Below, in pieces: positions 1 to 64,000 of a stretch of 64,000 nucleotides of DNA. The position numbers and the translations under genes are program-made. This stretch comes from Octopus sinensis (taxonomy: Eukaryota): NCBI RefSeq assembly GCF_006345805.1, contig NC_043012.1, positions 13,268,001 through 13,332,000 on the forward strand, given 5' to 3'. Under the pieces are notes generated by a model. That model searched no databases and was not told the origin of the DNA. It was given only the letters and a program-made list of their open reading frames with translations. Positions within the stretch are counted from its first letter, which is position 1; every line of letters begins with the position of its first letter.

Positions 1-929
1 AATAAAGCTGGTTGTCCTGATATTTTGCTTCGTTGCTGTGATATTAAATGTTCTAGATTATTGCAGTTAAATATTTTTATGATAGCATTTACGTTATGTC
101 GATTTCAGAATATTTCTGTTTATATCTTGTTACATCTTTTCCTGTTATTTATCTATTCTAATTATAATCGCTTCCTTCAAACCTCACTCCTGTCTAAATC
201 TTTAAAAGTTGATTTATAGGCTTAACATTATTCTCATTTCACGAGAATTAAGGTACTAGGTATTCAAATTATAAAGATCTAATCACTGTTTTCTCCAATT
301 TTCTAGCATTTTTAACAATCAAGAGATTGCTAGAAGTAGCAGGGGAAGATCAGCTCTAAATGTTCTACAGTGATGTCCAGAAAATCACAAATGCAATATT
401 CAAGTATTAATCACGGAAGCAATATGCATCTGTTTCCATTCTAAGCACTCAGCCAGTTTCAGAAAACCTAACCAAAATCAAGCTAAATCAAGCAAACTGA
501 ATAAAGAAACTTAAAGGAAGAATGTGTACGTGAATGCGGTTGCAAATGTTTGCCCGGTGGTGTACCTATACGTATATATTTTTGCGTATATATTTCTGAC
601 TGACTGCTAACAATGAAAACAACTATATATCACCTCTGTGCATAATACAGTTCCTTACCATGACAGCAAAAAACGAGAGATTATACCAGCTCAGAGCATA
701 TTGCTTGAAATGCTTGTGAATCGGGGAAATGAGTGATTAGATATGTAAATATAATTTGGATAAGCATCATCAAAATTCTCATGAAATTTAAGAGTAACAC
801 TTGTAAACAAATGAGTAGGTGATGGAAATGCCTCGAAATCTCATTAGAAGACTTTTCAACAAATGAATTTCATCGTTTACTCTACTGATACTACAAAATA
901 TGCGATAATTTTAAATATTGAACATATTA

Positions 930-1477
930 TTGGGTTGTCCGGAGAGTTCGTGCCGATTTATAGTAGCTTATATTTCGACTTATTTTAGAACATGGTTGAG
1001 TCCATAAAATAGGATTTGACTACACCTCAATTTAGAACACAGTTTAAGCTATCTTTTCATGGAAGAAGGTTTATGTTCCTATAACCTGTTTTAATTATGT
1101 AACCCTTTAAAATGGAAGATAAGAAAGTTCATTTTCGGCACTTGATGCTTTGGGAACCAGAAAAAAATTGCTGCATCTCGGCTGGGATGTATTAACCGAC
1201 CCTCCATATTCACCAGGTATTGCTCCTTCGGATTTCCACTTATTCAGGTCTCTGCGGAATAGTCTTAATGGTACGAATTTCAATTTCTTGGATGACGTAA
1301 AACGATACCTTGACGAATTATTTGCCATGAAACCACCTCAATTTAAGTTAAAGGAAAGATGGAGACGCATTGTGCAACAAAACTGTTCGTATTTGGTTGA
1401 TTAAAAATGTAATGACAAATATTTATTGACCTTTTTCTTTCGTTTCAAAATCGGCACGAACTTTCCGGACAAGCGAT
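930..1477 (+). mobile_element. Internally deleted mariner transposon (MITE-like)
   Basis: Terminal inverted repeats ttgggttgtccggagagttcgtgccgattt / aaatcggcacgaactttccggacaagcgat flanked by TA. Transposase N-terminus MEDKKVHFRHLML (from ~1112) is fused to the C-terminal motif LHLGWDVLTDPPYSPGIAPSDFHLFRSL (ORF 1150-1404). Confidence 0.9.
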
Positions 1478-1964
1478 TACTTATTGGTTTTGACAGGCAG
1501 ATAGCAAAAATACGCTTGGAGGCGTCAATTAATTAAAAGTTAGGTGTGATTTGATGGAATACAGAGGAATAATTATAATATATATATTACTGCGATAAAA
1601 TGTAGTGACTGATTGGAGACTGACTCCTGCATCCAAATTTTTTAGCGATTTCGTTACTTTGTTATAACGTTTTGATGGGTTGCTTGATAATGATTTTAGT
1701 GGAAACAGTTGGGCACTCACACAAAATGCCCTAACTACATTTATCTGAATACGAAGTGAATAAGTAGGGATCCCATCATTTTATGTGACTGTCCGTGTAC
1801 ACCTACACATACATGCACATACGCGCATAAGATATAATGATGTTTAATGTTTGTATTCATAGTAACACTTTTGAGAATATATATATATATATAAAAACGG
1901 TAAGATAACAAAAGAAAGAAAGAGACCTCAATATTATGTAAATAGAGGAAATTTATCTATAAAA

Positions 1965-2353
1965 TGGATGGATGGAAGCTCTCCGTCGGTTACGACGATG
2001 AGGGTTCCGGTTGATCCTAATCAACGGAACAGCCTGCTCGTGAAATTAACGTGTAAGTGGCTGAGCACTCCACAGACACGTGTACCCTTAACGTAGTTCT
2101 CGGGGATATTCAGCGTGACACAGAGAGTGACAAGGCCGGCCCCTTGAAATACAGTGACAACAGAAACAGGAAGTAAGAGTGAGAGAAAGTTGTGGCGAAA
2201 GAGTACAGCAGGGATCGCCACCATCCCTGCCGGAGCCTCGTGGAGCTTTAGGTGTTTTCGCTCAATAAACATTCACAACGCCCGGTCTGGGAATCAAAAC
2301 CGCGATCCTATGACCGCGAGTCCGCTGCCCTAACCACTGGGCTATTGCGCCTC
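1965..2353 (-). mobile_element. tRNA-derived SINE (octopus OR-like family, assignment tentative)
   Basis: Minus-strand tRNA-like head gaggcgcaatagcccagtggttagggcagcggactcgcggtcataggatcgcggttttgattcccagacc with A/B-box-like motifs. The same head occurs at 21330-21414. The left boundary is approximate. Confidence 0.8.
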
Positions 2354-2404
2354 TATAAAATAATATGTTACAATTACTCAATAGTCAAGATAAAACATTT
2401 TTAC

Positions 2405-2872
2405 ATATATGCACATATAAAAATTAAAAATATATATTGAAAGATCTGTCCAGAAAAAGTATATAAAATCGACTAAAATAAGGGATTAAAATGAATTACC
2501 AAAACATATCAATCGACTTCATAAATTACCCCTCGATTAAAATATATCAAAATAGTTAGTTCTTCAAAATGAAGCAATGAACGGTAGGTCCGTTATCTAA
2601 GAAGCGTAAGATAGTTCCAAAATGGGTCGGTCAAAATCTACTTTTGCGGTCAGTTTGGGAGTTCATTGCCGCTTCTTACATATCGGACCTACCATGGACT
2701 GCTTCATTTTTAAGAACTGCATATTTTCATATATTTTTGATTGAGGGGTAACACTTTGTAGTTGCTATATTTTAGTAATTCATTTTAATCAACTATTGTA
2801 GTCGATTTTTATATACCTTTTTCCAGACAGGTCCTATATATTTTTGTATTTTTTTATATGTGCATAACTACA
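2405..2872. mobile_element. Palindromic MITE-like / fold-back element
   Basis: Long imperfect inverted repeat over its whole length, e.g. ctgtccagaaaaagtatataaaatcgacta vs tagtcgatttttatataccttttttccagacag, and taagaagcg...gtaggtccg vs cgcttctta...cggacctac. Confidence 0.7.
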
Positions 2873-4374
2873 TTTTGTTTTACTGACATTGGAATGGTGA
2901 TTGTTACACTTTGAAAACCATTGTAATGAAAACGATGATGAATATGATTTCAAAATAACGGACGTCAATATTTGTTGTCAGTACATCAGGCGTACATGGC
3001 AATATCTTTATAAATTTAGAGCTTGTGAATAAAATTGAAGGGCTACAAAAGGGAAACTAGCTTGCAATAATGTAATACGACGCCCAATTTTACTGCATTT
3101 ACGGTGATAAACATTTCCATGGAATCTAGTATAATTTATGATATTTTATTCCGGAAATTCTGATGCCGTTTTCATATTTGAATATAGTTTATTGCTACAG
3201 CGATTGCTTGCATCATGAAAGCCTTTGAAAGTAACATACATAATGCATGTGTAATCTAAAGCCACACTTAATTAGCGCATTAAATAACCGAAATGACTAG
3301 ATGAAGTTGTTATAACAATTTTATCTCTTTGGAAGCCGACATATTCGCCCTAAGAATTCTTTAAACATCTTTCTATGGTGCCATGGCAATAGACATTATG
3401 CGAATTGTCTATTTTGCTATTACAACATTCCTATAGCAACGTAAGGTCACTTTAGCTACCAATTTTGCTACTTTAGCTACTGATACAGAAGACATATCTG
3501 AATCAGAATATATTGTATAATTCATATATTTTACCATAGAATATAGTGACTATATGTCTATCAGACATGAGAACAACTATTTATAAAGTGCGGAATTAAA
3601 TTAGGATAGGGATCTTCATCCAAGGCTTATTCAGAGAGATTAATACTATTTTGTGTCATAAACGTTTTCTGACTCAGACAAATCAAATTACATGCATCTT
3701 TAAATTTCAAATCAATGAATTGCATGGCAAAATTCATTGTTACATCATATTTCCTGTAGAATACGAAATTACTTCATAACTGCTACTTGTTAGGTTGTTG
3801 CCCTGAGAAAAATCTCCACGACACAGCACGTTTGGCATAGATTTGGGTTTTGACATTTAATAATTTTGAATGTAATGATCTTAATATATGATCACTGTTC
3901 CTTCAGCAAAAATATTCATTAACATGCGATATTAATCATATAATTGAACTAATTACAATTTTCTTCATTCAATACACCAATTACTTTAACTACGATATTA
4001 ATGTATTAATGATATTAATGTAGCCGTTGCACAAGTACAACCAAGACGCATAGATGGCAATAGGAATTCATATTGTGTCAGCGTCAATAATTCTAATTTC
4101 ATTTCACGTTACAAAATGTTTACAGCACATGGAGAAAAATTCATATAATCTAAAAATTATTAATAATAAATTGCAACCCTGTTTTATTGATTTATTGCAT
4201 TCATGTAGTACAGTTTTACAAGCCACAATGTATATATAACACACTGTCTTCCATAACTAATCATCATTCGTTAATTCTTTTAAAAAATGCTAGTAAAAGT
4301 GTCGTCATCACGTGAAGGAATTTAAAAGGATTACGAAAATTATAGTGATTATAATATTGATAATGTCAGTAACA

Positions 4375-4715
4375 AAAGTCGATTACATCAACCCCAGTGG
4401 TTCATTGGCACATAATTTATTGACTCCGAAAGGATGAAAGGCAAATTGAACCACGAGAGATTTGAAATCAGACCGTAAATGTGGATGTAATGCTACTAAG
4501 CATTATTACAACGTCCTAATAATTTCCAACATTCTGAAAAAAGTTGAGCTCGAGAGAATCGTTAGCGCGTCGCACAAAATGCTTAACGGCATTTCGTCCG
4601 CCATCTTTCAGGGGTCGATGAAATAAGTAACAGTTACGCACTGGGGTCGAAGTAATTAACTAGCCCCCTCCATCAAAATTTCAGTCCTTGAGCCTATAGC
4701 AGAAAGGATTTCATT
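4375..4715. mobile_element. Head-to-head pair of degenerate tRNA-derived SINEs (approx. 4375-4530 minus, 4548-4715 plus)
   Basis: Both halves match the SINE at 14248-14475 (gtcgattacatc.accccag, ccgaaaggatgaaaggcaaa; tcgttagc...gcttaacggcatttcgtc...ggggtcgatg). Confidence 0.65.
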
Positions 4716-5325
4716 CTTCCTATGTCAATGATCTGTCTATCCCGAACGAAGGTCATTTGAGGAATTTTCCGAGCAAATATAAGTTCCACGCAGAAATTCT
4801 AATGAAATTTAGCCACCCACTTATGGATTTCTAACTTTATTATTATAACACGATCTTATGACCACGAAATCTAAATAATAGTTGAAACTTCAAAAGTAAC
4901 GATAAATAATGGATATCTGAATCACTGTAAGAGTATTGTGTCCTGATTAATTTAGATATACATATTCCGGACAGAATCTTTCTGTAATAAAATGAACAGA
5001 ATCGTAGGAAGAGACTGTAAATCAAATAGGCATACAATTTATGCATTTAAATGTAGCCGAAATTTGTCAACTTTGAATACACGACTATTCGTTTATTTGA
5101 AGGAAGCGAATATTCTAAGTACTTGCAGTTATCCAACACAGTTATTTCAACTAGACCTCTTCTATATACTAACGCCCAGTTTACCACGTGTGTACTAATA
5201 CAAATAATAGTGTTATTTAAGCACGTTATATGTGACTGTTTCCCATGTATTCACAGAGAGAAATTGGCAATATCATCGTTTAACATATGTGTGCTTGTGT
5301 GTGTATTGTATGTACACACACACAC

Positions 5326-5361
<36 letters not shown>

Positions 5362-5416
5362 GCATGTATATATATATATGTATGTATATATGGACGTATA
5401 TATGTGTGTATGTAGG

Positions 5417-5465
<49 letters not shown>

Positions 5466-6047
5466 CTGTGTACGCGCGTGTTTGTATACACTTAATTTGA
5501 TTATTAATGTGATAGACACACTGTTTGCGATTAGAGAGTCATGTAATATATTTAAAGCTTTAAAGTGAATAATAACTTCTGGTCAAATGAGATTATTTTC
5601 ACATGTGAAATGCTTCAAAAGAAAAATGTTTTACTTAATTTGTGCAGTTTAACGCAACAGCATCTTACATAAAGTAATATTTATCTCATACTTTTATCTT
5701 ATAATAATTCCGCTTGTCATTGCGGTAGTTAGCCTGTCGGTAATGCCTTCACATTGTCAGAGAAAAAGAAGCAGAAAGGAGGGATAAGTGAGGAAAACAG
5801 GGAGGGAAAAAAAGAGGGAGAGAGAAGCGTCCATGGCGTAAGGTAGAAGAGAATGTAATTGTAAAGCTTTCTCGTGATTAGTTGAAGAAGAAATAGAGGA
5901 GAAAGAGAAAGAAGAGAGAGGAAGAAAGAAGTAGAAAGGAAGAGAGAAGGAAAGACAGGCAGAAAAGCGTCCATCACGTGAGATAAGGGGAGCCCCAAAA
6001 TTTTAGCAGAAGGGTGATGTTCTGATGGTGAGATTAAAGAAAGGAAC

Positions 6048-6089
<42 letters not shown>

Positions 6090-7066
6090 GAGGGAGACAG
6101 AAAGAGGGGATATGATGATAATAAAGGTGCTGATGGTGGTGGTGGTGGTGGTGGTGTGGAAGTTAGTGGTGAATCGATAATGAGAAGTGTGTTTTTTTTA
6201 AATTGAACTCTTTTTTATATCACTTATGGTCTGCATGCGCATGAGTGCAATTCCGTGAAATATCCACACTTATTTACATGACAGATGTATTCAATTTAAC
6301 TAAAGGCTGTATCATGTGTAGAGCGATATATATTTTTCGTGTGTGTTTATTTCGGAAAATGAAAAAATAAGAGTGAACATTTAGTTTAGGAGTGCTGTTT
6401 ATTAAATCTATAAAATTGTGCATAAATATAAAATTTACAAACGAAATAATCCATGAAGAAAATACTTCAGGATGTCTCGAAAAGTTCTGACATGTTACAT
6501 CATTATTTATATATCAGGAACATTTCATAAAATAAACCCACAGTGCTATGAACAAATTGCACGGGCAACAGTAGTCCCACTTCTAAAACATTAATAGTAA
6601 CATTGGTACAAGAAGAGCTGTGTTGTTCACTTATAAAGAAGTGAACAGGTCTGGGGCACACTCCGCAATGCCTTGGTCAATGGCTCTCTATCATTTTCTA
6701 AAGATGAATAATGCCTTAGTGCTCTCACAGCGATCTGATAAAATGAAATTGTACGGACGCGTATCGTAAGTTTATATGTGCGTGTGTCTGCGTGTATTCA
6801 GTTTTATATTTGTGTATGCATGGTTCAATCCGGTGCTGAATATACATTGACAAAGTAGAAAAATAAAATTTCTTCTAGGAACGATATGCTCGACTAAACT
6901 ATGCAAACAGCTGTAACATTACGGTTACAAAAAGAATAATCAATAAATGTATACATACGTACATACATATGTGTGTGTGTGTGTGTGTGTGGTGTGTGTG
7001 TGTGTGCGATGTTTGTATGCGTCTGTGTGTTATGCAAGTATATGCACCTCTCTCTCTCTCTGTATG

Positions 7067-7100
<34 letters not shown>

Positions 7101-7104
7101 ATAT

Positions 7105-7290
7105 ATAACAGGAAGCTTTATGAAAATGAACAAAAGGCGAAGGCAGGTGGAATACAAACAAACAACTGCATTAGTATGGCGCTCAGGAATATAAATAAAA
7201 CAAGTCTTTTACGTTTCGAGCCTACGCTCTTCAACAGAAAGATACACAGAAAAGAAACACGGAGAGAAACAAGGAGAGAAAAAAAAAAAT
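7105..7290 (-). mobile_element. Short Penelope-derived repeat with a minimal hammerhead-like motif
   Basis: Homologous to 45760-45930. Minus strand 7205-7242 reads tcttt-CTGTTGA-a-gagcgtaggctc-GAAA-cg-TA-aaaga. Confidence 0.6.
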
Positions 7291-7297
7291 ATATATA

Positions 7298-8762
7298 TAG
7301 GCGGTGAATATATTGTCATCTAAGTTATGCAAGAATGAAATTAACACTAACATCTCATTTTAACAGATATACTTATCAAAATTACCTCCGAATATCTTGG
7401 AATACTACAGCGTAAAATTTTCAATGAAATCACCATTGGCTTCAACCTCGACCTCCAGACGACTTTGGAATCTCCTGCAACTCTTCTGAACGGGCTCTTT
7501 GTTTAAGTTGGTGAATGCTGCCATAATATTCACCTTGAGTTCATCTTTAGATTTACAAGGAGTTTTGTTGTCTCTCGCTCAACTGCGCTCCACACATAAT
7601 TATCAAGGTGGTTGTAGTCTGAGAAGTTAGGTGACCAGATGTTACGGATGATGTGGTCGCAGAAATTGTTTGACATCCATCACTTGGGTTTTCTTTCTTG
7701 TGTGGCATGGTGCACATTCATGCTGCTATACATAACGCAGCACTACCTCCTCAAGGCACTTGATGCAGACCTCCGGATTGAATCTGAGGCCATGTGTCAC
7801 GTTGAATGGAGGCATAACTTTACCATCCTTAGTGATCACTTCAAACACGATGATGTTGACTGAATGTTTGATTTTTATCACTCCCGGTACATGCACTGTT
7901 CTCAGATTGATGCCCAAATGCTCTGAAATGTTCGTATTAGAGTCGTCAATGCAATGTGAAGCAGTACAGCATATCATTTCTAAATCTCTGGCAGAGTGAA
8001 TTGCGTTATGCTGGTGGTTTTTCACAGACGTTGCCCAACTGCTCCTACTATACTGTGTAGTCGACAAAATCAAAAACAAAATTGCACGTGCTGAAAATAG
8101 AAATGACAGAGACGACTCTAATACGAACATTTCAGCGCATTTGGGCATCAATCTGAGAACAGTGCATGTACTGGGAGTGATACAAATCAAACATCCAGTC
8201 AACATCATCGTGTTTGAAGTGATCACTAAGGATGGTAAAGATATGCCTCCATTCAACGTGACACAGGGCCTCAGATTCAATCCGGAGGTCTGCATCAAGT
8301 GCCTTGAGGAGGTAGTGCTGCGTTATGTATAGCAGCATGAATGTGCACCATGCCACACAAGAAAGAAAACCCAAGTGATGGATGTCAAACAATTTCTGCG
8401 ACCACATCATCCGTAACATCTGGTCACCTAACTTCTCAGACTACAACCACCTTGATAATTATGTGTGGAGCGCAGTTGAGCGAGAGACAACAAAACTCCT
8501 TGTAAATCTAAAGATGAACTCAAGGTGAATATTATGGCAGCATTCACCAACTTAAACAAAGAGCCCGTTCAGAAGAGTTGCAGGAGATTCCAAAGTCGTC
8601 TGGAGGTCGAGGTTGAAGCCAATGGTGATTTCATTGAAAATTTTACGCTGTAGTATTCCAAGATATTCGGAGGTAATTTTGATAAGTATATCTGTTAAAA
8701 TGAGATGTTAGTGTTAATTTCATTCTTGCATAACTTAGATGACAATATATTCACCGCAGCCT
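7298..8762. mobile_element. Fold-back (inverted duplication) of a decayed maT/DD37D-type Tc1-mariner element
   Basis: Arms of ~650 bp (7298-7947 and 8111-8762) are near-identical reverse complements around a 163-bp spacer, with TA-repeat flanks. Transposase remnants: ISAHLGINLRTVH, KHPVNIIVFEVITKDGKDMPPF, and a degenerate WSPNFSDYNHLDNYVW. Confidence 0.88.
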
Positions 8763-8817
8763 ATATATATATATATATATAATCTAACTTTGTTAGTTTA
8801 GCGATAAAATGACTACA

Positions 8818-8819
<2 letters not shown>

Positions 8820-8890
<71 letters not shown>

Positions 8891-8910
8891 AAGAAGAAGA
8901 AGAAGAAGGA
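8820..8910. repeat. Compound (AAT)n(AAG)n microsatellite
   Basis: Directly visible; another (AAT)n run at ~9541-9590. Confidence 0.95.
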
Positions 8911-8934
8911 GAAGAATATAAGGCATGAGAGAGT

Positions 8935-9365
8935 TGGTCAATATCTACATTAGAAAATATGTCGGCTGACAAATGGTACAAGTGTCACCCTGAGGCTGTA
9001 ACTGAGGGAGGAAATGTAATTATTGTTTTGGATTGACCACTATGTACATAACACCAGACCATAAAGACTAACAAATCAGATATTGTTGTGAAAGATCAAA
9101 ACCGTAAAGTTTGTTTATTGATTGACATGGACACACCCTGTGACCATAATATCTCGTCAAAAGAATTTGATAAGCTCCAAAAATATAAAGACTTGCACAT
9201 TGAAATAGACGGCTACAATACCAGTGATTGTAGGAGCATTTGGAATGATCAAAATAGGAACTGAAAATTATTTTAGAATGATCCCTGGTTTAACATCCAT
9301 ACAGGAAATGCAAAACATTGTCTTCACTGTTACGTCATACGTATTGAGAAGTGCATTGTCACTGA
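8935..9365 (+). mobile_element. Non-LTR retrotransposon 3' remnant with restriction-like endonuclease (R4/Dong-like)
   Basis: Translations DKWYKCHPE...IKTNKSDIVVKDQNRKVCLLIDMDTPCDHNISSKEFDKLQKYKDL and IVGAFGMIKIG match the REL-endonuclease pattern (RPD...IDM...EKxxKY) of R4-like LINEs. A second fragment lies at ~9670-9810. Confidence 0.75.
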
Positions 9366-9541
9366 ATTTTCTTCCCTTTTCCCCTTTGGAAACATGGGTG
9401 GTTCGTTCAACATCCTTTTGACAATCCTTATTCAGGGACCTTTTGAGCGGGATGCGCTACTCGACCTGCAGAAAATTCTAACTGGGCCCCACCTGCAAGG
9501 TCATGCGCTGTTTATCTTGATATGAGATCACCATGTCACTC

Positions 9542-9587
<46 letters not shown>

Positions 9588-9859
9588 TAATATGCTATTG
9601 AACGTATATTTACTGGGTAATCTCTAAAAACTGGGACCTGTCCCATGATAAAAACTGATGGGAAAATAAACCATATCCAGTGCATGAAATTGACCACCTC
9701 TCACTCTTCTGAAACTTCACCATTCAAGCTGAGATATAGATGCGAATAGGCCAGACAATATTGAAACACTTCAGACAAAAATCATGCCTCCTCATTGATA
9801 TGAATGTCCCAACCGACATACATATATATATATTCTCTAGAACAATACTTTGTGCGAAA

Positions 9860-10480
9860 CCAGCGTGAAAGGAATCCTATGATGTGTTTTAATGTACACT
9901 GTATTTATATGAATAAATGCCTATACACCTACAAAGCCCCAGAATGATAATTCTGATTGAAAAAAACACCTTACGAAATAGTAGACGCCAACCAAAAATC
10001 TTTAAAAACACCTCACAAGGGCAGAATTCAGATCAGAAAATGAACCAGAATTCGTAGTAAAAGAATGTCGCGATAGGTGATGTGGAACTTGTAACAATAC
10101 GAACATCTTAAGTACATACAAAGAGGTTCACACATAAATTTCAAGAACGGATCGATTTTTAAAATAAATGCAGCTATGAACGGGAAAACACAAAATCTCA
10201 TATACTGTATTACCTGCCCAAATTGTAAAGAAAATTACACTGGCGAAACGGATAACTCCCTCTGTCAACGTGCTAGAATTCACAGGCAACATATCCGGCA
10301 AGAAGAACTACGAAAGATTCCATTGAGTAAGCATTTATAAATATGCTGAGACGGAAAGTTCAAAATCTTTCATTTTTACAAATCTGCAGGTGACGAACCG
10401 CAATACCGAAAGGCAACGGAACTACACTTCATAAAAAAATTCTCTCCAAAATTAAATGTTTTAAAGAGAAAAAAGGAAAG
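9860..10480 (+). mobile_element. Penelope-like element remnant (GIY-YIG endonuclease)
   Basis: Frame from ~10135 reads FKINAAMNGKTQNLIYCITCPNCKENYTGET...RARIHRQHIRQ, the LIY...YxGET pattern with CxxC typical of the PLE GIY-YIG domain. Confidence 0.8.
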
Positions 10481-11017
10481 CAAAGAGTACATTCTGTATG
10501 TATGTATATGTATATATGTATGGGTATGATATATATGATTTTGATTTTTGATTTTTCCAGTTTCAGCTAATGAGCTGTGGCCATGCTGGGGCACCGCCAT
10601 ATATATAATTATTTCATTTTACAACTGTATTTTTATACAGAGCTACACCTTACCGAAAGTAAATAAATGTACGACAGGAATATATTCTAAATATAACTAA
10701 AAGAATATAAGAAAGGACTAAAACAGAAAGGACAGGAATGCATTTTTATTAATTTTTATTTCTTATTCTCTATTTTTTCTTTCTTTTTTCTTTTACTTTT
10801 CTTTCTTCACTTACCATCACTAAAAACCATTTCAAAGCAATGGTGTAAATAGTAAACAAGATTATACTTTTATTTATTTGTTTATTTTTATATTACTTAT
10901 TTACTTTTTTTGACAATCCTTAAAAAAACATTTCAATACAATGAAAAGTGGTGGATAGGAAAATGAAAAACCCTTCTCTCTCTCTTTTAACGTACGCATC
11001 TTTCTACCGTCTGAGTA

Positions 11018-11053
<36 letters not shown>

Positions 11054-11292
11054 TCCATCTTCCATTGTCTTAAAAGTCTCACCACCCCCCCAAAAACAAA
11101 ACAAAAACGATGTTCTCTTATAACCCCCCCCCCCCCAATCTGTTTTATATAAATAAGCAAGATATCTCTATATTCATAGAATTGTATTTCACATATACGA
11201 AGGAAGAACGAAAGCGCTAATTATGAAAATGAAGATATAATAATATACAAAAAAACTTCTTTCGAAAATTCTGACGACTTTTTTTCAATATT

Positions 11293-11374
11293 CAGTTATG
11301 TACATCACACCTAACACTCTACAAACACACACACACACAGACACCACACAAGACACCACACACCACCACACACA

Positions 11375-11407
<33 letters not shown>

Positions 11408-11621
11408 CACACACACACACACACACACGCACACACACACACACACAACACACACACACATATATAATATATATATACAGAATTAAATATTCGAAAAGGT
11501 CGCCAGAATTTTGGAAATAATTTTTTTAAATTGTATTATATCTCATTTTCATAATTAGCGCTTTCGTTCGTCCTTATACATATGCATATACATACATAAA
11601 TATATACACACCACCCACCAC

Positions 11622-11655
<34 letters not shown>

Positions 11656-11695
11656 ATTATATATATATATATAGATATATATATATTATATATAT

Positions 11696-11743
<48 letters not shown>

Positions 11744-12097
11744 ATAAAGAAAAGAATTTGAACGTTCCGGAATCTGAACAGTAATTGTTAATTTAAGCGA
11801 GTTCTCATATTTGAAAAGACTTCAATAGTAAAGTATGGTACTTTATGTGTCCTCTGTTGTGACAAAAAGTAGTTTACATAAATATATTCAAATGAAGTGA
11901 GTACTTGGCAATGATGAGAAAAAATGTGAGGTTTTGTGTATCGTCAGTTATGTGTCAAAATATAGTATACATAAAAAAAAACATTCAGATCAGGAAATAA
12001 AATATTTAGAATGTACATCAGTTATGTACATCACACCTAACACTCTACAAACACACACACATACAGACACACACAGACACACACACACACAAACACA

Positions 12098-12130
<33 letters not shown>

Positions 12131-12136
12131 CACACA

Positions 12137-12199
<63 letters not shown>

Positions 12200-12328
12200 C
12201 AGAATTAAATATTCGAAAAGGTCGCCAGAATTTTGGAAATAATTTTTTAAAATTGTATTATATCTTAATTTTCATAAATAGCGCTTTCGTTCGTCCTTAT
12301 ACATATGCATATACATACATAAATATAT

Positions 12329-12427
<99 letters not shown>

Positions 12428-12693
12428 AGGAAAAGAATTTGAACGTTCCGGAATCTGAACAGTAATTGTTAATTTAAGCGAGTTCTCATATTTGAAAAGA
12501 CTTCAATAGTAAAGTATGGTACTTTATGTGTCCTCTGTTGTGACAAAAAGTAGTTTACATAAATATATTCAAATGAAGTGAGTACTTGGCAATGATGAGA
12601 AAAAATGTGAGGTTTTGTGTATCGTCAGTTATGTGTCAAAATATAGTATACATAAAAAAAAAACATTCAGATCAGGAAATAAAATATTTAGAA
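11293..12693. repeat. Tandem duplication of a ~700-bp microsatellite-rich unit
   Basis: cagttatgtacatcacacctaacactctacaaac starts at 11293 and ~12017, and both copies end in ttcagatcaggaaataaaatatttagaatg. The copies differ mainly in (CA)n/(TA)n length. Confidence 0.9.
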
Positions 12694-13159
12694 TGATAAG
12701 ATAATAATTAATTTACATAAGTATATCCAAAATCAAGTAATAGATTTTGACAAGAAGATAAAATGTGCCTGGTTTGTCAATCAGTGTGTACTAATGTGTT
12801 GGTCTCATTCTGACCAGAAACGGTTTGCACTAAATTAAACTGAAAAAAAGATGAGTGCAGAAATAACAGACCATCTATAGTTCTCGGATCTGGCTGTAGG
12901 ATACACACACACGCATATACAATTGCAGACATATTCGCACACGCACATATGCAAAGCTATACAATCATAAAAAATGTGTTTAAAAACATATACACAAAGG
13001 AAACTTGTTGTATATGTGTATATCGACGCACATATCCATATATCTACATACAGACTCACACACTCACACACATTTATATATTCATATATATATTATATAT
13101 AAATGGCGGTGCCCCAGCATGGCCACAGCTCATAAGCTGAAACTAGAATCAATCAATCA

Positions 13160-13210
<51 letters not shown>

Positions 13211-13240
13211 ATGTATATACTGTTATATATATATATATAT

Positions 13241-13543
13241 TGTTCTGTCAAGACCCTGACCACCCCCACATTACTGAAAAAGGACTGACGCTTTTCAATA
13301 TATTAAAGAAACTGTGTGCACTGTGAGTAGTTGACAATGAGTTGACAAGTGTATATTTGGCAGGGTTGACCGTCCCTATTGTTTACTGTGCCAGTTTAAG
13401 ATCGTAAATACATTTAGAGTAGTACGGAGTATGTTCTGTGTGGACATATTAATTCTTCGAAAGGGAATTCTAGATAGCCATATCTAAATATTTACTTTGG
13501 TAATAATATTCTTACACCCGACTGGTCAACTCAAGCTATAACA
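13241..13543. mobile_element. Solo-LTR-like element
   Basis: TGTT...AACA termini, 303 bp, inside microsatellite. It shares the terminal gctataaca with 49911-50359. No target-site duplication is evident. Confidence 0.4.
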
Positions 13544-13699
13544 CACACACACGCATACGCATGTATGTTTGTATGTATGTATGTATGTATGTATGTATGT
13601 ATGTATGTATGTATGTATGTATGTATGTATGTATGTATGTATGTATGTATATGTCTCTCTTGTTTTTTATTATAATAAATCTTCAACTCAGGTGGGAAC

Positions 13700-15190
13700 C
13701 AGTTTCCATCAAAGTTACAAGGCTTCATCTTCGGGAATGTAGTTAACACAAATTCGCAATTGAAATTTGAGAAAAGTCTTCCATGTTTCAACTATTCCAG
13801 TCACGGATTATACTTATAATGTACGAAGCTACTGGTGTGATTTATCTTTCTGAAAATCCCAGTGTATCCAGATTCTCCTTTAAGACAGAGTGTTCCAATG
13901 ATTATTAGTATGAATATGAATTCCTAGTCTCAATATACGTTTCGTAGCAGTTGGCCACAGATATCCTCTTTTCCTTTGATTTTCAAACAGTTATTTATTT
14001 CTGCAGTGCAGCTAACCTCTATGATGATACTTACCTTTGACCCTCCGTCGCAAACCTGAATATCCGGCCTTTTATGAGTACATATAACAGAAGTTTCGAT
14101 GGGAATATTCCACCAGTATTCCTTGAGCTGGTGTTTATGAATGTATCGTGCCGCATAGGGAGGTAGAAACATGAAGACATTTTAGAAGAACTACTAATTA
14201 CATGCGTCAGGTTTTACACGAAAACATGCCATACTCTACACATGCCTATTTCTTTATTACCCACAAGGGGCTAAACACAGAGGGGACAAACAAGGACAGA
14301 CATAGGTATTAAGTCGATTACATCGACCCCAGTGCGTAATTGGTACTTAATTTATCGACCCCGAAAGGATGAAAGGCAAAGTCGACCTCGGCGGAATTTG
14401 AACTCACAACGTAACGCAGACGAAATACCGCTAAGCATTTCGCCCGGCGTGCTAACGTTTCTGCCAGCATGCCGCTGTACCTCGGAGTTTACAAGAGCTC
14501 CACTGTCTCTCTTATTCATGAAGTACATTGTAGCAATCTCAAATTGTGATGTGATGTGTTCTTGTGTCCAAGAGAGGCTGCGCTTCGTGTCAATTCTTCT
14601 GTCTTCATTAATCTTCCGGAAAGCATACCAATGCATGGTCTTTTTGTGTGTATGTGCACTGTGTGCTTTCTATCCAGGTCTGTCTGAGGTCTAGAGAACC
14701 CAGCTGTTTTGGGGCTGTATAGGGGACCATCAGGAAGAGAGTGTTTCTTGAGGAGTTCACTGCCAGCTCGTACAATGTTGATCACTTCACTTTCAGTGCT
14801 GCATTTACATATTTGTTTTTGCTGCTATTCTTTAGCTGGTGCTGTCTGAGTGATATCATACTGGATTCGAAGGCCGTCTGCACTGATCTCATGCCTCTAT
14901 CGCCAAAATTTCATCTTATGTAGACCCTGTCAACATCACTGTTTCTGCGGAAGTTTCCAGTTCATGTCAGGATTTCGCAGGTTTTGATACCTATGCAGTG
15001 AATTTCATCTACAGACCAACCAAGCATCCCAAATGTAGGGATCAGCACTGATACTGCACATGCATTGTGGGATATTGTTTTTATGGAGGAGGAGAGTTCC
15101 GATTGGCACTTTTTCCGACGTTTGGTATAATATTCTCGGTTCATTCTATCTTTATTTACAGTGACATCATATGATATATTTTGGTGTATC
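13700..15190 (-). mobile_element. R4-like LINE remnant (RT C-terminus plus REL endonuclease), interrupted by a SINE
   Basis: Minus-strand translations AVSVLIPTFGMLGWSVDEI...TGNFRRNSDVDRVY and EYWWNIPIETSVICTHKRPDIQVCD..KVSIIIEVSC. Boundaries are approximate. Confidence 0.75.
14248..14475 (-). mobile_element. tRNA-derived SINE
   Basis: Head gcggcatgctggcagaaacgttagc (A box) and gagttcaaattcc (B box), followed by gcctttcatcctttcggggtcgataaattaagtacc. Confidence 0.88.
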
Positions 15191-15223
15191 CCATAAAAAT
15201 GAAGTCATAAAAATTAAGGCTCA

Positions 15224-15437
15224 TATATGTAAGCATGACGTATCATGAATGTTTTCGAATATCGTTACCTCCAGACCGATGTAGCAGTATAGATTTTATT
15301 CAAATTTATGAAACAATGTTGATGATTTCCGGATATGCGCAGCAGTGTTGTACGAAGTGTCAACTTCTGTACATGAACTCCTTTAAATAGAGTATAATAT
15401 TTCTTTCGAATCTCCCCCGCTACCTTTCAATGTTTTC

Positions 15438-15498
<61 letters not shown>

Positions 15499-15546
15499 GA
15501 TTTATCTATCTATCTACCTATCTATCTATCTATCTATCTGTCTATA

Positions 15547-15607
<61 letters not shown>

Positions 15608-15608
15608 C

Positions 15609-15645
<37 letters not shown>

Positions 15646-15648
15646 ATG

Positions 15649-15682
<34 letters not shown>

Positions 15683-15770
15683 AATCTGTCTGTCTGTCTG
15701 TTTATATATCTATATCTATCTATCTACCTATCTATTTGCCTAACTATCTATCTCTCTATCTATTTTTCTT

Positions 15771-15832
<62 letters not shown>

Positions 15833-15932
15833 AATCTATCTATCTATCTCTTTTCCTCTGTCCCTCTCTGTCTCTCAATGCCTCTCTCTCACTATGGCTG
15901 TCTGTTTCTGTCTTTCTCTCTCTTTTCCTGTC

Positions 15933-15970
<38 letters not shown>

Positions 15971-16572
15971 ATTCTTTCTGTTACTGTCTTTCATTTTCGC
16001 TTTTCTTCATGTTTCTATTTTCGCCTCTCAAATTATGTCTGTTTATGCTTATGTTTCATGCATCCACATGTCAAGTGTTTTAATAATCGAATACACAAAT
16101 TAACGTTATTGTAAACTAAAATCGTGTTATGCAATAGACATTTCCGCTCATCTATTAGTATTCATTATTCATCAAACGCATATCATTTTGTTAGCAATAA
16201 TTTCTGTTACCTATTTAATACGTATTCTATTATTTTTCTTTTATGTAGTATCTCCTTTCAGACAGTTAAGTGTTAGTTTTCCCAAAAGGTTAAACGTGAT
16301 CGAACACGCCGAAATTATCAACTCTTGCTTGGTTAAACACAAAAACAATAATGAGTCTTCTTGCTAACCGTTGACTATTGATCTGTTCATATTGAACGAT
16401 AATTGTTATCAGGAGTTTATTTTTAACATCTTACGTTTTTTCAATCGCTCACACTGATAGAAATTTTCGCCTATTGTAATAGTACAATGCTCGAAGTTTC
16501 AAATTCAATATCAAGCTGACTGATGCATTGAGTTCTTTTGATAAACAATACACACACACACACACCCATATG

Positions 16573-16626
<54 letters not shown>

Positions 16627-16743
16627 CAGGCTACGACGAGTAAATTGTCACCATATCATATTTTAATGTCGTGCTTGCGCATTGTTTTTTAAATATTTTA
16701 TCAACTGCTCAGTATAGTTGGTTCGGTTGGCACCGTCTATTAG

Positions 16744-16745
<2 letters not shown>
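15224..16745 (-). other. Orphan third copy of the chemotactile-receptor 5' flank (no adjacent CDS)
   Basis: Three collinear blocks match the upstream region of the 39816-40964 gene: 15224-15430 vs ~41250-41460, 16260-16550 vs ~41750-42050, and 16625-16745 vs ~42290-42410. Confidence 0.85.
15438..15850. repeat. (TATC)n microsatellite
   Basis: Directly visible. Similar tetranucleotide arrays: (TATG)n at ~13560-13650 and ~19936-20010, (GATA)n at ~38235-38350. Confidence 0.95.
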
Positions 16746-16841
<96 letters not shown>

Positions 16842-16863
16842 TATATATATATATATATATATA

Positions 16864-16914
<51 letters not shown>

Positions 16915-17699
16915 ACATATATATATATTATATATATATATATATATATACAGAGGGAGAGAGATAATAGATAGAGAGAGAGAGAGAGATGTTTGTATGT
17001 CTGTGTTTGTAGCCCAACCATCACTTGACAAAAGAGACCGATAGAGTATGTACTAGGCTTGCTAACAGTGAAACCTCGGATCGATTTATTCGACTAGGGG
17101 CGGCGCTCCAACATGGCCGCTGTGAAATTACTGAAACAAATAAAAGAATAAAGGCATATAACTTTTCTAGTCAGATTTTAGGTGGTGAATCATATAGCCT
17201 GTCACTATTTTCCTTATTTTCCTCTCTATTTTGATTAGTTCATTTAGAGTCCAGTTTAGAATATTATAACTGAAATATATAACTGCTGATAAATATCGTC
17301 TTGTTTTTCGCATTGGGCTCTGTATTCAGCATTAATCTATCTCGTCTATAGTATTCCTTTATCATCGACTCTTTTATTTATATGTTGTATCGTAACTAGT
17401 TCTTGGATTCCTAAGTATTTTCAATGTGTGACTTTGGTCTGATTCTCTTATTTAGTATGCTTTTTCTAGTCTTAAATACATTTTCTATTTTCAAGTCTGC
17501 TTTTTTACCAAGCCAAATTGTATGTTTAATTCTTTGGTAAACCCATGTTTTGTCTGTAGTATTTCCAACTGTATGACATAGAAGATGCACTGAGAAATGG
17601 GACTGCAAATTACGTGCTAGCGGCGAGAATGACACTCGACATTTTCTGCGACGTAAAACGTCAAGGCAGTTTTGACCGAAACACGAATGTTCAAAAGCC

Positions 17700-19330
17700 G
17701 TTGGTTGGGCCAGGATAGTGAGGCACAGAATGGAAACAAATTCGCTCTGTGATGGCCCGCAGTGTCCATGTTCACTCTGATTCCAAACAGATGAGAGCAG
17801 TATTTCGACAGCGCTTTGCCTACCTCTCTTCGAGGAGTGGCTTTCTTAACACAGCTGGCTTACAGGCTTACTTCAAAGGTATGCCGCGTCTATCAGACAA
17901 GGATATTGAGTTCTGAGAGAAACCGATTTCAGTGGATGATCTGGAAGACATATTGGACCGCTGCAAGAGGCGCACCCACCAGGATGGCATGTTTTCTGCC
18001 ATAAACTATATGCCCACTTATCGGACTTGTCTGCGCCTTTAGCAGCTGCATACTGCTCTTGGCAACATGCAGGAAGCATTCCCAGTCGTATCAACCGAGG
18101 AGTACTGACGTTGCTGAGAAAGGAACCCAACTAGAAAGATGTGATTGAAAATTTGAAGACCTTAAAAGTACACAACACCGAGTTAAAGATTTTATCTAAG
18201 GTGCTTCTCAAGAATCTGTCGCTTGTTGTCAATGGCATAGTCGGACATGCACGAACTTGCGCGATCTCCGATGCATTTATCACGAAAATATCCACTACAT
18301 GCAACACATCGTAGAACGGAGGGATACTGGTCAATTTGGACTCGTCCAAAGCTTTCGTGAGGGTGAACCATCGCAATCTTGTGTCTGTCTTGGAAGCCAT
18401 AGCTTTAAGACGCTTTAGTATACAGTCGCATCTGCTTGGTTGCCAAACTAAATGACCAGCTCTCGAAAACTTTCAATATCGAACGCTCCGTACGCCAAAG
18501 ATTCTACCTCTTTCCACGTTAATGTATTTAAGCTTAGAACCCTTGCTGCCAAGGATGTAGAATTTGAGGGGTGTCCCGATAGAAATAGGTCACAGGAGCG
18601 CTGTGTCTACATACACGTATACCATCACTGTCATGGTGTCAGACTTTTTCGGATATAGAAACGATCGATTCTATACTGAAAGAATAACAGGAATGAACAG
18701 GAACAGTCACAAGACGAGTCAGTTGGTCTGGAACTAGGCTCTTAGTGAGGCAAGTCGATTAGCAACCATTTCTAAAGCAGGACGGACTGTCCGGTAAAAG
18801 TGCTTGGAGTGAGGTTCGGAAAAGATCTCTGGGTAGATAAGAACTGGGAAGAGGTCATAACGAGGGTGGCGAAGCTCTCCCACAAAAGGGCGGAAGTAGC
18901 GAATATATATATTGCATTGGTAGTGTACTACCGCTTTGCCGTCTTAGCTTGTCCTCACAAAACCAGGTCGCAGCATTTATTTTTGCTATTCCTATGGAAG
19001 TGTCAATCTCCACTGGACAGAAAAAACATGGACTTACGACACTCACACTGTGGTGGTATTGGGATGCCATCTTTAATAATACATCACGCTACACTGAGGT
19101 TGTCACCACCACAGAAATATTTGAATGGCCGCGATGATGTGGACGACGACCAAACTCACGAAAATAATGAACTGGTGTGAACGTCTTTGGTGCGACAAGT
19201 ATTTCCACAACTCATTTCATTTTCAGAGCTGCAGTTATGGTTCAAACGTAAAACAAGTTTCGGTTTTTAGCATCTAAAATGCTGCCAGGCGCTCACTGCA
19301 TTGTCCAAACTGGTGCTGCCTGAGTGATAC
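17700..19330 (+). mobile_element. Decayed L1/Tx1-clade LINE reverse transcriptase region
   Basis: Frameshifted translation contains HNTELKILSKVLLKNLSLVV and a degenerate NLDSSKAF.RVNHRNL (RT motif LDxxKAFDRVxH). Multiple stops and frameshifts. Confidence 0.7.
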
Positions 19331-19880
19331 CATAATGCATTCGAAGCCCGTCTTCACTGATCCCATGCCTCTACCACCTTCATTCTTCATAGGTACAGCC
19401 TGTCAACATCACTGTTTCTGTGGAACTTCCCAGTTCTTATCAGGATTTTGCAGGTACTTATGATATTCTCGTGGTACTTATGATGTTCTTGTGGTACTTC
19501 TCGGGTCATTCTATCTTTATTCACAGTGACATCATATGGTCTACCCCTAGGTATTTGATATTCTTTGAGTGGAATGGGTGAGATAGAGAGATGCACATGT
19601 TTTTCGTTTGGGGGACTGGCCTACTTCGTTCTATAATCAATATGAACATATCTTCTGATCAAATTCTATGCCTCTATCAGCTGAAAATTCGAGTTGCATT
19701 TTGACATCGTTATCACTTTTACCACAAATCTTCAGGTCGTGTACAAACAAATTATTAGTTACATTGATATTCCTAGCAGTTAAAGATCCTAGCATATAGA
19801 CATATGATTTCTGTAGTAGGAACGATAATGGATTCAGTGCCAAAATGAAAAGAATACCGAAAGATTATATCCCTGGAATA
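19330..19880 (-). mobile_element. R4-like LINE RT remnant
   Basis: VTNNLFVHDLKICG (degenerate FVDD motif) and TGKFHRNSDVDRLY. 19330-19560 is a diverged direct repeat of 14860-15185. Confidence 0.7.
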
Positions 19881-19931
19881 TTGCCAATACTATTAGAAAC
19901 AATTATTATATTCTCTGTTGTAAGGGTAAGA

Positions 19932-19962
<31 letters not shown>

Positions 19963-20489
19963 TGTATGTATGTATGTATGTATGTATGTATGTATGTATG
20001 TATATATGTACGTATTTGGAGGTGCTTATATGAACGCGTATGAGTGTTTAAATGCTTCGACATCTCCTACATGTATAATTACATATACGTGTACCTATGT
20101 CTAATATTATTGTTTTTCTTCCTTTCTATATACTGAATGTTCTACGTTAATTCATTTTATTTTTCTGTTTACTATTTATCACCCCTGTTTCCTCGTTTGT
20201 CTTCGAGGTTACCTAATAGAGCCACCCAATCTATGTTATCAGATAACTAACGCCATCGCCTGAAACATCTAACTTTCTATGACTGCCATGTGAGTTGTCT
20301 GTCCTTCTTTCTCTATCCGATAGAGGCGTGATCAAATATATTATTACATATATTTAACAACAAAATAGCATTCCCCATCTTACTCTCTCACCCGGCACAG
20401 ATATGAGTAAGTCAATATATATCCAATTGTCTTTCTGTGAAGACCATATTTGTAAAATTTTATTTTAATTCACCTTTTTTACATGGTGT

Positions 20490-20780
20490 ACTTCATTTGT
20501 TTATCAGTAAATAAAACACACCTCTGAAACAGCTACACTCGTGAGTTTCACGCTAAGAACAACATGCTAACTCTGCCGCACACACCCTTTTCACCAGATT
20601 TAACACCTGCAGATTTCCATCTTTTCTGCAACATGAAAATGCTGCTCAAAGATCGCCATTTTTACACCGTTGTCGAGATCTGTGTGAATCGCAGAAGGTC
20701 ATCGACTCGCTTACAAAAATGAATTTCCAGACCAGATTCCAAAAGTGGCAGGGAAGCTGAGACTGGTGTAATATGTTAAG
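20490..20780 (+). mobile_element. Mariner transposase remnant
   Basis: EFHAKNNMLTLPHTPFSPDLTPADFHLFCNMKMLLKDRHF; same family as 28150-28400. Confidence 0.75.
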
Positions 20781-21147
20781 AAATTTCGAGGTATTGCGAA
20801 GTATTGCAACTGTATCATTTCAGCCCATTTATGCAATCATTTCTAAAACATCACACTGGGAACCCTTCTTGGGTAGAGTCAAGAGCCTACAGTAGAGAGT
20901 GGACTGCATGCCGAAGTATAGATTAGTGTCATTTTAAGTACACGTTGAGTGTTTTTAGGTCTATACTTGTGGATGCATGAGTAACTGGATGGACAAATCC
21001 ACATGTACTCTAGTAAGAATTATGTGGGTGTCCGTATAACATGCTTATATATAACATGTGTTTGATGTTCTTGATACTATTTTGGTCACCATATTAAAAT
21101 ACGCCGACTCTATTAGATCCTGCAAATAATCTATGTATATATTTATA

Positions 21148-21414
21148 TCACCGTGACCGACCAGGCTATCAGATGTTGCTAAACACCGCTGGTCACAATG
21201 CGCTTCGCATTGTTTTAGCCTTCAAATGACGCCACCCCGCTGGCTAAGCGAGCAGGCCAGCAGAAGAAAGAGTAAGAGAAAGTTGTGCCGGAGCCTCGTG
21301 GAACTTTAGGAGTTTTCGCTCAGTAAACACTCACAAAACCCGGTCTGGGAATTGAAACCGCGATCCTACGACCGCGAGTCCGCTGCCCTAACCACTGGGC
21401 CATTGCGCCTCCAC
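21148..21414 (-). mobile_element. tRNA-derived SINE (same head as 1965-2353, different tail)
   Basis: Minus-strand head ggaggcgcaatggcccagtggttagggcagcggactcgcggtcgtaggatcgcggtttcaattcccagacc. Confidence 0.8.
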
Positions 21415-21432
21415 GTATATTTATATATTTAT

Positions 21433-21511
<79 letters not shown>

Positions 21512-21544
21512 CATACACACACACATATATATATATATATTATA

Positions 21545-21585
<41 letters not shown>

Positions 21586-21603
21586 TGTATGTATGTATAT
21601 ATA

Positions 21604-21640
<37 letters not shown>

Positions 21641-21979
21641 GGGTGGGGAGATAGGGGAGAGAGGAGAGGAGTTAAAAACCCTTTGCTTCCTTGCGTATTG
21701 AATAATCGGTGTTGAAATAAAACATCAACGATTTGACTTGATAAGAGACGACTGTAAAATCGGGCGAGATGAATAAGGTTTACTTAAAAATTACGATGTT
21801 TCATACTGAACTCATTACATATTTAACACACAAATTAAACAGATCAATTAATTTAATTTAAATTTCTTATATATTACAATGTTCAGCAGTTTACTCCCAT
21901 ATTTATGAAAAAAATATGTATAACTTTAAAATATGCATACCTTATAATTACCGCAGTAATTCCTAATTCAAGGTTACCC

Positions 21980-22198
21980 TTTTATTCTTTTATACTTTTA
22001 CACGTTTCACTTATTTGACTGTGGTCATGTTAGAGCATCGACTTTAGTCGCGCAAATCGAACCCAGGACTTATTCTTTGTAAACGTAGTACGTATTCTAT
22101 CGGTCTCTTTTGCCGAACCGCTAAGTTACGGGGACGTAAGCACACCAGCATCGGTTGTCAAGCGATGTTACGGGGGGGGGACAAACACAGACACACAA

Positions 22199-22239
<41 letters not shown>
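21980..22239 (-). mobile_element. 3' half of a SINE split by the LINE insertion
   Basis: Matches the 3' half of the intact SINE at 30684-31086 (ggacttattctttgtaa...cggtctcttttgccgaaccgctaagttacggggacg...ggacaaacacagacacacaaac). Confidence 0.85.
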
Positions 22240-22240
<1 letters not shown>

Positions 22241-22310
22241 TTTTTTTTCTCTAGTTCCAGCTTAGAGCTGCAGCCATGCTGATGCAACGCCGTTTTGTGC
22301 TACACTGCTA

Positions 22311-25300
22311 TTACGAAGAACCTCGTCTAATATGTGGCACTTGGTGAAGAATGGAGTTTGATATAGCTACTCTCATTTGCACCTCTTGCCGTGAGGTAGG
22401 TTCATCTGGGACTCTCGACAGGAAGATGTCCAGCTTTGATTTAAAAACCGCTACATCTACTTTGTGCAAGTTCTTCAGACTCTTTGGAAGAATATAAAAA
22501 AGCTGTGGGCCCTTGAAACCCACGCTGTTACAGAAGCTGGTCCTGAAGCGTGATGGCATTGCTGAGATCTTTGGCACTATGCACTGTCGTCCCGTTCCAG
22601 CATTGGTGTAGCTTATAATGCCAAAATTTGGCACAATTCCTTCCAGGATCTTCCAGACATATATTACTGCATACCTCTCCCGTCTTCTCTCCAGGGAGTA
22701 GAGTCTTAGCTGTTTCAACCTTTCCCAGTAGCTGAGCTGTTGCAAAGAGACGATCTTCTTTGTGAATCTTCTCTGGATTGCTTCAAGGTCCGCTGTTAAT
22801 TTTACACTGGTGGGTGACCATAGCTGTAAGCAGTAATCCAGGCGGCTGAGGACGAATGTCCGCCAGAGGACCATCATGGTTTCCTTATCTCTGGTTATGA
22901 ATGCTTTTAGGATTCACCCAGCCAGTCGTCTGCACTTTGTCGCCATCCTGGTAATGTGCACTTGGAAAGAGGTATCATCACTCATGTCGATACCCAGGTC
23001 CCTCACAGACTTAGGCTCTGGGATTGAAATTCCCCGTGGACCGGTGTATCCTGTAAGTTTAATATTCAGTTTTGGATGCTGGTAGCGCAGGGCCTGGAAT
23101 TTTTCAGCATTAAACTGCATATTATTATCCTCAGCCTATCTGTAGATTGAGTCCAACTCCTGCTGCAGTTGTGCAACATCGCTGGGGTTCTGTATTTTCT
23201 GCGAGACTTTCGTATCGTCTGCATAGCTGGCCAGACTGGCTATCCGGGCATTTGAGGGCATATCTGAGAGGGCCACTATAAAAAGCAGTGGTCCCAAGAC
23301 AGTGTCCTGTGGAACACCACTCACTATTTGTGTGTTCATAGAGGTGGCTCCATTAACCACTACTGCCTGACTACTATCTTTCAGGAAGTCATGTAACCAC
23401 ACTCCAAGTTTTCCAGCTACGCCGAGGTCACGCAGTTTGTGGCATATCATACCACGATCCACCTTGTCAAAAGCTTTTGAAAAATCAAGGTAAATTACGT
23501 CCACATTTGATTTGTTGAATAACTGCCTCAAAACCCAGTCATAATGTTGTAAGAGCTGGGTCAGGCAGCTCCTACCTGGTCGAAAACCATGCTGAGTATC
23601 ACTCAGCAAGTTATCTTCCTCAAGGAATGTGATTAGTTTCTTTCTGACTATCCGTTCCATGACTTTGCTGTGTGTGAAGTCAGAGAGATAGGCCTATAGT
23701 TTTTGACATCTGCTCTACTTCCCCCTTTATGTATTGGGCATATTATTCCCTCCTTCAGCTTGCATGGCAGTTTGCCATTCGCAAGAAAGCTCTGGAAGAG
23801 AATCCTTAGGGGCCCTGCCAGGGCATGCCCACACGCTCTGAGGAGGATGGCTGGGAAACCATCCGGACCAGCAGCTGAGTTTGCGTCCACTTCATCCATG
23901 GCCAGCAGGACATCTTTTTTGCCATTGTCAATACATTCCACTGCAACCGCCTCGCTAGTTATAGGTGAGGCGTCAAAGAAGTCCACTGGTTCGTCCACCT
24001 GTCTGTGCTCCAACGGGGTGGCAAAGACACTCTTGAACTGGTCATTCAGCATCTCACTGATCTCAGTTCGACCGTACGTGAGGGATCCATCCCCCCGGAG
24101 GAGGGGTCCCATCCTGCAGTGCACCGAGACCGTTTCTTTCGCGAAATGAAAGAAGGCCCCTGGGTCTGACTCAATGTTCTTTACAACCCAGGCTTCTCTG
24201 TCTGCTCCCTCCTTCACATAGGACCGTTGCAGCCTTTTTCTGATCTCCATCAGTGTTGTTCTCATGCGGGACGTTTCGCTACTCTTGGGATGTTGGTTGA
24301 GACAATTTGCAGCCTTCGTCCGTCGTCTCATGAGGATCTTCCTGTCTCTTGGAATCTTGCTCCCATTTGTTTTGGCCTTGTGCTCTGGGACATATTTCTG
24401 GGACACGGCTTGCACAGAAGACATGAAACATTCCAGTTTCATGCCAATGTCTGGTGTGGAGAGACATTCCGGCCAATCCTCTCTGAGGACCTCTTTTTGG
24501 ATCGATTTCCAATCTGCTTTGTGGAAGTTCAGATTGGAGAGATTTCGGGTGCTTCCTTTAGGCTGTATGTCTCTGGTTACTTTTGGTCCAAGCACAGACA
24601 GCTCTATTATGTTGTGATCCGAAACTGATGTAGGTGTCACTTTCACATCATGAATGATGTCCATATTGTTTGTGAAGCAGAGATCCAGAATGTTATTCGC
24701 CCTAGTTGGCTTGAGTACAACTTGCTCCATGAATAAGGCATTGGTGAGGTTGAGCAATGATTCATTCCTGAGAGTATGTGACCTTCGGGCCATTTGACGT
24801 TGGGGAAGTTGAAATCACCCATAAGAAATATGGCCACGTTGTGTTCCAGATTCATGAGAATTTCTTTAATTCTTGTGAGGCAATCTTCAAACTTGCCTAT
24901 GTGATTTGGGGCATCCGGTGGGCAATATGTATTGCATATGACTATATTATGTTGTCCTATTAAAGTGTCACACACCGAATTTGAGTATGTCATTAAGACC
25001 TGAGGTGTGAGGTCATCTCGGATGTATACAGCAACTCCACCATGGCTCCTTTCCGTTTTGTCTGTTCGCAGTATGGCATAGTTTGGTATGTGTACTTCTG
25101 CGTCCTCTATATCAGGGTTGAGGTGAGTTTCCACAAGTGCTATGCATAGGGCTTGATTGCATGCAGTAAGATCTCTCAGGAAAGAAATTTTGTTTCTATT
25201 TTGATGCAACAGGCCCACAATATTTAGTAAAAGTATTGGGGTGACGGCTGTGCAGGCGTTAGGGGAGGCCATCCCGTGACTGTTGACTGTGGTGGTCTTG

Positions 25301-25377
25301 CATAGTGGTGGGCAGGGTTCCTTCACTGTGCTTGGTGTAGCCAGGTTAGCTGCCGGACAATTCTTTGCGCCATGCAT
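22311..25377 (-). pseudogene. LINE ORF2 (APE endonuclease plus reverse transcriptase), frameshifted
   Basis: Split over ORFs 24643-25377, 23648-24793, 23136-23660, 22914-23120 and 22311-22877, in the correct domain order. Confidence 0.92.
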
Positions 25378-26015
25378 AACAAAGACTCTTGCTCAGCTGC
25401 TGCGTTGCGCAGAACATCTGAGGAGTGCACTTCGTTTTTGAAAGTTTTCCTGGGAGACATTTCTTGTGTTCCCTCGGTAAAGCTTTTCTCTTTGAGTCCC
25501 CTGAAGTTCTGGCGGGGTGTCGGGTGGGCGAACCGGCAGTTTTTGCCGTCCTCACAATGCCAACATTTGCCCCGCAGGTAGAATTTACAGGTACTTCGGT
25601 GCCTTCCAGATTTCTTCTTTCCTGAGTTGTACTGGGTGGCATTGAATCCTCCATGGGGTTCTCTGCTGTTTGTGTGGTGGGTTGGGGTTTCAGCTTTGGT
25701 TGTTTTGCCTTTTCCCCCTGTTCCCTCCTTATTTTTGTTTTTGGTCCTTCCTTTTTTCTTCTGTTTTTCTAATTTTTCATTTCTTTGGTGGAATATTGGT
25801 ACAGGGGGGCTTCCGGTTTCTGCTCCCTTGGCTCCCCTATCCTTCACTACCTGGTCGTTCACCGGGGTTGGTGATCCATTTTCCTGAGGAACCCCTGGAT
25901 CACAGAGCCTTCCGGCTTCCTTCTCTTTTTCGTCCTCTTCATCCTCATCAGCCTTGTCACAATAATTTTCAATTATATTATCTAGTGTTTTGATGTGTGG
26001 TCTTATAAGCAACTG
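25323..26015 (-). pseudogene. LINE ORF1 remnant with CCCH zinc finger
   Basis: ORF 25323-26042; its first residues come from flanking microsatellite. Basic low-complexity region followed by a C-x7-C-x7-C-x3-H motif. Confidence 0.7.
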
Positions 26016-26214
26016 TATGTATGTATATATATATACATACATACATATATACGATGGGCTTCTTTCCGTTTCCGTCTATCAAATCCACTCGCAAGGCTTT
26101 GGTCAGCCCGAGGCTATAGTAGAAACCACTTGCCCATGGTGGAACGCAGTGGGACTGAACCCGGAACCATATGGCTGGTAAGCAACCTACTTACCCCACA
26201 TCCACTCCTGCGCC
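26016..26214 (-). mobile_element. 5' half (tRNA-like head) of the SINE split by the LINE
   Basis: Minus strand ggcgcaggagtggatgtggggtaagtaggttgcttacc...ccgggttcagtcccactgcg matches 30920-31086. Confidence 0.88.
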
Positions 26215-26415
26215 TATAGGAGAGAAAGAATAAGGCTTGTCTTTTCGTTCACAATTCAACATACTTCTAACTTACGGAGACAGCGTGTGAGTGTGTGTGT
26301 ATGTGTGTGTAAGTATACACGTCTATATTGTTGACGGTAACTGAAAACCCCCATCACACACACGCATACTCATAAATAAATAACTATCTATCTATCTATA
26401 TATATATATATATAT

Positions 26416-26449
<34 letters not shown>

Positions 26450-27496
26450 ATATGTTTATGTGTCTTTATGTCTTTGTCTCCACAGTATACCGCTTGACAA
26501 ACGGTGTTGGTGTGTTTGTGTCATCGTGACTTAGCAGTTCGGCAAAAAGAGGTCATTCGAATGATTACCATGCTTAAAGAAGGAGTACTAGGATCTGTGT
26601 ATTTGACTGAAAATTTAAGGTAGCTCCAAGCATGGCCGCAGTGAAAGATGAAATATAAAGGATATATACATGGATACATTTCTATTTCTCATCTTTTCAC
26701 ATGAAAGTTTCCAATTTACAGTAGGAAAAAATAATCTTCTGTAAGGAAGATTAAGATTAAGATATAATCCGCCAAGAAAATTATGATACGGTTGCAATAC
26801 TTCGGAATGCCTGAAAAAAACTTAACTCATATTTTCATATTATTTTATAACAGAAAAAAATTCCATGACATAAACGCACACATCCAGTGAAGGAATTGTA
26901 GAATATGAGGATTCTAAAACAATCATAGTAACATTGCAACAGGAACATTTGTGTGGGTAAAACTTAAAACATTTGTGTTGTAAACATGTGACCTGCTCTG
27001 GGTCTCATCTTGTAATCCCTTGGTCAATAGTCATCTGATATTTTCTAGAAGATTAAACAGTCTCATAAATCGCATAACCCCATAATTCTAAAACCACAAC
27101 AAAGACAAAAATTATTGATCCCGAAGTAGGAGTTCCGCATCTTAATTGCGCAGCCATAAAGGAAGAAATAAATAATCAATTTTACTGACAATCTCTGACA
27201 GAAAGTTGATAAAAGGACACTGTACGAACGCACATCGTATGGTTACGTCTTCGTGTGTCTCTATATATTCAAGTTTCTAACATTTAAATCTGTTTATGAA
27301 TATAAATTGATGATAAAGTACAAAATATAATTTGATCCACAAAGATATGTCATCAAAACTTTCCGAGTACTGCCACAAAAATAAGCAATAACTGTACATA
27401 TACATGTAAATCCATCCATCCATATATATATATGGATATATAATATATATATATATATATAATTATTCGTCGGTCAGACTTGGGGTAAATTTTATG

Positions 27497-27535
<39 letters not shown>

Positions 27536-28149
27536 TTATTTATATATTTATATATATGTGTGTGAGAGTTTGTGTGCTTCAAGCGTGTGTAGAGTGATAG
27601 GGATATGTAGATATACATACATAGATATCTCTACACATACATGCGCATATATTCTTACATAAAACTCGCAGGTTTAAAAAGAATCAGACAATACAAAATG
27701 TAGAATTTTATGTTTTATTCAATCTTAAGAAATACCACAAATTTTTACTCAGAGTTGCACGTAATCATTCCTCGGTCAGACTTGGGTATTCAGTATAATA
27801 AATTAGCTGATAAGTATTTCCAAACATTTATGATTAATACGACGTAGAAAGTAAAGTTTCCCGGTATACCTAAGTTTAATGAAAAATAACATATTTATCG
27901 AAGTTTTAACAGCATCTCTATCGAAATAGTTAGTATGAGCATTATGCGTACATACAGACGTCAGCGCGTACTCATGGCTGCAGTCTACTGACAGAAGCAA
28001 GTAAAAGATAAAAATAAAAGATATATACATACATACGTATTTATGCCTCGTTTCTTATAAAATGTGAGTTATTATCTAGTATTTTCCACTTTACAGGAAG
28101 AAATGAATAACTGTATTGAAGGAAATTAAATGTAATCCATCGAAAAAAT

Positions 28150-28400
28150 TATAATACGGTTGCAATATTTCAAAATTTCTTAACACATTGCACCAGCCCC
28201 AGAGTTCCTGCCACTTTTGGAATCTGGCCTGGAAATTGTTTCGCATTGGATTTGGGCAACGGTGTTAAAATGGCGATCTTTGTGCTGCATTTTTATGTTG
28301 CAGAAGAGAATGATATCTGCAGGAGGTAAATCTGGCGAAAAGCGTGAGTGCGGAAGTGATACCATGGTGTTCTTAGCGTGAAACTCACGAATAAGGTGAG
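28150..28400 (-). mobile_element. Mariner transposase remnant
   Basis: ORF 28180-28365 LPHSRFSPDLPPADIILFCNIKMQHKDRHF. Confidence 0.7.
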
Positions 28401-28820
28401 CTCAGTGACAGGATGCTAAATTGCCAACCATGATATTAGATTTTCCAGCATTATTTTTTTATGACCTACAAGAAGTAAGAGGATACTATTGTACTATTGT
28501 TCACTGAAATATTTTCTTATCGTGCATGTATAAATTTTGTGACTATTCTTGGCCTAGAAATATTTTTTGACTTAATTAACCCGTGTGGCTTCTATTTTCT
28601 GCCATTAGCGGTAGTGTTTTTATTAGTACTACCGCTATCATATTTATTTTTAAATAATTTCACGTATTTCATTTGTTTAAGTTGTGGTTGATTATTTCAA
28701 ATGAATTTACAAGCATGTTGAGGGTAAATTTTAATAGCTGTGCTATGGCAGATTTGACTGAAGCGAATCAGGTACGGTGTGGCGCGTGTATGTGCATAAC
28801 AGATGTGTACATTTGTTTTT

Positions 28821-28862
<42 letters not shown>

Positions 28863-30002
28863 TGTGTGTATTACAAAACATCCGTTAGTCAAACCGGTTT
28901 TAGTTCTTACACAACTAGACTCAACACTACCTAAACATGTATTTGTATTTCAGCTTTCATAAACGTTTTATGTATATCCGAATGAATTATGTGACACAGA
29001 CCCCTTGTAGACTCCTGCGACAGCATAATATACCAGTGATACTACCTTTCTGATGTATTCTTCTTGTTTGCACTGAGAGAATGGTGATTTATAAATAATT
29101 TAATTTAATCATAGTTATAATTGATTTTTTTTTTCATGTTACGCATATGTTGCTGCTAACATTTGAAACGATCCTATGCATGGATTAGTATTCTATAAAA
29201 CTTTAACACACCTACTCCATCTTTAATTGCTTGATGTGTTTATATAGGATACGTGTTCTATAAATGCTCATAACACACCTTATAATTATATATATATATA
29301 CTTGTATGTATTGTATGAAATACGTTCTGTCTGTGTATAAGTCTTCAAAAAATTACAAAAATTGATTCCAGGTGAGAATACGATCGATAAAGCCGTGGGA
29401 ACGTGTTTTTGTGCGCGCAAGTAATCAGCTGTTGCCACTACCTTTTCCGTACCCTTGAACATCCCGTAAAGTAAGTTAGCTTCAAATTAGTTACTTAGTT
29501 CCCTAGGTTATTCCTTTTAATCAGAAATCTCCCCAAGTTGATTTCCTAAATGTTTTATCGGACAAACTTATTTTTGTCCCAGGTACGTTCTAATATATTC
29601 ATCATGCTTTTCCATCTAGATTTACCTCCAGGTAACCCATTTGCATCGTTTTTGTCCTGCTTTACTTCCGTCAACCTGTACAAGACTGCACCTTCCATTT
29701 TTGTTGTTTTTGTACTGCTTAAAGGCACGTTTCTTTCCTGCCAAGCTTACTGTTTAAACAATGTTCTCCCAGTCAACAGCCTTATTATTACTGGTACTTT
29801 AAACTCTTCGCTTCCACATTTGTGAGAATAAAATCGTTTTTCTTCAGAATAGAAAAAAATCTATATTTTTTTATTCTTTTGCTGGTGTCTGAAATTTAGG
29901 TTAAATCAGTGGGAGATCGGACAAGTTGTTTTGAGAAAATTTCGTTTTAACTTTTGACAACTCAGCACCGTCCATTGGACGGGGGGACGATTTACTCGTG
30001 TA

Positions 30003-30335
30003 TCTCTCTATATATAAACGGCAGTTTGTCTGTGCGTGTTTCTGTGTGTCTGTTTGCTTGTACCCTCACCCTGACCACGGCTTTCAACCGATTCTGATGA
30101 AACTTGACACACACATAGCCCAATGTCATAATTCAAAACTAACGCAGTGAAAATTTTGAAAAGTTCCCCCAGTTCTGAAAAAAATCGATAAATTCGACAT
30201 GGGGTCGAGAATCAGAAACACAAACTTTACCATCATTTTTTTCCATTTTTTTGTTATTTTTTGGCTATAACTCTCTAAAAATGCTTTATAGTTATTTCCC
30301 TTACAAACATGAGCAACGCCGGGCGATACTGCTAG
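30003..30335 (+). mobile_element. Non-autonomous Helitron
   Basis: A|TC 5' end, 3' GC-rich palindrome remnant gagcaacgccggg then CTAG|T, no TSD. Confidence 0.85.
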
Positions 30336-30683
30336 TTTATATATAAAAGTGAAGTTGTGTGTCTGTCTCCTACGATTTAGATTCCTAACTACTCCCACAA
30401 TTTGCGGTGCAGTGTAACCAAAAGCGGGTATCTTATAGTCGTGATTCATATCGAGCCCTTCCGGGTATTAGCGCGCGTCTACGATGAGTCTACGATTTAA
30501 AAAAAAAATTACCATCATGTTTTTCCATTTTAATGCATTTCTTTCGCTATTATATAAGGGAAGTAACTCTCTAAAAATGTCTACGATGAGTCAACGATTT
30601 AAAAAAAATTTACGATAATTTTTTTTCCAATTTTAATGCATTTTTTTGCTATTTTTTGGCTATAACTCTCTGAAAATGCTTAC
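30336..30683 (+). mobile_element. Second Helitron, head-to-tail with the first, 3' end missing at this position
   Basis: Collinear with the complete copy at 37351-37743 up to ctctctgaaaatgctt, where a SINE interrupts it. Confidence 0.8.
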
Positions 30684-31086
30684 ATTCTTCTTCTTCTTGT
30701 TTCAGTCATTTGACTGCGGCCATGCTGGAGCACCGCCTTTAGTGGAGCAAATCGACCCCAGGACTTATTCTTTGTAAGCCCAGTACTTATTCTATCGGTC
30801 TCTTTTGCCGAACCGCTAGGTAACGGGGACGTAACCACACCAGCATCGGTTGTCAAGCAATTCTAGGGGGACAAACACAGACACACAAACACACACATAT
30901 ACATATATACACATACATATATACGAAAGGCTTCTTTCAATTTCCGTCTACCAAATCCACTCACAAGTCATTGGTCGGCCCGGGGCTATAGTAGAAGACA
31001 CTTGTCCAAGATGTCACGCAGTGGGACTGAACTCGGAATCATGTGGTTGGTTAGCAAGCTACTTACCACACAGCCACTCCTGCGCC
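30684..31086 (-). mobile_element. Full-length ~400-bp tRNA-derived SINE
   Basis: Head ggcgcaggagtggctgtgtggtaagtagcttgc...gagttcagtcccactgcg, internal CA/TA tract, tail ggcggtgctccagcatggccgcagtcaaatgactgaaacaagaagaagaag. Confidence 0.92.
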
Positions 31087-31248
31087 ATTATATATATATA
31101 TTCTCTCCCAATTTCGCAGTGTGTGTATGTGCATAAATAGATGTATTTACGGTAATGTATCCCATTGCTTAGGTTATAATATTTCATTAATATATGTTTT
31201 GATGAACGTCAAATCTGATAACAAGATTGCTTTACACCATTCAAGGCC

Positions 31249-34200
31249 TCAGAGATCAAAGAGGGGTGCCGACAGAAATCAAAGAGGGGTGCCGACAGAG
31301 ATCAAAGAGGGGTACCGACAGAGATCAAAGAGGTGTGCCGACAGAGATCAAAGTAGGTGTCGATAGAGATCGAAGGGGGTGCCGACAGAGATCAAAGAGG
31401 GTGCCGACATAGATCAAAGGGGTGCCGACAGAGAGCAAAGAGGGGTGCCGACAGAGATCAAAGGAGGTCCCGACAGAAATCAAAGAGGGGTGCCGACAGA
31501 GATCAAAGGGGGTGCCGACAGAGATCAAAGAGGGGTGCCGACTGAGGTTAAAAAGGGTGCCGACAGAGATCAAAGTGAGTGCCGACAGAGATCAAAGAGG
31601 GGTGCTGACAAAGATGAAAGGGGGTGCCGACAGAGTTCAAAGAGGGGTGTCGACAGAGATCAAAGAGGGGTGTCGACAGAGATAAAAGGGGGTGTACAGA
31701 GATCAAAGAGGGATGCACAGAGATCAAGGGAGGTGCCGACAGATATCAAAGACGGGTACCTACAGAGATAAAAGAGGGTGCCGACAGAGATCAAAGAGGG
31801 GTACCGACAGAGATCAATGGGGGTGCCGACAGAAATCAAAGAGAGGTGCCGACAGAGATCAAAGAGGGGTGCCGACAGAGATCAAAGGGGGTGCCGACAG
31901 AGACCAAAGGGGGTGCTGACAGAGATCAAAGTGGGTACCGACAGAGATAAAAGAGGGTGCCGACAAAGATCAAAGAGGGGTACCGACAGAGATCAAAGGG
32001 GATGCCGACAGATATCAAAGACGGGTACCTACAGAGATCAAAGAGGGGTACCGACAGAGATCAAAAAAGGGTGCCGACAGAGCTCAAAGAGGGATGCCGA
32101 CAGAGATCAAAGAGGGTGTCGACAGAGATCGATTGGGGTGCCGACAGAAATCAAAGAGAGGTGCCGACAGAGAGCAAAGGGGTACCGACAGAGATCAAAG
32201 GGGGTGCCGACAGAGACCAAAGAGGGTGTCGACAGATATCAAAGATGGGTGCTGATAGAGATCAAAGGGGGTGCCGCCAGAGATCAAAAAGGGTGCCGAG
32301 AGATATTAAAGACATCAAAGAGGGGTGCCGACAGAGATCAAAGAGGGGTGCCGACAGAGATCAAAGGGGGTGCCGACAGAGATCAAAGAGGGGTGCCGAC
32401 AGAGATCAAAGAGGGGTGTCGACAGAGATCAAAGAGGGATGCACAAAGATCAAAGGTAGTGCCGACAGAGATCAGAGGGGGTGCCGACAGAGATCAAAGA
32501 GGGGTGCCGATAGAGATCAAAGAACGGTGCCGACAAGGATCAAAGAGGGTGCCGACAGAGATCAATGGGGTGCCGACAGAGATGAAAGGGGGTGCCAACA
32601 GAGATCAAAGAGGGGTCCCGACAGAGATCAAAGGGGGTGCCGACAGAGATCAAAGACGGGTGCCGACAGAGATCAAAGGGGGTGTACAGAGATCAAAGGG
32701 GGTGCCGACAGAGATCAAAGAGGGGTACCGACAGAGATCAAAGAGGGCTACCGACAGAGATCAAAGAGGGATACCGACAGAGATCAAAGAGGGGTGTCGA
32801 CAGAGATCAAAGAGGGATGCACAGAGATCAATGGGGGTGCCGACAGAGATCAAAGAGGGGTACCGACAGAGATCAAAGAGGGCTACCGACAGAGATCAAA
32901 GAGGGTGCCGACAGAGATCAAAGAGGGGTGCCGACAGAGATCAAAGGGGGTGCCGACAGAGATCAAAGAGGGTGCCGACAGAGATCAAAAAGGGTGCCGA
33001 AAGATATAAAAGAGATCAATGGGGTGCCGACAGAGATCAAAGAGGAGTGCCGACAGAGATCAAAGAGGGGTGTCGACAGAGATCAAAGGGGTGCCGACAG
33101 AGATCAAAGAGGGGTGCCGACAGAGATCAAAGACGGGTGCTGACAGAGATCAAAGGGGGTGTACAGATATCAAAGGGGGTGCCGACAGAGATCAAAGAGG
33201 AGTGTCGACAGAGACCAAAGACGGGTACCGACAGAGATCAAAGAGGGATGCCGACAGAGATCAAAGAGGAGTGTCGACAGAGATCAAAGAGGGATGCACA
33301 GAGATGAAAGGGGGTGCCGACAGAGATCAAAGAGGGGTGCCGAAAGAGATCAAAGAGGGATGCACAGAGATGAAAGGGGTGCCGACAGAGATCAAAGAGG
33401 GGTGCCGAAAGAGATCAAAGAGGGGTGCCGATAGAGATCAAAGAAGGGTGCCGACAAGGATCAAAGAGGGTGCCGACAGAGATCAATCTGGTGCCGACAG
33501 AGATCAAATGGGGGTGCCGACAGAGATCAAAGAGGGGTGCCGACAGAGATCAAAGAGGGTTCCGACAGAGATCAAAGAGGGGTGCCGACAGAGATCAAAG
33601 AACGGTGCCGACAAGGATCAAAGAGGGTGCCGACAGAGATCAATGGGGTGCCGACAGAGATGAAAGGGGGTGCCAACAGAGATCAAAGAGGGGTGCCGAC
33701 AGAGATCAAAGGGGGTGCCGACAGAGATCAAAGACGGGTGCCGACAGAGATCAAAGACGGGTGCCGACAGAGATCAAAGGGGGTGTACAGAGATCAAAGG
33801 GGGTGCCGACAGAGATCAAAGAGGGGTACCGACAGAGATCAAAGAGGGCTACCGACAGAGATCAAAGAGGGGTACCAACAGAGATCAAAGAGGGCTACCG
33901 ACAGAGATCAAAGAGGGATACCGACAGAGATCAAAGAGGGGTGTCGACAGAGATCAAAGAGGGATGCACAGAGATCAATGGGGGTGCCGACAGAGATCAA
34001 AGAGGGGTACCGACAGAGATCAAAGAGGGCTACCGACAGAGATCAAAGAGGGGTACAAACAGAGATCAAAGAGGGCTACCGACAGAGATCAAAGAGGGAT
34101 GCCGACATAGATCAAAGAGGGGTGTCGACAGAGATCAAAGAGGGATGCACAGAGATCAAAGGGGGTGCCGACAGAGATCAAAGAGGGTGCCGACAGAGAT

Positions 34201-34558
34201 CAAAGAGGGGTGCCGACAGAGACCAAAGAGGGTGCCGACAGAGATCAAAGAGGGGTGCCGACAGAGATCAAAGAGGGTTCCGACAGAGATCAAAGAGGGG
34301 TGCCGACAGAGATCAAAGAGGTGTGCCGAGAGAGACCAAAGGGTTGCCGAAAGAGATCAAAGAGGGGTGCCGACAGAGATCAAAGGAGGTACCGACGGAG
34401 ATCAAATGGGATGCCGACATAGATCAAAGAGGGGTGCCGACAGAGATCAAAGAGGGATGCTGACAGAGATCAAAGGGGGGGTTGACAGATATCAAAGGGG
34501 GTGTCGACAGAGATCAAAGAGTGTGCCGAAAAAGATCAAAGAGGGTGCCGAAAGAGAC
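31249..34558. repeat. Minisatellite array, 21-23-bp monomer, consensus GACAGAGATCAAAGAGGGGTGCC, ~150 copies
   Basis: Directly visible. Purine-rich plus strand. Variant blocks recur, e.g. ~32518 and ~33598. Confidence 0.97.
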
Positions 34559-34559
34559 C

Positions 34560-34599
34560 TTCCCTTACAAACCCGAGCAACGCCGGGCGATACTGCTAG
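34560..34599 (+). mobile_element. Isolated Helitron 3' terminus capping the minisatellite
   Basis: ttcccttacaaacccgagcaacgccgggcgatactgCTAG|T is identical to the end of the Helitron at 37351-37743. Confidence 0.9.
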
Positions 34600-34610
34600 T
34601 ATATATATAT

Positions 34611-34668
<58 letters not shown>

Positions 34669-34709
34669 TGTGAGTGGCAGATAGATACATACATACATAC
34701 ATTATATTG

Positions 34710-34860
34710 ATTCAGAAGTGGGTGTGTGGTTAGAAGACTGCTTCTCAACCAACATTGTTCCAGCTTCAGTCAGACTGCGTGGCAACGCGGGCAAGTGCCT
34801 TGTGCCATGGTTTCGGTCCGCCAAAAGCCTTTTGAGTGAATATGGTAGATAAACACATAT
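34710..34860 (+). mobile_element. Degenerate SINE head
   Basis: gtgtgtggttagaagactgcttctcaaccaac...ttcagtcagactgcgtggcaac..gggcaagtg resembles the head of 30684-31086. Confidence 0.6.
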
Positions 34861-36620
34861 ACCAATGATTAAGTAATGTACAAAATAATAAATATAACAT
34901 ATATATTTGGTAAAATGACTATACATGTTTCGTGGCTATGTTTAAAGATAAAACAATAAAATAATTAAATGAATAATTATACGTATATAATCTTGTAAAA
35001 TACGAAATACCTTAACAAATATATTCTGGTGTAAGTAGAAATAGAATAAATAGGTATAAATATTTATTATATGTATAAAAATAAAATTTTAACTTAAAAG
35101 AATAACAAACTATAATATATCATTATTACTAGAAAATAAAATGCAATTAATTAAATTATTTAAAGCAAACAAATACATATATATATATAATACAAAATAT
35201 ATATTAGGTGAAAACGTAAATACTATAATTTAATCTATATAGATTAAAATTAATTATTTATTTATTTATTTAATTTATTACGTTTATTTTTATTTTTATA
35301 ATGTGATGTAACTTATTACATATAATTTACTTTGAGAAGTAGTTCTGTATGACATTATATTATTTAATAGTTAGGAAGTTTATATGTTATGTAGTAAATC
35401 ATTTAATTAAATAAATTTAATATTAATTGATATTTTGGTCAATGCTATAAGTGAATGTAATATTAAATTTATATATCCTATATATAAATCAATAATATAG
35501 TATATTTTTATAATAAGTGTGTATATATTTGAACCATTTTCTATTTTTGATTCTAATATGCTTAGCTTGTACTAGTATTATGTATATAACATGAAGTTTG
35601 TTTTTAGTATATATTTTCAAATGTAAGAATGATTTCGACACGAGAAATATCATGTAACTTCGTTAGAGATGTTTGCAAATATAATGCTATCTTTTTAAAT
35701 CTTGGTTTATTATAAACATATGTAATGATACGGTACATGCATTTGATTAAATATTGATTCACATTAAAATATTATGATATATTTGTGTGACACTTGTACG
35801 TGGAAATGAAATAAATTATTTCTACAAAGTAATGTAATAGGACAGCAATGTAGCAGTATTGTTCTTACGCCAAACAAAACGCCCATTGGCATTTTCCCAT
35901 CTAGACGCTCCGAAACAATGTGAATTGTGACTTTCATAATTTTTGAGATCGATCAAACAGTACCAGTTAACCGGTAGAATTTCTGTCACTCACGTCTCCC
36001 GCATTTCAAAACTGCTGACCTTTTGCCATAAGTTTAAACCAATATTTATTCAAGATTATAAATTGTATACATATAGATTTATATTGAAGAGTATACCAAA
36101 TATGTTTAAGTGAATGTGACATAAGATATAGATGAATATATTTAAACATAGTGCATAGGAAATACATAATTAGTGCAAAAAAAAACATCGTTATTTTAGC
36201 GCTGCAATCACTATAAATAATGGAGGATTTATCTGGATATTTTCTGAGTAAATAAATATATGATATGTCGTAATAGCGTTTGCAAATATCAGACAATACT
36301 ATTTTGCAAGGGGCATGTTTATTGCATATCACCAGTTAATAACTATGAATGTACATTAGAACAATTGATGTTTTATTGAACATACGTTATAAATATATGT
36401 GTGTGTGCGTGTGTGTATGGATATATATATATATTCATATATATGTGTATATATATATGTATATATATATATATATAAATGTGCACATATATATATATAT
36501 GTGTGTATGTATATATATGTATATCTATATGTATATATATGTAAATATATATATATGTGTGTGTGTGTGTGTATATATATATATGTACATATATATGCAT
36601 GTATATATATATATATATAT

Positions 36621-36692
<72 letters not shown>

Positions 36693-36860
36693 GGTAAATA
36701 ATTTTTCCGTGGTGTTTCCTACAACCAACAATTATTTACCGGTAAATTTCGGTATGTAAATATGACTTTTAGCGCCAGGAACTTCTGTAGAGTTCAGTAT
36801 ATATTGTAAATATAATTAAAAGGGCAGGCAACAGGTTGCTCCGCCGCATACCAAGGGAAT

Positions 36861-37927
36861 TAGAAATGGCAGTCAAAGACTGTTTATTTCCATTTTCTAC
36901 AAGTGGAGGTTCCATATACGACAACCCTGCAATTCACATACGCAAAATCGGAGTAGTAAATAAACGAAAACAATCTCCTACCGTTAATGATGAACATGTA
37001 TCTAGATCGTAGACTAGAAATTGCCTAATTTCTTTCGTCAACACCATATTCGATAGATTTATCAAATGCCACCAGCCCCCACCTCTGACCAGGCGACATC
37101 AGATAGTGGGGGGAAGTGTGCAGATGTTAAAACTAAGTAAACGACTGGGACCGTAAATTTTCCCTCCAACATTCTGCTATGCGCGCCACCTGGGTGATCG
37201 CAATGGAGTAAGAAATCCACATGGTAATACAATAAAAAGTGTAAATAATTTTTCCGTGGTTTTTCGTACAACCAACAATTATTTACCGGTAAATTTCGGT
37301 ATGTAAATATGACATTTAGCGTCAGGAACTTCTGTAGAGTGCAGTATATATCTATATATATATAAGTGAAGTTGTGTGAGTGTCTGTCTCCTACGATTTA
37401 GATTCCTAACTACTCCCACATTTTGCGGTGCAGTTTAACCAAATTCGGGTATCTTATAGTCGTGATGCATATCGAGCCCGTCTGCGTATTAGCGCGCGTC
37501 TACAATGATTCTACGATTTTAAAAATAATTTACCATCATTGTTTTCCATTTTAAGGCATATTTTTTTAAAGGGAAGTAATTCTCTAAAAATGTCTACGAT
37601 GAGTCAACGATTTTTTAAAAAATTTACCATCATATTTTTTCCATTTCTAATGCATTTTTTGCTATTTGTTTGCTATAACTCTCTAAAAATGCTTTATAGT
37701 TATTTCCCTTACAAACCCGAGCAACGCCGGGCGATACTGCTAGTTGTAAATATAATTAAATATAATTAGGCAATTTTTAGCCTACGATCTAGAAACATGT
37801 TCATCATTAACGGTAGGAGATTGTTTTCGTCTATTTACTACTCCGATTTTGCGTATGTGAATCGCAGGGTTTGTCGTATATGGAACCTCCACTTGTAGAA
37901 AATGGAAATAAACAGTCTTTGACTGCC

Positions 37928-37934
<7 letters not shown>
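36861..37934. mobile_element. Element bounded by ~170-bp inverted repeats, private to duplication copy A
   Basis: 36861-37030 (tagaaatggcagtc...ttgcctaatt) is the reverse complement of 37764-37934. The internal segment 37241-37350 directly repeats the external segment 36691-36815. Confidence 0.7.
37351..37743 (+). mobile_element. Complete non-autonomous Helitron (393 bp)
   Basis: TC...hairpin cccgagcaacgccggg...CTAG inserted between A and T without a TSD. The empty paralogous site cagtatata|ttgtaaat is present at ~36795-36812. Confidence 0.93.
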
Positions 37935-37965
<31 letters not shown>

Positions 37966-38236
37966 TATATATATATTATATATATATATATTATATATAT
38001 ATATATATATATATCTAGAATTCACTTTACCACACACCGAACTTTTCAGAAATAGCAGCCAAAATTTGGCTATTTCTTCAACTGAAAATAAAAGTCTCCA
38101 GACAATGCATACTTTACCATATTTTTATAAATTAATACTTCAAATATACCGTAAATGGTCTTTACATACCGAATACTGCTTGGTCGAATTTATTAACAAT
38201 TAATTAATTCGACCCCCTTTTTTGATAACTATATAT

Positions 38237-38345
<109 letters not shown>

Positions 38346-39815
38346 CAGATAGACAGACATAGATATAGATATATTACACAGTTTCCAAAGCGTATGAGTG
38401 ACCGATATCATAACACTCCACAGGAATGGAATTCTATTGAGCATCATGGTCCCTTCTTAAGGGCCAAGTGTACTGAAGAATTATGGAAAGAAGTGATTGC
38501 TTTAAAAACACAACGCCCAGAGTTAGAGCATTTTAGTGTATCGAAACATTAGTATCCATGACAAAAGAAAATCATGTGTGAAAAGTAAAGGCTCTGTGAT
38601 GCTTTTGATTCCCCAGGATAGAACATTTTTTGCTTGGTTTTTATGGGCGTGTATGTGTGTAGAGCGATGCAAGGTTAATAGAGTCCGCCGACGTAGGAGA
38701 GTAGAAATTTGAACTGTTATTGTTTGTGTGTATGTGTGCAGGTGTGACGTGTTAAGCTGGGATTTAGGATTTAGGAGTGAGCCCGACTATGTCTGTTTGA
38801 AGGAACACAGACAGTAGTTTTGAAGTCTAGGCCTGTGTATGACACGCTACTGTATAGAATTAGTGCATGCAAAATGGAACATAAAGCGATAATGGATGGG
38901 CGTTCATTGAAAGGAGACAAAAAAATAAGACAAGATTAGTTCCTTGGAATAGCGTGGCAACCTTGTCAAGTTGCTTTTCTGTAAATCATGTGCCCAGTGT
39001 AAATTTGAAAGTACAATAAATGTCTTAGAATCATTTCCTTATTTTAGTAAACTCTTTAATTAATTATCATATAGGATATAAAGTGAGTGACATGATTTCG
39101 ACTACCAGCTTTATATTGAATGCATATATTTAATACATAAAATCCAATGCGCATCACTATTTTCTTTTATGCCTTTGCGGTGCCTAAAACGAGGAGATAT
39201 TTAATAAGGATTTCGAAATAAACTATTTTGAATATAATCAAAGGACAGATCCGTCTTTGCCAAATTCATCATCTTTCTTTTATTTATTTTGTATTATTTA
39301 GATTTAAATATTATAATTTAATGTAGCATAGTATGTCAAACTTGAGGTGAAGAAAGATCTGTTGTTTTACAAAATTATTTTAAAAGCGTACCAGACATTG
39401 TGCAAAAAGCCGGTGTATTCGAAATTCACTTGTCTGCGTCAACTCTTCAAATGGTTCTTAGATAAAATATAGAATGTATGCGCATTGAGTTAGGTTTTTG
39501 TTAGTAACTTCCGCTTCGCTTACGTGCGCAGGTTGTTGTAGTTGCTTGACATAGTCTTTCTGTGTGTTTGCTAAATTACAGGAAAGCAACTGCAAAGATT
39601 TTCACCACATCTGAGGGAAATAGGCGTAAACGATTAGGAAAGGAAATAATTCTTGATGTCGTTTTGTTGAATTATAAATTCAGCTAAGAAGGTATATTTT
39701 TAATGAAATTTTGTTTTAACTATGTGCGTACACAGGGTCTGCATTGCCTCTCTGATGCCTTATTATCTTTCATTATGTAATAGAAAAGCATCAGACTACT
39801 CTTTTCTGTGTCTTA

Positions 39816-40964
39816 CTAAAAACTCGTCACAGCAAAATATATATAAAATACGAAAAGGAATATAACAATTGTTGACAAAAATATTTTGTCTAGCTTCTGA
39901 TAGTTTATAAAATGTCTTTTAGAAATATTTACATCTCTTACTTCAGTATTATGTTCATCTGAGGTTTCTATGACACCAACTCTATTTCTGGATCCTTTGG
40001 ATTCTCGTGTAATTTCTGGAGTTAAATTGATGTCTGCTCCAGTCTGTTGAGCATAAAGTTTACACACAAATACCGATTCGATAGAGGAACATCCACTGAC
40101 AAATGTCAGAATCAAAAGATATATTAGATATAAAGAGGGATCCTGTGAATTATTGCCCAATATTTTTTCAGTTTCAGAAAGGAAAACGATGTTTGTAAGA
40201 AAAATAGTTATTGCAGCACAAACTTTCTCTCCAGATGCAGCTGGCAATAAATGAACGGAAAGGATCAATAATTTTAACATTATTGGGGGTATAATTTTTG
40301 TTATTGTTGCACTGCTAACCTTTCTCTTGCCGTGAACTGTAAGACCAACTGCCATAACATCCTCAGTTTCCTTCTCTGTCTCAGTAAAGGTGAAATCCCA
40401 TTGATTTGATTTAGTTTTCAATTTTATATCAATATCAAATTCCTCTATCATTACGTCCATAAACATCTGATGATCAAGGCAAACAGATACATCACATTCG
40501 TGCACATCAAAAGGATAATTTTTAACGTTAATCCTGCAGTATGTTTTAAATATTTTGTCTATATGTAAGTGAACGAACCCATCTTGTTTGACAGTGACTT
40601 CCTTGTACGGATCGAAACTGAAATCACCTGATACGGTATTACATATTTGAATATTGGGATGCCAAATATCAGATAAGTAAGCATCTATATGGCTTTGAGT
40701 ATAATTTGAATCACTCCATTTCAGATTCTTGTCCTGCCATTTTATGCCGAGATTCAGATGACTTACGAGAATACCTTGCTTAATGTCTAATCCCATAATA
40801 TTCTTTATGACAAGTGTCACATTTAGGCTTAATTCGGTCTCATTCGCAGCAACAGGTGTAATTTTCTTATCATAGTTTTTGAGTACTTCACGTCCCAAGT
40901 AATAATAATCTTCTGTAGAAGCGCTTCCAATTGATATAACAATTAAGGCAACTATCAATTTCAT
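39816..40964 (-). CDS. Cys-loop ligand-gated cation channel, cephalopod chemotactile receptor (CR)-like, copy A, 382 aa
   Basis: Signal peptide MKLIVALIVISIGSAS, WxPxI motif (IWHPNI), Cys-loop C-x13-C (CRINVKNYPFDVHEC), four hydrophobic helices, PAASGEK before M2, short M3-M4 loop. No vicinal loop-C cysteines, uninterrupted CDS, tandem copy nearby. The start is placed at Met45 of ORF 39816-41096 because it begins the signal peptide. Confidence 0.93.
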   Translation of the reverse strand: MKLIVALIVISIGSASTEDYYYLGREVLKNYDKKITPVAANETELSLNVTLVIKNIMGLDIKQGILVSHLNLGIKWQDKNLKWSDSNYTQSHIDAYLSDIWHPNIQICNTVSGDFSFDPYKEVTVKQDGFVHLHIDKIFKTYCRINVKNYPFDVHECDVSVCLDHQMFMDVMIEEFDIDIKLKTKSNQWDFTFTETEKETEDVMAVGLTVHGKRKVSSATITKIIPPIMLKLLILSVHLLPAASGEKVCAAITIFLTNIVFLSETEKILGNNSQDPSLYLIYLLILTFVSGCSSIESVFVCKLYAQQTGADINLTPEITRESKGSRNRVGVIETSDEHNTEVRDVNISKRHFINYQKLDKIFLSTIVIFLFVFYIYFAVTSF

Positions 40965-41622
40965 GATGAATAATTGAATGGGAATATTTCTCTCTATTCC
41001 TCCCTTGGATGTTAAACGTCTGAATGTCTCAAAGTACGTATATTGCGCCCTGCTGAATATTTCCTTAATAAATTTGAAAGCACGGGATTTTTTCACAGGT
41101 GCTCTAAAATAAAAGTATTGTCAAACAGATTGTTTATGAGATATATAAGCGTTGTATATAATTTCTCTAGAAATTTATAATATAAGTTTAAATTAGCTTG
41201 CCTTTCCTCTGACGGTCTAAGTTTATGAAATGGAAACAGAAAGTGGTTTATATATTTAAGCATGCCATATCATGAATGTTTTCAGGTATCATCACTTCCA
41301 GATCTGTGTAGCAGTACAGATTACATTCAAATGTATGAAGCAATGTTCATGATTTCCGGACGTACCTAGCAGTGTTGTACGAACTATTAATTTCTTCAAG
41401 TAAACACCTTTAAATAGAGTATACTATTTCTTTCTAGTCTCCCTCTCTCTACCTACCTTTCTCTTTATTCCTCTCTATCTATCTATTTATCTATCTATCT
41501 ATATATATATATATATATATATCTTTTTTCCTCTGTCCCTCTCTGTCTCTCTCTGTCTGTCTCTCTGTCTCTCTTTCTCTCTCTCTGTTTTTCTGTCCCT
41601 CTATCTCTCTATCTATATCACC

Positions 41623-41653
<31 letters not shown>

Positions 41654-42083
41654 ACTGTCTCTCTCTGTCTGTCTGTCTGTCTCTCCCTCTCTTTCCCTCT
41701 CTTTGTCGAATACATCTTTTATCCTTTTCTTATATATACTATGTCATTTGAGACAGTTAAGTGTTAGTTTTCCCAAAAGGTTAAACATGATCGGACACGC
41801 CGAAATTATCAACTCTTGTTTGGTTAAGCACAAAAACAATAACTAAACTTGTTGCTAACCACTGGGTTTTCATCATTTCACATTGAACGGTAGTTGTCAT
41901 CACGAGTCTTTCTTTAATATATTAACTTTCACTTTTTCACTCGCTAACTCTGGTGATTAAAAATTTCGCCTATTGTAATATTATAATGCTCGACGTTTCA
42001 ACTTCACTATCAAAGTGACTGCTATGTTGAGTGCATTCGATAAACAATATATATAGATATATATATTCATATACATGCATACA

Positions 42084-42145
<62 letters not shown>

Positions 42146-42148
42146 CAC

Positions 42149-42190
<42 letters not shown>

Positions 42191-42220
42191 TAGACATATA
42201 CATACATACATACATATATT

Positions 42221-42251
<31 letters not shown>

Positions 42252-42419
42252 GTATGTATATGTATATATATATATATACATAAATACGTGCAGATTACGA
42301 TGAGTAAATTGTCACCATCTTATATTTTAATGTCGTGCTTGCGCATTATTTTTACTATTCTGTCAACTACTCAGTGTTGTAGGGTCCGTTGGGCACCGTA
42401 CGTTAGAATAATAGCACCA

Positions 42420-42680
42420 TGACGCACATCATGCTGCCAGAAAATTGGAAACGACATGCTGTATTGCCAGACAATTGTGGCGAATGTTTCAAAACGAATA
42501 TTTCATAGTTTTTGTGTTTGAATCCGATGCCAGTGCAATCTGAGGACGTGTACCGAGAGTGATAAAAATCAAACGTCCGGTCTACATAATGTTGTTTATA
42601 GTGATCACTAGTGATGGCGATGTTATGCTTTCATTCATCTTCCCAAACAGCCTTTTACTCAAAAGTCACTGAGGTGATTT
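42420..42680 (+). mobile_element. maT-type transposase remnant
   Basis: MLPENWKRHAVL and IKIKRPVYIMLFIVITSDGDVML, related to the 7298-8762 element. Confidence 0.65.
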
Positions 42681-42699
42681 CATTTTGATTAAATCTTTT

Positions 42700-43250
42700 T
42701 TCCTTATAAATAGGTGTGTGACATTTTAATCGAATATAGTGGAAATAATGGAAATTTATTTTTATTAGTCCTTTCTTGTCATACCTGGAAAATGGAATAT
42801 TTTAAATGGCGTATGAAAAATAAGCTTTAAACTGGCGTACATTTTCAACTATACCCATCCGTGCCCTTCCAAACTATGTTCCATATATGCTGTAAGGATG
42901 TCAGAGCCATTATCCCTGATTATGCTAGTATCCTTCACCTTTAATTGCTGACATTATTTTTTGACATAGAACTACTCTTTTAGGTATCCCCACAACAAGT
43001 CGTCTGGGCTGGTCAAGTCTTGGGAATGTGATGGCCAGTTGACATTGCAGTAGCGAGAGTTGATTCTTTCTCTAAGGCATTACCTCTGTAACCGTATTAT
43101 TTTTCTTACGTTACGACCCGGGGCCCCATCTTGGTAGAAGTAAACATCGGGCGTATTTTGAATGGCCGAGCGGCATGAGCTCTCGGTTGCGGACCTGTAT
43201 CGCTAACCAGTGACAGTCACAACATTTCCATAGTTGTGGAAAAATATATG
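42700..43250 (-). mobile_element. Tc1/mariner (rosa/DD41D-like) transposase remnant
   Basis: Minus strand YFYQDGAP and NWPSHSQDLTSPD.LLWGYLKE (cf. WPPRSPDLTPxDFFLWGYLK). Confidence 0.6.
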
Positions 43251-44319
43251 ATAAAATTAATAAAGTATAAATCTTGTGTAGAATATTCTTTGGTGGTTAA
43301 ATATGAAGGAAAGAAAAATAGATAATCTCCAATATGTAATTTGGATGTAAATGAAGAACCTGGAGTAAAAAACAAACGAAACTTGTATCGAAACAATAAA
43401 AAAAGCAGGTTATATCAAAGACAAGCATCAAAATTTACATACCTGTTGACAAATATTGTGTTGGTGATCACTGTCTACAAATTAAGAATTTCGAAGAGTG
43501 TCAGAAAAATATTGGAATCCGTTTTTCGTTGCAGTATAGATTGCTTTTGGAATACGAGAAAATATTTTCACTTAAAAGACAAAACAAAAAAAAACAGCAT
43601 CATCTCATAAAATCTGAGCACGATTCATGTTATAGATCCTAACATTTTCTAAATTAGACCACTGTATTTCAGAACTCCGATGTAAGTTTTCTTTGTATGG
43701 TATTTGCAATATGTATTTTAGCACAATAATGTGTCCCATGTAAAGAGTAGCATTCGTGGTCTTTACAAATAAATTTACGTCTGCTATGATGTATTTGATT
43801 AGCTATATAGAAGCAAAAGCTCACATATTTGTAATGCTATTAAATAATAAGATTATATTCAGTTATGTTTTAGAAATAAGTTTGTAAATAATTTGTATAG
43901 ATGAATCTATGCAACATGACAAGTTTTTGTGCCCATCTACACAATTTGTTCACAACGCTTTGACAATACGAATAAAATACATACTAGATTTAAAAGTATA
44001 TGCAGGGACAATAATATGTATTAAAATCGAACGGCGGTGCTCCAACATCACTTGCGACCATATTCGTGAAACAAGGAAGAATAAAAGGCATAATACAGAA
44101 TGTTAAAAAATTCTCTCTGCAGTGAATTTTCTCTTCTCCAAGATGAATTTCAAAACATGTGTAGAAGATTCAACTTATGTACTGAAAATAAAGGACAACA
44201 CTTATACGATCCTATAAATATTCATTTTGCAATAATGTACTTCCTGACGAAGGACATTTCTGTACACCCTATCAAAAAACTAATGTTGCCTACGTTGCCT
44301 GGTGAATGACTAATCCATT

Positions 44320-44630
44320 ACATTGAATCCAGTGTTTCGCTGGTACTTAATTATCAACCGCGAAGAGAAGAAAGGCGAAATCGACCTCCGCAGAATTTTG
44401 AACACGAAACATAGCAACGGGCAAAATATTTACTCGATTTATTTTAGCGGCCTAATGCTTCTGCCAGCTCACCGCCATAAAAGAATACAATAAACCATTC
44501 TAGTAAAAATATAAGAACTGAAAATTAAGGGAGGGATAGTCGATTACAACGACACCAGTATTCAACCGATACTTAAGCATCTTGTCCGGCAGTCGAACGA
44601 TTCTGCTATTTCGCCGCCTTAAAAGAATAC
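44320..44630 (-). mobile_element. Two degenerate tRNA-derived SINE remnants
   Basis: ggtacttaattatc...aaaggcgaaatcgacctccgcagaattt...ctgccagctcaccgcc matches the 14248-14475 family. Confidence 0.6.
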
Positions 44631-45604
44631 AATAATATTACCAGAATCACAACATGACCAGATATTATTGATGCAAAAACTTGTTACCTGAATTTTGAAA
44701 TGTAAGCAGACATATAAAGAAATTTAAAATATTTTGGTCGTATCTGTGCTTTTCAACCGCTTATTGTATATCATTATTTATTGGTCTTATCACATAGTAG
44801 GAAATAGATTTCTTTTTCAAACGTATTAATAAATTTCACACTAGAAATATCACGTAACTTCGTTAGATATGTTTGCAAACATAACGCTATCTTTTTAAAT
44901 CTTGGTTTATAATAAACATATGTAATGATACAGAAGATGCATTTGATTAAAGAATGATTCACGTACAAATATTATGAAATATGTGTGTGGCACTTGTACG
45001 TGGAAATGAAATCTATTATTTCTACAAAGTAAAAGGACAGCAATGCAGCAGTATCGTTCGTACGCCAAACAAAACGCCCATTGGCATTTTCCCATCTAGA
45101 CGCTCCGAAACAATGTGAACTGTGGCATTCATAATTTTGAGATCGCTCAAACAGTACCAGTTAAACGCTAGAGTTTCTGTCACTCACGTCTTCCTCCTTT
45201 CAAAAATTGCTGACCTTTTGCCATAAGTTTAAACCATTATTTATTCAAGATTATGAATTGTATACATAGAGATTTATATTGAAGAGCATATGAAATATGT
45301 GTAAGTGAATGTGACATCAGATATAGATGACTATATTTGAACAGAGTGAATAGAAAATACAAAACTAGTGCAAGAAGACCCTTCATTATTTTAGCGCTAC
45401 AATGACTATAAATAATGGAGGATTTGTCTGGATACTTTCTGACTAAATAAATATATATGTCGTAATAACCTTTGCAAATATCAGACAATAATATGTTGCA
45501 AGAGTTATGACTATTGCATACCACCAGTTAATAACTATGAATGTACATTAGAACAATTGATGTGTTATTGATTGAACATACGTTATATATATATATGTAT
45601 ACAT

Positions 45605-45677
<73 letters not shown>

Positions 45678-45683
45678 ATGGAG

Positions 45684-45735
<52 letters not shown>

Positions 45736-45759
45736 ATATATATTTATATATATATATGT

Positions 45760-45925
45760 GTATAACGGGAAGGTTTACGAAAATAAACAAAAGACGAAGG
45801 CATGTGGCGTACAAGCAAACAAACGTATTAGTATGGCGCTCAGGAATAGAAATAGAACAAGTATTTTACGTTTCGAGCCTGCGCTCTTCGACAGAAGGAT
45901 TCACAGAAAAGAAACAAGGAGAGAA

Positions 45926-45930
<5 letters not shown>
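45760..45930 (-). mobile_element. Short Penelope-derived repeat with a degenerate hammerhead-like motif
   Basis: Homologous to 7105-7290. Minus strand CTGTCGA-a-gagcgcaggctc-GAAA-cg-TA at ~45863-45898. Confidence 0.55.
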
Positions 45931-45959
<29 letters not shown>

Positions 45960-46653
45960 TACACAGTTTCCAAAACGTATAAGTAACCGATATCATAACA
46001 CTCCACTAGAATGGAATTCTAATGAGCATCAGTGTCCCTTCTTTAGGATCGAGTGTACTCGTGAATTATGAAAAGAAAGGATTGCTTTACGAACACAACG
46101 CCCAAAATTAGGGCACTTTAATGTATCGAAACATTAGTACTTATCACTAAATGACAACATGTCTGAAAATAAAAGTTCTATGATGCGTTGGAATTGGCAT
46201 GATGGGACATGTTTTTATGTGGTTTTATGGGCGTATATGTGTGTAGAATTTTGCAAGAGTGAAAGACTCCGGTCGTAGAGGAGTAGAGATTTGAACTGTT
46301 ATGGTTTGTATGTATGTTTTCGTGTGTGACGTGGTAAGCGGGGATTTAGGATTTAGGAGTGAGCCCGACTATGTCTGTTTGACGAGAAACACAGAAAGTG
46401 GTTTTGAAGTCTAGGCCTGCGTATGACACGGTATTGTATAGAATTAGTGCATGCAAAATGGAAAATAAAGCGATAATGGATGGGCGTTCATTGAAGGGAG
46501 ACAAAGAATTAAGACAAGATTAGTTCCTTGGATAAGCGTGGCAACCTTGTCAAGTTGCTTTTCTGCAAATCATGTGCCCAGTGTAAATTTGAAAGTACAA
46601 TAAATGTCTTAGAATCATTTCCTTGTTTTAGCAAACTCTTTAATTAATTATCA

Positions 46654-47006
46654 TCTCTCTATATATAAACGGCAAAATGTTTGTCTGTTTGTGTGTGGGG
46701 GTGTCCTTCTCACAAATCCACAATTTTTCAGTTAGAGTACTCGCACTTTCTATGATCATTCAAAACCGTCCAAGGGTGGTCGTGCACATCTTTACATTTC
46801 CCCAGTCACCACGCAAAGCCATTAAAAAATCAATAGAAGTGACTTTTTTGTGAATTTTCTATCGAAGACCCTATCAAAATGCATGAAACGTGATACGCAA
46901 AATTGAATGCCAGCTAGCTGTATGTGATTGGTCGGAGATTTGGACAGTACTCGCGTGTAAGTGTGCACGCAGCTGTATATGCACGCACTAGCACTATGAC
47001 CCGACG
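46654..47006 (+). mobile_element. Helitron-like insertion private to copy B (atypical 3' end)
   Basis: Starts tctctctatatataaacggca, identical to the 30003 Helitron, and sits at an A|T site. The empty site taattatca|tataggat is in copy A (~39062-39077). It ends ...gacccgacg rather than CTAG. Confidence 0.7.
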
Positions 47007-47787
47007 TATAGGATATAAAGTGAGTGACATGATGTCGACTACTAGCTTTATATTGAATGCATATATTTTATACATAAAATCCAATGCGCATCACTATTTT
47101 CTTTTATGCCTTTGCGGTGCCTAAAACGAGGAGATATTTAATAAGGATTTCGAAATAAACTATTTTGAATATAATCAAAGGACAGATCCGTCTTTGCCAA
47201 ATTCATCATCCTTCTTTTATTTATTTTGTATTATTTAAATTTAAATGTTATAATTTAATGTAGCATAGTATGTCAAACTTGAGGTGAAGAAAGATCTGTT
47301 GTTTTACAAAATTATTTTAAAAGCGTACCAGACATTGTGCAAAAAGCCGGTGTATTCGAAATTCACTTGTCTGCGTCAACTCTTCAAATGGTTCTTAGAT
47401 AAAACATAGAATGTATGTGCATTGAGTTAGGTTTTTGTTAGTTACTTCCGCTTCGCTTACGCGCACATGTTGTTGTAGTTGCTTGACATAGTGTTTTGTA
47501 TGTTTGCTAAATTACAGGAAAGCGGCTGCAAAGATTTTCACCACATTAGGTGAGAGGTTCGAACTCATTAAATCTTGATTTATCTTCAAAACTGGTGGAC
47601 ATAGGCGTAAACGATAAGGAAAGGAAATAATTCTTGATGTCGTTTTGTTGAATTATAAATTCTGCTGAGAAGGTATATTTTTAATGAAATTTTGTTTTAA
47701 CTATGTGTGTACGCAGGGTCTGCATTGCCTCTCTGATGCCTTATTATTTTAATAGAAAAGTATCAGACTACTCTTTTCTGAGTCTTA

Positions 47788-48936
47788 CTAAGAACTCGAC
47801 ACAGCAAAAAATATATAAAATACTAAAAGGAATATAACAATTGTTGACAAAAATATTTTGTCTAGCTTCTGATAGTTTATAAAATGTCTTTTAGAAATAT
47901 TTACATCTCTTACTTCAATATTATGTCCATCTGAGGTTTCTATGACACTAACCCTATTTCTGGATCTTTTGGATTCACGTGTAATTTCTGGAGTTAAATT
48001 GATGTCTGCTCCAGTCTGTTGGGCATAAAGTTTACACACAAATACCGATTCGATAGAGGAACATCCACTGACAAATGTCAGAATTAAAAGATATATTAGA
48101 TATAAAGAGGGATCCTGTGAATTATTGCCCAATATTTTTTCAGTTTCAGAAAGGAAAACGATGTTTGTAAGAAAAATAGTTATTGCAGCACACACTTTCT
48201 CTCCAGATGCAGCTGGCAATAAATGAACGGAAAGGATCAATAATGTTAACATTATTGGGGGTATAATTTTTGTTATTGTTGCACTGCTAACCTTTCTCTT
48301 GCCGTGAAGTGTAAGACCAACTGCCATAACATCCTTAGTTTCCTTCTCAGTCTCAGTAAAAGTGAAATCCCATTGATTTGATTTAGCTTTCAATTTTATA
48401 TCAAAATCAAAATCCTCTATAATTACGTCCATAAATATCTGATGATCAAGGCAAACAGATACATCACATTCGTGCACATCAAAAGGATAATATTTAACGT
48501 TAATCCTGCAGTATATTTTAAATATTTTGTCTATATGTAAGTGAACGAACCCATCTTGTTTGACAGTGACTTCCTTGTACGGATCGAAACTGAAATCACC
48601 TGATACGGTATTACATATTTGAATATCGGGATACCAAATTTCAGATAAGTAAGCCTCTCTATGTCTTTGTGTAAATTTTGAATAATCCCATTTCAGATTA
48701 TTATCCTGCCATTTTATGCCGAGATTCAGATGACTTACGAGAATACCTTGCTTCATGTCTAATTCCAGAATATTCTTTATGACAAGTGTCACATTTAGGC
48801 TTAATTCGGTTTCATTCGCAGCAACAGGTGTCATTTTTTTATCATAGCCTTTGTTATATTCACCTTCCATGTAATAATAATCTTCTGTAGAAGCGCTTCC
48901 AATTGATATAACAATTAAGGCAACTATCAATTTCAT
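47788..48936 (-). CDS. Cys-loop ligand-gated cation channel, cephalopod chemotactile receptor (CR)-like, copy B, 382 aa
   Basis: Same architecture as copy A (signal peptide, CRINVKYYPFDVHEC Cys-loop, GEK, four TMs, intact frame). The start is Met21 of ORF 47788-48996. Confidence 0.93.
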   Translation of the reverse strand: MKLIVALIVISIGSASTEDYYYMEGEYNKGYDKKMTPVAANETELSLNVTLVIKNILELDMKQGILVSHLNLGIKWQDNNLKWDYSKFTQRHREAYLSEIWYPDIQICNTVSGDFSFDPYKEVTVKQDGFVHLHIDKIFKIYCRINVKYYPFDVHECDVSVCLDHQIFMDVIIEDFDFDIKLKAKSNQWDFTFTETEKETKDVMAVGLTLHGKRKVSSATITKIIPPIMLTLLILSVHLLPAASGEKVCAAITIFLTNIVFLSETEKILGNNSQDPSLYLIYLLILTFVSGCSSIESVFVCKLYAQQTGADINLTPEITRESKRSRNRVSVIETSDGHNIEVRDVNISKRHFINYQKLDKIFLSTIVIFLLVFYIFFAVSSS

Positions 48937-49478
48937 GATGAATAATTGAATGGAAATATTCCGCTTTATTCCTCCCTTGGATGTTAAACGTCTCAATGTC
49001 TCAAAGTACGTATATTATGCACTACTGAATATTTCCTTAATATATTTGGAAGCACAGGATTTTTTAACAGGTGCTGTTAAATAAAAGTATTGTCAAACAG
49101 ATTGTTTATGGGATATATAAGCGTTGTATATAATTTCTCTAGAAATTTATAAAATAAGTTTAATTTAGCTTGCCTTTCCTCTGACGGTCTATGTTTATGA
49201 AATGGAAACAGAAAGTGGTTTATATATTTCAGCATGCCAGATCGGTGTAGCAGTATAGATTATATTCAAATGTCTGAAGCAATGTTGATGATTTCCGGGC
49301 GTGCCTAGCAGTGTTGTATTTTAGTATTAACTTCTGTACTTAAAAGCCTTTAAATAAAGTATACTATTTCTTTCTAGTCTGCCCCTCTCTACCTACCTTT
49401 CTCTTTATTCCTCTCTATCTATCTTTCTTCCTCTATTCCTCTCTGCCTCTCTTAGTCTGTGTCTCTCTTTCTCTCTCA

Positions 49479-49517
<39 letters not shown>

Positions 49518-49910
49518 TCTTTCCCTCTCTTTGTCGAATACATCTTTTATCCTTTTCTTATATATACTATGTCATTTGAGACAGTTAAGTGTTAGTTTTC
49601 CCAAAAGGTTAAACATGATCGGACACGCTGAAATTATCTAGTATTGTTTGGTTAAACACAAAAACAATAATTAAACTTGTTGCTAACCACTGGCTGTTAA
49701 TCAATTCATATTGAACGGTAGTTAGTTGTAAGCACGAGTCTTTATTTAAGATCTTAACTTTCACTTTTTTACTCGCTCACACTGCTGATTAAAAATTTCG
49801 CCTATTGTAATATTATAATGCTCGACGTTTCAACTTCAGTATCAAAGTGACTGATATGTTGGGTGCATTCGATAAACAATATATATGTATGTATATATAT
49901 ATATATATAT

Positions 49911-50359
49911 TGATACGAGCAGGTCAGCTGGGAAGCAACTGCCTTGACCTACTTTGCTTGAGGTGGAGACGGGAAGTCTACAATGTAAAGTTAATGTCCT
50001 TTGTTCTGTCGATTCACGAAAGAGTGATGGCTTTTGGAAAGACCCCTGCCCTTTTGCCGGTCAGGGAAGGGTCAAGGAAACTACCCTATAAAAAAGGAGG
50101 AGCTGTGAGCCTGTAAGTTTAGTTCGGCCGGAGAAATTGAGGTGGTAACAAGGCAGATGCGATTACGAAGGAAACGGTCAGAAAGACAGACACACAATCA
50201 TGAGAGATGACAGGCGAGATAGTGACAGTGACATTCTTTGTTTTACTATTTGAAGATATCCATGAGTAGAACATTCATCAGCAGTGGGGAGCCACTCTGT
50301 AGTTTCTATTTCATTAGTTATATAGAATTAAATGTATATTTTCGAGCAATGCTATAACA
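49911..50359 (+). mobile_element. Solo-LTR-like element
   Basis: TGAT...AACA termini, GC-richer than the flanks, TATA-like ctataaaa at ~50086 and attaaa near the 3' end. No clear TSD. Confidence 0.5.
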
Positions 50360-50834
50360 TGATAATACGATAACACACCATAAGTTTAGTCATAGCCTTT
50401 CCTGCTCTATAATATAACTATCGATGTGCAGACACGTGTAGTACTGCATACCTAACTTTAGGATCCTGGCGTGCCCTCTAATGTTTTGTAGAGTTGTTGT
50501 TCTTTTTCTATTGCTCTCAATGAAATTTTAGCATACGAATTTGATTAATGGAAAAGCATTCAAGCAGTATCGTATGAGTGTATTATAAATGCGTTATATA
50601 CCTACAGTTATATCCACAACTACATATGAACCTCTTCCCACTTCAGTAGCTTTCGAGTGTAATTTCGGTAGGAAACTCTGTGGCTGATAGGGCAGCTTCA
50701 GTTTATGACATTTACGTTGAATATGATTCCGTTTCAAGCAGTTTCTAAATGATGAAGCAGATCTGTGTGAATCAAGTTATTCAATTAATGTGACATGCAA
50801 AAGCTATATTGCAGAAAAAATTTGTATACATCAC

Positions 50835-51450
50835 GCTATAATTTGCATATGTCTGTCGAATCGACTTGATTTAAAAGGAAGTATAAAATGGAATCGTTAG
50901 CGAAATATAGTAAAATACAGTGTTTATCGTTGAAATTACACCAGCTTAAATTATTGTTACATGCAACAATTTTGATGCATTTCGAAACAGAAGAAAGCAC
51001 TGGAAGGCTTAATCTTTTGTAAGCTTCCAGGTACAATGCAGTGCAGACAACCAGAAAGGAAATGCATAGAGCTCGTCCTAGAATTAGTGGGTGATATTTT
51101 GAATGACTACTTATTGTAATTCTGCAGTAAATTCTTTGAAAATAATACTAAGTCATCAGGTGATGCTGACTGGTTTTAAATCTAGATAGGCCATATGCAT
51201 TCTAAGACGGCTGATATTGAGAATTGAAAATAAATGGATACAGAAAGCTGAATTTCACATATTATGAACTCCTCCTTTTTCTTTTCAGAAAAAGTTCGAT
51301 GTATTGATGAAGAGTTCAACAGCATTGAAAGCTGTAGTTGGGAAGATATTAGCTGATATGATGGATTGCATACCATCTAAATATTGGAAAAGTTTGATCG
51401 GTATGTTAAGTATTAGCGCCGGCTATCAAAATGCTGACATTATGGCCGCT
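50835..51450 (+). repeat. ~600-bp segment with exon-like pieces, present as a diverged inverted copy at 58590-59195
   Basis: Collinear reverse-complement match. Contains a polypyrimidine-cag acceptor at ~51288, a 112-nt open exon-like stretch and a gtatgt donor at 51401. Confidence 0.8.
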
Positions 51451-52241
51451 CTCCCCAGACATAACAGAATATGCTTCAACACACGAACTCACATAAAGAG
51501 TCTTGCAAACCAAATCGAAAAATAAATATACGTCAAATTTAGCCCAAAAAATTTACGTCAAATTTAGCCCAAATTTGAACTGTTGAAAAAAGTAAAAACA
51601 AGTAGTAAAAAAATCAAACAACGATGGTGATAATGAAAAAATATCATCTGTTGAAATATGTGATATATAAAAAGAAAAAAAATCTTTCTATATCTTAATA
51701 TACAAATGTAAGAATTCTCTCTTTTGTTTATATATACAATTATACATCTTAAACTTCTAACAATGTATGTATATGTTTATACATTCTTATGTTCATGTAG
51801 ATGTATGTATATGTGCAGACACATTTGTATGTTTATATGCATGTTGGTATATGTGATCGTATATATGTATGTGTATGGTATATGTGATCGTATGCATGTA
51901 TGTGTATTTGCATGCATGTACTTGTGGGTATATATGTGGGTGTATATGTGTATGTGCATGTATGTATATATGTGTGTGTATATGTGTATATATATGTGTA
52001 TATGTATGTGTGTGTATGTATATATATAGATATGTATTTATGTATGTATATCTATATCAAACATTGAATGCTAAAACCCACAGAGAGTGCCAAGATAAAA
52101 GTGGACACAAAATTTTCTTTATTTTTATATTTTAGATTTTCTTTTATTTTTTCCCTTCCTTTCTTTCTTATATTCAGGGACATACAGTGCATGTATGTTT
52201 GAATGTTTATGAAAACAAGCACACATACAATAAGTTCCTCC

Positions 52242-52304
<63 letters not shown>

Positions 52305-52698
52305 TATATATAGATATATAGATATATATATATATATAAATGTGCGTGTGTGTATTTGTATGTAAGGGTATATGTGTGTGTGTGTACATAGCAACACTCC
52401 TACCATTGAAAAACAAACCCTCTTTTTCCTTCTCTCTTTCCATTTCTTACAAAGGTCATCTCAAAAGTACAAAAGGACACAAAAGGAAAGAAACGAAAAA
52501 GAGAAAAAAATGTTTTTAAAAACGCACCCTTATTCTCTTTCATTCAGCTTCTCCATCCCTCTATTTCCCTATCGCTCCCCCTCTCTCTGTCTCTTTCACC
52601 TTCTCTCTCCCTATATTTCTCATTATATACACACACACTCTCTCTCTCTCTCCCCACTTCATTCACCCATAATATAAACACAGGCATATATATATATG

Positions 52699-52779
<81 letters not shown>

Positions 52780-52786
<7 letters not shown>

Positions 52787-53861
52787 ATAATAAATATTAG
52801 GGAATAAATCCAAACTTACAGGGGAAAATCAGATTTAGGATTGAATCCAATTTTATAGTAAAATATTATATTATATTAAATTAGAGACAAAACCACTATT
52901 AGGCAAATCAAACAATGAAAGACTTAAGCCAATACATAAATTTAGTTCATTGTTTAAAACTCGCCAAGAAAAGTACGTATCTTTTAAGATCTTCAAATTG
53001 TTAATTTTTAATATTGTATAAGCCTTAGGAGTAATAATATTCTCCTTATGTAAATATTGTTGTTTATGTAATGATCTAATTATCGTAATTTTCTATGTTA
53101 TTAGATATTAAATAATTTAGATAAAGTTTGATAAAATTAGATATGTTTCGACTAAAGATGGTCTAGGCCATGTCTAATTTAATAGGATAATTTATATTAG
53201 ATAATTATTCCCATTCATAATTATGTTTATAGTACTTATAGTATTTATTTAATACTATATTACTAAGAATGGAATATTTCTATAAGTATTTTACATAAGA
53301 TTTCTAAAGTCAGTTTAAGTTAGATTATTTGTATTTTGAAATTAGCTATTTCATCTTTAAATATGAAAAATTAAATATATTAGGTTTTCATTATATACAA
53401 TTGTTTATAGAGATTATTTTAGATCTTGATTATAAGATTTATATATATTTTCATTGATAATTTATATATATTAGTCATTTTAAATATCTATGTAATTAGA
53501 TATAGACAAATATTGATATTAGAATATGGGTTTTCTACCTTATAAATTAAAGTTAATATTTAACATTATAGTCGATCTCGATATAATCATATTTAATAAT
53601 AGAGTTTATTATAAGTAAATTATTATTTTAGATTATATATATTATTTATATCTTAAAAATATTGATTATATTTTAGATTTTGAAACCACCTGATGAATGT
53701 CTGCGACTCAAAAATTTGATGACAGAAGACAGGAAACGATCGTAGTGGATATTAATTATATTTTTTAATAATTGTTACACATTTAAATAATATAAATTAA
53801 TTTATGTATTGGCTTAAGTCTTTCATTGTTTGATTTGCCTAATAGTGGTTTTGTCTCTAAT

Positions 53862-53870
<9 letters not shown>
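52780..53870 (+). mobile_element. Penelope-like element remnant with inverted terminal segment
   Basis: ~52870-52950 is repeated inverted at 53800-53870, and 52780-52950 again at 59230-59400. Very AT-rich interior with a hammerhead motif near the right end. The PLE call rests on this architecture, not on a recognisable ORF. Confidence 0.55.
53686..53748 (+). ncRNA. Type I hammerhead ribozyme motif (PLE-type, palindromic helix III)
   Basis: ccac-CTGATGA-a-tgtct...agaca-g-GAAA-cgatcg-TA-gtgg. Helix I is 4 bp, helix II is extended with an A.G mismatch at its base, helix III is the palindrome ACGATCGT, and the cleavage triplet is GUA. Confidence 0.7.
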
Positions 53871-53903
<33 letters not shown>

Positions 53904-54125
53904 TCAATATAGGGTGGCAAAAGAAAATTTTGTAGAATTTTTTTGCCACCAGCGGCCTAGTGGGAAAAAATTAAATAGTCATAGACCATTTATAAGTTCA
54001 ACATCACAATCAAGGAACGGCCATAATAGGCCATTCACCCACTAGAAATAACAGCCAAAGCTTCAACCGCAAAATAACATTAATTCCGTAAACCAGGAGA
54101 AAATTAAAAAAACATTTACCCTGTA

Positions 54126-54232
54126 ATTTCTTATACGATGCACCGTTTCATCTATTGTTTAATGGTAAACTAACCTGATTAAATTAAATCAAGCCAATCT
54201 TCCATAGGCCCTTAGATTCGTCAGTAAGAAAT
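54126..54232 (-). ncRNA. Type I hammerhead ribozyme, array copy 1
   Basis: Reverse complement of the fold described for 55277-55383. Confidence 0.85.
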
Positions 54233-54615
54233 AGCCAGATCGGAACAGATATTTTCACGAGGCACTTCTGTCCCTGCCTCGGCAATATCTGACCTAAAAT
54301 TTTCAAATCATCGCACTCGCGCCAAATTTATCGGCAGCAAATAAATATAAGCCGCCGATTCCATTACGGAATCAACCAGAAAATTCATAATTAATCAATA
54401 TCGGGTGGCAAAAAAAATTTTGTAGAATTTTTTTGCCACCAGCGGCCTAGTGGGAAAAAATTAAATAGTCATAGACCATTTATAAGTTCAACATCACAAT
54501 CAAGGAACGGCCATAATAGGCCATTCACCCACTAGAAATAACAGCCAAAGCTTCAACTGCAAAATAACATTAATTCCGTAAACCAGGAGAAAATTAAAAA
54601 AACATTTACCCTGTA

Positions 54616-54722
54616 ATTTCTTATACGATGCACCGTTTCATCTATTGTTTAATGGTAAACTAACCTGATTAAAGTAAATCAAGCCAATCTTCCATAGGCC
54701 CTTAGATTCGTCAGTAAGAAAT
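54616..54722 (-). ncRNA. Type I hammerhead ribozyme, array copy 2
   Basis: Core and helices I-III intact; one substitution in the distal helix II loop. Confidence 0.85.
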
Positions 54723-55276
54723 AGCCAGATCGGAACAGATATTTTCACGAGGCACTTCTGTCCCTGCCTCGGCAATATCTGACCTAAAATTTTCAAATCA
54801 TCGCACTCGCGCCAAATTTATCGGCAGCAAATAAATATAAGCCGCCGATTCCATTACGAATCAACCAGAAAATTCATAATTAATCAATATATGGTGGCAA
54901 AAAAAATTTTGTAGAATTTTTTTGCCACCAGCGGCCTAGTGGGAAAAAATTAAATAGTCATATACCATTTATAAGTTCAACATCACAATCAATTATGGCC
55001 GCTCCTTGATTGTGATGTTGAACTTATAAATGGTCTATGACTATTTAATTTTTTCCCACTAGGCCGCTGGTGGCAAAAAAATTCTACAAAATTTTTTTTG
55101 CCACCCTATATTGATTAATTATGAATTTTCTGGTTGATTCCGTAATGGAATCGGCGGCTTATATTTATTTGCTGCCGATAAATTTGGCGCGAGTGCGATG
55201 ATTTGAAAATTTTAGGTCAGATATTGCCGAGGCAGGGACAGAAGTGCCTCGTGAAAATATCTGTTCCGATCTGGCT

Positions 55277-55383
55277 ATTTCTTACTGACGAATCTAAGGG
55301 CCTATGGAAGATTGGCTTGATTTAATTTAATCAGGTTAGTTTACCATTAAACAATAGATGAAACGGTGCATCGTATAAGAAAT
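55277..55383 (+). ncRNA. Type I hammerhead ribozyme, array copy 3
   Basis: Helix I atttctta(55277-84)/taagaaat(55376-83), 8 bp perfect. CTGACGA 55285-91. Helix II atcta/tagat closing a 58-nt hairpin insert. GAAA 55360-63. Helix III cggtgcatcg. U16.1-A17 at 55374-75 (GUA site). Confidence 0.88.
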
Positions 55384-55766
55384 TACAGGGTAAATGTTTT
55401 TTTAATTTTCTCCTGGTTTACGGAATTAATGTTATTTTGCGGTTGAAGCTTTGGCTGTTATTTCTAGTGGGTGAATGGCCTATTATGGCCGTTCCTTGAT
55501 TGTGATGTTGAACTTATAAATGGTCTATGACTATTTAATTTTTTCCCACTAGGCCGCTGGTGGCAAAAAAATTCTACAAAATTTTTTTTGCCACCCTATA
55601 TTGATTAATTATGAATTTTCTGGTTGATTCCGTAATGGAATCGGCGGCTTATATTTATTTGCTGCCGATAAATTTGGCGCGAGTGCGATGATTTGAAAAT
55701 TTTAGGTCAGATATTGCCGAGGCAGGGACAGAAGTGCCTCGTGAAAATATCTGTTCCGATCTGGCT

Positions 55767-55873
55767 ATTTCTTACTGACGAATCTAAGGGCCTATGGAAG
55801 ATTGGCTTGATTTAATTTAATCAGGTTAGTTTACCATTAAACAATAGATGAAACGGTGCATCGTATAAGAAAT
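55767..55873 (+). ncRNA. Type I hammerhead ribozyme, array copy 4
   Basis: Same as copy 3, +490 bp. Confidence 0.85.
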
Positions 55874-56256
55874 TACAGGGTAAATGTTTTTTTAATTTTC
55901 TCCTGGTTTACGGAATTAATGTTATTTTGCGGTTGAAGCTTTGGCTGTTATTTCTAGTGGGTGAATGGCCTATTATGGCCGTTCCTTGATTGTGATGTTG
56001 AACTTATAAATGGTCTATGACTATTTAATTTTTTCCCACTAGGCCGCTGGTGGCAAAAAAATTCTACAAAATTTTTTTTGCCACCCTATATTGATTAATT
56101 ATGAATTTTCTGGTTGATTCCGTAATGGAATCGGCGGCTTATATTTATTTGCTGCCGATAAATTTGGCGCGAGTGCGATGATTTGAAAATTTTAGGTCAG
56201 ATATTGCCGAGGCAGGGACAGAAGTGCCTCGTGAAAATATCTGTTCCGATCTGGCT

Positions 56257-56363
56257 ATTTCTTACTGACGAATCTAAGGGCCTATGGAAGATTGGCTTGA
56301 TTTAATTTAATCAGGTTAGTTTACCATTAAACAATAGATGAAACGGTGCATCGTATAAGAAAT
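56257..56363 (+). ncRNA. Type I hammerhead ribozyme, array copy 5
   Basis: Same as copy 3. Confidence 0.85.
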
Positions 56364-56744
56364 TACAGGGTAAATGTTTTTTTAATTTTCTCCTGGTTTA
56401 CGGAATTAATGTTATTTTGCGGTTGAAGCTTTGGCTGTTATTTCTAGTGGGTGAATGGCCTATTATGGCCGTTCCTTGATTGTGATGTTGAACTTATAAA
56501 TGGTCTATGACTATTTAATTTTTTCCCACTAGGCGCTGGTGGCAAAAAAATTCTACAAAATTTTTTTTGCCACCCTATATTGATTAATTATGAATTTTCT
56601 GGTTGATTCCGTAATGGAATCGGCGGCTTATATTTATTTGCTGCCGATAAATTGGCGCGAGTGCGATGATTTGAAAATTTTAGGTCAGATATTGCCGAGG
56701 CAGGGACAGAAGTGCCTCGTGAAAATATCTGTTCCGATCTGGCT

Positions 56745-56851
56745 ATTTCTTACTGACGAATCTAAGGGCCTATGGAAGATTGGCTTGATTTAATTTAATC
56801 TGGTTAGTTTACCATTAAACAATAGATGAAACGGTGCATCGTATAAGAAAT
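56745..56851 (+). ncRNA. Type I hammerhead ribozyme, array copy 6
   Basis: Core intact; one substitution in the distal helix II insert. Confidence 0.85.
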
Positions 56852-57234
56852 TACAGGGTAAATGTTTTTTTAATTTTCTCCAGGTTTACGGAATTAATGT
56901 TATTTTGCAGTTGAAGCTTTGGCTGTTATTTCTAGTGGGTGAATGGCCTATTATGGCCGTTCCTTGATTGTGATGTTGAACTTATAAATGGTCTATGACT
57001 ATTTAATTTTTTCCCACTAGGCCGCTGGTGGCAAAAAAATTCTACAAAATTTTTTTTGCCACCCTATATTGATTAATTATGAATTTTCTGGTTGATTCCG
57101 TAATGGAATCGGCGGCTTATATTTATTTGCTGCCGATAAATTTGGCGCGAGTGCGATGATTTGAAAATTTTAGGTCAGATATTGCCGAGGCAGGGACAGA
57201 AGTGCCTCGTGAAAATATCTGTTCCGATCTGGCT

Positions 57235-57340
57235 ATTTCTTACTGACGAATCTAAGGGCCTATGGAAGATTGGCTTGATTTAATTAATCAGGTTAGTTTA
57301 CCATTAAACAATAGATGAAACGGTGCATCGTATAAGAAAT
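57235..57340 (+). ncRNA. Type I hammerhead ribozyme, array copy 7
   Basis: Core intact; 1-nt deletion in the distal loop. Confidence 0.85.
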
Positions 57341-57723
57341 TACAGGGTAAATGTTTTTTTAATTTTCTCCTGGTTTACGGAATTAATGTTATTTTGCGGT
57401 TGAAGCTTTGGCTGCTATTTCTAGTGGGTGAATGGCCTATTATGGCCGTTCCTTGATTGTGATGTTGAACTTATAAATGGTCTATGACTATTTAATTTTT
57501 TCCCACTAGGCCGCTGGTGGCAAAAAAATTCTACAAAATTTTTTTTGCCACCCTATATTGATTAATTATGAATTTTCTGGTTGATTCCGTAATGGAATCG
57601 GCGGCTTATATTTATTTGCTGCCGATAAATTTGGCGCGAGTGCGATGATTTGAAAATTTTAGGTCAGATATTGCCGAGGCAGGGACAGAAGTGCCTCGTG
57701 AAAATATCTGTTCCGATCTGGCT

Positions 57724-57830
57724 ATTTCTTACTGACGAATCTAAGGGCCTATGGAAGATTGGCTTGATTTAATTTAATCAGGTTAGTTTACCATTAAACA
57801 ATAGATGAAACGGTGCATCGTATAAGAAAT
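57724..57830 (+). ncRNA. Type I hammerhead ribozyme, array copy 8
   Basis: Same as copy 3. Confidence 0.85.
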
Positions 57831-57954
57831 TACAGGGTAAATGTTTTTTTAATTTTCTCCTGGTTTACGGAATTAATGTTATTTTGCGGTTGAAGCTTTG
57901 GCTGCTATTTCTAGTGGGTGAGTGGCCTATTATGGCCGTTCCTTGATTGTGATG

Positions 57955-58016
<62 letters not shown>

Positions 58017-58149
58017 TATATATATATTATATATATATATATATGTATATATATAGGGGAGAAAGAGAACGGGTGTGAAATAAAGAGTGTGAGGAAAAAT
58101 AAAATAATAGTCCTATAAAATTTAAAAGTTTAATTTTTTAAATCGAAAA

Positions 58150-58560
58150 CCGTCAGCTAAATTGTGAGTAGCAGATGGCAATGTCCTAAAAACTACCACC
58201 CTCAGCTTACAGAACGGCCTCAAGTCGGCTTCGGAATTTCGCAGACAGTGCGACAGGTATCCTTCTCAAATACGCCCTACACATTATAATGCGTGTGATA
58301 CAATCGGGGAAATAGGATGTCCAGAAATTTAGGCCGGTGAAGTCGTAGAGATTCCCGGACACATGATTTTTTCTGGAGGTCTATTAAAGAGCCGAATCCT
58401 CGTGTCACACATATGGGCTTTCAATAGCCACCATCTCACCAGTAACAGTTTTGCTATAGACATCAGCAGCTTCATGTAGCCGTCGACTGAAAGCACACAC
58501 AAAGGCGATCAAAATTTGCGAAACTTAATTTTCATGATGACTAAGTCACGTCTTATAAAC
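58150..58560 (-). mobile_element. maT-type transposase remnant
   Basis: Minus strand VAIESPYV*HEDSA...NLYDFTGLNFWTSYFPDC...KFRSRLEAVL*AEGG (cf. PYVWQQDSAP...WPPNSPDC...RFRSRLEAVVEAEG). Confidence 0.65.
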
Positions 58561-58589
58561 TTTGAATTGGTCACGAAGCATTAAGCAGC

Positions 58590-59195
58590 GGACATAATGT
58601 CAGCATTTTGATAGCCGGCGCTAATACTTAACATACCGTTCAAACTTTTCCAATATTTAAATGTTATGAATTCCATCATATCTGCTAATATCTTCTAATA
58701 TCTTTCTATGCTGTTGAACTCTTCATCAATACATCTAACTCTTTCTGAAAAGAGAAAGGAGGGGGTTATAACATGTGAAATGTAGCCCAAACACACTTTA
58801 CTTTTCTATTTATTTTCAATTCTTACATCAGCCGACTTAGAATGCATATGGCCCATTTTGATTTAAAACCAATGAGCATCACCTGCTGACTTATTTTCAA
58901 AGACTTTACTGCAGAATTACAATAAGTAATCAGTTAAAATATCACCCACTAATTCTAGGACGAGTTCTATGCATTTCCTTTCTGGTTGTCTGCACTACAG
59001 TTACTTGGAAGCCTACATAAGAATAAGCCTTCTAGTGTTTCTGTTTCGAAATGCATCAAAATTGTTATATGTAACAATAATTAAACCTGGTGTACTTTCA
59101 ATGATACACACTTTATTTTACTATTTTCGCTAACGATTCCATTTTATTCTTCCTTTTAAACCAAGGCGCTTCAAAAGACATATGCAAATTATAGC
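58590..59195 (-). repeat. Inverted, more decayed copy of 50835-51450
   Basis: The same splice-like signals are retained, but the 112-nt exon-like stretch has a stop and a deletion here. Confidence 0.8.
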
Positions 59196-59229
59196 ATAGA
59201 TGTATACAAATTTTTATATAAATTTTAAT

Positions 59230-59400
59230 TTATATAAATTATTTTATGTATTGACTTAAGTCTCTCTTTGTTTGATTTACATAATAGTGGTTTTGTCTCT
59301 AATATAATATAATATAATATTTTACTATAAAATTGGATTCAATCCTAAATCTGATTTTTCCCTGTAAATTTGGATTTATTCCCTAATATTTATTATTATT
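59230..59400 (-). repeat. Inverted copy of the 52780-52950 PLE-like terminal segment
   Basis: ttggattcaatcctaaatctgattttt.ccctgtaa.tttggatttattccctaatatttattatt is the reverse complement of ~52785-52850. Confidence 0.85.
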
Positions 59401-59409
59401 ATATATATA

Positions 59410-59459
<50 letters not shown>

Positions 59460-59889
59460 TTATATATGTATATATATCAGGTTAACTCTGGTGTCCTCCC
59501 ACTTAAGTTTCTCATTACACATTAACAAAACAAGGAAACAATGATACATGTCAATGATACAAGCAATGAATCATGCTTTGTTTGCAATAGATATGATGGA
59601 AAATAGATCAGTAGTAACATTCTAAATTTCCATGAATTTATTTAAGAACAGATTTAGAGTTGCATTCCACGAGCTTTTTAGTCATTTTTAGGAGAGGCAG
59701 CCACAATTGCCCTATATCATTGTAAGTTTCCTATAGCATTAATATATATCTTATAATGTGACATGCACACATTTCTTATTCTAGATGGAAGGAGAATGTT
59801 TGGACAGCATTTGAACATCCCTATTACTGATTGTCACATCTGACATGTTTCCAGAATGCAATCGGGACATGAAAACAATTTGGAAGTCC

Positions 59890-60518
59890 GATACACAGTA
59901 AGAGTTTGTTTGTTTTTTTAACTTGGCGAACACTTTACAGAAACACATGGAGCGCTCCAGACCGCTTATGTATTAACTTTCATGAACCGAGAAACTGTTT
60001 TTCGCTGGCACAAGAGGTCATGAAAAGCAGGTCCACCAGGAATCTTATGATGGATCACTTCTTTGGCAGTAAAGGAATCATCTACATCCACTGGATTCCG
60101 TCTAGCCAAGCAACCAACAAGGAATTTCTTTTGGGATTTGAGGAAGTTCAGGGAGATATTTCATCGAAACAGTCCACAGAAACTGCACCAGAACAATGCG
60201 CCAGTACAAAATTCCGTTTGGTAACCAACTACTTAACTGAGATGAGCAGGAAAATACTCCCTTCCTATCGCTCTACACCATTTGGTCCCTATGATGTCAG
60301 GATGTTCGCCAGACTCACGGTGAAGATGACAGAGACTGTTTCAAGGATCCTGGATAGCTTCAATTTGGAGGACTTTCAGGACGTAGCTGGAACGCTGCAA
60401 CTATTGCAATGACGTCAGTGAAGCCTACTTTCAAGAGCATTGGAGTATTTAAACACTTTGAAATTAATAAAAGCCTGTCCTGAAAAAGGAATGTCTAGAC
60501 TTCTGGAATGCACCTTGT
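59890..60518 (+). mobile_element. Mariner transposase remnant with 3' TIR
   Basis: FFGSKGIIYIHWIPSSQATNKEF and LVTNYLTEM. Ends in the TIR-like tctagacttctggaatgcaccttgta. Confidence 0.75.
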
Positions 60519-61279
60519 ACCCTCTGTTTTGAACATTATCAGTAAGGTGTCCTTATTCTCACCAGGATATCAGGTTACAACAAGGAATATAGGGAAAAAA
60601 AACGATTCAAGTGTTAAAGATTCAATATAGAGTAAAAGCTACAACGTGATTATTAACAATACATTCTGCTAACACTGGGGCAGGGATAGCCTTAGCAAAT
60701 AGTCCATATGGGGATTGAACCATATATATACATATCATAGCTGATTCATTTTCTCTTTTCGTTTCAGGGATTTTAACGCACAAATATCATTGGTATAAAA
60801 TTTAAGCAAATCAATGTGTGAATTAATGAAACCGTTTTTATTTTTCAGGTGTTATTTGGATGATGTGAAAAATTCGAAACAATTGTTGCCTGCATGTATG
60901 TGTACATATGCATTATATATACTCTTTTTACCTATGATATAAATCTCTGATATTCTTGATTTGATATTCTTTATTTTTACAAAAACGAAAATGTATGAAA
61001 TATCAAAAGAGAAATTGTCGAAGTGTGTATATTTGAAGATGCACTTACAGTGTCTTTAAAATCATTGAGGCTTTCCAAAAATAATGGCAAAAATAAATCC
61101 TGCGTGTAAAGAAAAACTCGCAGAGGGATGGTAGAATAGCGAAACTTATATCTAAAAGCTTCGAGGTACGGCTCCAAACTTCACAGCAGATATAAAGCAC
61201 CACATCACAAACCTATATACAAACAAAACCTTTCGTCATATTCTCCCTAGAGCTAGTTACTTTGAGAGAGCTACAATTA

Positions 61280-61510
61280 CTAAACATCTTTTCTCACTCC
61301 CCTAGCAAAACTAATAGACAATAAAAAGTGTGTCTAGACGATTACAAGTGGCCGATGACGCGCGTAATAACCAAATCTCTGAAAAATCATTACTAGCGCA
61401 TTTACCTTTACGCGGTGTATTTATGGATGGAAACATGAAGGCATTCAATCCTGAATGCTTTGCTCCTGCCGTGAAATAGGGAGGCAAATCTACGATGATT
61501 TGATTATTTA
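61280..61510 (+). mobile_element. Tc1 transposase remnant
   Basis: EAFNPECFAPAVK*GGKSTMI* (cf. TVKHGGGSVMVWG) and TIR-like cactcccctagcaaaactaatagaca. Confidence 0.5.
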
Positions 61511-63268
61511 TATGAAGTTTTTCTGATCATGTCTATCTTTTATCAAACTTTGTTTCCTGGTATATATATAGCGCCATCTCCTAGGATACTAATGTTGCTA
61601 TTCACGGGACTAATGCTTTTAAAACTGGTATCAAATGCAGAAATGTGAGGTAGTGGAAGTCTGCTGGTCCCAGCAATCAGTAATTCTCAATATAGCAAGA
61701 AATTATAGTGCATTTTGAATCAGCAGCTGAGAAGCCACTTAGCTTCTCCTTTGACGTAAAAGACATTTTAATTGATGAAGGTAACTAAGTTCCGATAACC
61801 ACAGGTAAGAACCAATTCGAGTGAATTCATCGCTATATTATAGCTGTGATTGAGGCCAATATTGTGGCCAACTTTTTTCTATCTTTTATCACTATATGTA
61901 ACTGTATGTCTCTTAGTACTCTGTGTGCGCAATCGTGGGTATGCATGTGTGGATGAATCTTTTGGAGGAAAATCTCTGGTGAGCCTGGCAATAAAACATG
62001 AGAAATTAAGTGCATATTTAAGAGTTGTAATGTACCAGCAGAAAAAGCGTGTGAAAGCAAGGCCAAGACGTACACATCAGTGTTAGTGTCATCCATACTT
62101 TCACTCAAATGAGAAGTTTATTCAATCCCTTGATACCAAAGGTCACAGTTTCAACATGCAACCTCCAGGTAGTACATATTGGGCGATAATTATTTTGCTT
62201 TTGTAGTTGCTGTATTGTCTTGGTATGAGTTACTGGATATCAATGATAATTCTCTTCGATTTTTAATCATGCTTTCATGTGGAAAATTATCGTTTATCGC
62301 CCTCGGATTATTTGTGGAATTGACTTGTACGTTAGTTAGTTTTGGTATTCTTGTTATTTTTATTAAATTTGGAACGTATTCTATTTTCCCTTTTCACTAA
62401 TCATTAATTTTGTTTGTATTTTTGCAACCATACTTTTTAATTCTCGCATTTTATTGGATTGGGTTTCTTCTCTCTCTCTCCCTCTATTTTTTCTATAGAT
62501 CTATTAATTTTCACCTACTTTTCTGTTCGTTCGAAGGTCTCTGGAAAACTTTCTCTTTCTAATTGATTTCCAATACGCTTGATTTTTTTTTTATTTAATT
62601 CTCATCTTATACACTTAGTACATTTTCCTGTAAACTTCATTTTCCACATGAAGTTTATTCCATTCATTAAACGTAATTTGTGTATTGGAATGTTCTGAGG
62701 TTATTAAACATTTGCAGAGTTTGTAACTTGATTCTTTGTCCATTTTTGTTTCTAATTTTTCTCATTAAAAACGATTTTGTGAGGATTGACTTTTTTTTTC
62801 AATATTGCCTCAGTTCCCCTTGCATTAATACATACAGGGAATTTTGATCATGTCAGTGACCTTCTGATCTTATATTGTTTATTTGCATATTTAAATGTTT
62901 CTGAAAAAAACAAGACACTTCATACAGTGAAAATATTTTTTTTAATGGTTTTCTTCAGTGTTGTTAATTTAAAATAAAAGAGAAACCGATGTGTTTATTC
63001 TCCAGCATTAGAGAGCAGTTGCCACAATTAATTCCAAAACAATTACATCTGAAGAGCGCAGGGTTACATAATCGGAGTGTTGATTAAAATTCCGATGAAG
63101 CCTTTGTACGAAACCGATTGATTAGATCGGCAGTAATAGGTATATAATACTGTACACTTTGTATAGTATACCATATCTACTGACAGATATGCGAACGCAT
63201 TTTATTGACTTATGGATTCCTACACAGCTTACACATGCACACATACAACGCGCATACATACACACACA

Positions 63269-63316
<48 letters not shown>

Positions 63317-63467
63317 GAGAGAGAGAGAGAGAGAGACAGACAGTCATTTAGACAGACAGACATTTAGATAGATAGGTAAATAGACAGATACATACATAGA
63401 TAGACAGTTTGACAAATAGATAGATAGATAGAAAGATAGATAAATAATTGAGGCGAGGTTCTAATTA

Positions 63468-63912
63468 TCAATATTCCACCATTGGCTGCATATCGTCAAA
63501 CTCCCCCTCAACTCCCACTGGATCAATATCCCTTCCAAATATTTTATTTAACCTGTTATACCTCTCTTTATCTATTGCATTCACATTTTCCAAGGAAATA
63601 TCCGTAGGCAAGTAAACCCTTATTACGGATTTAAACTTCGGTATGTTTTCTTTTATATTCCCCTTCTCTTGCGCATCTTCAGCTTCCATGTTTGTTTGAT
63701 TTTTTTCTTTGCTCCACTCTTGGCGCCTTCCCTCGGTATTTATCCTCCTCCATATTAGTTATAGTCACTGCTTCACTTTTGTGCTGTTGTCTCCTTACAC
63801 CATCCAAATCTTCCTCCTCCGCTAGTGTAGCTAATACACTTGCTACTGCCACCTCTTTCACAAGCCCCTCGTAAAGTTCCTTCTCCAACTGTTTTACAAC
63901 CCCCTTCTCCAC
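63468..63912 (-). other. Two overlapping acidic ORFs running off the window edge; possible retroelement ORF1 fragment
   Basis: GA-rich coding-like composition on the minus strand (ORFs 63679-63912 and 63468-63689). No diagnostic motif recognised. Confidence 0.25.
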
Positions 63913-64000
63913 CTCCTTATCTCCTTTTTTTTCTTTTTCTGCCTCTGCGGCGGAGAGTTTACTCTTTCTTTTCTTTTTCGTATTTTAACCACTATGAACG

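What the first reader, a model, noticed from the sequence alone, without database searches (positions are those of the whole stretch)
53897..57954. Retrozyme-like tandem array: every ~490-bp monomer encodes a complete type I hammerhead ribozyme
Seen: 8 copies of atttctta-CTGACGA-atcta[58-nt hairpin]tagat-GAAA-cggtgcatcg-TA-taagaaat. All conserved core nucleotides are present (C3 U4 G5 A6 N7 G8 A9, G12 A13 A14, A15.1-U16.1, H17=A), with an 8-bp perfect helix I. The rest of the monomer is full of hairpins (ggtggcaaaaaaaatt...aattttttttgccacc; agatatt..cgaggca..tgcctcg..aatatct; gattcc..ggaatc; ctagtggg..cccactag). Established: tandem genomic repeats with type I hammerheads are transcribed and self-process to monomers and circRNAs in newt satellite 2, Schistosoma Sm-alpha, Dolichopoda pDo500 and metazoan non-LTR retrozymes, whose monomers are mostly shorter than this. 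Inference: this is a cephalopod retrozyme-like element yielding ~490-nt structured monomers, possibly circular. I do not know of it being described in octopus, but I could not search.
Basis: partly seen in the sequence, partly recalled or inferred. Interest (0 to 1): 0.92.

Follow-up and report, generated by a model that had tools for sequence, protein, structure and literature searches.

The report
Octopus hammerhead-ribozyme retroelement array (retrozyme)
A 4-kb block of 490-bp repeats in the Octopus sinensis genome is a recently inserted, non-coding mobile element in which every repeat carries a hammerhead self-cleaving RNA motif; it is a new cephalopod member of the known "retrozyme" class, and its insertion looks like the work of Penelope-like retrotransposons.

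Summary
Eight near-identical 490-bp units each carry a complete type I hammerhead (HHR) motif.

Rfam does not detect the window's HHR. The reasons are a 58-nt hairpin inside helix II, an A10.1-U11.1 pair and a GUA cleavage site. The motif is nonetheless far above chance.

A diverged relative, family B, lies about 25 kb away and also in O. vulgaris. It is 66% identical overall. At the same monomer position it keeps all 12 core bases, while stems I-III stay paired through 9 double substitutions. B has the canonical G10.1-C11.1 pair and GUC site, and Rfam Hammerhead_1 is its best hit, though below threshold.

The array sits inside a (TA)n microsatellite. O. vulgaris has a clean empty site there. 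Both loci show inverted plus direct arms, with outer ends at the same conserved internal positions (about 108-132 and 232-237). This matches published behaviour of Penelope-like elements: AT-rich targets, both strands extended, internal start of reverse transcription.

Verdict: a new member of a known kind, a non-LTR retrozyme or PLE-dependent element. Self-cleavage, circular RNA and transcription are untested.

The parts
53865..53898 (.). Left part of the (AT)n microsatellite that was split by the insertion.
   Evidence: TRF. O. vulgaris has one uninterrupted (AT)n tract at the orthologous site.
53896..54992 (-). Inverted arm: 2.2 monomers with the HHR sense on the minus strand. Its 3' end lies at 53896, which is monomer position 232-237. 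Its 5' end lies at the centre, at monomer position 121.
   Evidence: TRF; blastn of the monomer against the window; junction sequences.
54980..55004 (.). Head-to-head junction of the two arms. The sequence here is a near-palindrome with a 13-nt asymmetric centre, TTATGGCCGCTCC.
   Evidence: The Rfam 'mir-3145' hit at 54967-55031 only reflects this palindrome.
54992..57954 (+). Direct arm: 6.06 monomers with the HHR sense on the plus strand. Its 5' end is at monomer position ~108 and its 3' end, at 57954, is at monomer position 132.
57955..58055 (.). Right part of the split (AT)n microsatellite.
   Evidence: TRF; empty-site comparison.
55277..55383 (+). Reference hammerhead domain. Helix I 5' strand is 55277-55284 and the CUGACGA core is 55285-55291. 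Helix II with its 58-nt hairpin is 55292-55359, and GAAA is 55360-55363. Helix III is 55363-55374, with A15.1 shared between GAAA and helix III. A17 is at 55375 and cleavage falls between 55375 and 55376. Helix I 3' strand is 55376-55383.
55767..55873 (+). Hammerhead domain, copy 2.
   Evidence: CM hit of 139.3 bits.
56257..56363 (+). Hammerhead domain, copy 3.
56745..56851 (+). Hammerhead domain, copy 4. It has an A-to-T change in the distal helix II hairpin.
57235..57340 (+). Hammerhead domain, copy 5. It has a 1-nt deletion in the apical loop of helix II.
57724..57830 (+). Hammerhead domain, copy 6.
54616..54722 (-). Hammerhead domain of the inverted arm. It has an A-to-C change in the apical loop.
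54126..54232 (-). Hammerhead domain of the inverted arm.
55472..55483 (+). Invariant block TGAATGGCCTAT (monomer positions 97-108), part of a stem-loop. It ends at position 108. The direct arm of family B ends at that position, and the direct arm of the window's array begins there. It is a candidate site where reverse transcription starts.
   Evidence: The assigned role is an inference.
55598..55611 (+). Invariant block ATATTGATTAATTA (monomer positions 223-236). The inverted arms of both the A and B insertions end at its 3' edge. It is a candidate second site where reverse transcription starts.
   Evidence: The assigned role is an inference.

Best explanation
The block is a recent insertion of a non-coding, non-autonomous retroelement of the non-LTR retrozyme kind in Octopus sinensis.

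Proposed mechanism:
1. The 490-nt unit is transcribed from the plus (G+U-rich) strand as a multimer.
2. Each unit folds a type I hammerhead that can cut after GUA at the unit boundary (inferred). The palindromic helix III would also allow a two-copy, dimeric form.
3. The resulting monomers are highly base-paired and may be ligated into circles (inferred).
4. Copies return to the genome through the reverse transcriptase and GIY-YIG endonuclease of a Penelope-like element (PLE).
5. That enzyme nicks both strands of an AT-rich target, here a (TA)n microsatellite. It extends both nicks, starting at fixed internal sites of a multimeric or circular RNA template.
6. This leaves two arms pointing outwards, 2.2 and 6.1 units long, that meet head-to-head.

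Shown here: the anatomy, the empty site, homology to an older family, covariation in the ribozyme, and the shared junction positions.

Inferred: transcription, cleavage, circularisation, and which enzyme did the insertion.
For: 1. The HHR is real as a conserved RNA motif.
- A covariance model built only from the window's copies finds family B HHRs at 61.5 and 57.5 bits (E about 1e-11) and nothing else in 228 kb.
- On the model alignment, 93.7% of cells are paired, against 27-45% when the partners are slid. Nine pairs changed on both sides (helix I 4, basal helix II 2, distal helix II 2, helix III 1), against 0-1 when slid.
- RNAalifold on a structure-blind MAFFT alignment independently recovers helix I, distal helix II and helix III.
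- The core is 12/12 identical, the helix I-III stems are 12/28 identical, and the whole monomer is 66% identical.
- Family B has G10.1-C11.1 and a GUC site. Rfam Hammerhead_1 is its top hit at 21.9 bits, E = 0.0027.
- The palindromic UGCA loop 3 is conserved. Published work lists a palindromic loop 3 as a hallmark of metazoan HHRs (PMC4209133).

2. The RNA is read from the plus strand.
- The structure conservation index is 0.55 on the plus strand and 0.36 on the minus strand.
- The plus-strand consensus contains 41 G-U pairs.

3. The element is mobile.
- O. vulgaris has an uninterrupted (AT)n at the orthologous site. The flanks are 99.2% and 95.7% identical.
- Monomers are 99.4-100% identical to each other.
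- Family B is an independent insertion with unrelated flanks, also inside (TA)n. It is shared by both species at 98.1% identity.

4. The insertion carries a PLE signature.
- Both loci have an inverted arm plus a direct arm.
- The outer ends fall at monomer positions 232-237 and 108/132 in both loci. Two of these positions coincide with the edges of two of the four longest invariant blocks.
- Published PLE traits match. PMC8557442 reports partial tandems with an inverted 5'-truncated copy and a (TA)n bias.
- PMC11167929 reports that purified PLE protein cuts and extends both strands, prefers AT-rich DNA, and starts reverse transcription internally in a stem-loop about 90 nt 3' of the HHR site.

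5. Class features are met: no ORF, 36.5% GC, strong folding at z = -5.9, as described for non-LTR retrozymes (PMC7229834).
Against: - No hammerhead model in Rfam detects the window's copies at any threshold, and all hits to the relatives are below the gathering score.
- Family A has A10.1-U11.1 instead of the highly conserved G10.1-C11.1, GUA instead of GUC, and a helix II much longer than the canonical 4 bp. It shows no recognisable loop 1-loop 2 contacts. Activity could therefore be low or lost.
- The covariation rests on only two independent lineages (A and B), and the counted alignment was fitted to the structure.
- None of the insertion ends coincides with the HHR cleavage site. In the one PLE studied in vitro, HHR cleavage was not needed for insertion. 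Self-cleavage may therefore not be part of the mobility step.
- No transcript evidence could be obtained.
- No PLE gene lies in the window. Similarity of the monomer to a PLE pseudo-LTR was not tested.
- Absence from O. vulgaris could be a deletion between the flanking (AT)n tracts. O. bimaculoides could not be aligned there to decide.
Confidence: 0.8

Rival explanations
1. This is an ordinary satellite or tandem repeat in which a hammerhead-like string arose by chance. There is no ribozyme and no RNA-level function.
For: All eight copies are near-identical, so together they are one observation. Rfam does not detect a hammerhead in them. The 10.1-11.1 pair is non-canonical. A genome-wide chance expectation of up to about 1 cannot be excluded from the random-sequence extrapolation when G-U pairs are allowed.
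Against: A relative only 66% identical keeps all 12 core bases at the same monomer position and keeps all three helices paired through 9 double substitutions. The relative is the best Rfam Hammerhead_1 hit in its region. Structure is conserved preferentially on one strand, with many G-U pairs.
Confidence: 0.05
2. The element is a PLE-derived non-autonomous repeat, and its hammerhead is a passenger or relic. Mobility and any function do not depend on self-cleavage or on circular RNA. Uncleaved multimeric transcripts are the template.
For: In vitro, catalytic HHR mutants of a PLE insert normally and unprocessed RNA is the main substrate (PMC11167929). None of the eight arm ends at the two loci lies at the cleavage site. 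The recently active family A has the weaker-looking motif (A10.1-U11.1, GUA).
Against: The core and the pairing are maintained between families that diverged by 34%. This implies selection on the ribozyme in the lineage of active copies. The inverted-arm copy of B, which is not under such selection, has already lost helix III and the 3' strand of helix II.
Confidence: 0.12
3. The window's array, or at least its inverted arm and copy number, is an artefact of long-read assembly, or a polymorphic or deleted state. It would then not be a species-specific insertion.
For: Only one O. sinensis assembly is available; the same contig is held under two accessions. Palindromic junctions are a known artefact class (my own knowledge). 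Five of the 15 variant sites are single-base indels, which may be sequencing errors. A deletion between the flanking (AT)n tracts in O. vulgaris cannot be excluded.
Against: The same architecture recurs at the independent B locus in two separate species assemblies: an inverted arm ending at about position 235 and a direct arm ending at about position 108-132, both inside (TA)n. The two arms of A are not exact mirror images; they differ at 7 sites. The flanks are collinear with O. vulgaris on both sides.
Confidence: 0.03

Closest known systems
Metazoan non-LTR retrozymes (Cervera and de la Pena 2020, PMC7229834; Li et al. 2026 preprint, 10.64898/2026.07.22.740005)
   Same: Tandem units of a few hundred bp, each with a type I HHR. 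Low GC, no ORF, no LTRs. The predicted RNA is highly self-paired. The class is known in molluscs (mussel) and many other phyla. Reported consensus lengths run from 51 to 972 bp and most families have at most 7 units.
   Different: Helix II carries a conserved ~58-nt hairpin, where the canonical stem is 4 bp closed by a loop. Helix III has 4 bp. Family A has A10.1-U11.1 and GUA. No cephalopod example was found in the searchable literature. Expression and circularity were not shown here.
Hammerhead motifs in pseudo-LTRs of Penelope-like elements, and PLE insertion behaviour (PMC4209133, PMC8557442, PMC11167929)
   Same: Insertion into (TA)n or AT-rich DNA. Partial tandems with an adjacent inverted 5'-truncated copy. 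Insertion ends at fixed internal RNA sites about 100 nt 3' of the HHR. Palindromic helix III and loop 3. Helix II longer than usual.
   Different: No RT or GIY-YIG ORF in or next to the element. The unit is 490 bp, not about 3 kb. PLE mini-HHRs typically lack helix III, have an extra base between positions 9 and 10.1, and keep G10.1-C11.1. Sequence similarity to an octopus PLE pseudo-LTR was not tested.
Dolichopoda pDo500 satellite (about 500 bp), newt satellite 2 and Schistosoma Sm-alpha hammerheads
   Same: Type I HHR embedded once per repeat of a genomic tandem family. pDo500 has a similar unit size and shows compensatory changes, including at positions 10.1-11.1 (PMC2837043).
   Different: Those families form large species-wide satellites or SINE-like families with demonstrated in vitro cleavage. 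Here only two small loci were seen, there is no biochemical evidence, and the helix II architecture differs.

Membership tests
Hammerhead ribozyme, type I | Conserved catalytic core: C3 U4 G5 A6 N7 G8 A9, G12 A13 A14, A15.1-U16.1, and H17 not G. | tested here: met
   All are present in 8/8 copies. They are identical in family B, where H17 changes from A to C, which is allowed.
Hammerhead ribozyme, type I | Three helices around the core, with helix I open (type I topology), supported by covariation. | tested here: met
   Helix lengths are 8/5/4 bp. Nine pairs changed on both sides between A and B, and 93.7% of cells are paired against 27-45% when slid. RNAalifold on a MAFFT alignment recovers helices I and III and distal helix II. 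Only two independent lineages are compared.
Hammerhead ribozyme, type I | The highly conserved G10.1-C11.1 pair. | tested here: not met
   The window's family A has A10.1-U11.1. Family B has G10.1-C11.1. This is a compensated change; such changes at 10.1-11.1 are reported in pDo500.
Hammerhead ribozyme, type I | Score at or above the Rfam RF00163 gathering threshold of 34 bits. | tested here: not met
   Family A gives no hit, even at E <= 10 on 161 nt. Family B gives 21.9 bits. The L007 motif gives 16.7 bits. The large helix II insert is penalised.
Hammerhead ribozyme, type I | Tertiary contacts between loop 1 (or a bulge) and loop 2. | tested here: inconclusive
   Helix I is a perfect 8-bp stem. 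Helix II opens into a 7x7-nt internal loop after 5 bp. No canonical contact motif could be recognised. Mussel retrozyme HHRs also lack most of them.
Hammerhead ribozyme, type I | Mg2+-dependent self-cleavage at the predicted site. | not testable with these tools
   Needs in vitro transcription of 55260-55420 and of a dimer.
Non-LTR retrozyme | Short tandem units, each with a type I HHR, and no LTR or ORF. | tested here: met
   There is no ORF longer than 69 codons in any frame of a trimer.
Non-LTR retrozyme | Low GC (below 45-50%) and a highly self-paired monomer RNA. | tested here: met
   GC is 36.5%. The circular-fold z-score is -5.9 with 60% of bases paired. The minus strand also scores -5.5, so the z-score alone does not identify the strand.
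Non-LTR retrozyme | Dispersed multi-copy family showing signs of transposition. | tested here: met
   There are two independent insertions of two subfamilies, with an empty site in the sister species. Genome-wide copy number could not be measured.
Non-LTR retrozyme | [quoted passage not shown] | not testable with these tools
   No nucleotide-level access to octopus transcriptomes. Protein-route look-ups of monomer ORFs found nothing.
PLE-mobilised element | Insertion into (TA)n or AT-rich DNA, with tandem plus inverted 5'-truncated structure. | tested here: met
   compared with PMC8557442 and PMC11167929.
PLE-mobilised element | 3' ends at fixed internal RNA sites (the 'tail' signature). | tested here: met
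   Ends fall at 232-237 in both loci, and at 108 (B) or 132 (A). This rests on only four ends.
PLE-mobilised element | Sequence relationship to the pseudo-LTR of an autonomous PLE in the same genome. | not tested
   No octopus PLE sequence could be fetched. PLEs are reported in Octopus genomes.

The most novel reading that the evidence does not exclude
This locus pair may be direct structural evidence that animal retrozymes are inserted by Penelope-like element machinery through target-primed reverse transcription on both strands at (TA)n. Reverse transcription would start at two conserved internal sites of a multimeric or circular ribozyme RNA. Family A, which carries an unusual HHR (a 58-nt helix II hairpin and A10.1-U11.1), would have been active since the O. 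sinensis / O. vulgaris split and could still be active.
Probability: 0.45. Interest if true: 0.6.

Novelty: new member of a known kind. Interest (0 to 1): 0.5.

Why it matters
Retrozymes and their small ribozyme RNAs are known from corals, mussels, insects and amphibians. How they move is still inferred mostly from co-occurrence with Penelope-like elements.

This case offers three things. There is a young insertion with a clean empty site in a sister species. There is an older orthologous insertion of a sister family. Both share the same two-arm architecture and the same junction positions. Together they give concrete, testable predictions about where reverse transcription starts and why inverted arms form.

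It also adds cephalopods to the hosts of this class. And it shows a hammerhead variant that curated models miss, so similar elements are probably under-counted by standard scans.

Tried and rejected
1. Rfam at gathering and at E <= 10, over the whole window, the 4.9-kb region and a 161-nt slice: no hammerhead for family A. The hits to mir-3145, RalA and mir-5728 only reflect hairpins and palindromes.

2. Other copies inside the window: none by blastn or by the descriptor. The other CTGACGA sites (11271, 11947, 12628, 44244) lack the rest of the motif.

3. tRNA-like or SINE origin: ARAGORN finds no tRNA.

4. Coding potential: no significant ORF.

5. Reaching other copies or transcripts through predicted proteins.
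- Exact look-up of the 40-aa ORF found nothing.
- A homology search with the 67-aa ORF found nothing.
- A homology search with a concatenate of all six-frame stop-free segments found nothing.

6. Scans of public contig collections with a 22-mer from the HHR and with a 21-base conserved-block pattern: 0 hits in metagenome contigs. The conserved-block pattern also gave 0 hits in viral contigs.

7. Orthologous or related copies in O. bimaculoides: none in three loci totalling 63 kb. The best model hit there is a plain hairpin with no core. The insertion could therefore not be polarised with an outgroup.

8. Snap-back origin of the inverted arm: the arms of A are not exact mirror images (7 differences). 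In B the two inner ends lie at different monomer positions. Extension from both strands therefore fits better.

9. A ribozyme on the opposite strand: none found by the descriptor or by Rfam.


Full report
**1. What is there**

Tandem Repeats Finder reports a 490-bp period over 53896-54992 (2.2 copies) and 54992-57954 (6.1 copies). The consensus units of the two stretches are reverse complements of each other. (AT)n tracts lie on both sides, at 53865-53898 and 57955-58055.

Six copies are on the plus strand, with CTGACGA at 55285, 55775, 56265, 56753, 57243 and 57732. Two are on the minus strand, at 54714 and 54224. Cleavage would fall after A55375 and its equivalents.

The eight copies differ at only 15 sites in total. 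None is in the catalytic core, and three are in the distal helix II hairpin. They are therefore one observation repeated, and they cannot show covariation among themselves.

The block is not a simple head-to-tail array. Two arms point outwards from a head-to-head junction near 54992.

**2. Is the hammerhead motif more than chance?**

Rfam finds no hammerhead in the window's copies. This holds at gathering thresholds, at E <= 10 on the 4.9-kb region and on a 161-nt slice.

A descriptor of my own required CUGANGA, GAAA, U16.1, H17 and three helices, and allowed a helix II insert of up to 80 nt. It matched only the array copies in the window, even when relaxed.

In 30 Mb of composition-matched random sequence the descriptor gave:
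- 45 hits at helix lengths >=3/3/2;
- 2 hits at >=4/4/3;
- 0 hits at >=5/4/3.

The observed helix lengths are 8/5/4. Extrapolating, about 3e-5 such motifs are expected per window. Between roughly 0.003 and 1 are expected per octopus-sized genome, depending on whether G-U pairs are allowed. This is suggestive on its own but not decisive for a scan of many windows.

**3. Where the window comes from**

Two intronless Cys-loop receptor genes lie at 39816-40964 and 47788-48936, both on the minus strand. Their best solved-structure match is the octopus chemotactile receptor CRT1.

Exact look-up places them on Octopus sinensis chromosome CM016874.1 of assembly GCA_006345805.1. The window corresponds to about 13,268,001-13,332,000 on that chromosome.

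**4. Relatives**

Flanks of paralogous and orthologous receptor genes were fetched as loci.

A diverged relative, family B, lies about 25 kb from the array, at L005 19219-20211. Its orthologue in O. vulgaris is at L008 5643-6633. The two are 98.1% identical and have collinear flanks.

The B monomer is 470 bp. It aligns with the A monomer along its whole length at 66% identity.

At the homologous position, B carries ttctttg-CTGACGA-gaca[55 nt]tgtc-GAAA-ctatgcatag-TC|caaaga. Compared with A:
- the catalytic core is unchanged;
- the 10.1-11.1 pair is the canonical G-C;
- the cleavage triplet is the canonical GUC;
- helix III is C-U-A / U-A-G around the same palindromic UGCA loop;
- helix II again carries a long hairpin with the same apex, GAUUUAAUUUAAU.

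**5. Covariation**

A covariance model was built from the window's copies alone. It finds the B hammerheads at 61.5 and 57.5 bits (E about 1e-11). It finds the decayed inverted-arm copies at 38-39 bits, and nothing else in 228 kb.

Pair counts on the model alignment:

| Measure | Observed | Partners slid by 1-3 columns |
|---|---|---|
| Cells paired | 93.7% | 27-45% |
| Pairs changed on both sides | 9 | 0-1 |

The nine double changes are four in helix I, two in basal helix II, two in the distal hairpin and one in helix III.

That alignment was fitted to the structure. As a check, RNAalifold was run on a plain MAFFT alignment of whole monomers. It independently predicted helix I, the distal hairpin and helix III, each with compensatory changes.

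Conservation by region:
- catalytic core: 12/12 identical;
- stem positions of helices I-III: 12/28 identical;
- loop 3 and the apical loop of helix II: fully identical.

The curated Rfam Hammerhead_1 model is the top hit on B at 21.9 bits, E = 0.0027, covering the full model. It stays below the gathering score of 34 because of the helix II insert.

The inverted-arm copy of B has lost the 3' strand of helix II and part of helix III. That is what is expected for an inserted copy no longer under selection.

The caveat is that A and B are only two independent lineages.

**6. Which strand is the RNA?**

Both strands fold far better than shuffled sequence, with z = -5.9 and -5.5. The internal inverted repeats are symmetric, so this does not separate the strands.

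Conservation of structure does separate them. The structure conservation index for A plus B is 0.55 on the HHR strand and 0.36 on the other. The HHR-strand consensus uses 41 G-U pairs, which would be A-C mismatches on the opposite strand.

**7. The array is an insertion**

In O. vulgaris (L003) the two flanks of the array are contiguous. L001 1-954 matches L003 4216-5167 at 99.2%. L001 5039-15711 matches L003 5133-15664 at 95.7%.

At the sequence level, O. vulgaris has one uninterrupted (AT)n tract where O. sinensis has (AT)n, then the array, then (AT)n.

The monomers are 99.4-100% identical to each other, closer than the two species' flanks are to each other. The simplest reading is an insertion after the species split.

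A deletion between the (AT)n tracts in O. vulgaris cannot be excluded, because O. bimaculoides does not align there.

**8. Insertion signature**

Monomer positions are numbered from the HHR cleavage site.

| Element | Arm | Inner (5') end | Outer (3') end |
|---|---|---|---|
| Array A | direct | 108 | 132 |
| Array A | inverted | 121 | 232-237 |
| Element B | direct | 12 nt before the cleavage site | 108 |
| Element B | inverted | about 300 | equivalent of 232-236 |

(for A; for B.)

B has unrelated flanks and also lies inside (TA)n. Two independent insertions therefore share the architecture and the positions of their outer ends.

Positions 108 and 236 are the 3' edges of two of the four longest blocks that are invariant between A and B: TGAATGGCCTAT (97-108) and ATATTGATTAATTA (223-236).

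**9. Comparison with the literature**

Non-LTR retrozymes:
- They are tandem repeats with type I HHRs, low GC and no ORF.
- They are expressed as self-paired linear and circular RNAs.
- They are known in cnidarians, mussels, amphibians and many invertebrates (PMC7229834).
- A 2026 preprint reports consensus lengths of 51-972 bp and argues that they derive from pseudo-LTRs of Penelope-like elements.

Penelope-like elements (PLEs):
- They insert as partial tandems, often with an inverted 5'-truncated copy, and favour microsatellites including (TA)n (PMC8557442).
- A purified PLE protein cuts and extends both DNA strands and prefers AT-rich DNA.
- It starts reverse transcription at two internal sites in a stem-loop about 90 nt downstream of the HHR cut.
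- It does not need HHR cleavage for insertion in vitro (PMC11167929).

The octopus loci match each of these points. I take that as good but circumstantial evidence that a PLE enzyme made them.

PLEs are annotated in Octopus genomes. I found no paper describing hammerheads or retrozymes in cephalopods.

**10. What remains inferred**

Transcription, self-cleavage, circularisation and the identity of the mobilising enzyme are not shown.

The following features may lower family A's activity:
- the A10.1-U11.1 pair, where G10.1-C11.1 is described as highly conserved (PMC4209133);
- the GUA cleavage site;
- the 5-bp basal helix II followed by a 7x7 internal loop and a long hairpin;
- the lack of recognisable loop-loop contacts.

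In both families helix III together with its UGCA loop is self-complementary. A two-copy ribozyme with an extended helix III is therefore possible, as in other metazoan HHRs.

None of the arm ends lies at the cleavage site. The template was therefore multimeric or circular RNA, not a cleaved linear monomer.

**11. Verdict**

The element is a new, cephalopod member of a known kind.

Two features add interest:
- a hammerhead variant that is invisible to Rfam;
- an unusually clear insertion footprint that links retrozymes to PLE-type integration.

Noticed in passing
L005 19219-20211 (O. sinensis CM016874.1 about 13,350,378-13,351,367); orthologue at L008 5643-6633 (O. vulgaris): An older, diverged sister family (B, 470-bp unit) of the same element. 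It lies inside (TA)n and has an inverted arm whose hammerhead has decayed and a direct arm whose hammerhead is intact and canonical (G10.1-C11.1, GUC). The insertion is shared by both species.
   Followed up: yes
L007 34572-34659 (-), next to (TA)23 at L007 34491-34537: A third, unrelated hammerhead-like motif: CTGATGA-gaagac...gtcttc-GAAA-catatg-TC. It has a 2-bp helix III with a palindromic AUAU loop and a large helix II insert. Its 3' end lies about 40 nt from a (TA)n tract. Rfam Hammerhead_1 is its top hit at 16.7 bits, E = 0.16. It may be the 3' end of a PLE or of another non-autonomous family. No ORF lies nearby.
   Followed up: partly
window 39816-40964 (-) and 47788-48936 (-): Two intronless, tandemly duplicated Cys-loop receptor genes of 382 aa each. 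Their best solved-structure match is the octopus chemotactile receptor CRT1. More paralogues lie nearby on the same chromosome (L005, L006, L007). The retrozyme array sits about 5 kb upstream of the second gene.
   Followed up: partly
window 22311-25377 (-), with a further ORF at 25323-26042 (-): A remnant of a LINE-type retrotransposon. It has a reverse transcriptase domain (Pfam RVT_1) split over several ORFs. It is not a Penelope-like element.
   Followed up: partly
window 31250-34557: A 3.3-kb minisatellite with period 23/45 bp and about 147 copies, at GC about 53% with strong purine skew. It creates long overlapping open reading frames in several frames that are almost certainly not genes.
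   Followed up: partly
window 15438-15849: A (CTAT)103 microsatellite that gives a 217-codon spurious ORF. (TA)n, (AC)n and (TAGA)n tracts are very frequent throughout the window.
   Followed up: no
window around 11947 and 12628 (-): Two identical stretches of at least 140 nt lie about 680 bp apart, so this is a local duplicated segment. It contains CTGACGA by chance, with no hammerhead context.
   Followed up: no
L010 9406-9511 (O. bimaculoides): A long, nearly perfect hairpin (inverted repeat) directly next to a (TA)n tract. It was picked up weakly by the covariance model on both strands but has no hammerhead core.
   Followed up: partly
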